A DNA stretch of 63,974 nucleotides, filler included, from Stramenopiles sp. TOSAG23-2 (taxonomy: Eukaryota): the NCBI GenBank assembly GCA_900128395.1. It is 3 parts of 3 records of this genome, joined end to end, with 100 filler letters (N's around TTAATTAATTAA, not from the genome) between each part and the next. Parts side by side here need not be neighbours in the genome. Positions count along the whole stretch, not along the records: positions 1 to 22,353 come from LT649515.1; 2 more parts are not named here. One strand, written 5' to 3'. Below, piece after piece: positions 1 through 63,974 of the stretch (position 1 is its first letter; each line of letters opens with the position of its first letter). The translations under genes were made by a program, and so were the position numbers. Under the pieces are notes generated by a model. It searched no databases. It saw nothing but the letters and a program-made list of their open reading frames with translations, and was not told the DNA's origin.

Positions 1-624
1 ATGATGCCACTAAAATGTGCCAAACCTGGATTATCTGGCCCATCAAAATGTGGTGCATGTGGCTGTGACTGCACCTTTGTCAGTGTGGTTGCCAAGAATC
101 CGCCAAGACTCCGCCATAAGAAAAAAAGTTTTTTTGATGAATTGGAAGACGAACAAATTGGATGGAACGAAGACCCATATGATGATGATTTTGATGAAAT
201 TGACAACCACGTTGGCGAACCATTGCTTTGCCACAGCAGACGAGGAAGAAACTGCGGTTATCTTGAATACTATAAACCGAACGGGAAAGTTGACATGAAG
301 TCCCCCTCCTACAGTAGTTGGAGATCTGACCATCCAAGAGGTTCATACGGAGGCAACAGGTATGATGAGGACGCTGATGAAAATGTTGGTGATTTTCACG
401 CTACACGCGCGCGTATTCGGAGTCGCTCCTTTAATCAACCTCCCGTTCGATGGGCGTCTGATGAAAATGTTGGTGGTGGGCGTGTGTACGGCGAATACAA
501 CAAAGGACCATACACAGCAGGTGCTGAATATAATTGGGATGAAGAAGAAGAAAATGTTGGCGGTCGTGGTTATGGTAAACCTCAATTCCGTGAATATTTT
601 GAAGCAGGCGGATGGCGTTTGTAA
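1..624 (+). CDS. Hypothetical protein, probably 5'-partial, with Cys-rich start and repeated acidic-(E/N)xVG motifs
   Basis: 207-aa ORF open to the window edge, more GC-rich than flanking intergenic DNA, followed by an AT-rich 3' region; motifs DEQIG, DNHVG, DENVG, DENVG, EENVG. Confidence 0.6.
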   Translation: MMPLKCAKPGLSGPSKCGACGCDCTFVSVVAKNPPRLRHKKKSFFDELEDEQIGWNEDPYDDDFDEIDNHVGEPLLCHSRRGRNCGYLEYYKPNGKVDMKSPSYSSWRSDHPRGSYGGNRYDEDADENVGDFHATRARIRSRSFNQPPVRWASDENVGGGRVYGEYNKGPYTAGAEYNWDEEEENVGGRGYGKPQFREYFEAGGWRL

Positions 625-845
625 CCTGACACCTGACACGATTAGACGTATTTTTCTTCAAATATAATACCAGTATTACATTTGTTATATAATAGTGCAA
701 TACTTCATTTCTCCCATGCACAGGCTATTAATAATATTATAAAAAAAATCTTTCTTCTTCAACAATTACACCACAGATCATCTAATATTAATATTATTAA
801 AAAAATGATCCCTACTCGATTTATATGAGCTATGAGTTATGATAC

Positions 846-1210
846 ATATCATTATCATACTTATGTACTTCATAACTTTATTATAAAAAATAAAAATATA
901 ACGTATATCAAGTATATCAATTATATCGTAATTAATTAGAGTTTTTTGAACCTGTTTTATATCTGTGGTACACTACTTGTAACATTTTGTTGCCCCATTA
1001 CCACTTGTTGTTGANNNNNNNNNNNNNNNNNNNNNNNNNNNATATCATTATCATACTTATGTACTTCATAACTTTATTATAAAAAATAAAAATATAACGT
1101 ATATCAAGTATATCAATTATATCGTAATTAATTAGAGTTTTTTGAACCTGTTTTATATCTGTGGTACACTACTTGTAACATTTTGTTGCCCCATTACCAC
1201 TTGTTGTTGA
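846..1210. repeat. Exact 169-bp duplication flanking a scaffold gap (846-1014 / N 1015-1041 / 1042-1210); assembly artefact
   Basis: Identical sequence on both sides of the N run. Confidence 0.9.
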
Positions 1211-2262
1211 AACATTGGCTGTTGTCCCATAATTATTTGTTGTTGTGGCATTGACTGTTGTCCCATAATTATTTGTTGTTGTGGCATTGACTGTTGTCTC
1301 ACTGCCACTTGTTGTTGACCCATTACCACTTGTTGTCGTAACATTGGCTGTTGTCCCATTACTATTTGTTGTTGTCCATTGTAACCCCCACTTTGGAGAA
1401 TCTCTACACAAAACTTGTCTATAATATAGCTCCCAGCTTGACCTGGCAATGCGTTTTTTTTATAAGTGCTTGCCCCAGGGGTCCAGGTTATCCTTACCTT
1501 TCTACCAAAAGCATTCTCGTGCGCTTCCCGAAGAGCTGTCCACATGGGCTGTGTGCCGTTCACTTCGGCATTTACCGTATGTTTGCAAACAAGCACGAAG
1601 AAGCCTACCAAGTATATGATTGTAAACACAGTAAAAACGCTTCCAGCTGGCCCATCGATGCTGGATAGACCAGCCAAGAGAAACATGACAACAGCTGCTC
1701 CAATTCCATACAGAAAATTGTTACCCGCGCACAAGTGATTCTTTTGTGGATCATAATAGTCTCGCCAGGCAGTATTGATGATTTTGGCGCCTTGCGCCCA
1801 TTCTTCGCTCGTCAATATACCATATAATGGTGTTGGCAAAATTAATGGGATATATGGCTTGCAGAAGTCGGGGCGGCCGTAGTTTACTGATGCGCCAGCA
1901 ATTCTATTCACCGCTTTTTCTATTTCACCTTCTAGCCTTGAAACAAATTGACTGGCGTCATCATTTCCTGTTAATTCATGCTCTTGCAGAGGAAAACGGG
2001 AGACAATACAAAATGCAGTGTTACTATTAGGTGCCCCATTACCGGCAAACATTCCCAAGGTAGAATCATGGATTTTTCCAGTGAGAAGAGGCCATTCATT
2101 CAGTGCATACTTGTAACTAAAACTGACTTGCTTCCCCCCTGCAGGCAAAAACCACCCGCCGGTTGGCCTCATTATAATTTTTGCATTTTCAAGTACGAAG
2201 ATTTGCATCTGCGGTTGGCCGTCAAGCAAACCGTATGGATCAGGTAAACCATAACCACTCAT
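1153..2262 (-). CDS. Hypothetical two-TM membrane protein with C-terminal Gln-rich repeats (QQQ(I/V)(I/V)MGQQ)
   Basis: 369-aa ORF; two hydrophobic segments (FLYGIGAAVVMFLLAGL, VFTVFTIIYLVGFFVLV); 39-bp-type repeats at the 3' end. Confidence 0.7.
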   Translation of the reverse strand: MSGYGLPDPYGLLDGQPQMQIFVLENAKIIMRPTGGWFLPAGGKQVSFSYKYALNEWPLLTGKIHDSTLGMFAGNGAPNSNTAFCIVSRFPLQEHELTGNDDASQFVSRLEGEIEKAVNRIAGASVNYGRPDFCKPYIPLILPTPLYGILTSEEWAQGAKIINTAWRDYYDPQKNHLCAGNNFLYGIGAAVVMFLLAGLSSIDGPAGSVFTVFTIIYLVGFFVLVCKHTVNAEVNGTQPMWTALREAHENAFGRKVRITWTPGASTYKKNALPGQAGSYIIDKFCVEILQSGGYNGQQQIVMGQQPMLRQQVVMGQQQVAVRQQSMPQQQIIMGQQSMPQQQIIMGQQPMFQQQVVMGQQNVTSSVPQI

Positions 2263-2644
2263 AGTTGATTGTAAATATATCGCATATATGCTTTGTGTAG
2301 TAATTGTTGTTTGGTTCTATTTAACTAACTGAAAAGTACTTAGTGGCAATATAAATACACACTTAGATCAACACATCTCTGTGGAACTAATATATAATAA
2401 TATTTTTTCTTTTTTTATTAATAATATCTCAACTGCAACTTCTTATTATTACATTCATAAGCACATCATTAATAACATCATTTTAATCATACCAGCATAC
2501 CAGGTACTATTACAACTATTAATATAGCCTATGATTTTTATTTAAAATATTATAGAAAATAAGAAAGTTAAGAGAGGAAACATATCAACAACAAAATATA
2601 AGAATACGCAATACCATTATTATCATCATCATCAATCTGGAACG

Positions 2645-4754
2645 ATGGCTTTTGCACCTAATTTAGACAAACCAATTGGAGATTTGTCACCCGCAGATCT
2701 AATATGGCCAAAACCTTTTGATATTAATTGTACAAAACCAACTAATGGCAAATTTGATAGAAATGAAATGTTAAGCGGAGGTTGGGGAAAAATAGCAATA
2801 ATAAGTCCAAAACAATTGAATCTCAACTTTGGTATACCTGTAAAAAATGTAAAAGTATCTAATGTCATAAACGAAGCTTTTGATCGTCTGCAGTCACACT
2901 TATCGGTTTATGATGTAAATGATGCACCATATACACGAATGCATTTCATACCTTTGCGGAAAAATGTTAAAGATACCTGGTCAAAACAATTGAAAAATTT
3001 ACCAATTCAATATACTCTAGTAGTAGTCAATTTGCTGGAAATTGGTGATAATATGGATAAAACTTGTTTTGTTACTGATAATCATGTTGATGAGTCGTAT
3101 AACATGGTTATAGATCGAAAGGATATGGATGTAGTAGTGGAAATAAATGCAAGTAGCTGTGTTGGCGTGTTACGTGCTCTATCGTCTCTACAATATAGCG
3201 TGGAATATATTGATAACGGTAAGTTTATCTTTGGTGGTTTACCAATTTATATTCATGATAAGCCTAGGTTTAAATGGCGAGGATTAATGGTTGATACTTC
3301 TAGACATTTTATTCCTTTAAGCAGATTGAAAAATGTTGTAGATGGCATGGAAAGATTAAAGTTGAATGTTTTCCATTGGCATATAGTTGATTCACAAAGC
3401 TTCCCATTCGAATCGAAAATCTATCCAAATTTGGCAGCAAAAGGTGCATATGATGATAAAAATGCTGTCTATAGAAGAGATGAAATCAAAGATTTTATAG
3501 AATATGCTGGGAAACGCGGTGTTCGTATCGTACCTGAATTTGATTTACCCGCACATACAGGAAGCTGGGGTGGTCTTAGCATCGATGCTGCTGATACTGG
3601 TTTACTTGTCAGATGCCCAAATATAGTAAAAGCAGATGAAAGATTGATGGAGCACGGCGTTGATAAGGTTGCGCTAAATCCATTACATCCAAAAATTTTA
3701 AAATTGTTAACACCACTATTAAATGAAATATTTGATTTGTTTCCTGATAATTATATACACTTTGGTGGTGACGAAGTAAATGCTGATTGCTGGGAAACAA
3801 ATGAACAAATTAAAAAATGGAAAGCAAATTATGAAAAAGTTGGAAATTCCGTACCATGGCATTCAAAATTACAAGGAATTTTTACAAAAAAAATATTCAA
3901 ACTTGCAAAAACAAAAAACAAAAGGCCAATTGTTTGGGATGATACCTTAAGCATAACAGATCTCACTGAAGATCATGTAGTTCAATGGTGGAGAGGTTGG
4001 TTGCCATCGCAAATTAATATAGCGCATCAGCGGAACTTGCAAACAACGTCAAGTGTTGGTTACTATTTAGATGATTTATCACAATCATGGCAAAAAATGT
4101 ACCAGCAAACAATTGATGATAGTAGCAGTACATTGAGTCTCGGTGGTGAAGCTGCATGTTGGGATGAGCATGCAGATGATGATAATCTAGACCATCGAAT
4201 ATTTTCCAGATTGCCAGCTGTTGGTAAGTAAATCCTAAGATTCCCCTGTAGAAATACATTATATACTGTACAGTTAAGATAAAAGAAAATATCTAACCTT
4301 TTTTCATACATTACGTTACACAGCTGAACGATTATGGTCTAGAAAAGAAGCTACAGCATCGTTAGACGAAATAGACAAACCCAGAATGGGAAGAACTCTT
4401 TGTTTGCTAAAACAGCAAATTGGCTTAAATGTTGGACCTGTATTTCCTGATTTTTGTAAAATTCCACGGAAAACATTATTGAATAGAAATGCTAACAATG
4501 TAATAGTGGCTGGTCTTGGAACAGTGAATGATAGTAATCCATCGTATATGGATAAAATAGAATGGGAAACAATTGCCATGTTATCGTTTTTCTGTTGGAT
4601 GCTTACAGCATCCATATTATTTTATAAATTTTATGCTGGTAAGCAGTTTAAAGGAAAGCGTTACGTTGAAAATAGCTACTCACCTGTATCCACAGAAGAA
4701 GAAGAGGATGCAGAGGAGAGGCGATTAGATGGTTTAAATGATTATGGGGAATGA
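2645..4754 (+). CDS. Beta-N-acetylhexosaminidase (GH20) with C-terminal TM anchor; exons 2645-4223, 4324-4754
   Basis: GH20 motifs RGLMVDTSRHF, NVFHWHIVDSQSFP, PEFDLPAH, HFGGDEV, GGEAACWDE; removing the GTAAGT..CTAAC..CAG intron (4224-4323) restores AVAERLWS; TM segment WETIAMLSFFCWMLTASILFY. Confidence 0.92.
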
Positions 4755-4864
4755 TCCAATTTAAAATACGAAAAAAGTATTTTTTAATATTTTTTTTTAT
4801 ATATTATATTCGTACGAAGTATCATACGAAGTCGTACATGTATTTTTAAAAAATTGTTCATGTT

Positions 4865-6532
4865 TTAAAATTCTTCACTTGCATCACTTTCATAGGACTC
4901 TTCAACACTTTCGCCATTTACAACAAGATCGTTCTCTTCAATACTATTCTTGCTATTTCCATTTTCTCGTCCGTTTATTTCATTTTCAGTTTCCTTTGTT
5001 GAATTGGCAATGTCATGTTCATTGGTAGTACTGCTGGATCTTATCATTTTATCAACTATTTTTTTCTCCTTTGATATACATGCAATTAATTCACCATATG
5101 CGTAATGCGTTTTGACAGAGACTGCTGTAACAACACCATCAATTATCGATAACATACGTTTAGTAGAGCATGCATCATTATTTGAATGAACCAAAGCACA
5201 CAATTGGTTTTTTCGCACTATCTCACCTGGTTGAATAAATAATTCAACCACTCCTTCGTCTGATAGATTAGTTGAGTAGAGATGATTTTCAAATATTTTA
5301 GGCACATTCGCATCCTCATCGTCTTCTTCTTCTTCCAACTGATATTTATTTTCCATTGCTAAATCTTGGGAAAATGGTTCATATGCCGAACATGAAATGG
5401 AATTTATTTGTTCTTCCTCCATACCTGGCGGAACATTCAAAACAATACTCCCAGCCAATAATGAGCGCCAAATCATTTGTTCGATATTTTTAAAGTATGA
5501 ATAGTGTAAACCGATATGATTTGAAAAATCTTGGCAAACAGTATAACGAGGTATTGAAAAAGCATCAACTTGTAATGCTAAGTCTGACGTAAGAAATGTT
5601 TTGAAATTATTGAATTTCTTTCGAAATCCCGTGCAATTTGTAAATGGTGATCTAAAACTGCGATTCTCACTATCATCTATTGTGTTAAAATCCGAAGGTG
5701 ACGAAACAATTCCGTTGTTATTACTTGCAGTAATGTTGCTGTTGTTGTTGTTGGTACTCCTGCTGACAACAATTAAATTATCATTTTGATTTTGATTTTG
5801 TTCTTGTTCTTTTGTAATTAAAGAACCTGAATATAAAACTACTTCAATACCAAACGACGATAATAGCTCTAAGCCTAGTGCTTGTGTATTACCACAAGCA
5901 TGATCTTCTACCGATGTGACTACACATGGTGGAATACGAATGCTGTCCCCACGACAACAATCTCTGAATTCAATAAAATAATCAATTTGTGAAATAATTT
6001 TTTCTGAAAATACATGCAATAATGAGGATGGTATCTCCTCAGATAAAATGACATATTGACCACTCATTGTTTTGCAATCTAAGCTACGAAATACTTTTAG
6101 AGAAGCTGTTTCAGAAACAAGATTGCTGGTACCATTATAATATAGCCCTATTGGTCCATTTTGTATACCAGTGACTACATATAATGATATTACTCGCATT
6201 ATAGGCCCGTTGTCCGTGTGCTCAGCATATGATAATTTTACTCGTAATTTTGTACCAGTTGCACAAGAATTAAAATTGAAGTTTAATAATAACGATGGTT
6301 GAATAACAATACGGTTGTTATTACTTGAACCTGACAGGTCATCACCTGTTACATCATCCGCTATGAATGTCAAATCAACTTGAATGTCATTATCCTGTTG
6401 TTTTTTTTTTTTTTTCCTACCTCTCTTTTTTTTCCCGGAAGAGGTAGTATTCATATTAGGATTATTACGTCGTTTCTTACTTGCTCTGACTGTTTTTCCA
6501 TCTTGTTGTTCATTCGTGATAGTATTATTCAT
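4865..6532 (-). CDS. Divergent AstE/AspA (M14 succinylglutamate desuccinylase/aspartoacylase-like) protein with C-terminal barrel-sandwich hybrid domain; probably inactive
   Basis: LYVVTGIQNGPIGLYYNG...VFRSLDCKTMSGQYVIL and IISQIDYFIEFR follow the AstE/AspA pattern; C-terminal EGVVELFIQPGEIVRKNQLCALV...IDGVV hybrid motif; N-terminal basic NLS-like tract. Family call by eye. Confidence 0.55.
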   Translation of the reverse strand: MNNTITNEQQDGKTVRASKKRRNNPNMNTTSSGKKKRGRKKKKKQQDNDIQVDLTFIADDVTGDDLSGSSNNNRIVIQPSLLLNFNFNSCATGTKLRVKLSYAEHTDNGPIMRVISLYVVTGIQNGPIGLYYNGTSNLVSETASLKVFRSLDCKTMSGQYVILSEEIPSSLLHVFSEKIISQIDYFIEFRDCCRGDSIRIPPCVVTSVEDHACGNTQALGLELLSSFGIEVVLYSGSLITKEQEQNQNQNDNLIVVSRSTNNNNSNITASNNNGIVSSPSDFNTIDDSENRSFRSPFTNCTGFRKKFNNFKTFLTSDLALQVDAFSIPRYTVCQDFSNHIGLHYSYFKNIEQMIWRSLLAGSIVLNVPPGMEEEQINSISCSAYEPFSQDLAMENKYQLEEEEDDEDANVPKIFENHLYSTNLSDEGVVELFIQPGEIVRKNQLCALVHSNNDACSTKRMLSIIDGVVTAVSVKTHYAYGELIACISKEKKIVDKMIRSSSTTNEHDIANSTKETENEINGRENGNSKNSIEENDLVVNGESVEESYESDASEEF

Positions 6533-6581
6533 AGTTTTTTCCCTTCTTCTTTCTTTATTATATCTTAGCTATCCCCTGTAT

Positions 6582-6583
6582 CC

Positions 6584-6625
<42 letters not shown>

Positions 6626-6634
6626 TTATCATCT
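6582..6634. repeat. (TATC)n microsatellite
   Basis: About 11 tandem TATC/ATCT units. Confidence 0.9.
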
Positions 6635-7221
6635 GTGAGATACAAATTCATTCTTTTTTTGTGTTCACGGCTTACAACTTACAATCTTACAATTTACCGC
6701 GTTTTTAAGTATGCTTCTTAGAATATTTGCAAAATACTCAAATGGTAGGGGAAAACAAAAAATATATAATTCCTATATCCCTTAAAAAAAACTAAACCCA
6801 TCACCACTACAATTACATACCAGGAGCCATACTTGGATAGTTGGATTTGATAGGAGGAGGAGTGATATTTTTTCACCATCATGATCAACGAGATTCATCG
6901 AACAAAAAACAGCTCTGGGAGCTCGCAGCTTCTTTATGCAGCCACAGCAGCTATCTCTCTATCTAGGCTAGTAAGCTCAGCTAGTATACAGCAAGTATGG
7001 ATTAAAATGCACAAACTGAAGAAATGAATTATGAATTATTATTTTTAGAATTTTATAAAATTTTTATAACAAATAGAATAAGAAGTGTAGTAGAAGTAAT
7101 AGTAAGTATTATATATATCTATATACAGATATATGTGTGAACAAATAAATAGAGTTTATTTACATATTGTTGTTGCTCCACCCTCCTCCTCCACTCGTAT
7201 ACATAAGTAAAGATAAACACA

Positions 7222-7560
7222 ATGTCGCGATGGGTGAAATTGCCACGAAATATAGTATCATTAATGTTGCCGTCAAATGGAAAAGTGCCTACTGGTAAAA
7301 AAGCAAAATTTAAAGTTGATCCAAGTATGGGAAAATTTGATATCAAGGAATATTTAGATAAAGTTTATGATTTACCTAAAATTAATAAGATCCATACTGT
7401 CAATTACGATGGACATTTGAAACGGGTTCCAAAGCCAAAAGGAGATGGCTACATGATTAAACGTATGAAAGCTTATAAAACTGCGTATGTATATTTTGAT
7501 ACACCATTAGGTGATGAAGAGGATAATAATGAAAATAATACAAAATTAATATCCGAATAG
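7222..7560 (+). CDS. MRPL23: Mitochondrial ribosomal protein uL23m
   Basis: FKVDPSMGKFDIKEYLDKVYDL..KIHTVNYDGHLKR..YKTAYV, typical L23 signature. Confidence 0.88.
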   Translation: MSRWVKLPRNIVSLMLPSNGKVPTGKKAKFKVDPSMGKFDIKEYLDKVYDLPKINKIHTVNYDGHLKRVPKPKGDGYMIKRMKAYKTAYVYFDTPLGDEEDNNENNTKLISE

Positions 7561-7816
7561 TAGTAGAGGGAGAGTGCAAAAAAAATGTAAAAAAAAATAT
7601 TTTTATTTTTATAAATTCGTAAAATATATTATATAATGGAATGCAACAATATTACGTTAACATTGTACGTATTTTTAAGTATTTCTGCCGATTGATTTTT
7701 TCATATTACCACACACACACATATATATAAGCTAATATCATATCATATCTGATATCATATGATATGATATGTACATATATGATATTTAAATATATATATA
7801 TCATAGTACGAAATAT

Positions 7817-10111
7817 TCACTTTCTTTCTTGCAATCTACGTTTAGCATTTTCAACAATACCAGTGGCATTTTCAATCACTTGTTTAATCGGTTTCATATC
7901 TGTTATTGAAATATCTCTAGGATCTTTTAAGATCAAATTTAATGTATCTAATGAAGTAGGAATAACTTTGTTTTCATCATCAGCGAAAAATACATCATCA
8001 CCATTATCATACCAGGCAAATGCAGCAACATCAATATCAACTTCCTCTTCGCCTTCCGCCTCCTTATTGTTATCATCATCATCATCATCATCATCATCAT
8101 TATTATTCATAGTATCACTTCTTATATTGCTATTTGCAATATCAACATTACTATTACTTTTATTCTGGTTGTCAATACTATCACTACTACTACTACTACT
8201 ACTACTATTAATATTATTTGCATCTTTTTTCTTTTCCTTATCTTTCTTCTTTTTTACCCTTTTCCCATTTTCGTCTACTTTAACAAAAGTACTAGATGAT
8301 GTATTTTCAAGATCCTCAGAGATTAAATCAAAAACACTACTCCCTGCAATCCATGTTGTATCTATTGCACCATACTGACATTCTTTTCCAGCACGTTTTG
8401 CAACTACTCCTAATGTGGTGCCCCATGGGGAGTGTAATGACATTTCTCCGATATTCGGGTTGTTCGAGTTTTGATTTCTATTATCAGACTGACTATTGTC
8501 GTTGTTATTGTTGTTGCTATTATTATTATTATTATGACTAGTATTAGTGCTACTACCAGATGAAGTCCCAACCTTCAGATTATTACTTGAAGTCATATTG
8601 TTGGTAGAATTATTACCAGACATAAATGATGCGTACGGTGATGTAAAATATGAATACGTTGGTGGTGATGGTGTTGGTTTTATAGTTTTAATGCCAACTG
8701 GTGTTACACTGGTCGCACCACCTTTTTTATTTATACGATTGGCCATATACATACCAGAAAATGGGGGGCTAGAACCAGTAATAGTTGTATTATTAAATGG
8801 CGATTGGGATACTCCAGATTTAAACGAACCAGAAGCAAATGCCGGAGGAGTTGCAGACCCAGGACTAAATTGAGTAATATTGCTATTGCTTCGACTACGA
8901 TTATTTCCCATCATCATATTACTAGTACTTCTATTTCCATAATTACTACCTAAACTTGATGGATGCAATGGTGGTGTACCAACTGAAAATGCAGCACCAC
9001 CACTAATTTCGTATATGTGTTGCGTTAATGTAATATTATATATATATACATATATATATATATAATGTTAGTTTGGAATTCAAAAATAAAGGAAAAAGAT
9101 CAATATATGTACATATATATATATATATAATTGTACGTACCTATCACCAAATGAACCAAATCTACGCCTTGCAGTACCTTCAGCATACGAGCTTGGATAT
9201 ACAGGACTATTATCACTTTTATTATTTGGAACACGCATATCAAGTAAAACGTCTCTTCCACTACTATTTGTGGATGAATTTGAACCAGTGCTATTTCGTT
9301 TAAGATTAATATTTGTTGGAATTTGTCTCGGGTCTGATTTGACTCGTGTTAAACGTGTAGGACCTGGAATATAATTATCATTCACAACAGTTTTTCCAAG
9401 ATTAGGATTCCTATTATTATTATTGTTATTGTTTCCATTTCCACTCATATTGTTGTTACTAGACGAAGGTATAGCTTCATTAATTGTATGTATATTCCTT
9501 CGTTCATCCATTACATTTTTACGATATAAGACTTCTACTTGAAAGACTCCTAATATACTATGTAAACTTTTAAATTGATATTTGACAACGATTGCATCAT
9601 CCCTGAAAGATTTTTTACCGGGTTTCGACAATGTAATGTTATATGATTCACCTTGATGACGATTTGAACGGATACTTGCAGGTAATACCCCTACAAGACT
9701 TTGTAAAGAACGTAAAAATATGGACAATTCCAATAATGTTTTACTCATATTATACGTCGGATTTTTCATTGCAGTTGCTTGATCATGTTGCGTTAACCGT
9801 ACATTCCAAGTTTCTAATAAATTATCCTCACCAGCAAATACATGCAAAGAGACAGGTTGACGAATGCCCCCACCTAACACATCGACTTGCTTACGCAGTT
9901 GCCTCATTTCAGGCACTACTAAGTTAAACTGTAATATGAAAATAGTGTGTTAGTTATGTATAAATAAAAAATGTTTTGATGAACTCTTGTTAAAACTTAC
10001 CATTTTCATTGGAGTTCTTTCCCAAGCTGCAGAGTCCGGACACCTTGCGTATCCAACGATCTCGTATGCCATATATACAGCATATTTAAATACTTTTTCC
10101 CATTTATCCAT
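7817..10111 (-). CDS. ATG13: Autophagy-related protein 13 (N-terminal HORMA domain, long disordered Ser/Asn-rich tail); exons 10111-10001, 9928-9141, 9002-7817
   Basis: Spliced frame reads MDKWEKVFKYAVYMAYEIVGYAR..KMFNL..LLETW..LSIFLRSLQSLVGVLPA, matching the ATG13 HORMA pattern; both introns are GT-AG with ACTAAC and keep the frame. Confidence 0.72.
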
Positions 10112-10848
10112 TTGTCTATCTTTTTTAAAAAAGAATTATAATTTGCCAAAATAATAATATCTATAAGTTGAATGATTCATATATATCAAATCCATATCTA
10201 AATGACAAACTAAAACTATATATTACTAATTATATATATCGGCTTATTTCTATTAATATTGAAATGATGTGCAAAAATTATAGACTAACTACAACAACAA
10301 TTATTTGTTGTTTTTTTTGATTGAAAAAAGCGATTTAAGGTACATTATTTTAGTTTGTCAATTCATACTAATACGAGCGCTGTTTCTGGATTTTTATTCA
10401 AATCCAGAAAATCCTACTTAACAACATTTTGATAGGAAAAAAGACTAGTTACAGAAGTTAATTAATCTTTACCTGCTGAAATTTAGGATGGACACAGCAT
10501 TAAATAGCATAAAAATCTGATTGTATTCTAATTACCCATTCAAGTATAAATTTTATGGTCATTTGCTAGGTATGACAACAACCTTAAATAGGCTAAAACA
10601 ACCACTAGCACTAGCACCTAGCACACTGCAAAAAAAAGCTAAAACCTTCTCTCTGCTAAAACGCGCACAATAATATATTATAACAACCGTTGTTGAGTTG
10701 TACGTTAAAAATGAAATAATAAATTATAAAAACTTATAAAATGAAAAAAGGTAAAGTTGTAGATATATATCAAAGCAACGTTCTAAATCGATATTAAAAA
10801 AGAAAAGTAATTACATAGCGGTATATATATAATACATATAAAAGAAAG

Positions 10849-11862
10849 ATGGGAAAAAAAGGTGGCGATAAAAAAAAAGCAGCGAAAGGCCCAGTAGTAG
10901 AACCAGTAACGCCGGAAGAATTTATAGCAAATTATAAAAAAGCATGTAAACTATTTGGTGCACCATCTTGTGATACAGTAGTGCAACAACTAAATAATGA
11001 AGAAAATCCTGATAAGACAAAGATGGTAGTAGATGATGAAATTGGACCTGCTGGTGTACGTGCAATATGTGCAGCTTTATTGGGGAAACACCCTGATTTT
11101 AAACCACCACGTTCGTTTGAACATTATACCTCTTTACATTTTGGTAGGTCTAATGCTGGTCCAGATGGTTGTGTATCAGTTGCAGAATTATTACGACTAG
11201 GCGGCGAAGCGCAAACCATTCAATGTTTAAGAATGATGGATAGTAAGATTGGCGTGCGTGGGTGTAAAGCACTCGGCTCTGCACTTAGTTTCGGTTGCAA
11301 TGTCACGCTAAAGACGTTATATCTACAATACGATAGTACAATAGGCGATGCTGGATGTGATGCATTATGCCGTGGTTTGAGGACCAATTCTACGATAAAA
11401 AGAATTGAGCTTGAATATTGTGACATAGGCCCTAAAGGTGCTAAGGGTATTGCCCAAGTCATGGGATATGGACGTACTGAAATTGAGAAAATAAGTCTTC
11501 GTGGAAATAAAATTGGTGGCCAAGGATTAGTGTATATTGCAAAAGCGTTAGGTAAAAATTCAAAATTAGCATCATTAAGTTTACAAGATAATTGTATATC
11601 TCAAGATAATTTGGAAGAATTAGAAGTTTTACGTTCTGGATTGGATGCAAATGAGACATTGGAAGCATTTTATTTCAGCGACAATCCAATTGGTTCTGAA
11701 GGTTGTAGTGTATTAGCCCCTGCATTAGCAAAAGATGCAAATAAAAATTTAAAAACTGTGCAAATTTATACTAAACAACCATCTGGATTATTTAATGAAT
11801 TAAATCGTGCTGGTGGTGGTGGTAAAAAAGGTAAAAAAGGAAAGAAAAAGAAAAAGAAGTAA
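10849..11862 (+). CDS. RNI-like leucine-rich repeat protein (LRRC73-like, likely ciliary)
   Basis: 28-aa LRR units (LxLxxNxIGxxGxxxLxxxL); Lys-rich GGKKGKKGKKKKKK tail. Confidence 0.8.
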   Translation: MGKKGGDKKKAAKGPVVEPVTPEEFIANYKKACKLFGAPSCDTVVQQLNNEENPDKTKMVVDDEIGPAGVRAICAALLGKHPDFKPPRSFEHYTSLHFGRSNAGPDGCVSVAELLRLGGEAQTIQCLRMMDSKIGVRGCKALGSALSFGCNVTLKTLYLQYDSTIGDAGCDALCRGLRTNSTIKRIELEYCDIGPKGAKGIAQVMGYGRTEIEKISLRGNKIGGQGLVYIAKALGKNSKLASLSLQDNCISQDNLEELEVLRSGLDANETLEAFYFSDNPIGSEGCSVLAPALAKDANKNLKTVQIYTKQPSGLFNELNRAGGGGKKGKKGKKKKKK

Positions 11863-12117
11863 AAAAAGAGATATATGATATAAAATATTTTAATATTTTA
11901 TGATATTTTATATAGAGAGCTAAAAATTCGGATGTGTATAATTATTTTACTTGTTTTTTTTATAACTTTCATGAATACTACTGATCAGAGTAAAAAATAA
12001 AAATAAAACACAAAATATTTTTTCATTTTTTATACCACACACGCACACACAAAAAATTAAAAAAGTTCTACGTCGTAGCAAAAATTCTTTCTCACATAGT
12101 TTACATATAATTTCATT

Positions 12118-12810
12118 TCACTTTTTCTTTCTTTTCGTAGTTGTTTTCCTTTCTGACAATGCTTGTTTGATCCAATTTGAACTTTGTTTCGATACACCTG
12201 TAGGGCATAAATCAATCTCATATTCGTTAGGTCCTGGTGTATCGTTCGCCCTTAAAATAGTTAAATCTAATTCTGTTAGTGGAAAAGCAGTTGAAAACTG
12301 CCCTCCAGACGGACCTGGCATTTTTATCAACCCGTATTCATTAGGTGCAGGAATGTTTTTTGCTCTATATATTACCCATTCGATTTCACTCTTAGGATTT
12401 GCATCACTGATTTTAATACCACCAGTTCCCCATTCGTTTACTTTAACATTATATTGATTTGGTCCAGGAGTTTGTTTAGCACGTGAGACTACCCAATCGA
12501 ATTCACCTTTTGGTTTTGCAAGGCTAAACCGACCACCCCCAGGTAATAGATACCTGCCCGTTGCAGAGGAACCAGCCTGTTTTTTAGCAGCTGCTTTCTT
12601 TCTCCTAGTCAATCGCTCTAAAGTATTTGGATTCATATCTGATGCTTTAGGTCTGACCCATCTTCCTGGCCCATTTTTATCTTTCGGTACCCAATAAACT
12701 CTGGGTCTTCTAAAATTAGGATCAGTTTTTTGTTTTGGTTCATGTAACGCACGTCTTTTTGTTACTTTTTTTTTTACATTTTTGTTGCCATTTGAAGATG
12801 TTGACGACAT
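12118..12810 (-). CDS. SHIPPO/PGP-repeat protein (ODF3/CIMAP-like axonemal protein)
   Basis: Three repeats RAxxxPGP/PAPNxY (TPGPNQY, IPAPNEY, TPGPNEY). Confidence 0.8.
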   Translation of the reverse strand: MSSTSSNGNKNVKKKVTKRRALHEPKQKTDPNFRRPRVYWVPKDKNGPGRWVRPKASDMNPNTLERLTRRKKAAAKKQAGSSATGRYLLPGGGRFSLAKPKGEFDWVVSRAKQTPGPNQYNVKVNEWGTGGIKISDANPKSEIEWVIYRAKNIPAPNEYGLIKMPGPSGGQFSTAFPLTELDLTILRANDTPGPNEYEIDLCPTGVSKQSSNWIKQALSERKTTTKRKKK

Positions 12811-13407
12811 TTTAACTATACTATTTACACTTTTTTTCTTTATATTATATATTTGTTTGTACTTTTAAATCAAAAAAATCAAAATATCTGATTTATACAT
12901 GATATAAAAGAAAGAAGAGTAAGTTTATTACATATAATACTGTACAGTATATTTACTGTAATGTTGCTAATACTAATAATATATTTACACAAAACAATAA
13001 AATAATAATAGTAGTCCAGTATAGTATTGCTATTACCTGGTAATATTATTAAATTGTATAGTATCCTCGTACCACTGTTGGTATCTCAACAACTCTATTC
13101 ATCGTAATAAATTATATTATTTATTATTATGTAAAACAACTTTAAGGGAGAAAATATTATGTCTGTAATTAAATTTTGGCACGGACATACCATCAGGTAT
13201 CATTTTGATGACTTCTGGTTTTTTTGGTTTTCATTTATGATGTGCAACATGTGCTCTAATGTACGTTATGAAGAATAAAATTAAAATATATATATATTAT
13301 TTTATAAAGGACATATATGGATGGATAGTAATAATAGAATAATTGGGAGGAGAAATAGATAATACATAGACAGATTATTATATATTGATATAATACGTAA
13401 ATAGAAA

Positions 13408-16400
13408 ATGAAAGCAAGAAATAGAAAAAAAGAAGAGGAGTTTAAAAGGCAAAAACAGAAACATATACAAAGTGCTTTTTATGAAACTACTGGATCGAAA
13501 TCGGGTGGCATTAGTAGTAAGCAACGAAGGCGTTCAAGGTATAGAAATCAACAAACTTCTTCTTCCAATATATCCACTTCCTCTATTACATATAAAAAAC
13601 GTGGTGCTAGTAGAAATAATTTGAAAAAAAATAGTAGACATAATAATAGTCTTCCATACTTAAAACAAGAAAGTAGCTATACTACTAATAATAATAATAA
13701 TAATAATAATGGAATATCTCAACAGCGTATGACACAATCGTATAAAATGGAACGAAATAGCAGTTTCCCGCAGCGTCAACCAGAGCAATATGGTTATGAA
13801 ACTAAGCTACACGATCATGAAAAATATCAAGATAATATCGATGTAAACAACCAACGTGAAGCGTGGAGTAAAAAGCTTAGTCAATCCGTTGGCTCCCATT
13901 TTGATAATGGAAACAATTTAATAGAAAACAATGCAGATTTATATAATAATGATAGTAACAACAACAACAACAACAATAATAATAATAATAACAAAACCAT
14001 ACAAATAAATACAGTCGAACGTACACGAATGAGACTTCCAACTAATCTTCCAGTTCTAAGACTAGGTGTACCAAAATTTAAATCAAATAGTCTAGTTGTC
14101 ATACAAAGGCCAAATGTACTTCAAAAAGCAATAGATATGACTATGCAGAAAGATGAAAATATAGATGTAAACAATAACGATCAAACTAATGGAACTAAAA
14201 CTAACTCGGATGTTACGCTAAGTGAAAACGGGAAAGTTATTGATAATAATGAGGAAATGCAAACATTAGAAAATACAGAAGAAGAACGCCCTAAATCAAG
14301 GTTTATACAAAATTTAAACGATAGAGACATTTCATTTTTCAGCGAATTAAATGTTGGACCATATGATGCACTGGAACGCGACATGGGAAAATTAGGTGCA
14401 CGAGGAGTGAAATCAAAGCCAGTAATAACTTTAAATGATAGATTAGCAGGAGTTATGAAAGATCGCACAGAAAAATTAGCAGAACAATTACTTTCGTCAA
14501 AACAAGATGAAGAAGATGTAAAAGATAGAATTAGAAACAATATTATAGAGCAACGGCGTACTTTGCCTTTAGATTTCATTTTTAGACGTGCTTTAAAGCG
14601 ATATGTTAAAGCACATTTGGAAGATGGCATGAAACGTTGGAAATCTTTCATTCGACGTGCTCAAGCAGTGGAAAGGTTATTGAAAAAAGTTACACCATAC
14701 GCTATTACAATTCAACGCCATATGCGCGGGTATTTAGGTAGAAAACGCGCTGCTGTGATGAGAGAAATTCGTCGCATTGAATTGAAACGCCTAAGAATTA
14801 AATCAGCAACGCAATTACAGGTGTGGTGGAAATTGATTGTTTTGCTAGAAAAAATTCGTATTCGCACGGCCAAAAATTTAGCTGCAAGACAAGAGCGATC
14901 AGCCAGAAAAATTCAATGGTGCTTTCGTGGTCACAAATCTCGATCGCGAGTACGGCGAATCCTACGCCTTGAATTAACACAATCTATGCGAGACATTTTA
15001 AAGTACGAGCATATGTTGACTGAAGAAGAACATATAATGATGGAAGCTTGCAGTGCTGTCCTTTTTGATCAACGTGATGACCCTAGATGGGAACGAGAAC
15101 AATTATATAGCTCTTTAGATATACGTCGTGCCACAAAATTATGTAAACAAATTAATGAAAGCAGATTGAAACGCGCAAAAAAGAAACGAGATTTAAATGC
15201 TAAAGAGATCATGAGAGAAAAGCAACGTATGAAACGCGAGTTATTAGAGAAACAAAAGGCAAAATATGAAGAAAGGCTTGCAAAAGAACGCGAGCGATTG
15301 GTAGAAATTGCTAGAAGAGAGGAAGAAGAAAAATTACGCATTTTACGCCTCAAAGAAGAGAGAGAGCGCGAGGAACAAGAACGATTAGCAAAACACCGCG
15401 CAATGTTAGAAATGGAAAACGCTCATATACGCGAAGTGATGGATCAAATGACCGAGGAAGAAAAAGAGCAACGGGAAGCAATGGAAAATTTAAAGCGGAT
15501 AGAAAATAATAGAATTGGAAAAATTAAAGCGAATGAAAATGAAAAAGATGGCATGGCGCAAGCTAGACGTGAGGCACAGTTAGCAGCGCAACAAGAAAAA
15601 GTAATTGCTTTGCAAAAGTCAAAGTTGGAAGCGGATGGAAAAGAGGCAGTTGTAAACGAGGATGTTGTTGACGAAAAGAAAACGGAAGAAGGTAAACAAG
15701 AGAATCCAGAAAAACACCCCGAAGAGACTGAAAATGAAATAGAAGTAGGGGAGGAAGGGATGGAGAAAGAAGCGGAGGAGGGTAAGAAGAAAGATCCAAC
15801 TAAGAAAACACGTGGAGGTGGTGATCCATGGCAAGTTTTAGGCAAATCAGCATACGATGCTGAAAATCAAGATGAATTAAATATTAATGTTGGAGATGTA
15901 ATTCGAATCATTGATCGCGGGGACACAAGTGGTGATTCAGACTGGTGGAATGCAGAAAATTTAACAACTGGAGCTGCTGGTTTATTTCCTAGTGATTGTA
16001 TTGAAGTTGTACGCAAACGTGTCATTGGAAAAGAAAATTTTATTCCTGAAGATGATGAAGAGCTTGCATTTGAGGAAGGTGATTTTATTGCAATTTATGA
16101 ATGGAATGATCCAGAGTGGTGGAAAGGCGAAAATTTAACGACAAAAGCTGTTGGTATGTTCCCATCTAATCTGGTTTTGACGGATGAAGAATTCAAAGAA
16201 AGAGAATTATTGCGAAAGGAGGAAGAGAGAAAAGAGGAAGAAAGGCAAATGGAACTTATGGCAGATATAGCAATGGAAGGAATCGCGGTTCAAGATGATG
16301 AAGACGGAGAGCGTGCTCTTCGAGTTGTTTTTAATTTATTAGACTTTAACAAAAACGGTACACTGGAACGAAAGGATGTTGTCTATTCAGCATTTGATGC

Positions 16401-16800
16401 GTCACGAGTTGAAAACATTTTGCAAGCATGTGGTAAATTACGAATGTGGTTACGGCCTAGCAAAATCAATCGTTTTTATCGTTGTATTGATCATCCTTTG
16501 AAAGATGGTCATGCCACATATGAGCAATTCAAAACTTTCATTAAAAATCCGGAAGTTATCGAAGCTCAGTTTTTCATGGAAGACAATCCACCAAAATCAT
16601 TGATACCAACAGATAAGGAGGGGCAAGAACGGGAAGAACAGAAAGAAAAAATAGATAGCGACGGCAGTATGTTAAATAAAATCAATATTGATGATGTAGT
16701 ATCAAATAATGGCGAAATTATCGGAAATGACGCTTCTATATTAGAGGAAGATAAAATGGATAGTGCAGTAGATTTGATACCAACTGTTAATGATAAATAA
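13408..16800 (+). CDS. Protein with IQ motifs, coiled coil, two SH3 domains and an EF-hand
   Basis: IQRHMRGYLGRK and IQWCFRGHKSR; SH3 motifs AYDAENQDELNINVGD..WW..GLFPS and FIPEDDEELAFEEGD..WW..GMFPSN; EF-hand DFNKNGTLERKD. Confidence 0.85.
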   Translation: MKARNRKKEEEFKRQKQKHIQSAFYETTGSKSGGISSKQRRRSRYRNQQTSSSNISTSSITYKKRGASRNNLKKNSRHNNSLPYLKQESSYTTNNNNNNNNGISQQRMTQSYKMERNSSFPQRQPEQYGYETKLHDHEKYQDNIDVNNQREAWSKKLSQSVGSHFDNGNNLIENNADLYNNDSNNNNNNNNNNNNKTIQINTVERTRMRLPTNLPVLRLGVPKFKSNSLVVIQRPNVLQKAIDMTMQKDENIDVNNNDQTNGTKTNSDVTLSENGKVIDNNEEMQTLENTEEERPKSRFIQNLNDRDISFFSELNVGPYDALERDMGKLGARGVKSKPVITLNDRLAGVMKDRTEKLAEQLLSSKQDEEDVKDRIRNNIIEQRRTLPLDFIFRRALKRYVKAHLEDGMKRWKSFIRRAQAVERLLKKVTPYAITIQRHMRGYLGRKRAAVMREIRRIELKRLRIKSATQLQVWWKLIVLLEKIRIRTAKNLAARQERSARKIQWCFRGHKSRSRVRRILRLELTQSMRDILKYEHMLTEEEHIMMEACSAVLFDQRDDPRWEREQLYSSLDIRRATKLCKQINESRLKRAKKKRDLNAKEIMREKQRMKRELLEKQKAKYEERLAKERERLVEIARREEEEKLRILRLKEEREREEQERLAKHRAMLEMENAHIREVMDQMTEEEKEQREAMENLKRIENNRIGKIKANENEKDGMAQARREAQLAAQQEKVIALQKSKLEADGKEAVVNEDVVDEKKTEEGKQENPEKHPEETENEIEVGEEGMEKEAEEGKKKDPTKKTRGGGDPWQVLGKSAYDAENQDELNINVGDVIRIIDRGDTSGDSDWWNAENLTTGAAGLFPSDCIEVVRKRVIGKENFIPEDDEELAFEEGDFIAIYEWNDPEWWKGENLTTKAVGMFPSNLVLTDEEFKERELLRKEEERKEEERQMELMADIAMEGIAVQDDEDGERALRVVFNLLDFNKNGTLERKDVVYSAFDASRVENILQACGKLRMWLRPSKINRFYRCIDHPLKDGHATYEQFKTFIKNPEVIEAQFFMEDNPPKSLIPTDKEGQEREEQKEKIDSDGSMLNKINIDDVVSNNGEIIGNDASILEEDKMDSAVDLIPTVNDK

Positions 16801-16893
16801 GAGTGGGTCGCATGTGTGTATTTTTATATTATGTCTCTGGACGTACGTCTTTTTACGCTGAACGCGCGTATTTGTTTTTTTTACTATATTTCC

Positions 16894-16905
16894 TACGAAT
16901 TCGTA
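16894..16905. terminator. Candidate 3'-end or boundary palindrome TACGA-NN-TCGTA (also at 4825, 29162, 36111; one mismatch at 59716)
   Basis: Seen between convergent gene ends; function inferred. Confidence 0.45.
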
Positions 16906-17147
16906 TGATATTTTTTAAAAAAATATTAAACGCGTTATATAGTTTAATTGATGCATTTAACGTATTTTTTAAGTTTACGCGGCTGATATAATATAAAATA
17001 AGAGAAATTTTTTATATATATAATATTAATATATCTCTTTAAATTATAAATATCATAAGAGAATTTTTTATATAAATATAAATAAATTACGTTTTAAAAA
17101 TATTTTACTTAATTTTTTTTATACCCCCCGAAGTATAAAAAATTTTT

Positions 17148-20100
17148 TTATGCTTTATTTACACACTTTTTACAGACATAATGCGATCCACCTGCGCATC
17201 TATATCCGTTTATAAACTGTTGTTGACAATTCATACAAGTACCTCGACCAGGAAGCCATTTATAACTTTGAGGGCATATGCCAATCTTGTCCATCTTTTC
17301 CTTCAATAACTTGTCTGACATCTCCACCATATCTTCCTCTTCCTCCTTCTCCTCTTCTTCCTCTTCTTCCTCCTTGACTTCTGTTATTTCAATCGTAGGC
17401 GCATTACGTATTCTTTGTTGGTCATCATCATCACCACCACCCCCACGACCTTCTTTGTATCGATTTGGTCGATATCTGGGTGCTCCTGACGGCGATGGAC
17501 CATTTGCAAATCGATTGTATTTCTCTTGATTAAGATTGTTCATACTCATACCAATGATGTCAAAAACATTTCGAGGCTGGATAGTATTTATAATATTATT
17601 GCTATTATTATAATTATCATGATCATCAGGATGTATATTTTCTAACTCATTTTCATTTATTCCAAAATCTTGAGCAAGAAAAGTTTTTACATACACCTGC
17701 GTCATTTTGTCTTCTATATTAAGATTTAGTTTGTCCCAATTTTTCATTGTTCTTTCAGCCAAGTTTTCCATTGCTGTTTCAACTAAGTTCACAGCTAAGC
17801 CACCATTATGGGAAGCCATTTCTTCGCTCCACTTAAATGGAATCCACTTTGCCAACTTTTCTTTCAATCCAGGTGCAAAAATATAATCTTTTTCCTCAGC
17901 CTTCGCTTCAGCAATTTCAGCTAACTCAGTACCATTGTAATTTTTTAAAATCACTTGTTGCCTAAAGCGTCTTTTTAAACCAGGATCAGCCATTAACAAT
18001 TTGCCCATTGGTCCTTCATACCCTGCTAAAATGACTAATAATTCGGATCGGTGATTTTCAATTTCTGTTAACAGCGTTTGAATGACCTCTTTACCGAAGG
18101 TATCACCACCATTACTTATCAATGCATAGGCTTCATCGATGAATAGACAGCCTCCTAATGCATCTTGAACTATTTCTCGAACATTATGCGCCGTTTGACC
18201 TACATATTGGCCTTTCAAATGCAATGCATTAATCTCTTTGAAATGCCCAGTCTCCAGTATACCATGCGCGAACAAAAATTCACCGATTAATCTGGCCGTT
18301 GTGCTTTTGCCCGTTCCAGGGTTACCCATTAACACCAAATTCATGGAATTAAATAAGGGAGCAGTGTTACCAGTTTTTTCGACATATAATGCAGTGTTTT
18401 TCATTTTCGCAAAAAATTCTTTCATGTTAGCCATACCAATTAAATTCTCTACTTTTGCTGCAATTTCATCTTTTTTTAATTGATCGGCACCAATAGAGCC
18501 TTTTCCTAGGTCTTCGATGCCAAAATCAATTCCACAAATAGTCTTAGCATCATTCATTAATTCAGTTGGATTCCTTGTCTGTCCCTCTGATGATTCTAAT
18601 AGACGGCCTTCTAGCGCTTGCACAGCTTTTTGAACAAGGTTTACAGCAAGGCCACCATTCTCTGATGCTATCTTTCGCCTATATTTGATGCCAATATGTT
18701 TGCTCAACGCCTCCACCAAACCAGGCTCAAATGATTTACCATTTCTTGAGAATGCAACGTACTCCGCAATTTGAGCAATTTCGTTTGTGGAATAATTAAC
18801 TAAATGTAACGCTTCTGGGAAACGACGTGGTAATCCCGGATCCTCTCTTAAAAGACGTTCGATCTTATCTTGATAACCAGCAATGATAACTAATGTATTA
18901 TCACGATTATTTTCAATCTCCGTCAACATAGTGCGAATAGCCTCTTTGGAAAACGTATCACCTCCTTTTCCATTTTCAGATGCCAACGCATATGCTTCAT
19001 CGATAAATAGGGTTCCAAATTTTGCGTCTTTAAACGCTGCTTTTACTAAAGGCGCGGTGCTACCAACATATTCACCTTTAAGTTCCAAGGCATTTTTTTC
19101 AACAAACTCACCCGTCAAAATGCCATGTGCTTTAAAAAATTTATGAATTATTCTTGCAAAAGTTGTTTTTCCAGTGCCAGGACAGCCTGTAAGCTTTAAA
19201 TTATAACAACGTTTCACACTACGACGATCACCAGTAATGTTTACAAACTTGATTGATTTGCTAATTTTTTTTAACCATTGTTTAGCACTGTCCATTCCAA
19301 TTAATCCTTCAACTTCTTTCATTACCTCAGCAATTAATTCTGGATCTCCAAGTTCTTTTCCAATACCAAAGTCAGCTGGGATTAATATGTTATTCGTATT
19401 TAATTGTGTTTCATCCTTTGAAATTCTTTCTACACGAGAGCGAATCGCTTGATCGACTAGATTTCGAATGAAACGAACACCACCTTCCGGTACTTTACCA
19501 CACGTATCATGCAAATGTTGAGCCAATTTGTCTTGCAATCCTTCCTGTAAAGCACTATTTCGTTGCTGCACATATTGTTCTGCAATTTTCACTAATGTTT
19601 CCGGAGACGGATTTGGAATTCGTACATGCCATGGAAACTTTGTCTCTATTTCTGCATGAGAATTTTTAATCGAGATAGCTTTGTTTGGTTTACATGCAAG
19701 TGCAATAAACGAGCTTGGCTTTGAAGCTTCTTGAACTAAACTTTCTACTAATCCGGTCTTTGCACTTGTAACATAATTGGATTCATTAACAGCATTTGTC
19801 GGTAGAATTAGTTCTGCTTGTGAAACCATTATACCACCTTCGACATTTTTGCATATGCTTGCAAATGTATCGTTACGATTTTCTGCAGCTGCATTATATA
19901 AATTTGGTGCGGAACTTTTTATAAAAGTATTTGATGGCAAAATATTATATGCATGTAAAAACTCAGTTGCTAATTCCATAAATAACGTTTTCCCTACACC
20001 ATCGTTTCCTTCAATGATTGTGTTGAACTCCCACGATGCTAATGTAGGCTGTGAATCATTCGAATCGCAATTCGTCGAAGTCTTTGCTATGGATATTGCA

Positions 20101-22353
20101 TTTCCATCATTACCACCAGAATCGACTTTTCTCTCATCATCATCAAATACATTTTTTAGACAATATTTCGTATCGGTGTCGGTTTTCTTTACGTTATTTT
20201 CTGATCGTTCATGCTCCTCAATATGTTCTCTTACACGCTGAAACCACCATCTTGGAGAATTTTCATCATTGCTGCCCCAACCAATTTGTGCAGCAATCTT
20301 ATCATTGATTGCTTGCCTCTTTTTCTCTTTCTCCTCACGGCTTACTGTATTTACATCAAAGTCACCAATAGTAAGAACTAACGGAGAATGCATAGCAAAG
20401 TTATCGTCACCTCCTGAGTCTTTTAGTCTTTTATTTTTGCGGGTAATTGCTTGATCAACACAATCATTTGCTAACCACGCATTTCTATCGTTTATCTCTT
20501 TCGCTTTATACTTTGACTTTACAATTTTTTTCATTGTCAAAAAGTCACTATTGCATTCATCGTCACATTGAAGTTTGTAACCACGCTCTCGCAATTTGTT
20601 AAGTGAAATACGTGCTAAATTTGCCGGTGATATTACTGGCAATGAAATAAGGTCAGGTTTGTATTTGCGAAAACAAGTCAATGCTGAGATGGTATTACTT
20701 ATACTGACACTGGCGCCAATAATTACACGAATGTTTTTGTCACACGCTGCACTTAAACATGTACTAATTGCAACCAATTTTTTGCGGCATATAGGTTCCG
20801 ACTCTATCATTGGCCAATAAATGGAAATTGGTTCTTTTAATGGCTTGTCTACGTTTTGAAGCTCTTCTTTTAAAGCATCTAAGCTTGCAATTTCCTTGTA
20901 CTTTTTAGGTTTTGCTATTTCAAGAGCCCCTTCTCTATAAGACCAGTCTGTTTTATTGTACTTTATAGTGATATAACCATTACCACTTCTTCCTTCTACA
21001 CGTGTAACTACACCGATTTGCCCTGGATTTAATGGCCCTCCATCTGCTTCCGTGTCAAACTTTTTATAATCCGTTTTTAGCGTCTTCTACACGTGTAACT
21101 ACACCGATTTGCCCTGGATTTAATGGCCCTCCATCTGCTTCCGTGTCAAACTTTTTATAATCCGTTTTTAGCGTCACTCTTGATCCTACTTTAATAGCAC
21201 TTACGTTGGCACTCATGTTGCCAAAAGTTATTGAGTTTGCTTTTCTAGGCTTTATTTGTACTGTAAGTACATCACACCAATCTGCAATTAGTTTTGCCGA
21301 CGTATTTTTCCCGCTTCCTGCATTTCCAGAAATTATAATATGTCTCAGCGTGACTTTTTCCAAGACTTTAAATCTCCCCTCAACATCAGCAATCGTTTTA
21401 AGAATATGTTTTTTGACAGCATCTAAACCAACTAATGCTTCTTGTTCCGCCTTTAACTTTCCAATTTTATTCGCCATTTCTGAACTTAATCCAAGTTCAC
21501 TTACAATAGATTGTACTGGAATTGAATCGGCATATTTAGCTGCAAGTTGTTTTTGCTTTGTTTCAATAGATTCTTTGCTCTTTTTGCGCATCTCTGGCAC
21601 CCGTTTTTGCAAAATAGTTCTTAACTTTTTCTTCAATTCAATTTCAAATTTCTTTTCTTCTTGAAAATACTTTTTTACGTCACGAATATGTTTTGACGCA
21701 AACGTTGCGACTAAATTCCACAATTCTTTAACGTTCTCAACTGACAAAGTTTTGTTTTTATCATTTCTTAACTTCATTATATCTGGCATAAATTTTTTTA
21801 ATACACATTTTAACTTTTTCGGTTTCTCTAATTGTTTGCGTCTGAAAAATCTACGGAGGAAGGGTATTGCTCCATATACTTTTTCGTATTCGTTAAATTC
21901 ATCAAATTTCTTTTTCTCAGAATCTCCTATTAGTAAAATCAAAATGGGAGCGATTCTTTCATGATTAAATCCCTTTCCATCAACGGTATCGCTTACTGCT
22001 TGTAAAGCTTTTAAATATAGTTTAATTGCGTATAATGCAAGCGCTTCTGTTTTATCGTTTGTTTTTAATGAAGTTTTCTTTGACTGAAATAATGCAACAG
22101 CTTCATTAAAAAATCCTTTGCCACTTATTGATGTTTTGAAGAGTCCTTTGCTAGCAGGTTTAGAGGAAGTAGTTGATGCTCCACCAAATAATCCACCTCC
22201 ATTCGTTCTTTGTGTTGATGCTCCACCAAATAACCCACCTTTAGAAGATGTTGTTGTTGGTCTACTAAATAGTCCACCTGTAGAAGCATTTGTTCTTTGT
22301 GTTGATGATCCACCAAACAGTCCACCGTTAGAAGATGTTGTTGATCCACCAAA
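17148..22353 (-). CDS. Large multi-AAA+ ATPase (four CbbX/SpoVK-type modules) with N-terminal GLFG repeats, SH3-like insert and C-terminal Cys/His domain; 5'-truncated by contig end, frame broken by a 91-bp duplication
   Basis: Removing one 91-bp copy gives one frame of about 1705 codons. Walker A motifs GNAGSGKN, GNDGVGKT, GCPGTGKT, GNPGTGKS; Walker B LFIDEAYAL twice; LKGEYVGST/LKGQYVGQT; DPGLxRRF; tail ICPQSYKW..CxxC..GYRCAGGSHYVC. Confidence 0.85.
20993..21175. repeat. Exact 91-bp tandem duplication causing an apparent frameshift
   Basis: cttctacacgtgtaact...ttttagcgtc occurs twice in tandem. Confidence 0.9.
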
Positions 22354-22453
22354 NNNNNNNNNNNNNNNNNNNNNNNNNNNNNNNNNNNNNNNNNNNNTTA
22401 ATTAATTAANNNNNNNNNNNNNNNNNNNNNNNNNNNNNNNNNNNNNNNNNNNN
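22354..22453. other. Artificial contig-joining linker N44-TTAATTAATTAA-N44
   Basis: 100-bp spacer with a six-frame stop cassette; identical linker at 44714-44813. Confidence 0.97.
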
Positions 22454-22773
22454 ATTTTTATACCCTACTCTCTAACCCTCTCATTGACTCTTAGCTCAGC
22501 GCTCTCATATATTAAAAATTCTATATGATATGAAACTTAAAAGAAAGTTCTGATAAACGGTTATTATATATGTACACACATTTTTAGCATTAATAATATT
22601 TTTATAAACAAATACGAATTACACAATATGAGGTAATATCACATTACTCATCATGATCAAGTGATCACAAGTGAAAGATTTTAACTCACACAAAATATTT
22701 TTAAAACACAATTATATTACATACATTTTAAGGCACCATGTTTTTTATATTAAATTTGTAAATTATTAGTGTG

Positions 22774-23931
22774 TCATAATTTGTCATTATCTTCCGCTTC
22801 GCTGTCATCATTACCCCATGGTACAAGACCAAACAAACGACTTCCAAGTGGTGTCAGGGTAAGGTCCTTAGGTAACAAATCTTTCTTGTTTTTTAACATA
22901 GGCCCATATGGATGATCCCCTGAGTTTGGAATTTGCCGGATGTATTGAACAGCACGAAAACGTTCTGAATTATTTGGATGATTGCCGTGCATTAGTAAGG
23001 AACTCCATATCAGTAAACACCCTTTACGTATAGGAATTTGTTGTACATATTTACGTAATTGGTCGTCCATTGGAATTTGTACGTTTGAGTTGGTACATAA
23101 GAAATTTTCTTCCAATTTTAAGTAATTATGTTGTAACCAATCGTAGCAAATATTGTTTGAGCCTGGGATACAATGAAACCCGCCATCTTCTTTTCTAGCA
23201 TCCGTGAGTGTAATTAATCCTTGTGGAATCAGTGTTTTTTTAAAATCAATCGGAGTCCCTTTGTTTGAAAAGCCTGCTATGCTAGCAAATCCACATGACG
23301 TTTCCCCTTCAGTAGATGGGAAAGGAGAGACAAAAATGGGATTACAATCTAGATGTACCCAGCGTTTCATTGTTTTCCATGATTCTAAATCTTGACCATT
23401 TTTTAATTTTGTCGGCCGCATTATTCCAAGCCTATCTATATCAACGATTAGTTCATCGGTCCCTAGAACTGATGCAAATGCTTTATGCACTTTAGGATTT
23501 TGTCGGTTATTAAATTGTTCTTTTGAATCAATATTTGGATACATACCAATAATACCTAAATGGCCAAATTTTTGATTCTTCCAATATTGTTCCCAAGTAG
23601 AAGCATCATCACGTTTTAAACCGGAACTTTCACCCGATTTCCAAAATTCATCCAACGTTTTCTTACATTGCTCATCTGATAATACATCCCGTAGCACAAC
23701 AAACCCGTAAGTTGAAAAAAACTCTTTTAGCTCTTTTAAATCCTTCACAGCATCAAATGTTTTTATGTAACCGTTCTGGTCTAATTGAGATTCGACAGTT
23801 AAAATCTTCTTTTCAATTAGCGCATCAATATCTACGTCTTCAAGTTTTGATGATTCCTCTTCCATTCCTTTCAATCCTAATAATGCTACTGGTCTCTTCT
23901 TTTTTTCTTTCTTACTCATCTTAATTCCCAT
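22774..23931 (-). CDS. Phytanoyl-CoA dioxygenase (PhyH)-family Fe(II)/2-oxoglutarate oxygenase
   Basis: FFSTYGFVVLRDVL, HLD (HxD), QGLITLTD..GGFHCIPGS, KGCLLIWSSLLMHGNHPN, RAVQYI. Confidence 0.88.
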   Translation of the reverse strand: MGIKMSKKEKKKRPVALLGLKGMEEESSKLEDVDIDALIEKKILTVESQLDQNGYIKTFDAVKDLKELKEFFSTYGFVVLRDVLSDEQCKKTLDEFWKSGESSGLKRDDASTWEQYWKNQKFGHLGIIGMYPNIDSKEQFNNRQNPKVHKAFASVLGTDELIVDIDRLGIMRPTKLKNGQDLESWKTMKRWVHLDCNPIFVSPFPSTEGETSCGFASIAGFSNKGTPIDFKKTLIPQGLITLTDARKEDGGFHCIPGSNNICYDWLQHNYLKLEENFLCTNSNVQIPMDDQLRKYVQQIPIRKGCLLIWSSLLMHGNHPNNSERFRAVQYIRQIPNSGDHPYGPMLKNKKDLLPKDLTLTPLGSRLFGLVPWGNDDSEAEDNDKL

Positions 23932-24458
23932 TTATAATTATTGTTCGACTTTGATGGGACTATATAACTATGATACTAGCTTGTCCGTGTGGTTGTCGTT
24001 ACTATTTTCTTTAATGCTGCGCCTGTTACTTCTTATTTAAGACTATTGTTTAAGTTTATATTGTTTTTGAATTATTGCATTAAAAACAATTCACGAGTAT
24101 TTCATCACACCACCGCAACCTTGTTACACATAAATATATATAATAATTACAGAATTACCCACACATTGTCACTATTGCAATAAATCGACAAGTACCTTCG
24201 TCTTATTATTATAATAATTATTACGTGGTAAAAGACAATTGGTATTATACCTGGTATTGTTGTTATAGCCGTAGCCGCAAAGTCTTCCCTCCCGTTCCCT
24301 ACTTTCAAGTATAAATAATGGTCATTTTTGATAGGGGCATTTAGATTAAAAGAGATCAAGATTCATAATGTTAGTACGCAATAAGTTTAATTGCCACATA
24401 TGCACATATCGTAATATACATAATTAATAAATATTTAATTTTATTAATAGTACTAGAA

Positions 24459-26528
24459 TCAAACCAATGGTCGATTTTTAACCAAAGGACTTTTGTTATT
24501 AATTAACTTACTGTTCGATGGGGGCACTGGTTGTGTTTTCTTCTTGTTGTTAACAATCATTACATCCTCTTCGTCATTATTCTTATTATTGTTGTTTTTT
24601 ACATATTTGCTCTGTACTTTTGCTAGTAATAAAGCTTCGCGGCCGGCAAATTTTTTTAGGATAACCTCGACTTCTTCTTTTGTTTTTTCAGGGACATACT
24701 TTGAATAAATCTCTCGTAATTCTTGCAAAACTTTTGGATCTGCTGGTTTTAAAAAATTACGCTTCATTCCTACTTTCTTTTTCTCCCATGGTTTTGCCAT
24801 TTTTCCTCTGCTATTGCTCATGTTCTCCTTTCTATTCTTAGTATTTGATGATGACGCATATATTTGACCATATCTCAATGCATTTATCGTTCCTTTTTCT
24901 AACAATGCATCTGGACTTATATTTACTAACATCACACATGAACTATCTTTATTTTTTCTTTTGGAGTTTTCAGTTGGACAAAGTGAATCTTCCAATATAC
25001 GAGTCAAATTACTATTTCGAAAACGTGGCCGGCGGGTAGATGGACTGGATAAAGAACGAAAAACTTCTTTCAATGCTAAAAGTGATTTATTGATTGCAGC
25101 TGTTTCTTTTTGTGCTTTCCCTGATCTATGATCATAATCAGCCCCTGCCAAATCCACCAAAACCATTTTACCACCAAGCGCAGAAACGCTTCTTGCTTCT
25201 ATCTCTTTCAACGAAATAGATAAATTTTCGAGTTTATTTTCTTTCTCCTTTAAAATCTTACGTAAAGCTCCGATTTTCTTGTCAATTTTTTGTATTTTTA
25301 ATTTGATTTCCTCATCTGTCATATTTTTTGACATTGTAGCATATTTTGGTTGTAGATTTTCTATACCTAAACGTTCGCTCCATTCCTTCGCAGTACGTGG
25401 TGTATCGGCATCATCTATATCAATTTTACCATGCTGTGATGATGCTTGATATAATAATGTAAATTGACGATCTTCGTTTTCATATTTAATCCATAAATCT
25501 CCTTCACACTCAGGAGGTAATGCAGGATTCGCACCTTCTGGTGGCGATACATTTGTAGATCTTAGTACTCTTCCATATCCTTGAGTTCCAGTCGATGTAT
25601 CTACATTAACGAAAAATTTTTGATTATCAATGTTATTAATGCAATTTTTTAATGGTGGCAATTCAGCAGTTAATTGTTCAATTTCACCACGTACTTTCTG
25701 AGATTTTTTAGTAACAACTTCTAGGTAAAGTATTGCATGTGAACGAGATGATTGATGGTGAGTTGTACTGATACCAGTTGCTCGTTGAGCAACACAAGTT
25801 TCGTTTAATACATCCAAATCGCCCGTTTTAGAAATAAAGCTAGATCGTAAACCAACGCGTGTTTTAATAGTTGCATGATCAAAGCTAAATTTTTCCAACA
25901 CTTCATCATCGTTATCGTTATCGTTCATAATTTCATCATAATTCAATTCTTCTTTTTCAACTGCACCAACGACCAATTGTCCACTCCCATCAATTCTTAC
26001 TTTGCATAGTAATTTCTCTTCACCAAGTAAATCATATACTTTATCAAGGTACATTTCGCAAGCAGTCGCACGAAGAAAAAGCATGTCGTCCTCACTGCTG
26101 CAATTATTATCAGTATTAATTTTCGCAAGTTGTTGTAATATTTTCTCAGCACCTAAAAAAAATAATCCTTTCTCGTTTCCATAACCAATCGTTGTATGTG
26201 TTTTACCACCACCAGTATATCCATAGCAAAATAAAGATGCTGTGCCGCCTTTAATTACCACATCAATCTCTTTAGAAAAACATTTTTCAAATACGTTTAT
26301 ATTATTTTCATTTTGACCTAATATTCTATCAAAACCGTTAATATCTCCTGATATACTCGATAAAATAATAGATTCTCTACCTTTTTCAGAAACTAAATTC
26401 AGACCTTGAAGATGTTTCTTGCCATCTTCTTGTTCTTCCACGGTCAGGGGTCTTACCCGGACGTGTACGGATACATTTCGTTTCAATTCGCTTGTTGATA
26501 TGCTTGCCATTGTTGTGCTTTCTTTCAT
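24459..26528 (-). CDS. Divergent N-terminal-motor kinesin with a long insertion between switch I and switch II
   Basis: VHVRVRPL, P-loop GYTGGGKTHT, SSRSHA, VDLAGAD, INKSLLALKEV, FRNSNLTRILEDSL, TINALRYG. Confidence 0.9.
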   Translation of the reverse strand: MKESTTMASISTSELKRNVSVHVRVRPLTVEEQEDGKKHLQGLNLVSEKGRESIILSSISGDINGFDRILGQNENNINVFEKCFSKEIDVVIKGGTASLFCYGYTGGGKTHTTIGYGNEKGLFFLGAEKILQQLAKINTDNNCSSEDDMLFLRATACEMYLDKVYDLLGEEKLLCKVRIDGSGQLVVGAVEKEELNYDEIMNDNDNDDEVLEKFSFDHATIKTRVGLRSSFISKTGDLDVLNETCVAQRATGISTTHHQSSRSHAILYLEVVTKKSQKVRGEIEQLTAELPPLKNCINNIDNQKFFVNVDTSTGTQGYGRVLRSTNVSPPEGANPALPPECEGDLWIKYENEDRQFTLLYQASSQHGKIDIDDADTPRTAKEWSERLGIENLQPKYATMSKNMTDEEIKLKIQKIDKKIGALRKILKEKENKLENLSISLKEIEARSVSALGGKMVLVDLAGADYDHRSGKAQKETAAINKSLLALKEVFRSLSSPSTRRPRFRNSNLTRILEDSLCPTENSKRKNKDSSCVMLVNISPDALLEKGTINALRYGQIYASSSNTKNRKENMSNSRGKMAKPWEKKKVGMKRNFLKPADPKVLQELREIYSKYVPEKTKEEVEVILKKFAGREALLLAKVQSKYVKNNNNKNNDEEDVMIVNNKKKTQPVPPSNSKLINNKSPLVKNRPLV

Positions 26529-26874
26529 TCCTACTTATTATAAAACATTTGTATTGAGATTATCCACAAGGAAATTATTTATTATAACTATTTTTTTTGG
26601 TTTCTTATTTAATTTATATATGCACATATATTGCTTTTCAATTTTCAACAAATTTTTTTATTTTTTCAACCAGAGGAATGCCAAAATGCCAAAATGCCAG
26701 AAGCGCGAATGGTGGGTATTTCCCGAAAATTTCTTTCACAGAATTTTGTTTTTTAGGGACAATAAACGAATACGTATACTCCCTGCTAGGCTGGTAGTAC
26801 GGGCATTTTAGCACTACTTCTGTACAGGAGAAATACACATAGAAAAAAAAATAAAAATACAGAATGAAACAATT

Positions 26875-27687
26875 ATGAATTCGTTGCCAATTACACCAAT
26901 GCGTCGACAACAACAACAGAAACAAACTACTACTCATAACATTGAAAAACCTATTGTAAATAATTCATTACCACTATCTCCATCATTATCAGTATCACCC
27001 ATGATACAAAAAACACCATCACCAAAAAAGAAAACATATAGATTGAAATCATTTATAACACCATTGGTAAAACAAAAAAAAGCCGAAAAAGAAGGGAAAA
27101 TAAAAAAGAAGAAAAAGAAACAGAAAAAAATAGTAGATGCAAGTGTGCAGTGTTTGTTGTTGTTGACAAAGCAAGAAAATTCGATACAAAATACTAAAAG
27201 TATGATCAATACTTCTAGTCAAACAAATACAAACCAATCGAACAAGAGAAACCACAAGGACCTTCAAATTTCATCATCAACACAAACAACTGATGGAAAT
27301 TTCATGTATTATATTGATACCAAAAAAACAATAGCATCAAATGATAAAGCAATTAGTACGATTCATATACAAAGAAAAGATGTAAATGTACTTTGTAATC
27401 TGGATCAAAAATATATACGCGATATTGAAAAACAATTAAAAACATTAAACAAAGTATTAACACAAGAACGTGGATTTCATAAATTGAAATTGAAGTCATT
27501 GCGTGAAGAAATGAATCATTTAAGAGATTACGATGCAAATCAAAATGTAAAATTAAATAAAGGAATGAATAAATTACGACAGGAAAACAATGCATTATTT
27601 GAAAAATGTTGTTATTTAGAATTACGCAATGAAGGCCTTCACAAAGCATTATCAAATGTGACTAAAGATACTAGTATGTTAAATTAG
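26875..27687 (+). CDS. Hypothetical protein with C-terminal coiled coil
   Basis: 270-aa ORF; low-complexity basic N-terminus, heptad-patterned C-terminus. Confidence 0.6.
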   Translation: MNSLPITPMRRQQQQKQTTTHNIEKPIVNNSLPLSPSLSVSPMIQKTPSPKKKTYRLKSFITPLVKQKKAEKEGKIKKKKKKQKKIVDASVQCLLLLTKQENSIQNTKSMINTSSQTNTNQSNKRNHKDLQISSSTQTTDGNFMYYIDTKKTIASNDKAISTIHIQRKDVNVLCNLDQKYIRDIEKQLKTLNKVLTQERGFHKLKLKSLREEMNHLRDYDANQNVKLNKGMNKLRQENNALFEKCCYLELRNEGLHKALSNVTKDTSMLN

Positions 27688-27882
27688 TCCCGATCATTAT
27701 TAAAATTATATGAGATTAAGATGGTAGCTAGCTAGAGCTAGCTCTACCTGGTATGAGGTATGAGTGTGAGTGAGGATGTTATAAAAAATACGTAAATTTA
27801 CGTAAATTATTATTTTATTGCTCGAGATTCGTTATACCACATTAAAACTATTACAATAAATGAATACAAATTGCCGTTACAA

Positions 27883-29091
27883 ATGCTACGCACGGAGAAG
27901 AAAGTAGTATTAAAAAATGAAAATGGCATTAAATTGTGTAAATTTGATTTTGCTCTTATAGTTGTTCTATTGACTTCGAATAAAAACGTGAAGACGGTAG
28001 ATTTACGAAATACATACGAAGTGGCAGAGGCAGATGAGTTAGAACAAAAAGACAAAGTGGAAATTACTGAATTCTTGTGCAATCTTTTAATGAATAAAAA
28101 GAAAGAAACAAATTTTGATTTGAAATTAGAATGGAATCATTTAGACATTGAATGCATTTTATCATTTTTCAAGACAAAACATGATTGTTTACCAACTGCT
28201 CTAGATATTTCGACATCCAATCCTGAATCAAATATGGAACAGTTTGATGAGTTTATTGAATGCATTTTATCATTTTTCAAGACAAAACATGATTGTTTAC
28301 CAACTGCTCTAGATATTTCGACATCCAATCCTGAATCAAATATGGAACAGTTTGATGAGTTTTCAAATTTACTTATCAATAATAAAACATTGAAATATTT
28401 AAAATTATATGATGTATATATTAACTTGCAAGCGTTTGGTAGAGCGCCGAAAATAAATTTTAGTGAGAAACGAGCAGGTCCCATAATGCTAATTGCTGAC
28501 TTGAAAAATAATCTAAAATTTGATAAAACCTTAGGAGCTAAATTGAAATCGCTAGATATTGTTATGATTTCAAAGAAACTACAAAAAAATGATAAAGTAC
28601 AAGAGTTTCGTCTTACTGATGCAATGTTGGGATCGGAAGCACTTGAAACATTTACTGAAATTATTTATAAAAAGCGGTATTTAAATTTTGTTCGAATGGA
28701 AGCATGTAATATAACAGATAGCTCCTGTGATAAATTTAGTACTTTGTTAAAAAATTGCAAAAAATTGGTAACGTTAGATTTAAATGGAAACAAAATTACT
28801 ACAAAAGGTGCATTAATTTTGGTCGAAGCGGCATTGAACAAAGGCACGCATAATTATCCCAGTACTCTTTATTTAAATGAAAATCATATAGGGAAAGATT
28901 TTGCAACTGGATTGGTTAAATTATTTAGAAATACGAAGAAACGAAATGTTAAAATATTTTTCCGCAAGCAGCAATCCTCTGATGCGAAGCAATTGATTAA
29001 AAAAATGGATGCAAAGTTGAAACAAGAAGGTGTCGCAGATTTGTTTCCAAGAAATTGCATCTTTTATAAAAATGAACGTAACAGGTATTAA
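27883..29091 (+). CDS. RNI-like leucine-rich repeat protein (contains an in-frame 108-bp duplication)
   Basis: LDLNGNKITTKGA, LYLNENHIGKD and similar repeats; first in-frame ATG at 27883. Confidence 0.75.
   Translation: MLRTEKKVVLKNENGIKLCKFDFALIVVLLTSNKNVKTVDLRNTYEVAEADELEQKDKVEITEFLCNLLMNKKKETNFDLKLEWNHLDIECILSFFKTKHDCLPTALDISTSNPESNMEQFDEFIECILSFFKTKHDCLPTALDISTSNPESNMEQFDEFSNLLINNKTLKYLKLYDVYINLQAFGRAPKINFSEKRAGPIMLIADLKNNLKFDKTLGAKLKSLDIVMISKKLQKNDKVQEFRLTDAMLGSEALETFTEIIYKKRYLNFVRMEACNITDSSCDKFSTLLKNCKKLVTLDLNGNKITTKGALILVEAALNKGTHNYPSTLYLNENHIGKDFATGLVKLFRNTKKRNVKIFFRKQQSSDAKQLIKKMDAKLKQEGVADLFPRNCIFYKNERNRY
28147..28362. repeat. Exact 108-bp tandem duplication (IECILSFF..FDEF twice)
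   Basis: Identical adjacent copies. Confidence 0.9.
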
Positions 29092-29787
29092 AAAAATATA
29101 CGCGTGTATGATACGTTCCTTTTTTTTATAAATACGCTCGATCGTATGATATCATATTTAGTACGAGCTCGTATATATATATATGTATAATATACGAGTA
29201 TTATTTATTTTGAAATTGCATCTTTTATAAAAATGAACGTAACAGGTATTAAAAAAATATACGCGTGTATGATACGTTCCTTTTTTTTATAAATACGCTC
29301 GATCGTATGATATCATATTTAGTACGAGCTCGTATATATATATATGTATAATATACGAGTATTATTTATTTTACTTTTTTATTTTTTATTTGCTCTTCTT
29401 CTTCTTTTTGCTTTTCTTCTTTTTCTTTTTTTCTGATTTTGATGTTTTTTTTTCTTCTCCTGCTTCTTCATCTTTTCTTTCTTTATTATTATTATTATTA
29501 TTATTATTAGTTTCTGATGATGCTACTACTACTTTTTTCTTATTACCACCACCATATTTTTGTAAAAACAAACTATCATTTTACTTTTTTATTTTTTATT
29601 TGCTCTTCTTCTTCTTTTTGCTTTTCTTCTTTTTCTTTTTTTCTGATTTTGATGTTTTTTTTTCTTCTCCTGCTTCTTCATCTTTTCTTTCTTTATTATT
29701 ATTATTATTATTATTATTAGTTTCTGATGATGCTACTACTACTTTTTTCTTATTACCACCACCATATTTTTGTAAAAACAAACTATC
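29051..29787. repeat. Two adjacent exact tandem duplications (161 bp at 29051-29372; 210 bp at about 29368-29787)
   Basis: They duplicate the 3' ends of the LRR and G-patch genes. Confidence 0.9.
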
Positions 29788-30324
29788 AGCTTCTTCAGTT
29801 CTTTTAAATTTTCCAGCTTGTTCCCCACGAGCACGCATTCCTAATCTTGCGCCACCACAGGCTTTAAAAAGTTTTGTATCTATATCACTGTCATCATCAC
29901 TATCACTATCGCTATCACTATTACTATCTACAATTTTTTGTTTCTTATTACTAATGTTATCATTATTATCATCATCAAGTTCATCTTCTTTCTTTCTTTT
30001 TTTCTTCGATTTCTTTTTTTTCTTTTTCTTTTTCTTCTTCTTTTTTTCATCTTTACCATAAACATCAGCCCACCATAATTCATCTCGTCGCTTTATACGT
30101 TCTTGTTTTCCATACCCAATGCCATCTGCGCCATTTTTTTTGGTTGCAATGTGTGATTTTCTACCATCTCCTTTTGCACCAAGTCCATCCCCATCTTTCC
30201 ACCCCATAGATTCCATCATTTTTTTCGCAATATTGGATGTAGGTGCTGATACACGTTCATTTGCCATACCACCCATACGCTTCCGCGTTTTTTTCGATAC
30301 ATATTTTAAATCATCCAATGTCAT
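29596..30324 (-). CDS. GPATCH4: G-patch domain protein, GPATCH4/PINX1-like nucleolar factor
   Basis: G-patch SNIAKKMMESMGWKDGDGLGAKGDG; WWADVY and LFKACGG motifs; KKE/D-rich tail. Confidence 0.7.
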   Translation of the reverse strand: MTLDDLKYVSKKTRKRMGGMANERVSAPTSNIAKKMMESMGWKDGDGLGAKGDGRKSHIATKKNGADGIGYGKQERIKRRDELWWADVYGKDEKKKKKKKKKKKKSKKKRKKEDELDDDNNDNISNKKQKIVDSNSDSDSDSDDDSDIDTKLFKACGGARLGMRARGEQAGKFKRTEEADSLFLQKYGGGNKKKVVVASSETNNNNNNNNKERKDEEAGEEKKTSKSEKKKKKKSKKKKKSK

Positions 30325-30479
30325 ATTTTTGAATTAATTGACTGTATTTGTTGTACGTATGTATATATATATATACACACTTTCTTTGTTCTTTTAAATC
30401 ATCCAATGTCATATTTTTGAATTAATTGACTGTATTTGTTGTACGTATGTATATATATATATACACACTTTCTTTGTTC
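30304..30479. repeat. Exact 88-bp tandem duplication over the G-patch start
   Basis: Identical adjacent copies. Confidence 0.88.
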
Positions 30480-30797
30480 TTGTAGATATACCTAGTTTAT
30501 CCATAATCTATGTATGTAATCAGGGTGGTAAAGTATTATATATAGTATTTTTGTGGTGATGATGATGATGAAGAAGAAATAATTATCGTGCGTACATTAA
30601 TCAACATCAGTAAATAGCATTGAGTTTATTAGCAGCTCGAGTAGCAAGCTGGGCAAGCTAATATTATAGCATTGAGTACTGGGCAGTAGTGGAAGGTGGA
30701 AGGGGAAAATTTATACGAATAGGTATTATAGGATAGCATTGCAAGTATTTTTTTAAGGGATGATATAATAGAAGATCTCTTGATGGGGAGCCATCAG

Positions 30798-30874
30798 TAC
30801 CTGGTATAATAATACAAAAATCATCTCAAATCTAATAATCTCACCACCACCTACGTACATTATTATACCTGGTA
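30798..30874. promoter_or_regulatory. Candidate promoter palindrome TACC-W-GGTA (two copies here; also at 2498, 13034, 24248, 27745)
   Basis: Exact 9-mer recurs in 5' intergenic regions. Confidence 0.55.
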
Positions 30875-31093
30875 CTAAAAAAATAGGCCAAGAAGAAAAG
30901 CCAAGAAGAAACAGTTACCGTTGTGTTAGTGTTGCTTGTAGACAATTAAATAATATATTTTTATATTTATAAATATATATATACCCATAAGGCATATATC
31001 CATCGACTGTGGTATATCCATCCATCCAACCATCCCAACCACCCACATCCCACTGATCACTCACGGCATTTACATTGCGTCTTCATTAGAAAC

Positions 31094-34000
31094 ATGTCAC
31101 AAAATGTATTGCATCCAGCAGGTCTTCCACAAAAAAATTATCATAAATTATCAGAAAAACAATTAGAACAATTTTATAAAAATAATACGTCAACGACGAA
31201 AATAAATAATAATAATACTAATAGTAATATACCTGTAAATACCAGCAGGTCTTCCACAAAAAAATTATCATAAATTATCAGAAAAACAATTAGAACAATT
31301 TTATAAAAATAATACGTCAACGACGAAAATAAATAATAATAATACTAATAGTAATATACCTGTAAATAAAAATGGAAGAAGTACAACGAGTAAGAAGGGA
31401 AGTAAGAATGTTCGAAGTATTAGTTTGTCTAAAACAGCTGCAAGCGGATTAGCGTATGTACAAAAAATTAATAATCCTGCAAGTATAGATATATCATGTC
31501 ATAAGTGCGGTCGTGCAATTCGTTGGCAAGCCAATTTTTGTCCAAATTGTGGAGAATCAGTAGCTTTTCCCACGAGAACATTTTTGCCTAGACCTATTGA
31601 TCCAAATGACCCATTTCTCAAAGAAAAGAAAAAGAAAGATAAATTACCTAAAAATTTAAAATCAAGTATCCATTCAGCATATGGTGGTGATAGGTTATTT
31701 CCATCATCATCGAAAAAACGTAATAGTAATAATAATAATAATAATAATAAAAGTCGTCGTCGTCGTAGTAATAATAGTAGTAATAATGTAAAGAATCAAA
31801 AACAGCAACAATCTAGTCAACAACAACAATATAATATGATACCCACATTTAATAAAACGGTAGATGCGTCAAATAGTTCTATCATCATCAACGATGGCAA
31901 TGCTATTGATGGCAATATCGAACAACAAATGTCAAATATGGAAACGAGTGTAAATAATAGTGAAATAAATCAACAAATTGAAGATGAAGATGAAATCGAA
32001 CCATCTAGATTTAAAGGACCAAATTCCGATATATTAGGCATTCTATTTGATATGAAAAATGTAGAAAGAGCATCTGGTAATATATTAGAGGGTGATGTGT
32101 ATAATAATGCAATTAAGCATTTAAAAAATGTAACAACTAAATTAAATGACGTAAAAGATGTAAAAAAATTCATGAAAAAAGCGACGAAAAAAGCAAAAGC
32201 AGCTGTGAAACAAATAATTAAAAATCGCCAACAACGTGTTTTAAAAGGTGGTATGGATATTATGGATAAAGCTGATATTTTAATTGCTCAAAGACGTGAA
32301 GAAAGTGATGAGAAATTTAAGATGCAATCCTTGAAGAAAGAAGCTATGCGACAGCGATTATTGGTTGTGTTAGAAGAAGAACAAGAACGAGAACGCGAGC
32401 GAGAAACATTTTGGTGGAGTAAAACAACACAATCAAGATCTATAGAGGAGCAAAAGCAATTAGCTGCAGTTTTTGATCAAGAACGCGAAGCAGCATCTTC
32501 AAGAATTATGTTGCTAACACAATCAATAGCACTAGCTGAACGAAATCAAACGCAAAATATATATCATGATGATGACGATGATGATGATACTGACGAGGAA
32601 CATAACGATAATAGTGTAAAGGCTGATATGATACCACGTAATGAAAATAAAATTATATTACAAAATATTGATGAAGAAGTGACATTTGAGATGAACAAAA
32701 ATGAATTTTCAAATAACAACAATAATGATGATGATGATGAAGATGCAGCATTGAATTTATTTGAATCGTCGATCGCTTCTTTAGTAGATGATGTATTTGA
32801 TGGTGAAGCCGAAGAAAATTTATTAGATGGAGAAGGTAAAAGCCATTTGTCATTACCATCGATTGAAAATACAAATGCAAACATAGATAAGAAAAATAAT
32901 GATATCGGTGTTAATTTAGATGAAATGTTTTATGAATCAGCAGATCAATTATTACCAGTCATAAATCAAAATCAAAATCAAAATGATGGGATGATGGAAA
33001 GACGTGATCATATCGACGAAGAAGAAGAGAAACGACAAATGAAATTAGAAAAGAAAAAAACAAAGAAAGTCATGAGAGAATTATTACAACCATTTGTTGA
33101 AGATGTCAAAGAAATTGAAAAAGAACATGATATGATGAAACAACGACCGTATGTTTTGTTAATTCATAATGAATTGACTGAGGAGGAAAAGGAAAAAAAA
33201 ATACGTAAAGAGCAAGCAAAGAAAGAAGAAAAGCGACAAAAGGAAACATTAAAGCAGCAATTAAAAAGACAGCAAAAAATATTAGAGAAAAAAGAAAGGT
33301 CAAAAGCAATTAAAGAAAGACAATTACGTGCTAAAATGAGACATGAATCAATACACTTACGTAAAGATATAAAGTTTCAAAACAAATTGATTGTCCGTGA
33401 TGTTCAAGCAGACCGAATGAGGCAACGACCACGAGTGGCATTTGGGACCAACGGCAATAATAGTATGGCTCATGTTCTGGATGACCCAGATAGTATAGGT
33501 ATTATAAAAAATAAAAGCATAGTTTCATTTGAAAGTATGGTGGATAATACTTTAAATGACGAAAGTACATTAAACATTTCTGCACCAACTAGTGGTATTT
33601 TTTGGGGAGAGTCGATGGAATTGGTTGATAATCAAGATTCCGAGCTTCCGATGGATCGTATGGCTTCTACTACGGTTGGCGGTGGTGTTTTTTGGGGTGA
33701 TTGGGTCAACGAAGGCGATATCATTGACGAAGGTGCCGAGGAGAGGGAGGAAAATGAGGAGCATAAAACAAGTAGAGGCGGATTATCATCAGCTGGAAGT
33801 GCATATTCTTACAAGAGTCAACGCTCTACTAAAACTGCTGCTACTGCTAGCACCGGCAACGTCCATCCAATTACACATTTATTGACTATATATCGTAAAC
33901 GATTTGTCGGTGGTCCTAAATTATCTGATCGCATCAAGACATTTAATCTTAAAGGTCGAAGTGCCAAACTTGGTGGACTTGGCAAGTTAGAAACAAAATA

Positions 34001-35990
34001 TCGTGTATTAAATTGTGGTGATCCCATGTTTACATGTAGTACTAAAGTTTCTGGCAGCATAAATCAAGGGAGAGGCGCATATGCTATTGTTACAGTCTAT
34101 GATGGTGGCGGTGGACCAAATGAACCAAATTTACGCACAGATCTAGTCCTTGCCGCGTATTTACCTGCAACATGTGAGCATCTCGTAGTACGTATAAACC
34201 GCGCAGAAGTCTCAATGTTTTTAAATAAATCTACAGATTGGTTTTCAGCAAATGATGTACATGATGGAAAAGCATCAATGCAATATATGCGTCCATATTG
34301 GCAAAAAAAAATCAGCCCAATAGTTCATAGATTGCAGATTCATTTACAAATGATAGGTGGTGAAAATTATATATCCCGTGACTTGTATTTAGATGTCGAT
34401 CGATGTATATTATCAAAAACAAAAGTAAAGGTGCCTTGTATAGAGGATCAAAAAGAATTTAATGATGGGTCATTCCCAAATAATGCTGCTATTGTAGTAC
34501 GTGTTGAACGTAGTACAAAAAAAGATACAAATAAAAAAAATGAAAAAAAAGAATACGATGCATCTGGAAATGTGATTGAAAAAAAATTAAGAGATTGGGA
34601 AATTCATGAAGGACCCCCTGGCTCTGAATTGATCATATTTGCAGTTACAGTTGTAAGTCGCAGACAAAATGGTGTGCGTGATACGATGCGTAAATCAATA
34701 TCACTTGCACATTTAACACGTCACTTAAAATTGCCGAAGAAACCAATGTTGATGGTGGCAGATGAGAAACGGGATGAGTTATGCAATGCAATTCTCAAGT
34801 CACTCCGTTTTGTCTATTTGAGTCCGGTTGAGGGAGACCCGACAGATGAAAATGGGAGATTTCGCCGATATACAAAAGCAGAAGCTATGATGGAAGCTGA
34901 ACTTGATTTTGTATTTAAATGGGCAAAGCCTTCACGTCGCCCAATAACATTTGTTGATCCATCAAAAGCACCATCTCCAGTTAAAGAATTACCATCACCA
35001 AAACAAATAGATGATAGCAAACAAGATGAAGAAGACTTAAAAATCGCTGAAGAATCTGCCGCTGTACAAATGCAACGAGTTTATCGTGGATTTAAAGATC
35101 GCAATGTTGTAAATTTAAAACGTGAAGAAATGGAAAAAGAAATGGCCAGGAAATTAAAAGAAGAACAGGAAAGAGAAGAAACGGAACGTCAATTGATGCA
35201 TCAAGAAGATATCTCTATGCGAAATTACATAAAAGAATTAGCAAAAAAGCAAAAAGAAGAGGATCGATTAAATAATCAATTTGCATACCGCGTTGTTAAA
35301 ACTAATGTTAACATTGATGGAAAGCGTGTATCGATAACGATAAATGTTACCGACAAGCCATCCTTGCATATTGCATTCATCGTTGTTGTACATGAACATT
35401 CGAATAAAAAATTACTTTTAACTTTAAGCGAAGGTGAAAAATTAGATGGTTTTATTGATCATTACTGCAATAATGACGAGGGTAGGCCAATAGTGGATAA
35501 TATTGTTGCTGGTTTGCAACAAAATGACTATCCTAACTTTGTAGATTTAATGGTAAAACATTTGCAACTATTTCATTCAAAGAAGAATAATGTAATGGTA
35601 TTGTCATTAAAAGCACCACTGGAAGATGCTGTTGATAAAGGCGACGTCGCAAAAACAATGATTACTCCAAAGCGTAAAGTGGAAGGAAAAACTACTATTG
35701 TTGATATTGATGCTGATTTAGATACAACTGATTTATTTTTGAAAGATGGATCTGTATTAAAAACTCCACCAGCAACACCATCATTTGTACCAACTCTTGA
35801 TATGGAAAGCGTAAAGAAAAGCAAACGTAGAAGGCGAAGGGTAAAATTAGGCATGCCTGCTAAAGGAGGAACACCAAAAAAAACAAATACAAATATTGAT
35901 TTGAAAAAGAAATTTGATAAAGTTGCAACTGATAAAAAGAAGAGGAAAAAAAAAAAAAAAAAATCTCCCACTAATGTGTTGATATTTTAG
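31094..35990 (+). CDS. Large hypothetical protein with N-terminal zinc ribbon, coiled coils and an IQ motif; true ATG at 31094, frame broken by a 127-bp duplication (31115-31368)
   Basis: CHKCG..FCPNCGE; MQRVYRGFKDR; removing one 127-bp copy puts ATG 31094 in frame with the 31425 ORF. Confidence 0.75.
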
Positions 35991-36597
35991 AGTACGAGTA
36001 TATTATATATAATATATATAAAAATATGATAAGAGAATTTTTTATATATATACTAGTGTGCTTTAAAAATAATAAAATTATCTTGATATCATATTATTTA
36101 ATTTTGACTATACGAATTCGTAGAGATATTAAAAATATACTCTCTTTTTGTGTGAAATTTTCTATGATACGTGATTCAATACAACTTTTGTGATAATATT
36201 TTAAAACATATTTAAAACCGAGATGAGCTGTGAAAAAAAAATGTAAAATACGGTTGTATATACTCGTATATATAATAATACGCGTATTTTTTATTAGCTT
36301 GAAAATATGATAATTTTGTTGTATATAAATCATAGTTTCAAATAATATGACTTCATGTGACATGATGAAATATCGCGCTACTAATTTATAGTAAACAAGA
36401 TATTGTCGATTCAAATAATGATTGATCCGTTATAGTAGAATAAGAAGCTTTTAAATTTATAATCCTTTGCATGTTGGTTTTATGCCAAAGAAAATGAACA
36501 AGCAGAAAATTCTATGCATATACAAATCTCTGTTGTGATTAGAACATAGATAGTGTATTATATTTTCATATTACACTAATCTCATGCTTTTATTTTT

Positions 36598-38433
36598 TTA
36601 TGCATCTGCATTTTTATCAGTAGCATCTTGAACAGCAGCATCCGTGAAATCTGCTGCTTTTGCTGTTGCACCCCAACTTCCGAAAATCGTGTCTTGTTGG
36701 TATTCTTGACTTTTTGCTAAATGGCCATATTTTTGATCTGCAATCATGAAAAATACCATAAGCAATATAATAGCAGGCGCAGCGACATAGAGCCAATGTG
36801 CGCCAGGCATCATAGTAGGATCTGCATTACATGCTGCGACATGGCTTGGGTAAATAACTGCTGCTAAAATAGACCCAACAAGCTTGAAAGATGCTTCTCC
36901 TGTCTTCCATGCACCTCCAAGTGGACCAGTGTCTTTCGGGCCACCTTGTGAGTTGTATAATGCTAACATACTGCTTTGCACACAACCATTTCCCATATAA
37001 CATAAACCACCAATGAAGACGACAATCATACCAGTTGGTTGCGAAGTTGCCGTATCATTTGGTCCTTTTCTTGTCAATGCAAGCATTAAAATTGCAGTCC
37101 ACAGGACAGGATACCCCCAATAAATAGAACGGCGGAATCCAATTCTTGAAACAATGCATTTTATTGCAATCAACTGTGCGATGAAAATCACTATAACTGC
37201 CATCATCACGATGACAATGTTTACGCCATAATTCCATAACATGTAATGGAGGGCTACACTTTCCCAGTAAGCGAAGAAAAGTGCATACATTGCATTTGCC
37301 AGCCATAAAAAGAAGGTATACATTCCCATTTTCATTGGGACAACCAAAGAGGAAAAGAACAAATAGTCCATAGGATTCCCACAGCATTTCTTTTTTTTCT
37401 CTTCCGTTAATGGTTCGACTAGCATTAGTCCACCCATAACAGTACCAATTGTCCCAAATACGATACCAGAGACAAACATTGCAATCAAGAATGCAGGTGC
37501 AGATTTCGCTCCGACGTATAAAACTATCAAGCCAAGCAACCCAAAAAAATAACCAAAGCCAAGGCCACCAGCAAAACCAAATGCTCGCATATGCGCATAA
37601 TTTTTAACGAATGAGTTGAAATCAACTGATACATCAACAACAAATGAACTTGCAACAATTCCAAATGGAGAGCACATACCAATTATGCCTTGGCTTATAA
37701 TATAAAATACTTGTCCATCGAAATGACTTCCATCAGCAGCATCTTCGATGACACATTGATCCACACAAAGCTTTTCCGCCGTCGTTTCATTTGCAGCAAA
37801 TTTCTCTGCATAACATGGTTTATAGCATGTCTCCCAAGTATCGGCTTTCGACGTCAGGAAACCAAGCAACATAAAGAAAGACCCAAGAGCATATCCCATC
37901 AATGCAACGAATACAAGCTTCTTTCGACCTAATGCTTGTCCAATTCTATATATGCGTATATGCGGGTTTGTTAGAAAATGTATATATTTTGTTATAAAAT
38001 GAATTCCAATACATAGAAGATAATTTAAATAATAAAAACAAATTATTAAAGTGGTTTAATGATAATGATAAGTATAGAGGATTATTATTATATCACGGTT
38101 TAGGTTGTTGTTAAGATGATTTAATAATGGAGTATATTGAGTGTTTATTACTTACTCTCCAAAAGCCGTACCAGTCAATAAATTAATCGAACGCTGGGCC
38201 AAAATAATGCTAGTAGTGAAACCAGCAAATATTACAAACTTCTCACCTATTTTCGGATCCTTGCTTGTAATAGTACTTGGTGAAATAGTTGATGTGATAA
38301 TATAACCAATACTAAAACGGAACCCTATGGAATAGGTAACAATGTAACAAATTGCTGTTAAGATTTGTGCTCTTGTGAGCCACTTGACTTGGTTGATTTC
38401 ATGTTTCTTTGCATCAGTCACTTTATCAGCCAT
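36598..38433 (-). CDS. MFS transporter (DHA1/TetA/MFSD14-like); exons 38433-38156, 37945-36598
   Basis: About 12 hydrophobic segments; splicing out intron 37946-38155 (GTAAGT..CTAAC..TAG) gives the motif-A-like GEIGQALGRK. Confidence 0.82.
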
Positions 38434-38478
38434 GATGATATATATCAATGAATTAAATAATAATGTAAATAATGTTAT

Positions 38479-39615
38479 TTGCTTTTATTATTTTATGTTC
38501 TAATTGAAGTGGGTTGTATTTATTCTATTATTATTGCTTCTGAACGTTCACAGCAGAAAATATATTCAGGCGTTGTTAAATCGTATTTTGGTGAACGTTT
38601 TGGTTTTATTTTTGCTATTGTAATTGCAGTGTATTGCTTTTTCACATGCGCGGGTGGCTTTATTATCGTAAAAAATGTTATTTCACCAATATTATTGTTA
38701 GAAACAAATGATAAAACATTGTGGTGGAATTCACAATATATGCAAGTTTTCATTGCAGGTATTATTGTTTTGCCATTTTTACTTTTAAGACATATTACAT
38801 CATTACGTTTTACTGCTCAATTATCATTTTATTGCATTATATTTGTTGTCGGTGTAGTCGTAGCAGAATATTATTTAAGACCATCTACGGATTTTAAAGA
38901 TTCAATATTAGGACCATTAGATAAATTTGGAGAATTTCCATCATTTATTTTAGCGATTCCAAATATTTTTTTAAGTTTACAATCACATGTAAATATTCCA
39001 TCAATATATGCGGAAATGAAACCATCAATACGCTCTGCAAATAATATGTTATTGGCCGCTGTTCTTGCATATACGCTTGTATTCATTTTATATAGTTTGA
39101 TTGGAGTATATGGCGTGATGACATTTAGACGTTTAACATTACCAAATATTTTAGAATGTGCATATGATCCATCAAAAATAACTATTATTGTTGCACGAAT
39201 CTGTTTAGCTATTACAGGTTTATTTTCAATTCCTGTTAATCATCATCCATCAAGAGAAGCAACATGGCAAATTATAAGTGGTGGCAAATCAAGTGATAAA
39301 ATGACAAAATCCTTTCTTGTTACTGCAACTATTGTTTTTTTCATATTAGCAATGGGACTTGCCGTTTTCATAAATGAATTAAGTACATTGAATGATTTAA
39401 GAGGAATGACAATTGGTGTGATTATTATTTTCATCTTGCCAGGATTTTTTCTATTACATGAAAGTAAATGTTCCATTGTTGGAATGATTTATGTCCTTGT
39501 TGGCATTTTATCTTTTTTAGTTTCTGCATATTCATTTGTTGGTACGAAATTTTATGATTTAACACCAATGGAAATACCAAAATATATTCCAACCTCTGGA
39601 AATATTACACGGTAA
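38479..39615 (+). CDS. Amino acid transporter, AAAP/SLC38 family, apparently lacking TM1
   Basis: LRHITSLRFT, AIPNIFLSLQSHVNIPSIYAEM, GVYGVMTF, IPVNHHPSRE, FILPGFF; no ATG or GxG TM1 motif at the 5' end. Confidence 0.8.
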   Translation: MLLLFYVLIEVGCIYSIIIASERSQQKIYSGVVKSYFGERFGFIFAIVIAVYCFFTCAGGFIIVKNVISPILLLETNDKTLWWNSQYMQVFIAGIIVLPFLLLRHITSLRFTAQLSFYCIIFVVGVVVAEYYLRPSTDFKDSILGPLDKFGEFPSFILAIPNIFLSLQSHVNIPSIYAEMKPSIRSANNMLLAAVLAYTLVFILYSLIGVYGVMTFRRLTLPNILECAYDPSKITIIVARICLAITGLFSIPVNHHPSREATWQIISGGKSSDKMTKSFLVTATIVFFILAMGLAVFINELSTLNDLRGMTIGVIIIFILPGFFLLHESKCSIVGMIYVLVGILSFLVSAYSFVGTKFYDLTPMEIPKYIPTSGNITR

Positions 39616-39730
39616 AGTTGAGTTTTAGTTTCTGCATATTCATTTGTTGGTACGAAATTTTATGATTTAACACCAATGGAAATACCAAAATATATTCCAA
39701 CCTCTGGAAATATTACACGGTAAAGTTGAG
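39515..39730. repeat. Exact 108-bp tandem duplication of the transporter 3' end
   Basis: Identical adjacent copies. Confidence 0.88.
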
Positions 39731-40067
39731 ATACTATCATATGTATATATATATATATTACTTATATATGTTAAAATAGAAATCATCATATGGAGAAAGG
39801 ATATTTTGTAGTCCCGAGTAGTAAATCCTTTTTGTTAATTTTTTTATAAAAAATATTTTATATTTTATTTTTTTTATAGTTAGTAGTGCCGGCCGGCCTG
39901 ACGACGATATATTATATATGATGATGGGTGCCTTCTGTCTTTTACCCACCACAATTCAATAATAATAAAATAAAATAAAGTTACACACACACTTTTTATT
40001 TTGTTTGCATAACAACAAGAAGATACATTATTACACTATACATGTACAATAAACTAATAACAACGAA

Positions 40068-41587
40068 ATGAATAATATTATCAAATTTACGAAAAAATAT
40101 TGGAAAACTAATTTATTGATTGGTGGAACTGTTGTGTTATATGCTTTGATTAAAAATAATTTAGAAAAGAATAAATTTATTGATAATCGTTGTATATATA
40201 ATAAGAATGGAAAAAATAATAAAAAGATATACCAGATATTATCCAATTGTCCTACAGTAATGAAGCCTGGCTATGTCCCAAGTGTATTTGCATATAATCA
40301 ATGGATAAATACATTATGTTTTTTGATTCGACTTAGAGTCAATGCATATTTATACAAACACAATATACGACGTCAACTAATTAAATGTCCAGATGATAAT
40401 GGTGAAGTAAGTAATTATAAAATGTTCTATAGATTCCCTATATAAAAGACAACCTTCCCTAACACATTACTCATTCATCCACTACGGTCTACACAGGTTG
40501 CAATAGATTGGTATGAAGATGAACAAACAAAACAATTACCGGAAAATGCACCTATCTTAATTTTTTTGCATACTATTTCAGGATCATCTGAAACAACTTG
40601 TTACTTTTCAAAAGATGCTGCAAAACGTGGATATCGTACCTGTGTCTTTGTTAGACGTGTGCATACTATTTCAGGATCATCTGAAACAACTTGTTACTTT
40701 TCAAAAGATGCTGCAAAACGTGGATATCGTACCTGTGTCTTTGTTAGACGTGGGCATTTAGGAAATGGCGCACAATTAAAATCACCAAGATTTAATTTTA
40801 TGGGCGATAAAGAAGATGTGAAATTATGTTGTGAACACGTCAAAGCAAAATATAAAGACAAAAATGTATGGATAGGTATGATAGGAATTTCAGCTGGATC
40901 TGGATTACTCATATCATATTTAGGGCAAGAATATAAAGATACCCCAATTTCTGCTGCATGTTGTTTATGTCCTGCATATGCATTGTTCCCTGGATTGAAA
41001 AATTTACGTGATCAATATAAATTTGCTGATAATTATGTATTGAAAAGTGTTAAAAATAAGTTTTTGTATGGAAATGACACGTCGAAAATATTGAAAAAAT
41101 ATGATTACAATGCATATAAAAATTGTGAAAATGCAACATCTCTTTATGAATTTGCACAAGTGGCATATAAATTTGCAGGATGTGAAACATTAAAGGAATA
41201 TAATAAATTGCATGATCCAATGCAACATTTTAAAAATATAAATATTCCCGTCTTTGTATTGAATTCTGATGATGATATGTGTTGTGTGAAAGATAATGTA
41301 AGAGAAGATTTAGCAAATGAATTGCCTAATTTTGCCTTGGTTCGAACAAAATATGGCGGTCACATTGCGTATAGCGAAGGTTTATTTGCTGAAAGTACAT
41401 ACATGTCACGTATCTCATTGGATTGGATGGATTCTTGTTTTGAATATGATAGAGGTATATCCATATTCTTTAATAATAATACGATGTTGAAAGTACATAC
41501 ATGTCACGTATCTCATTGGATTGGATGGATTCTTGTTTTGAATATGATAGAGGTATATCCATATTCTTTAATAATAATACGATGTAG
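40068..41587 (+). CDS. ABHD1/2/3 (YheT/EHT1)-type alpha/beta hydrolase; exons 40068-40406 and 40497-end; contains 93-bp (40567-40752) and 98-bp (41390-41585) duplications
   Basis: Splicing gives DNGEVAIDW; nucleophile GISAG, acid NSDDDMC, His GGHIAY; N-terminal hydrophobic anchor; collapsed end NNNTM-stop. Confidence 0.85.
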
Positions 41588-42128
41588 GATTTATTATTTG
41601 AAGGAGGCTGAATCGAAATAATATGATACACAAAAAAGAGAGAGAGAGAATGAGAGAGAAGGAAAAAAAATAATTTAATATCTCATGTACCGAAGTTTGT
41701 AAAAAATAATATTCAACACGTATTTAACGTATAATATTACTCTACGAGAGTATAAATTAAAATTTACGCATACATTTCATTTTTCAATTTGATCATGTGA
41801 TAATTCTTAGAGACGCTTCGTATAAATCAACTGAGGCAATAATATTAAAAAATCTATCTCACACACTAGGGTGTTGATATTCTCATATCATATGATAATA
41901 TATTATGCATAGCATAGGCATATTATATAATATGATGACAAACACACAAGAAGCACCTATGATACATATTAATAATCAAAACATTTTAAACGAAAAATAC
42001 CGGTTCGTACGTGACGCGCGACTATTTAAACTGCTATTACACAACCATTTCCACTACTAACAACTTTCATCTGATCATTATACAATATATAATCAAATGA
42101 AATACGATTGTTTTCGTTGATGTTTGTT

Positions 42129-43126
42129 TTAAACTGCTATTACACAACCATTTCCACTACTAACAACTTTCATCTGATCATTATACAATATATAATCAAA
42201 TGAAATACGATTGTTTTCGTTGATGTTTGTAATATTGATTAATTCTAATCCAATCACTTTATATTTTTTCATATCAAATAAATTTTCAAACAGCAAAACA
42301 TTATCAGCACTATGAGGTAAGCACATTTTACGATATTTATCCCAAACAAATTTTAATATTAATTGCATTGCCCCATCATAAAATTTATCAATTTGGACAT
42401 TTGATGTATTGAATTCTGCTATTCCTTTGATACTATTATCAGTAATATCTCCTACTTTTCTTAATAATTGAAATGATGGCCCGTGAAATAATGCGGGACA
42501 ATCATAAATATTACATATCAAAGGCGTTGCGATAAAATCCCAAATAGCGCTGTATGATGAGGGTGGTACCATTTGCTTTGAGCTGCTAATAACATTGTTT
42601 ATATCATTCGTAAATATTCTAGAATCATCCTTATTAGGTGCTAATTCAACCTCTAATGAATATAATGGCTGTATGATGAGGGTGGTACCATTTGCTTTGA
42701 GCTGCTAATAACATTGTTTATATCATTCGTAAATATTCTAGAATCATCCTTATTAGGTGCTAATTCAACCTCTAATGAATATAATGGCAACCATAGAAAT
42801 TGAGGCTTTGTTGCCTTTTCATTCTTTTGCTTTAATATACATTTCAATTTATTTCTATTTGCTGTCGTTTCTATTATTTTTAACTGTAGTTCTATAAGTT
42901 TTTCACGCCATATAATCCCTTTAAACAAACGTATGTTTGTTACTTTAGCAATAGTATTTCGCTCATCATAAACACATGAAACGAATTTTAATATTTTACA
43001 GACCGCTGTCATAAAAGGCATAACGCAATTATCTTTAATTTTATGATCTATTGAAAAATCAGATTCATTCAATGATAAATATATTTCACTTTGCTTAATG
43101 GCTTGTTTTTTCAATGCAAGATTCAT
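42129..43126 (-). CDS. Stand-alone PKS-type double-hotdog dehydratase (PfaA C-terminal DH-like), about 292 aa after collapsing a 119-bp duplication (42549-42786)
   Basis: DHKIKDNCVMP (HxxxGxxxxP-like), LFHGPSFQ, YDGAMQ (DxxxQ), CLP; 3' end also duplicated (103 bp, 42025-42230). Confidence 0.75.
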
Positions 43127-43971
43127 CTTCCTTACGTCAAATGAAGAAAATGTTTTATTGTGGTATTTACTATACAGTAACTCAAAAACAAAAGTTATTA
43201 TTTGCAAAAACACGACTATTATATGTGGTAACAGTAGCACAATTATCTTGTTGCAACGATGATATGACTTTTTTTTGTTGTTGATACGAAGTAAAAGGAG
43301 ATGGTGAGATGTACACACATATATGATCTCTTGTAATTAAGATATTTAGGGTATATTATTGAAATTATAGTGGACAGAACTCATCATTTTTTACAATATA
43401 TAATAACATGTAAATAGGATTGGCTTCGGCAATACGTCACAAAAAAAAAAAGACGACGCATGAGCTAAAAACCACGCTGAAAATTGCCCTATTATAAATA
43501 CGAAAATTAGAATACGATAGCTGATAGGAGAGGAAAAAGGCATAAAACACCTTAAACCTACTTTTTTTTTTTTTTTGGATTTATCAGCAGGAGCTCTCTG
43601 GATTATTTTATACGATAAGAAAAATCAAATATTTATTTTGCCTCCTATGGCTATGCTAATAGAAGAGCGGATCTATGGCTTCGTGAAGCTGGCAAGGGAA
43701 TACCATTAGAGAAAAGAGGGCTATGATATATGATCGTTGGCCAGCTGGGCCAGGTGCAGGTTATATATTCGTTCAAAAACAAATATGAACTAAAAAGTAC
43801 ATGTATATATAATATTTAATACATGAAATTTACAAATGTAGACGACAAGTGATTGAAACAAACATACAATATATCATATCATATCAATATTTATTATTAT
43901 TTGTTCATATTTTTTGAAACAAAAAAATTAAATAATATATTATATTATATAACAGTAATTTATTACCAACT

Positions 43972-44568
43972 ATGTCGGATAGTAACAAGAAACGTGTTGC
44001 ATTTCAATTACGTTCCTCCTATGGATATTCTGCAATTAATAACACTGCAGGGTCAAAGAAAAGATTATTAACTGTAATTGGGGAAAAAGAAGAGAAAGGT
44101 GAGAAGACGGAGCAATCAAGCACCATTTCGTCTCAAACATCTTCAACAACATCTGGTATTCAAACAGATAATTCATTATTTCAACGTAAGAAACCTATTG
44201 TACCATTGTTTACTTCTGATGTTCCGAAACGTCCATCATTTATTGGCGATGCATATAGTGAAATTACTGATGCCGGATATTATAAAAAAAGCGATATGAT
44301 TGGTAGAAACTACTCTATGACAGCAAGGGGATTAACGTTACGTGCTGTAGAAGCAGTATTGCATAAAGGCAAGCGAATACAAGAAGCGCTTGAGACAGGT
44401 GTTGTATCGATTTGTCAACGTGCAAAGTGTATCCTCGAAGAAAGATTAATGACAAAATCATTAAATAGAGAACAACGTGAAAAAGATAATAAAAGTTTAA
44501 CGATTTGGTTTAAAGCTCGAGGTAGTATTGTATCCGTTGTGAAACCACAAGGTTATATATATCGATAA
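43972..44568 (+). CDS. Hypothetical protein
   Basis: 198-aa ORF with coding-like composition, divergent from the DH gene. Confidence 0.55.
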   Translation: MSDSNKKRVAFQLRSSYGYSAINNTAGSKKRLLTVIGEKEEKGEKTEQSSTISSQTSSTTSGIQTDNSLFQRKKPIVPLFTSDVPKRPSFIGDAYSEITDAGYYKKSDMIGRNYSMTARGLTLRAVEAVLHKGKRIQEALETGVVSICQRAKCILEERLMTKSLNREQREKDNKSLTIWFKARGSIVSVVKPQGYIYR

Positions 44569-44713
44569 GGGTTTCTGGAGAGTAGGATGATAGATTTATA
44601 ATATATGACACATCATATATAAATATTTTATAATATTTACGTCCCTATACGTAATATATGGCAGCCAAAAAGATCAGACCAGCCATTTTTTACTGTTTTA
44701 TTGATAGGGAAAT

Positions 44714-44813
44714 NNNNNNNNNNNNNNNNNNNNNNNNNNNNNNNNNNNNNNNNNNNNTTAATTAATTAANNNNNNNNNNNNNNNNNNNNNNNNNNNNNNN
44801 NNNNNNNNNNNNN
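44714..44813. other. Artificial contig-joining linker N44-TTAATTAATTAA-N44
   Basis: Same 100-bp cassette as 22354-22453. Confidence 0.97.
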
Positions 44814-45517
44814 AAAAGCTGAGAAAGAGCTATTAGAAGATAACACAAATAAACTTATAGAAGTTGTACGTAATGAACGATTCTATACAAAACAAAAAAC
44901 TTAGTTGTCTTTACCGTCCACTTTAAATCGATCAACATTTTTGAGGTTCCATTAAATGAAGGTTGGTCACAGCATGATACAAAATATTTAACTCATTTAG
45001 TAAAACACTTAGATAGTAATGAACGCATTATAAATTCAGCAAGTGGAGGAAATGATTTTTATTATACTGGTGACTTTGTTGACACTCATACATATCCAGA
45101 ACCACCACAAAATGCATTAACAACACAACCATTAGTAAATGCAAAGTTTAGTTTGGTAATCGAGCTAAATTTATTGGCGAATGGGGTGGGTTTCAAATTC
45201 CTAATGTAGTAGAACATTCATGGGATAAATTAGCATCTGAACAAGGATGGGGATATGCAAAGTTGAAATCAAAAGAAGAATTAACGAAAAAATATGTCAC
45301 AGCAATCAATGGTATGATGTCAGAGTTAGCAAAAGGTGGTTTATGTGGATGTATTTATACACAAACTACAGATGTTGAGGAAGAAATAAATGGATTGATG
45401 ACATATGATCGAATATTAAAAGTGGATTTTAAAGAAGTTTTTGATGCAAATGAAAATATTAATTTAATGGTAGAGAGGTTGGAGGATGATGCAATTAGTA
45501 CAAGATCTAAAATGTAA
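44814..45517 (+). pseudogene. 3' fragment of a GH2 glycoside hydrolase, disrupted (pseudogene or low-quality contig end)
   Basis: VPLNEGWSQ..NSASGGN..VDTHTYPEP in one frame from 44946; FIGEWGG..WGY..IYTQTTDVEEEINGLMTYDR in another; frameshift near 45150; stop and missing HPSI..W segment at about 44875-44945. Confidence 0.75.
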
Positions 45518-45663
45518 AAGTTCGTTTTTTGTTATGCACCTCTCAACACGCTTTCTCTTCCCATAATTCTTCCATCTTAATACACACACACACAAATGCA
45601 CCATGATATGAAAAAAATATACGTACGAAGTATATATTTAATATTTATAAGAGATCTGGTGTT

Positions 45664-48600
45664 TTAATTCAAAGCAGCATCTGTATTTTGAGCATCTTGT
45701 AATTTCTTCTTTGGTATTGAAGGCCCAATCAAAGCCTCTAATTGATTCCTCAGTTCAGCTGCTTCATTTGTTGCAGCTTCTTCTGCTTCATCATCATCAT
45801 CATCAAATGCTTGTATTGCCCTTTCATTAGCTTCAGCAATTTTTGCACGCAACTCATCAATGACCGCTTGATCAACTTTACCTGCTTCACTTTCCTTTTT
45901 CTTTTCTTCTATGGTTTTGATCAATGCTTTCTTTTGTTTTTTCAATGCTTTTGCTTGTGTACGTGCTGCCATCACTCCAGCATTATCGTTATTTGAAGAT
46001 GCGACTCTCATTACATTTTTGATATCCATAATTGCTTTTTCAATCTCAGCTAATTTATCCTCATCACTTAACTCCTCTTCTTCCGGTTTAGCAGGCTCAA
46101 AGCTCAAATCAACTGTTTTATATTCACCACTTCTTAACTTTTCTAAAATAATATTTTGTTCTCGTACTTGATATTGATAACCTAATTTTTCAAATTCCGA
46201 AATAACATTGACAATTGTCTCGATATCACCTTTCCATCTAGCAATTTCACATTTAAGAATTAAAACATCCATAGGTAAACATTCTAATTCTGTAGCATAT
46301 TGAAGTGATTCTTCTAATTTTTTAAATGTTGCTGCAAATGAACGATCAGCTAAGTGAAGTGTAATTCTTGCAACATATGCTTGCATTGAACATCGATACA
46401 CCCCTGGATTCATACTTGCAAATGAATTAATATTTGCACGGATTGTAATTAGCAACTTCTTCGTCGCTTCACTCGGTTCATGTACATCAAGACCCAAAAG
46501 TGCAATTATAACTGGAGAATGATATATCTCTATATGTGTCATAAATGGCATCATAATTGGATAACCTTTTGGCATTGCCATGAGCGTTTCCATATATGTC
46601 TTTACTTTGTTCCAATCACTTTCAACATATGCCGAATACATTGCGCCTCTAGTTAGGCCTATATACCCCATTTGATTTGTTGGAAATTTTTGTTGCGTAT
46701 TAGGAAACAACTCGCCCATATTTTGCAAATCTTCATATGATTTCCGCATCAGCTCCACATCTGCACGGACAACACCTGAAAAAAGCCGTGCAACCGTTTG
46801 AATTTCAAATGCAGTAGCTTTTTGATCAATGAGAGCTTCACTGTCAAAACGTACTTTACTGACACGATCTACAAAAAACAAATAACTTTTTACATCCGCT
46901 AATGAAAGCATTTGTAAAGATAAGTGATTGATATGATGTGTTATATCAAATGCAAATTTTAAGTTACCATCAATCATTGGCAAGATGTCTTTAAATCTTT
47001 GTAAAGAAGTTTGCACTGCTTCTGGGGCTAATGTTAAATAAGATGTAAATGCATTTCTTAATGACGTGGAGCGATATTGAGGCCTTAGTCTTGTAGATTC
47101 ACTTAAAAGAGTGCAACGACGAAATGTTCGTTGTACTTGCTCTGGGTGATTAAACAGCATCTTCATGTTATTCGCCATGGGCCAGAAGATATGGAGCAAT
47201 GTCCAGCTGTCAATATCATTTTGCTTATATGCATTTAGTAGTCCATAGTAACGATACCATTCTGATATATGTGCTAGATCTTCGGATGTTTCAATTCCAT
47301 ATTTGTCTTTCAATCCAGATCTAATTTCTGGAATCCACTCCATTTGATCAATAAGACAAACCGTGATTAATACTTTTGTTTTATCTATCTCAGAAAATGC
47401 CCCATCAACTTTTGTTGGAATATCACCAAGCTCTCCATATTCCCGCATCATTTTATCTAACGATATTTGCGATTTTTTTGTAGGAAGGAATTCTGGATCA
47501 TTCAATTGATGCAATGCTTCCCACATTGTACGAGCAGCAACCATTCTATCACCGTATGAATACCTGGCATACCCTAACAATGCCGTCCAATATGGAGTGC
47601 GCTTAGAACCTTTTTCCTTACTATAAGCTATTGCTTGACTTAATGAGTTTACACATTCCTTAAATGCCCCAATATCCCTGTATTATGATGAGGTATGGCA
47701 TAAATTTGTAAGAGGGAATGTGTTAGAAAATATATCTACTATAGGTGTGTAAGGAAATAGAATTTTACTTACAGAGCTTTAATTGCCGCATTGGTCAACA
47801 TATCACATCCACGTTCAACATCACCACTACGTAACCAATGAAAAGCTAGTACATCCATTTCATATTTAACTGATGAATTTTCATATTCCTCAACAATTGC
47901 TCGATGTACCTGTTGTCTTTGGGATTCCAACATTAAATTATGTGCACATTCTGTGATAATTTGATGTGTAAATTTCATCATTTTGCTAACAGATTCACCA
48001 GTCACAGCAACAACTAAACCACGTGCTGCTAATGTTTCCAATGTACTATGTAAATGTGTTAAATCTTGGGATGATAGAAATTGCGGTGCAACATTTACCA
48101 AATGGGCTTGGCGAAATTCAAAGCCAAAACATGCACATACTTTTATTAATACTTTTGCTTCTTCATCTAAGCTATCAATTCGTTCATGTACTGTATCCAT
48201 AATTGAACTTGGAAATTTAATTTGCTTAATATCACCAGTAAATAATATGTTTCCATTTTCATCTCTATTTACCAAATCACGTTCTTTTAACCAATTAGTC
48301 ATGGAGGATAAATACATAGGAATACCTCCAGCTTTTTGATCCATTAATTTGACAAAATCATCACTAACTTTATCAACATCAACATCTAATGTTTTACCAA
48401 TCAATGTCTTCATTGTCTCGTGATCCATTGTTCCTAATTCCATTAAAGTGATATTACTATTTTCCTTCAACGCTGCAAGAATTCTGGAAAATTTGATTCG
48501 ATCATCATCTTCTAACCATTCTTCTTCAATTTTTTCCTCCTTTGATTTCAGTGCTGCATCTGCACCTCCAGCTTTTTGTTGAGAAATCATATTTGGTGGA

Positions 48601-50672
48601 CGCGTTACAATCATAACAATGCTGTTGATACTCAATTGGGGCAAAACCATTTGCAGCATAAGCCACGATTGTGAATCAATCCAATGTGCATCTTCAAATA
48701 CAAATATTGTATTTTCCAAAGATTGAAAAATCTTCAAACAAACTTGTGCAGCGCGTGCTTCGAGGCGCCCATGGTCAATTTGTTTTCCAGTAGCATCAAG
48801 CTTGGCTAATTGTGGTAAAATGATACCAAGTGCATTTAAATCTTCCTCTTCCAATCCATGATTAAATTTCAGGGCAAGAACTTCACCATACGATGGGGAC
48901 GTGGATAAATTTGCTGCAGCTGTTAAAATTTGACTAAATGCAAAATATGGAGTTTGTTTTTCAATTGCAGATCCGGTTCCCATTAAAAAACGAACATTGT
49001 CATCAATCGCCTCTCGTTGCAATTGCCATACAATGGCACTTTTACCCATACCAGCTAAACCTTCTAAAATATAAGCACTGCCTTTTTTTTCCTCTAACAT
49101 TGCTTTTAAACCAGCACGAAGTTTTGTCATCTCCGTTTCCCGACCGACAAATACACCTTTATCTAATTCATCTTGATTTTTATGACGCACCGCACCAGCT
49201 CTTCTTCCATATGGACATAGCGCGCGAAATACGCCATCTTTTCCTTTCACTTCAATCGGATTCGACATATCATAACCTATATAATTCTGCGTAGCATTGT
49301 ATACACGTTCACTGACTAATATTTTACCAAGTGCAGCTTTTCCCATCAATCGAGCTGCCATATTTGTCTCAGCACCCATCACCACAAAATCACAACGTGA
49401 TGGATGACCACATATGCCAGTAAAACATTGTCCCATTGAAATACCAATTTTACAAGGGGTACTAAGAGAGGAACATGCAGAGGAGGCTTCTAATGCAAAT
49501 AGCACCGCTCTTAAAGCATCTACTTCAGTGATACGTGTTATACCAAAGCATGCTATTAATGTACATCCTTTATCTTCAAATAAAAAATCACGCATTTGGC
49601 CTTCAAATTTAGCAAGGACAGAACGTAATGCAGAATATACATCGTTTAAGTTGGATTCATTTACACCTTGTGATGTTGTCGATTCTTTGGCAAGGTTCGG
49701 CAATGATAGAAAGACTATTACTACTCGTCTCCGCTCGTTTTCAAATCTTGCATTACCGCCTTTAGCACGCACAATTGGTGGCAGATATGCGGATGCTATT
49801 TCAGGACATTGCGCAAGTTCTGATGTATATGTATCAATCATAGTTCCACGCTTTGATACGCGTTTTTGCATTTGCTCTTCATTCTCTTCCTCATCATTAA
49901 TATCTTCGTAATTTGTTTCTCGAGTTAATGTAAGTCCCCCATAAACTTTAATAGTTCCAGCTTTTGCTCTATCAAGTAGCCCAGCAGCGATTTTCAATGG
50001 TCTTCCAGCAATTAAAAACCACCGTTGTTTACGTCTTTCAAATTCAGCTCTTGACATGGTTGTTTCATCATGTTTCTTCATGCGTTGCCTGGCTGTATTT
50101 GATCTGGGAGATGACCCACGCAATTCTTTTAAATGCAACCGTTGCAAAGTTCCAGAGCCAGCTAATCCACCGTGGAGATCAAGGTCTTCATTACAAGTCT
50201 TAATAATTTTTAACATTTCAAGTGAACATTCTTTTGCACGTTCAAATGATTTTTCATCGCCTCGATCTTCTGGATCTGTTGGTATGGCACCAAAAACGCA
50301 TATTAAGCAATCACCAGCTATTTTCACCACTTCACCTTCATAACGGTGTGTAACATTGACTAATGCAGATATTGCAGTTGACATTTGTGCAGCAAATTCT
50401 TCTGCACCTTTTGCATCGCCATACTCCTTTGTAAGCTTTTCCCCTAATGCAGTAAATCCAGAAATGTCAGCGAGTAACAAACATGCTTCCACAAGCTCTT
50501 TACTTGGAGCATCCGGGAGTCTTTTTTTCTTTGTTATTTCCAGTCTAACACTTCTTGGAATAAGCCCCGCATTCTTCATAGACATATATGTTGTAATTGT
50601 TTCTGTTGTATTTACCACATTTTCACTTCCACCAGGTAAGGATAAGCCAACTTCATATTTTGTATCAGCCAT
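45664..50672 (-). CDS. ADCY10: Soluble adenylyl cyclase (ADCY10-like): two class III cyclase domains, STAND P-loop NTPase and helical repeats; exons 50672-47773, 47677-45664
   Basis: LLADISGFT, IAGDCL, FEDKGCT, NMAARLM; Walker A GLAGMGKS, Walker B FEDAHWID; GGIPMY, FTHQII; in-frame GT-AG intron 47678-47772. Confidence 0.88.
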
Positions 50673-51180
50673 TATTTTTTATTTACGTTTTTTTTTATTT
50701 TGATATGTATAATATTTGTATCTTAGAATTTAATTTAACAAAGAAATGCTTTCGTTTCTATTATTTTTCCATTTGCTTTTGTGTGGTATATGAATATATA
50801 TATATTCAATATTCATACCACCCACAACAACAGTTTACCTGTGTGACATAGCTCTACATTATTAGCAGGTATTTACAAGGCGACAACATATTGTTTCCAA
50901 CAGCTATTATAGTTAGAATAGTAGTATGGCTATATCATAGAATTATTGCTATCACCATAGCATTCTAATAAGCTCTCACACAATCGTCATAAAAGCAGGA
51001 ATTGACACACCTCACATCTCACAAACAAAAACAGGGGGATTATTGTCACATTTATTAAATTAAAAATATGTACAGATTAATCAAATTAATACAAAAGAAG
51101 AAATATACAATACAATTTAAATGGGTATAACATTTAAAGAGAAAGTACAGATATATATATACATATATATATTAAATAAA

Positions 51181-52857
51181 ATGAATTTATTATTATTTAT
51201 TTTATGTATAATTGTTGTATTTATTACAAATGTGATATTAAGCAATGGAAAAATATTAAATAATAATAATAACAAGAAAAATTATAATCATGTGATAGAA
51301 TATAATGCAGATGATAAGACAAATAGACAACGATATAATAGGAATGACAATAATAGACAGAGATATTCTCGTAAAAAAGGTGAAAAGAACAAGTTTCAAT
51401 TTGATAACGAGGAACGAAGAATGAAGCGAAGCAATTTGTTAAATGCTGCTAATGATAAGGAACTAGAATCATTGCAAGATGTTGCATCGGTTTCCTTTTT
51501 ACAACGAAAAGAGCAAATTACACATAGAAAAGGTGGAAAAGGGGGAAGTAGTGGTAGTGCATCTCAAACAACTGCAAGTGCCTCGTCCAGTAAATCTGGT
51601 GGTGGTAGTAGTGGAAGTAAATCTGGTAGTGGTGGAACCTCTAAAAGTGGTAGCAGCGGATCCTCCAAAAGCGGTACCAGTAGTAGTGGTGGATCCTCTA
51701 AAAGCGGTGGATCTTCTAAAGGTGGTAACACCAAAGGAAATAATAAATCAGGTGCATCATCAAAATCTGGATCTAATAAAAAAGCTGCGGCATCAAAAGC
51801 AAAAAAAAGTGCAGCACAATCGAAAAAATCTAGTGATAAAGCAGCTAAGGCAAATAAAAAATCATCAGATGCCAAAGCTAAATCATCAAAAAAGTCTAGT
51901 GATAAAGCAGCCAAAGCTTCAAAAAAATCTAGTGATAAAGCAGCAAAGTCTGCAAAGAAGTCTTCTGATAAAGCAGCAAAGTCTGCAAAGAAGTCGTCCG
52001 ATAAAGCAAAAAAAAGTGCAGCACAAGCAAAAAAATCTAGTGATAAAGCAGCTAAGGCAAATAAAAAATCATCAGATGCCAAAGCTAAATCATCAAAAAA
52101 GTCTAGTGATAAAGCAGCCAAAGCTTCAAAAAAATCTAGTGATAAAGCAGCAAAGTCTGCAAAGAAGTCTTCTGATAAAGCAGCAAAGTCTGCAAAGAAG
52201 TCGTCCGATAAAGCAAAAAAAAGTGCAGCACAAGCAAAAAAATCTAGTGATAAAGCAGCTAAGGCAAATAAAAAATCATCAGATGCCAAAGCTAAATCAT
52301 CAAAAAAGTCTAGTGATAAAGCAGCCAAAGCATCAAAAAAATCATCCAAGTCATCATCGAAAGGAGGTGGTAGTCTATCTGAAAAAATAAAAAAAGGAGA
52401 AGATAAAGCTAAATTTACACTTTGGGAAGCGGAAACTGCAGATAAAATAACGCATCAAAATCCTGAAAGCGGTAGTAAAAGTAACAATGGTAATGGCCTA
52501 GGAGGAGGCTTTAAAATTCCACTTGGTAAAGATGTTAAACATGTACGTAATGGGAAACCACATGAAGATCACCTTTGGGGTGGTGTTGAAGTATATAAAT
52601 ATCATAGAAGCGATTTAGAGCGCGATTCAGAGTTGTACATACCAGCAAGTGTAAAAGGGATATGGAAACATAATAAACCAAGTTTATATGATGTTGGTGT
52701 GCCTATGGCACAAAAGTCGGGTCCTGAAAATGGTGGGCAACCAGAAGCGGAAGTGAAAAAACAATTAAATGGAATGCCATTAGATGTTGCTCCAGCACCA
52801 ATAAACCCACCAAATTACGAATCTACAGCTGTAGGAGACGGGGAGATGGAATCGTAG
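51181..52857 (+). CDS. Secreted Ser/Lys/Gly/Ala-rich repeat protein (silaffin-like composition)
   Basis: Signal peptide MNLLLFILCIIVVFITNVILS; VSFLQ motif; SSKSGG tract; (KKSSDKAAKxx)n; non-repetitive C-terminal domain. Confidence 0.75.
   Translation: MNLLLFILCIIVVFITNVILSNGKILNNNNNKKNYNHVIEYNADDKTNRQRYNRNDNNRQRYSRKKGEKNKFQFDNEERRMKRSNLLNAANDKELESLQDVASVSFLQRKEQITHRKGGKGGSSGSASQTTASASSSKSGGGSSGSKSGSGGTSKSGSSGSSKSGTSSSGGSSKSGGSSKGGNTKGNNKSGASSKSGSNKKAAASKAKKSAAQSKKSSDKAAKANKKSSDAKAKSSKKSSDKAAKASKKSSDKAAKSAKKSSDKAAKSAKKSSDKAKKSAAQAKKSSDKAAKANKKSSDAKAKSSKKSSDKAAKASKKSSDKAAKSAKKSSDKAAKSAKKSSDKAKKSAAQAKKSSDKAAKANKKSSDAKAKSSKKSSDKAAKASKKSSKSSSKGGGSLSEKIKKGEDKAKFTLWEAETADKITHQNPESGSKSNNGNGLGGGFKIPLGKDVKHVRNGKPHEDHLWGGVEVYKYHRSDLERDSELYIPASVKGIWKHNKPSLYDVGVPMAQKSGPENGGQPEAEVKKQLNGMPLDVAPAPINPPNYESTAVGDGEMES
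51796..52345 (+). repeat. Coding tandem repeat: 207-bp unit x about 2.6, built from 33-bp subunits
   Basis: gcagctaagg recurs at 51841, 52048 and 52255. Confidence 0.9.
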
Positions 52858-53003
52858 AAGAAAAAAGTGTGTGATGTGTATGATATGATAATATAATTAT
52901 ATTTAAAAAAAAGAAAAACATGCATATATATATATATTCTACGAATGTTTTTAGAAAATATTACACAAATTACAAATTCGAATCAATAATCATTAAATCC
53001 TCT

Positions 53004-55025
53004 CTACAACTTCGATTGTGGTTGTTTCTTTCTTTTTCTATCCACTGGTTGTGCCCCAACAGCAGGTTCCTCCCAGAAATCGAAAACATATTGACCATCT
53101 ACAGCCCATCTCTGTTTTTTACCTGCATGGGAAATTGCAACCCATGGATTCTTTCCATTCGAATCTAACGTATCCCACGGTGGCAATTGTTCTTGTTTAT
53201 ATTGTTCCAATATGCTTTGTATTTCTTTCGCTTTTTCAGGCATTTTGTCATACAAATTATTTTCTTCAAAAGGATCTGTTTCTAGATCAAATAAAAACTT
53301 TGTAGTTACTTTTGAAATATCAGTGACCTCACCAATACGGTATTGACGTTGGTTTGTATTTGGCATACGAAGAATCTCAGGATCATTAGCATATCGTAAA
53401 TTAACATTAGCACTATTGCCAGCACCAATTTTCCAGACAGGTGTGTGAAGTGCAAGTGTTGGATCTGCACCAAACCATTCATCCCTTCCAGTCAAACCTT
53501 CGATATATTTAAATTTACCAACTCGTATTGCTGCATGGGCATTTGTCGCACCAACATCGTTTCTTCTCACTTTTTTATCGGATGGATTTTTAGCTGCTTT
53601 TTCTAATTTTTTTAACGCTTCGCTTCGTGATCTCATTGTTTCGCCTGGAATTCGTTTATATGGGTCACACGCAAGTAACATTACGTCCCTATTGGATTTT
53701 TTACTACCGCTAATCAATGAATTCCAAAATGAAATCCCATCCAATTCCTTATTAGGCAATCTCATTTTATTCACCAACATTTCTCTTAATGTTGGAAATA
53801 TATCAGTTACGTGCGCTACGCCATCGAAACTGCTACCGCGTATGGAATCTGGCAATGCATTTACACCGCCAGATATAAACGCCGGCACTCTTACACCACC
53901 TTCCCATGGAGTAGATTTTGTACCACGTAATGGATAATTCGATGCTGCTTGTGTTACTTGTCCACCATTATCTGCAAATAAAATCATTAATGTATTTTCC
54001 CACATATTGTTTTTCGATTTTAGCTTTTCAACAACTCGTTGAATAGTATCATCTAAATGAGACATCATGCCAGCAAAACCACGTCTTTGATAATTGCGTA
54101 TATGCATATTACGATTGATATATTCTTCATGATCTTGTGTTGGCATATGTGGTGCTTGAAATGGCATATATAAAAACAATGGCTGCTTTGCATTAGTATC
54201 ATCATGCGCTTCAATGATTTTCAAAGCAAATTCTTCCGTTGTTGTTGTACTGTGTATTCCATGTTTATCAAAAATGTGATTGTGTGTATAAATACCATTC
54301 ACATATTTATCATGATGAAAATCTAAATATTTTCCTACAGTATGATTCCAATGATCACCTGCACCCATATATGGTCCGTAAAATTCATGAAAACCACGTC
54401 CTACTGGACTATATTTACGATACCCGTGTCCTAAATGCCATTTTCCTGTTGCAGCAGTGTAATATCCAATCTCTTGCAATAGTTCTGGAAAATATGCTTC
54501 ATCCTCTGGTACCCATGTTGGATGCATTGGAGTTGCTACAGAGTGTTGCCCTCTCCAACGTATAGGATAACGCCCTGTCATTAAAGCACCACGTGTTGGT
54601 GAACAAATTGGTTGTGTATAAAACGATGTCAAACGTACACCTTCATCCATTAATTTTTCCATATATGGTACACGTGGGCTTAACTTTGCATATTTTGAAA
54701 AACTGCCTAAATCATTATAACCAACATCATCTAGAACAACTAATAAAATGTTTGGTAGTTTCTTTTCCGAATTTCCATTTGATAAAGATGTTCCACTTGT
54801 TTTAGAATTTACTAACATTGGCAATGGTTGTTGTTGTTGCTGTTGTTGTTGTACATTTGATGAGTCAACATTATTATTTAAGACATTGTTATTATTAACA
54901 TTAACATTGCATTGGATATCATTATTATTATTTATAAGAGTCATTCTACCGGCTAAAGTAAATAATACATTATTGTTATTGATAATTATCATACATAATA
55001 AAACTGAAATGCATCTTAATTTCAT
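53004..55025 (-). CDS. Arylsulfatase B-like S1 (formylglycine) sulfatase, secreted or lysosomal
   Basis: PNILLVVLDDVGYND, CSPTRGALMTGRY, GKWHLG, QAPH, ADNGG, RGTKSTPWEGGVRVP, LFDLETDPFE; signal peptide. Confidence 0.93.
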   Translation of the reverse strand: MKLRCISVLLCMIIINNNNVLFTLAGRMTLINNNNDIQCNVNVNNNNVLNNNVDSSNVQQQQQQQQPLPMLVNSKTSGTSLSNGNSEKKLPNILLVVLDDVGYNDLGSFSKYAKLSPRVPYMEKLMDEGVRLTSFYTQPICSPTRGALMTGRYPIRWRGQHSVATPMHPTWVPEDEAYFPELLQEIGYYTAATGKWHLGHGYRKYSPVGRGFHEFYGPYMGAGDHWNHTVGKYLDFHHDKYVNGIYTHNHIFDKHGIHSTTTTEEFALKIIEAHDDTNAKQPLFLYMPFQAPHMPTQDHEEYINRNMHIRNYQRRGFAGMMSHLDDTIQRVVEKLKSKNNMWENTLMILFADNGGQVTQAASNYPLRGTKSTPWEGGVRVPAFISGGVNALPDSIRGSSFDGVAHVTDIFPTLREMLVNKMRLPNKELDGISFWNSLISGSKKSNRDVMLLACDPYKRIPGETMRSRSEALKKLEKAAKNPSDKKVRRNDVGATNAHAAIRVGKFKYIEGLTGRDEWFGADPTLALHTPVWKIGAGNSANVNLRYANDPEILRMPNTNQRQYRIGEVTDISKVTTKFLFDLETDPFEENNLYDKMPEKAKEIQSILEQYKQEQLPPWDTLDSNGKNPWVAISHAGKKQRWAVDGQYVFDFWEEPAVGAQPVDRKRKKQPQSKL

Positions 55026-56850
55026 TGTAGTTTTCTTCTAATACATACGTTGCAGATGGCCTTTCCAATCTACTTGACCACATTTTAGTCAATAATAATT
55101 TCAATTCCTCTGGCAATTCCTCCGGTAACGATGGTCTTAATCCTTTTTTAATTTCATCAGAAAGCAATTCATTTGATAAATGATCAAACTCATCAAATGG
55201 AACACGCCCAGTCAATACTTCATATAAAACAATACCCAAGGAATAAACATCACTGCCTAAACTATGAATACCATTATGTGTTACTTCGGGTGCACCCCAC
55301 AATACGGTAAATCCACTATATGCACCACTACTTCGTCGATAATTGTTATCATTTCCACCACCACCAGTATAAACACCACTAGCCTCTCTACGACTGCAAC
55401 CTAAATCACTTATTTTAACTTTAATTTTATCAAAATCATTTGGATGATGTACTAAAAAATTCATTGATTTCACATCACCATGCAATACATACGGATTTAA
55501 CGTATGCAAAAATGCAATTGCTTTAGCGCATTCTATTGATATTTTCAATCGTTGATTCATATTGAATTTTTTCCCTTCTGTTGAATGTAAACAATCATAT
55601 AAAGAACAATCCATACATTCCATTACTAAACATATAGCTGGTGGTATAACACAAACACCTTTTACTTTCACAACGGTGCTATGTCGTAAACCACTATGTA
55701 TTTTGATTTCCTTGAAAAATCTACGAACGACATCTTTCGTTAAATCTATACAAAAAAGCATTTTAACAGCTACGTCTTGTCCTTTATATTTACCTTTATA
55801 TACACGTGAACTTCCACCATGGCCCAAGATGGATCCTTCTGGAACATTTAAATATGCAAAATTTAATGTTTCAACTTTACCACCATGACGCAATGAATCC
55901 AATCCTAACGCCACCTCTGTTGCAGATTCTCGCCTTAAAGAGGTACCTAATAATGGCCCACGTATGCTGCTCATTCCACCAGTCATCCATTCCTCCGTTA
56001 ACGTTCCTTGCCAAAATTGGGAATCTTGCCTTAACGTTATATACATTACAAATGGAACGGCCATTGTAAATAATACGTCAAATCCTAATGTTTCAAAACA
56101 TATGCCAAAATCATATTGATAATATTCCAACACTTCACTAACTACGACAATACAACGTGTTACGCTCCAAAAAATGGCATATCCAATTAATGCCGGGCGT
56201 CTATATAACCATCCATATGGAACCAACCAACATATTAAATAAAATATGAACACAACGCCATAAAAAGATACATGTACATAAAAATCGAATGTTGTTCCAG
56301 GTTGAATGAATGAAAGTATATATGACACGGCAAACACAACGCAACCCCAGACTATTGCAATAGCTCCAGTTATTTTAAACGCTCTCGTACCCATAGAGCT
56401 TTGTAAGAGCATGATAACAAGGCCTTCTAATACAGCATGTTCAAAACCATATATAACACCAATAAATATGTTTTCTGCCGTACTTCCTTTTTGAAAAATT
56501 GGTACATTTGGATTGTTTTCTAACGCATAGTTTATAATAGGCAAAACAACGTTTAATAAAACACACGTAGTACATATAAAATAATATGTATATAAATGTA
56601 CAGGTAATAAAATTGATGATAAACGTGCAGTTTCAACACCTTTTCTAGCTAAACGTTGTTGGTATCGTACCCAAATCACAATCATGAAAAAGAATAACAT
56701 TTGCATGCAGTTTGCAGTATTATGCAACGAGAAAAATGGATTGTTAAATAATTGATAATAATAAATATCTTTACAAAAATGTTCATTTGTTACGTCGTTA
56801 TTTTGCAACGGTGTTGTTGCTAACGATGGTGTAAATAGTAATGGTTTCAT
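54976..56850 (-). CDS. Seven-TM domain fused to a tyrosine-kinase-like (TKL) kinase
   Basis: Seven hydrophobic segments, then GHGGSSRV, VAVK, HGDVKSMN, SDLG, WGAPE, SDVYSLG, RPSA. Confidence 0.88.
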   Translation of the reverse strand: MKPLLFTPSLATTPLQNNDVTNEHFCKDIYYYQLFNNPFFSLHNTANCMQMLFFFMIVIWVRYQQRLARKGVETARLSSILLPVHLYTYYFICTTCVLLNVVLPIINYALENNPNVPIFQKGSTAENIFIGVIYGFEHAVLEGLVIMLLQSSMGTRAFKITGAIAIVWGCVVFAVSYILSFIQPGTTFDFYVHVSFYGVVFIFYLICWLVPYGWLYRRPALIGYAIFWSVTRCIVVVSEVLEYYQYDFGICFETLGFDVLFTMAVPFVMYITLRQDSQFWQGTLTEEWMTGGMSSIRGPLLGTSLRRESATEVALGLDSLRHGGKVETLNFAYLNVPEGSILGHGGSSRVYKGKYKGQDVAVKMLFCIDLTKDVVRRFFKEIKIHSGLRHSTVVKVKGVCVIPPAICLVMECMDCSLYDCLHSTEGKKFNMNQRLKISIECAKAIAFLHTLNPYVLHGDVKSMNFLVHHPNDFDKIKVKISDLGCSRREASGVYTGGGGNDNNYRRSSGAYSGFTVLWGAPEVTHNGIHSLGSDVYSLGIVLYEVLTGRVPFDEFDHLSNELLSDEIKKGLRPSLPEELPEELKLLLTKMWSSRLERPSATYVLEENYNEIKMHFSFIMYDNYQ

Positions 56851-56875
56851 AATTTTATTATTCTATTTATAAATA

Positions 56876-56911
<36 letters not shown>

Positions 56912-57778
56912 GTACTAATCACACCAAACTATGATATGCTATGCAATGATATAGGATATACAATATATACATATATTATAATATATTGTAACATTTCTCT
57001 ATCTGTTTGTTTCACTACGATGTGTCTCTTTTGTCGTAAAGAATAAGTGTATATGAAGAAGTTTGTCTAAAATACGCCTCCTTTTATCGAGATCTAGGAG
57101 ATTATAATAACTGTCTAATAAAAATAATAAATAAAAATTCCAATTAGTACTAATGATAGAAAATGAAATAATTAGACATCAATAAAAAAGATTTACTATA
57201 CGAAATTTATACTACTATTGTTTTAATAGATTGAAAATTATCAAAAAATGACAGAATATTAAATATAGAATATCATATACAATATAATTTCCGGTTAATA
57301 TCCAGGTAAATAAAACTCTTCAATTTTAATTTGAGCACCTTCCTCACGGACGCGGACGGTACCACCTGGTGTACTCAGGAAACCCCGCTATGCTATTCGC
57401 ATATACTGTATATACAGTGGTAAGGCCAGCTGGGCCACAGCACGAGACAGCATCAACGACTTAGATGACTATCTCTATCTCTCTTCTTATTTTTTTTTTT
57501 GCACTTGTGCATCTTCTTTTCCTGTTGTTGTGGTTTTCTTGTGTTCCATCCAGGCTGGGCAGGCCCTAAGGCAGGCTGGGCAGGCGGCAGTCGTCTTCTT
57601 TTATTTGTTATTATTATTTGTTATTACATTTACTCTATTACATATACCAACTGATATTCTTTTGATCAATAACATGGAGAATGTATATATTTCATACTCC
57701 ATACTGGATTGAACATCATAATATCATCATTTCCATACTCTAATAATGATAAAAAAAAAACAAAACACATCAAACATC

Positions 57779-59521
57779 ATGAAATATATTATTAAACAAT
57801 ATCTATTATATTATTCTTATTGTTTTTTATTATTCATTATTAAATGTAGTCATGCTACGATAATACTTCCTTCGTATTTTTCTAGTTCAATGGTTTTACA
57901 ACAAAACGAAAATGTAAACTTTTGGGGTATTAGTACATTGTTTCAACATCATATAACTGTAACATTTGACAATAAATCATTTGAAACAACGTCTGATAAA
58001 AATGGAAAATTTCAAGTACAATTACCTGGACAAAAAGCGAGTCTTACACAATATACAATTTCAATTAAAGAAGAAGGAGGAAAAGAAAATAATACAAATA
58101 ACGTTATTACTTTAAATGATATTGTATTTGGAGAAGTATATATTTGTAGTGGCCAATCAAATATGCAATTACAAGTGGCTGCGACGTTAAATCAAGAAAA
58201 TGAAATTGCAAAATCTTCAACACATGGGATGGGACTTCGTATTATGTCTGTTGATCTCTGCCCAGATTATGGTAATGTCACAGTCCCTCAAGAAAATGTT
58301 ACACTAAGTATACCGTGGGGGCATCCGGCGCCTTCTCGTTATACTGATAAGGATGGTTCTGAATTTGTACCAGTTGCAGATATGTCGGCAGCATGTTTTT
58401 ACTATGGAGTAGAAATGACTCAAAAAAATTCTAGTATTCCAGTTGGTTTAATTGCTTCTTCTTGGGGAGGTACTAGGATTCAAGTATGGATGGATGATGC
58501 TTCTTTGAAATCATGTGGTGCAAAAAATGTTGATGCATCTCCTCCTTCAATGTATTCCATTACTTCCCTATTTCCATTATATAATAATGCATTTAAACAA
58601 TTCGGTGGAGGAGTCCCTAATGTAGATAGTACACTTTGGAACTCGATGATATATCCATTTTTAAAATTAAAGTTGTCAGGATTTTTATGGTATCAAGGCG
58701 AATCGAACTCCAACGAGCCTGAATTATATTCTCGTTGTTTCCCAGCTATGATTTCTCAATGGAGGCAATATTGGAAAGCAGCTGAATTGCCATTTATGTT
58801 TGTACAAATTTCTGCATGGCCAAATCACGATGTAGGTATTATTTCTGGTATTCGTTTCGCGCAATTGAATGCATTAAATTTAAATGCAGTAGGTATGGCA
58901 GTAGCTGCAGACATTGCTGATCCTGCGGGCTCTTTCCATCCGATTCATCCACCATGGAAACAAGAAGTGGGAAGACGAATGGGTTTAATTGGAGATAATT
59001 TATGTCGAGGAAATAAAGAAATACCTTTACGTGGTCCTGAAGTAATTAGTGTTAGTTTTGATTCATGGGATGAAAGCTGGGGAGACTTCCACCATGGCGT
59101 GGCAAGTGGAATCTGTCAAACAGCTGCATCAAGCGGTTGGCGATGTGGTGGCATTAAAGTTAAATTTGATCAAAAAATTGTATTAAAATCACAATATGGT
59201 TTGGAATATGGTATGGGTGATGGTGGTGGTTTTAATTTATGGAATAATGTTAGTGGAGAAAATATCCCTGGCGCAACTTCTTGTGGTTCGAGACAGTTAA
59301 AAAGTAATTCATGTTTGGATTGCAGTAAATGTCCATGTTATCAACCAATGGAAGTGGTTGGAGTATTGGAGGATGGATATACACTTCAATTAAATACAAC
59401 ATTTATTAGTGGAAATATAGGAATTCTTAAATATGCATTTAAAGATTATCCAACAATGATTGTGTATGATCGTATATATGGACGTCCTGCAAGACCCTTC
59501 AATATTAGCGTTCATGTATAA
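57779..59521 (+). CDS. SIAE: Sialate O-acetylesterase (SASA/SGNH family), secreted
   Basis: SSMVLQQ, GEVYICSGQSNM, SAACFYYG, WGGTRIQVW, WYQGESN, IHPPWKQEVGRR; signal peptide. Confidence 0.9.
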   Translation: MKYIIKQYLLYYSYCFLLFIIKCSHATIILPSYFSSSMVLQQNENVNFWGISTLFQHHITVTFDNKSFETTSDKNGKFQVQLPGQKASLTQYTISIKEEGGKENNTNNVITLNDIVFGEVYICSGQSNMQLQVAATLNQENEIAKSSTHGMGLRIMSVDLCPDYGNVTVPQENVTLSIPWGHPAPSRYTDKDGSEFVPVADMSAACFYYGVEMTQKNSSIPVGLIASSWGGTRIQVWMDDASLKSCGAKNVDASPPSMYSITSLFPLYNNAFKQFGGGVPNVDSTLWNSMIYPFLKLKLSGFLWYQGESNSNEPELYSRCFPAMISQWRQYWKAAELPFMFVQISAWPNHDVGIISGIRFAQLNALNLNAVGMAVAADIADPAGSFHPIHPPWKQEVGRRMGLIGDNLCRGNKEIPLRGPEVISVSFDSWDESWGDFHHGVASGICQTAASSGWRCGGIKVKFDQKIVLKSQYGLEYGMGDGGGFNLWNNVSGENIPGATSCGSRQLKSNSCLDCSKCPCYQPMEVVGVLEDGYTLQLNTTFISGNIGILKYAFKDYPTMIVYDRIYGRPARPFNISVHV

Positions 59522-59740
59522 AAGTGGCATTATATTTGTTTATTTTTAATTTTATAAAAATAAAAATACGTATTTTATTAATTATTTGGAAGAGGATAAA
59601 AACCTACTCGTGCTTGTGGGGTATTAGTTTTTGCAGATGATGTGCATTTTAGAGCATCACTTAATAGTAGGATAGAATATTATTCTTGAGATTGAGTATT
59701 GAGCATATAAAATTTTACGAAGTCATAATTTTTAATTTTT

Positions 59741-62700
59741 TTACACAACGATGACAACACTATCGTCTAAATTTCCAACGCCTTCCTTCTTTGCATCATC
59801 TTCCGTATTTTTATTCACATCATTACTATTGTTCCCACTTTCTTTCTCAAATAATCTACGTCGTTGTTCCTCCAAGGTTTCCGTGCCAACAACACTTTTA
59901 GTACTGCTAGTTAAATCGATATTTGTATCGTTTTTTTCTTCGTCTTTTTTCTCATCTGGCGTTTTTTTAGTTGGTGAATCAAATACAGTTGCAATTTTAA
60001 CACCAACCTCCCTGCGCTTAGGAAATACTATAATGTTATTTCCATTTCCACCTTTACCGAATTTGCTGTTCCTAGCTGGTGGTGGCCTTGGGCGATTATT
60101 ACCTTCACCTGTATTTGGCGATTGCGGTGTTGAATCTCTTTTAATTTTCAATTCAATTGCATCATTTAATTCTTTTTTATCTACAATCAACAAATTTGTA
60201 CCATCATTTAAACGCCCAATATCAGTTCTCATAACTAACATATTATCGCTGTTATTATCCTCCACATCCTCATTTAAACCAACCCATTGAATGCCTTTAC
60301 CAGACATGGTTCTACCATATATGACCTTTGCATTAATGCCACCAAGAGTACGTAACTTTGCTACACGAAAGTCGCGTTTTGTTACTTCATTGTTTGTGTT
60401 ATTGGTGTCATTACCATCATTTGCTTCTTCAATAAATTTATGACTAAATATATTGGACAATTTTTCATCCAAATTCTTCGTTGTCATATGTTTTGAAACA
60501 ACAGCTTCAATTTTCTTACCTAATTTATGTATAATGGGTCTCCACAATATAAATGAGACAATGGCATCTTTGCTCGTAACAACTTCTTCTGTATCTAAGT
60601 ATTGAACTGCAAATTTATCATTGTCACTTAGACGTTTTACTGATGCTCCTAATGTTTGATCATCTCGCAATATGGCACCAACATCTTTACCAGTTTTACC
60701 ACGTATGCGTAATCTCAATTTTTCAGGCGAATGTCCTTTTGATTTAGGATGTTTTGATATTCGTAATTTCACATCTTTCACTTTCGTATCTTTTGAAAAC
60801 AGCGCTTTACTAATAGCTTTGAATGGTTCTTTTGCATTTGGTGTATAACGATAAAATAATAAAATTACATCACCAACCTTTGGTTGCACACCTTTTTCAA
60901 CAAATACCACACTGCCATCGCTTAAATTATTATCATTCATAGATTTTTCTAAATCTTTTAATACTGGTGCTCTTGCATGTAATTTCAAACGAAAAGTATT
61001 TAAATCTTCTATGTTCAACGTTGCCGCAATAGCCTCTTTCAACGTGAATAAAGATTTGCGCTTATCAATAATAACACAATTTTCGAACATTTTTTCACCA
61101 AGTTTATTAAAATTAATAGAAACTCGATTTCGTTTGTCTTCATATGTCTTTATAATAGCACTATTGAACGAGGTAAGATAGCTTTCCTTCTCATTTGCAT
61201 CGTCTACGCGTTCAATGATAACCTCCTCACCACTCCATATCGAAAAATGTTTTTTTATCATTTTCTCATCATCATTTAGCACTACCGCACTATTAGCATT
61301 CATACGTATCAACCTATGTTTTGTTTGTTCAACACCTGTTGCCTTTTCAACAGCTTTTCGCAATGCACCAACAGTTGCTTGTTGATCACCTTCCACTCGT
61401 ACAATTTTTGATGAGTTTGCATTTGATGTTTGTTTTTCAATATCCCAAGTGCTTATTCGAACCAACATTTCATTTGGATTGTACTCTTCAAATGTTTCAT
61501 CTTCTTCCCTTACTTCCAACATCATGGTACATGAAAGGCCAAATTTTAAGTCTTTCAACGTTTTTGATTCTTCACCACCATATGTTTTCCCAGCTGCAGA
61601 TGCATGAGCATCAAATTTACGTAAGCGTACACGATCTATTGAAATAACTTTTTTATTTTGATCATTGAATATTTTCTGGTAAACTGTCTCCGTTGCTTGT
61701 CTCAACGTGTACACAGACGGCATATCTAACGTTAAATCTGCACCTTGTACCGTGCCAATTGCACCAGAGGTAAAGACACGCATTTCAACTAATAATTGTT
61801 TAATATCATATGCACGGCGTAATCTTAAATACTTTGCACTTTCATCCTCGATTGTTTTTTGAACATTTTCTGGTAATAATTTTAATTCCTCATCGCTTGA
61901 AGCAATTACGATGTTGTTAATTTTTGCATTATCATCACCTGTCATCTTGCGATAACATAATAAATATGCATTGGAAGATGATCTATTTGATGGCATTTTT
62001 TTCACTTGAACACCCGTTGCCCCTTTCGTAGCATCATCAACAACATCACTCCCATTATCGACATTTTGTCCAAATAGCCGATCAATGTCTTTTTCAGTCA
62101 TTTCGCTTACATGTGCATCGTTAAAATCATACCATTTATTGACATTGTCCCTGCGATCTCCTCTTATAAATGCACGGTAATGTCCACCACGACTAGTGCC
62201 ACTGTGATTCATAACTGATACCAATTGATATTTTCCTAATAGTTGTTTTGTCTTATTGTTACCTCCTTTACGGTTATTCATTGTCGATGATACATTTTCA
62301 TTGCTATTATTTTCGCTATTGGTATTTGCATCATCCTTATTGTTGTTAGGATCATCACATTTATCGTACCTGAAATCATTCAAAACATTATCCATATCGA
62401 TAATTTCAGGTATTTCACACGAATCATTCACCTTAACACGACGCATGGTTTGATAATCAAAATCAAAACGTTTTAAATGTAACATCAATACCGGTGGTAA
62501 GCGATCTACCAAACTGCCTTTTTCAGCATCAATTTTCTTATCCAATTCTTCACAAAAATATTGATTTTCACCATCTAATTTATCCGGTTGAAATGACGTT
62601 TTAAGCGATTCAATGACATCCTTTTGTCCTTTGATAGGTAAACTTAATGTTAAAAATGGATCAGAATGGTAACGACCAGAAAATTCTTTTCCACGAATAT

Positions 62701-63271
62701 AGTTATAGTTTAAACCACGAAATAAGTCTGTTATTCTCGTCCTCGTATTTGTTCTATTTTCCACTCCATCACCGCCACCATCCTTACTACTGTTTGCGGA
62801 AGCAGCAATGACTTCACTATGTGCCAATGACCGATCCAATGCATCAAACAATACCATACAAAGTTCTTGAACATCCTGTTGAGTAGCACCTTGACTTTTG
62901 CTCCAACCAAATGAACATGTTAAATCTTCCGTTGATACAGCTGGACGTGCACCAAATTGTAATTTTGCAAATAATAATTGCAATTGTAATGGTATACTAC
63001 GCTTTGCCGGACCGTGCAAATTTGGATCATGCCTGAATGAATACAAGCATCGTCTTAATTCAGGAGTGGTAAACAAGGTTTGAATCAAACTATTCAAATA
63101 ACAGGTAGCCGCTTGATTTATAAGCCCAACATACCCCGTTTTTGATCTAGTATTTAAAAACCTACTACCTTCATCGTTTAATATTTTATTTAATTCATCT
63201 TTATTTGTTTGGTAAAATTTTAATGTTTCCTCATCAAGAAGAGTGGTGTCGATATTTTTTGTCACTTCCAT
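59741..63271 (-). CDS. Ubiquitin-specific protease (C19), USP47/USP7-like with C-terminal Ubl domains
   Basis: Cys box GYVGLINQAATCYLNS, QQDVQE, LHLKRFDFD, His box HSGTSRGGHY, WYDFND, NAYLLCYR; first ATG at 63271. Confidence 0.92.
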   Translation of the reverse strand: MEVTKNIDTTLLDEETLKFYQTNKDELNKILNDEGSRFLNTRSKTGYVGLINQAATCYLNSLIQTLFTTPELRRCLYSFRHDPNLHGPAKRSIPLQLQLLFAKLQFGARPAVSTEDLTCSFGWSKSQGATQQDVQELCMVLFDALDRSLAHSEVIAASANSSKDGGGDGVENRTNTRTRITDLFRGLNYNYIRGKEFSGRYHSDPFLTLSLPIKGQKDVIESLKTSFQPDKLDGENQYFCEELDKKIDAEKGSLVDRLPPVLMLHLKRFDFDYQTMRRVKVNDSCEIPEIIDMDNVLNDFRYDKCDDPNNNKDDANTNSENNSNENVSSTMNNRKGGNNKTKQLLGKYQLVSVMNHSGTSRGGHYRAFIRGDRRDNVNKWYDFNDAHVSEMTEKDIDRLFGQNVDNGSDVVDDATKGATGVQVKKMPSNRSSSNAYLLCYRKMTGDDNAKINNIVIASSDEELKLLPENVQKTIEDESAKYLRLRRAYDIKQLLVEMRVFTSGAIGTVQGADLTLDMPSVYTLRQATETVYQKIFNDQNKKVISIDRVRLRKFDAHASAAGKTYGGEESKTLKDLKFGLSCTMMLEVREEDETFEEYNPNEMLVRISTWDIEKQTSNANSSKIVRVEGDQQATVGALRKAVEKATGVEQTKHRLIRMNANSAVVLNDDEKMIKKHFSIWSGEEVIIERVDDANEKESYLTSFNSAIIKTYEDKRNRVSINFNKLGEKMFENCVIIDKRKSLFTLKEAIAATLNIEDLNTFRLKLHARAPVLKDLEKSMNDNNLSDGSVVFVEKGVQPKVGDVILLFYRYTPNAKEPFKAISKALFSKDTKVKDVKLRISKHPKSKGHSPEKLRLRIRGKTGKDVGAILRDDQTLGASVKRLSDNDKFAVQYLDTEEVVTSKDAIVSFILWRPIIHKLGKKIEAVVSKHMTTKNLDEKLSNIFSHKFIEEANDGNDTNNTNNEVTKRDFRVAKLRTLGGINAKVIYGRTMSGKGIQWVGLNEDVEDNNSDNMLVMRTDIGRLNDGTNLLIVDKKELNDAIELKIKRDSTPQSPNTGEGNNRPRPPPARNSKFGKGGNGNNIIVFPKRREVGVKIATVFDSPTKKTPDEKKDEEKNDTNIDLTSSTKSVVGTETLEEQRRRLFEKESGNNSNDVNKNTEDDAKKEGVGNLDDSVVIVV

Positions 63272-63587
63272 ATTGTGTAGCTGGTTTATGATCTGATAAT
63301 CTCTCTTTGCATCTTTCTCTTGTATATTTATTGCTATTGTTGAGTCTTTCAAACTGTATTAATATTTGATATATAAATATTTTATATATCAAATCAATCA
63401 ATCAATTATAATAATAACTGCACAACTGTTGTTTTTTGAAAAAACCACCACCAAAAAAAAAAAATCATCCTTTTTTTTTGGCACCCGTAGTACACACTAT
63501 CAAATGAGACTATAAAAATTTATACTCGATTCTCGATTTCCAGAAAACACACATAAAACAAAACAAACACATTTGTTCTGCTTTCTC

Positions 63588-63825
63588 TATTTATTAATAA
63601 TATTTTTACGAAGAATTTTTTTATGTTAAAGATATAATACAGCAATATATAGTGTAGACCGTGTACAAACCATCATTAAAACATGAAACGAAATTCTTGG
63701 GTAGCATATTTATTAATAATATTTTTACGAAGAATTTTTTTATGTTAAAGATATAATACAGCAATATATAGTGTAGACCGTGTACAAACCATCATTAAAA
63801 CATGAAACGAAATTCTTGGGTAGCA
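63588..63825. repeat. Exact 119-bp intergenic tandem duplication
   Basis: Identical adjacent copies. Confidence 0.88.
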
Positions 63826-63974
63826 GTATCGAGGCATGATAAAGCAGTCCCTATAACTATTATATGTGCGCAAAGCTGTACTTTATTTTTCTCAATTGCA
63901 TTGTCCATAAATGTTTTTATCAATAATTTACCGTCAAATATAATGATCTTTTTCTTTGGTGGTTTTGGTGTAAT

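Follow-up and report, generated by a model that had tools for sequence, protein, structure and literature searches.

The GLFG-repeat block and the CbbX-type AAA+ array encoded on the minus strand of the window, i.e., the whole 63,974-nucleotide stretch of DNA from Stramenopiles sp. TOSAG23-2 that was analysed, belong to one real gene, since an independent DNA contig crosses the join between them and a longer metagenome protein reads through it. The region studied is the 3' two-thirds of a large protist gene that encodes about 2500 amino acids (aa) when complete. Judging from its sequence, we put the probability that the product is a protein remodeller targeted to the FG phase or the nuclear pore at about 0.5. 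No description of an architecture joining FG repeats to four AAA+ modules was found in the literature searched, in agreement with an earlier reading made without database searches (the sequence-only reading), which knew of none. The features of the region are as follows.

22354–22453, no strand: contig-joining spacer N44-TTAATTAATTAA-N44, non-biological; an identical spacer lies at 44714–44813.
22099–22353, minus strand: GLFG/FG repeat block (window aa 1–85, equal to aa 792–876 of protein P0266), cut at the contig end; from translation, Pfam and codons.
21457–22098, minus strand: family-conserved, mostly helical domain between the FG block and module 1, with no in-frame ATG before 21789; from alignment with P0006, P0012, P0013 and P0014.
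20163–21456, minus strand: AAA-like module 1, degenerate, with GNAGSGKN, Walker B lost and a beta-rich insert at about 20898–21237; from module alignment and motifs.
21084–21174, no strand: extra copy of a 91-nt tandem duplication; from the identical copies, the X1 contig, P0003, P0266 and P0271.
19368–20150, minus strand: AAA-like module 2, with Walker A (GNDGVGKT) intact, Walker B (VSQAE) and arginine finger lost, and an AAA_lid_6 lid; from alignment and Pfam.
18477–19340, minus strand: AAA module 3, intact, with GCPGTGKT, LFIDEA, AGY, PGLPRRF and the pore-loop-like GEYVG; from Pfam AAA and motifs.
17583–18476, minus strand: AAA module 4, intact, with GNPGTGKS, LFIDEA, AGY, PGLKRRF and GQYVG; from Pfam AAA and motifs.
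17298–17582, minus strand: low-complexity tail, N-rich and G-rich, then an acidic Glu run; from translation.
17151–17297, minus strand: C-terminal Cys/His finger CPQSYKW...CMNC...GYRCAGGSHYVCKKC; from conservation and a model.
17148–17150, minus strand: stop codon of the ATPase gene; from translation.

The sequence-only reading had the frame continue from 22353 without a stop, which is not the case in the window as given. Two stop-free minus frames of differing phase are present (21064–22401 and 17148–21086), and the frame breaks because of an exact 91-nt tandem duplication (20993–21083 and 21084–21174, copies 100% identical). Deletion of one copy yields a single 1704-aa ORF without a stop, and the proposed 5' truncation exists because the contig ends at the spacer. 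As 22354–22453 is a spacer, the ORF at 22774–23931 is no true neighbour of the ATPase gene. The extra copy and the resulting frame shift are an assembly artefact: a separate Logan contig of run X1, the probable source run, holds the single-copy form, jumping 91 nt from 20992 to 21084, and the related metagenome proteins P0003, P0266 and P0271 are continuous with a single copy. Unflagged 91-nt overlap duplications and spacers from concatenation are thus present in this assembly, and each disrupts gene prediction.

At the DNA level the contiguity of 22353–21900 was confirmed by an independent DNA contig of run X4, which matches 21085–22353 with 0 differences over 1269 nt and runs 1975 nt beyond, and by P0266, which goes straight through; three assemblies (X1, X4 and the P0266 contig) agree with the join. 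The 5' extension was obtained from members of protein clusters. P0266 is a metagenome protein of 2528 aa, of which aa 792–2528 correspond to the collapsed ORF except for 4 mismatches and a single gap of 33 aa; a further 791 residues extend it at the N-terminus. Its GLFG block is therefore internal (about aa 770–876 of 2528), not N-terminal as had been supposed, and a second FG cluster is found at the true N-terminus. Approximately 600 aa without an assigned fold separate the two. For P0270, the N-terminal 752 aa, no Pfam family was found at E ≤ 0.1 and a single-sequence AlphaFold2 model was unusable (mean pLDDT 35.6). A RanBP2-type finger, picked out by eye at about aa 160–185 of P0266, was rejected as Pfam support is absent. 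When the N-piece of the window gene was compared with longer proteins it matched only P0003 and one nucleoporin, and a search with aa 80–393 for near proteins gave no match.

The minus frame from 22353 reads FGGSTTSSNGGLFGG... and holds four GGLF[GS], one GLFK and one GFF within 85 aa, confirming the GLFG repeats noticed in the sequence-only reading. Pfam Nucleoporin_FG (PF13634) scores 33.8 bits on this block (E 6.2e-08) and 37.6 bits on P0266 aa 779–863, margins of just 1.6–5.4 bits over the cut-off of 32.2; three further FG-type motifs stand in P0266 upstream of the part covered by the window. The Leu codons of the five GLF motifs (CTG, CTA, TTA, TTA, CTC) are of four different kinds, and such synonymous variation indicates that the motif is kept at the protein level. 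There is no in-frame ATG from 22353 to 21789, the first Met of the N-piece being aa 189, and sequence is conserved from near 22098, so the FG frame must be translated. Over P0266 aa 766–876 the composition is G32 S19 T16 F10 in 111 aa, with 1 acidic and 9 basic residues, and GLFG repeats whose spacers are nearly free of acidic residues are typical of cohesive nucleoporin domains. Like Nup98/Nup116, the gene has uncharged Ser/Thr/Asn/Gly spacers and a Nucleoporin_FG match above cut-off. It differs from them in that the main mass of its protein is an ATPase and in that the Nup98-96 autopeptidase S59 (PF04096), found in the control nucleoporin P0123, is absent from P0266 and the window pieces. 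P0123, a true nucleoporin, has 19 GLFG and 35 FG, whereas this gene has about 10 FG-type motifs counted by eye.

Downstream of the FG block, the helical domain matches P0006 by BLASTP (39% over 127 aa, E 3e-23), and four AAA-like modules of the CbbX/EccA/SpoVK type follow. As the sequence-only reading had it, modules 3 and 4 are intact, each with Walker A, Walker B (LFIDEA) and PGLxRRF. Its description of modules 1 and 2 as degenerate is right for module 1 (GKN, no Walker B) and for the lost Walker B of module 2, but module 2 keeps a GVGKT Walker A. Pfam AAA matches two stretches (E 1.6e-38), AAA_lid_6 (PF17866) matches aa 518–573 of P0002, the window's own protein, at E 1.2e-15 (57.7 bits against a cut-off of 24.3), and the atlas features of module 2 score 0.94 to AAA/AAA_lid_6 clusters. 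The nearest solved structures are CbbX (3zuh_A, 3.6e-30; 3syk_A, 3.9e-30) and EccA1 (9lur_A, 5.1e-30), with VCP-like structures at 1.7e-08; the HMMER alignment to 3zuh_A covers module 4 and places its GQYVG on CbbX GQYIG. Modules 3 and 4 share with CbbX, EccA1 and SpoVK the Walker A and B motifs, sensor-1 AGY, the PGLxRRF arginine finger, a G-x-Y-[VI]-G pore loop and AAA_lid_6 (3zuh/3syl, E about 4e-30). In contrast to those proteins, four tandem modules, two of them degenerate, lie on one chain of a eukaryotic nuclear gene, together with FG blocks, a helical N-domain, a beta-rich insert and a C-terminal finger, and the protein shows no link to Rubisco or type VII secretion. The sensor-2 Arg, as we take it to be from the alignment, appears to be replaced in modules 3 and 4 (NGGLAVNL) and kept in module 2 (VRFIRN).

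The beta-rich insert of module 1 has no Pfam match, and its assignment as an SH3 domain was rejected (best match NfeD, E 0.11); in P0010 the counterpart of this insert is directly preceded by an additional domain, which matches SH3_15. Module 1 also contains a variable G-rich loop (GGGGGFGGGNS...), distant from any pore-like motif, and this low-complexity loop shows indel polymorphism between populations. At the C-terminus, finger residues C24, C37, C40, C50, H55, C58 and C61 are invariant in 10 sequences and the AlphaFold2 model has a mean pLDDT of 80. The nearest atlas features are C1_2/zf-KKT2_KKT3 (score 0.90, a lead only), and Foldseek against the PDB gave weak rows, mostly C1 domains, none with E ≤ 0.001, so that the finger appears weakly C1-like. 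The GYRC.GG[ST]H tail occurs in 9 of 263 other proteins (11 of 265 with P0002 and its near-identical P0003 included). A proposed link of this tail to fungal ZNFX1-like helicases was not reproduced: Pfam finds no helicase domain, only sub-threshold matches confined to the P-loop, although fungal proteins lay outside the direct search. The gene does not fit ZNFX1/RNF213-type proteins, which pair an SF1 helicase or dynein-like AAA core with a C-terminal RZ-type zinc finger.

An orthologue (P0272, P0277; 47% identical) carries a longer block of 16 FG, with 11–12 FG per 120 aa, and a Nup98 GLEBS-like motif follows ahead of the same ATPase. Its block is of the GGFG/SFG type (G69 S33 A27 F21 in 220 aa). 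The Nup98_GLEBS match lies below the cut-off of 27 both in P0272 (25.3 bits, E 1.6e-05) and in the orthologue P0006 (26.2 bits, E 8e-06), and as Pfam does not find GLEBS in P0266, the motif is seen in the orthologue only. At least 5 FG in 120 aa occur in 17 of the 326 collected sequences, which fall into four AAA clusters and one true nucleoporin. Two more distant AAA clusters also have dense FG blocks, and in the P0036 cluster the FG-rich N-terminus is kept in seven proteins of 2002–2006 aa, each on its own contig; Pfam Nucleoporin_FG does not match the FG segments of P0036, P0019 and P0077 at E ≤ 0.01. FG blocks are missing from P0007 and P0010, which are close relatives. In marine metagenomes the family comprises 1127 proteins at E ≤ 0.001 of 7997 scored candidates, in many paralogous clusters, and a survey of its accessory domains bore out the swapping that had been anticipated, at both ends: N-terminal or internal Agenet/Tudor, SH3_15 and IQ, and C-terminal ubiquitin plus VWA. 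Searches for related loci gave 238 pattern matches in JGI metagenome contigs and 12 in IMG/VR, with 0 confirmed in either.

Given that the FG block shares a gene with the ATPase and that the orthologue has both an FG block and a GLEBS-like motif, targeting to the pore or an FG phase is a reasonable inference; this part of the earlier proposal of a nuclear-pore- or condensate-targeted ATPase is supported, and nothing observed points to its antiviral part. Through its FG blocks the protein would enter the FG meshwork of the pore, or FG-like condensates, and bind transport receptors, and the orthologue's GLEBS-like motif could additionally bind Rae1/Gle2. With modules 1 and 2 as a presumably non-hydrolysing scaffold, modules 3 and 4 would form a motor that pulls on or threads client polypeptides at the expense of ATP, as CbbX does with the Rubisco tail. 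A ring oligomer with ATP-driven threading is predicted, the pore-loop-like G[EQ]YVG of modules 3 and 4 being its sole sign. Overall, the protein may be a protein or RNP remodeller resident in the FG phase.

It is also conceivable, if rather unlikely, that the gene and the fusion are real and that the FG tracts are general low-complexity cohesive linkers, for self-association or cytoplasmic RNP granules unrelated to the pore, with the ATPase remodelling clients there. Gly-rich FG tracts are present as well in proteins that have nothing to do with the pore, and the very Gly-rich GGFG/SFG block of the orthologue, the marginal Pfam support, which is absent for more distant relatives, the further G-rich loop within module 1, and the RNA- or chromatin-type (Agenet/Tudor) and IQ domains of the family are all in keeping with it. 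However, the orthologue's GLEBS-like motif directly follows its FG block, which is the arrangement of the Nup98 N-terminal region; furthermore, the repeats are of the GLFG form with spacers almost lacking acidic residues, and the FG motifs of P0266 are grouped in two separate blocks.

The suggestion of the sequence-only reading that the FG repeats serve to decoy viral capsids or karyopherins, which would make the protein an innate-immune or conflict ATPase, is improbable. The highly variable accessory domains, the many paralogous clusters and the indel-polymorphic loop would speak for such a role only indirectly, and low-complexity sequence such as this loop is prone to expansion and contraction of its repeats. 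The Pfam searches revealed no effector or sensor domain of a defence type, the ZNFX1 link was not reproduced, and the contig neighbours are ordinary housekeeping-type genes.

The closest functional analogy is with C. elegans GLH-1/2/4, Vasa-class DEAD-box helicases that are likewise NTPases with FG repeats, those of the ATPase GLH-1 tethering P granules to nuclear pores (PMC12050070). GLH proteins differ in having an unrelated motor, i.e., a DEAD-box RNA helicase as opposed to an AAA+ protein remodeller, and in belonging to the animal germline, not to a marine protist lineage. Their repeats are FGG, in contrast to the GLFG of the window gene. NUP98 oncogenic fusions likewise link a Nup98-type FG region to a functional domain of foreign origin, and condensation is reported to be driven by the FG part; those are somatic translocations in human leukaemia with chromatin or transcription partners, whereas the present fusion is natural, conserved and germline-encoded, with an ATPase partner. 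It would be the natural equivalent of FG fusions that are engineered or oncogenic, and it provides a well-defined FG domain, no longer than about 110 aa, on an assayable handle.

The ATPases known to act at the pore either sit at its periphery (Dbp5) or are brought in for quality control (Vps4, p97, torsins), and transport through the FG barrier is not known to require an ATPase within the barrier itself. A protist protein that is conserved and expressed and couples cohesive FG repeats to a putative protein-threading AAA+ motor would be a natural candidate for active FG-phase maintenance. More speculatively, and in our view doubtfully, some marine protists might have a pore-resident AAA+ machine, in which a mimic of the Nup98 N-terminus, with FG repeats and in the orthologue a GLEBS-like motif, continues directly into a CbbX-type unfoldase; lodged within the FG barrier, it would spend ATP on clearing stuck cargo or receptors, remodelling exported mRNPs or maintaining the FG phase. 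We know of no nuclear pore component with an ATP-driven function of this kind.

Two RNA contigs, each from a different study, depart from the window sequence within 22130–22144: the X16 polyA contig upstream of 22130, reading DMNSGGYSG, and the X15 contig over the GLFG block downstream of 22144, reading SFYVSSIKGD. No RNA contig bridging this FG/ATPase boundary was found; stretches without RNA contig cover were given no weight and depths were left out. Neither peptide occurs in the proteins compared, and canonical splicing was rejected, with no AG or GT at 22130/22131 or 22144/22143. The X16 reading (…DMNSGGYSGT-ISGKGFF…) hints at an ATPase that truly starts just upstream of GKGFFNEAV, P0012 begins only about 25 aa ahead of the conserved EEIxxMF motif without an FG block, and the assembly of the window has a demonstrated error 1 kb from there, but it is highly improbable that the junction arose by chimeric assembly or marks an allele that is dead or rearranged in this lineage only, as three separate assemblies share it, the frame is continuous across it, P0272 and P0277 carry both parts in the same order, and the RNA records are short (176–194 nt), low-depth Logan contigs with 2 differences each from the window that may represent other strains, paralogues or graph chimeras.

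A giant-virus origin, considered in view of the low GC and dense ORFs, was rejected on account of cellular eukaryote-type genes (ATG13, kinesin, SHIPPO, SH3+IQ, USP47-like, kinase, cyclase). The stretch is present in 20 of the 24 listed run rows, from 13 studies and mostly labelled marine or seawater metagenomes, which suggests that the source lineage is an abundant, uncultured picoeukaryote.

Two stop-free frames of different phase lie on the minus strand across the gene under study (17148-22353), and a perfect tandem duplication sits exactly at the phase change. The features needed here are as follows.

21064-22401, minus strand: upstream frame of 445 codons, translated as 16 X (from N), then FGGSTTSSNGGLFGGSSTQRTNASTGGLFSRPTTTSSKGGLFGGASTQRTNGGGLFGGASTTSSKPASKGLFKTSISGKGFF, a helical stretch and then IIISGNAGSGKN
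17148-21086, minus strand: downstream frame of 1312 codons, holding the remainder of the ATPase array, with the C-terminal end ...GYRCAGGSHYVCKKCVNKA and a stop
20993-21083 and 21084-21174: the two copies of the 91-nt duplication
22354-22397 and 22410-22453: runs of N flanking TTAATTAATTAA
44714-44813: an identical N44-TTAATTAATTAA-N44 construct
1015-1041: a separate gap of 27 N

A length of 91 nt is not divisible by three, so the second copy changes the reading frame; with one copy deleted by script, a single uninterrupted ORF of 1704 codons results, hereafter the collapsed ORF. The duplication is an artefact. An 8334-nt Logan contig from X1, possibly the source run, carries 20500-20992 and 21084-22353 consecutively and skips 91 nt, the ENA protein P0003 (1480 aa) matches collapsed aa 255-1704 exactly save for one 30-aa insertion, and a single copy is read through in the related proteins P0266 and P0271 as well. 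The sequence-only reading, in which one frame ran from 22353 into the ATPase without a stop, thus fails for the sequence as given, with its two phases, and holds once a copy is removed. Beside the duplication, at window ~20982-20986 (minus-strand codons), lies the site of a Gly-rich loop of ~30-33 aa in the insert of the first ATPase module, …VEGRS[PQYSATSPPYNP…GGGGGFGGGNS…]GNGY…, which is found in DNA of run X4, one RNA contig of run X16, P0003, P0266 and P0271, and not in the window or X1. The three loop-bearing proteins carry three different forms, and the difference is a genuine indel polymorphism.

The N spacer starts right after 22353, so that position is a contig end, and the 5' truncation of the gene is an assembly break within a coding repeat, where four copies of a 57-nt unit are found. 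The spacer has stops in all six frames, and the window consists of at least three contigs joined by such spacers. A PhyH-like ORF at 22774-23931 is on another contig and is therefore no neighbour of the gene; gene neighbourhoods that span the spacers are spurious.

As the sequence-only reading had proposed, the GLFG block and the AAA array belong to one gene; the join is not a chimera: a 3244-nt contig from X4, an independent seawater metagenome, shows 0 differences over 21085-22353 and extends 1975 nt past 22353, and P0266 (2528 aa, on an 8698-nt ENA contig), a member of the 90%-identity cluster of P0003, reads through the join. Aligned with the collapsed protein, P0266 aa 792-2528 has 4 mismatches and one 33-aa gap; as the alignment begins at aa 792, the window lacks 791 N-terminal residues, and the protein is larger than first supposed. 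P0266 opens with a Met and an FG cluster (GGFTFGGG, NGFGST, NGFSFGTT), followed by ~600 aa with no Pfam match (searched as P0270), the short motif …YNPSKLHTIPQLMQKYQGHEKKLMDKLKKKY and the FG block GFGVGGGGGFGSTTSSKGGVFGGSTTSSNGGLFGG…, which continues into the window sequence. A motif of the form …Y.P.K…KY.G.E..L…L.K[KQ]Y stands directly before the FG block in P0266 (aa ~723-765) and in the orthologue P0272 (aa ~480-525); P0270, which spans most of the P0266 motif, had no Pfam match there. The Pfam Nucleoporin_FG model matches P0266 aa 779-863 at 37.6 bits, and the block at aa 766-876 contains G32, S19, T16 and F10, with 1 acidic and 9 basic residues. The leucines of five GLF units are encoded by CTG, CTA, TTA, TTA and CTC, a pattern that suggests selection on the peptide and not on a DNA repeat. 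There is no in-frame ATG from 22353 to 21789 within the window and conservation with relatives begins near 22098, so the FG frame must be translated. We put the probability of this gene structure at roughly 0.93.

The same arrangement recurs in a 47%-identical orthologue. P0006, which aligns over 85% of the query, is a truncated gene call. Its longer cluster mates P0272 (2392 aa, JGI) and P0277 (2286 aa, ENA) extend it by an N-terminal region and a similar short motif, behind which lie an FG block (16 FG at aa 535-714) and then FQSISFMPQFASKSLEELRLEDH. The last scores E 8e-06 and 1.6e-05 against Pfam Nup98_GLEBS (26.2 and 25.3 bits, below the cut-off of 27); the true nucleoporin P0123, a control, did not reach E 0.01 against this model. 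The GLEBS-like motif is followed by the same helical domain and four modules as in this gene, and by a C-terminus that is SAM-like by eye only. Under a fixed threshold for FG density (five or more FG in 120 aa), 17 of the 326 sequences compared qualify; they belong to four AAA clusters (those of this gene, P0006, P0036 and P0019) and P0123. The P0036 cluster (P0036, P0297-P0302) comprises 7 proteins of 2002-2006 aa, each on its own contig, that keep a PSFG/FTFG-rich N-terminus; it is a more distant AAA family with a different C-terminal motif (CCPSG.HAWGQQC…), reproducible in 7 assemblies. Evidence to the contrary is that Pfam Nucleoporin_FG gave nothing at E <= 0.01 for the FG segments of P0036, P0019 and P0077, and that an FG block is missing from the near relatives P0007 and P0010, in which Agenet/Tudor or SH3_15 is found instead. 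Accessory domains vary across the ATPase family.

The stretch or part of it occurs in 20 of the 24 runs listed, and half or more of its words in 14; these runs come from 13 studies, include 6 RNA libraries and are mostly labelled marine, seawater or aquatic metagenome, with four DNA rows under coded organism names. RNA contigs of X15 and X16 map to the ATPase part as well as to the GLFG part; these are contigs, in which DNA carry-over is possible. Between 22130 and 22144 no bridging RNA contig was seen: a polyA contig of X16 (21999-22130) diverges upstream into …DMNSGGYSG(T), one of X15 (22144-22300) diverges downstream into SFYVSSIKGD, both are short and from different studies, and neither peptide was in any protein collected by then. 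This divergence is the main evidence that the join in the window could be a rearranged allele and not the usual form, an explanation outweighed by three concordant assemblies that carry the join and by the orthologue, which also has FG block and ATPase. The divergent ends may stem from other strains or paralogues, or from chimeric paths of the assembly graph across the repeat; canonical splicing was rejected, as neither point shows its signals.

The four modules (M1-M4, N- to C-terminal) are mutually alignable. M3 (GCPGTGKT, LFIDEA, AGY, PGLPRRF) and M4 (GNPGTGKS, LFIDEA, AGY, PGLKRRF) are intact, as had been read from the sequence. Degeneracy of M1 and M2 was also borne out in that both lack Walker B, but the GKN ascribed to the pair is confined to M1; M2 keeps GVGKT, has VSQAE in place of Walker B and lacks the arginine finger. 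M2 also keeps a sensor-2-like GGVRFIRNLVDQA (~19400-19500), where the active M3 (~18600-18700) and M4 (~17700-17800) have NGGLAVNLV and no Arg. The beta-rich insert of M1 had no Pfam match, and AAA_lid_6 was matched at E 1.2e-15. The nearest solved structures are CbbX and EccA1 (3zuh_A, E 3.6e-30; 3syk_A; 9lur_A, E 5.1e-30), with VCP-like ATPases far behind. GQYIG of CbbX is aligned with GQYVG of M4 in the printed alignment, and the Tyr of this G-x-Y loop is the pore-loop residue that CbbX requires for Rubisco activation.

The C-terminal tail motif G[YIFW]RC.GG[ST]H..C..C occurs in 11 of 265 sequences compared (9 excluding P0002, the window's downstream ATPase piece, and the near-identical P0003), and C24, C37, C40, C50, H55, C58 and C61 are invariant in 10 aligned sequences. 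An AlphaFold2 model of the finger from this alignment (mean pLDDT 80) had no PDB match by Foldseek at E <= 0.001. The weak top rows, none at that threshold, were mostly C1 domains (RAF1 CRD, DGK-delta, PKC, KSR) and the atlas features gave C1_2/zf-KKT2_KKT3 at 0.90, a likeness we treat as a lead only. Neither an RZ finger nor the ZNFX1 link named in the sequence-only reading is supported by these results.

What the sequence shows is one ORF with FG blocks, two degenerate modules and two intact CbbX-type ones that carry pore-loop-like residues. Through its FG blocks the protein would reside in an FG phase, in the channel of the nuclear pore or in FG-type condensates; these blocks may also bind transport receptors, and Rae1/Gle2 may be recruited by the GLEBS-like motif of the orthologue. 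Client polypeptides would be threaded or pulled by M3/M4, with a structural role for M1/M2. We give this functional reading even odds. Its best analogy is GLH-1, a helicase and thus likewise an NTPase, whose FG repeats link P granules to pores (PMC12050070). The ATPase family is already known (JGI annotation 'SpoVK/Ycf46/Vps4 family AAA+-type ATPase'); new is the conserved combination of a SpoVK-type ATPase with nucleoporin-like FG and GLEBS-like elements. Full-text searches, subscription journals and supplementary files excepted, found no literature joining 'CbbX' with 'nucleoporin' or 'FG repeat' with 'SpoVK'. Six papers mention both 'GLEBS' and 'AAA+ ATPase'; judged by title and start of abstract, four concern spindle-checkpoint or mitotic regulation, one reviews NUP98 and one treats insulin-receptor endocytosis, and none of these looks relevant. 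Further searches on the theme brought up only work on nucleoporins and NUP98 fusions.

The other genes of the window are of cellular eukaryote type (GH20 hexosaminidase, ATG13, LRR_6, SHIPPO repeat, SH3+IQ, kinesin, cyclase+AAA_16, sulfatase, protein kinase and a USP47-like protease), GC is ~28-39% per 2-kb window, and most of the long ORFs run without interruption; we read the source as an AT-rich, apparently intron-poor protist and not as a virus or prokaryote. ORFs of 1384, 626 and 555 aa (31836-35990, plus strand; 45664-47544 and 4865-6532, minus strand) matched no Pfam family at the thresholds applied. In the 967-aa ORF at 47769-50672 (minus strand), an adenylate/guanylate cyclase catalytic domain occurs together with an AAA_16 (STAND-like) NTPase.
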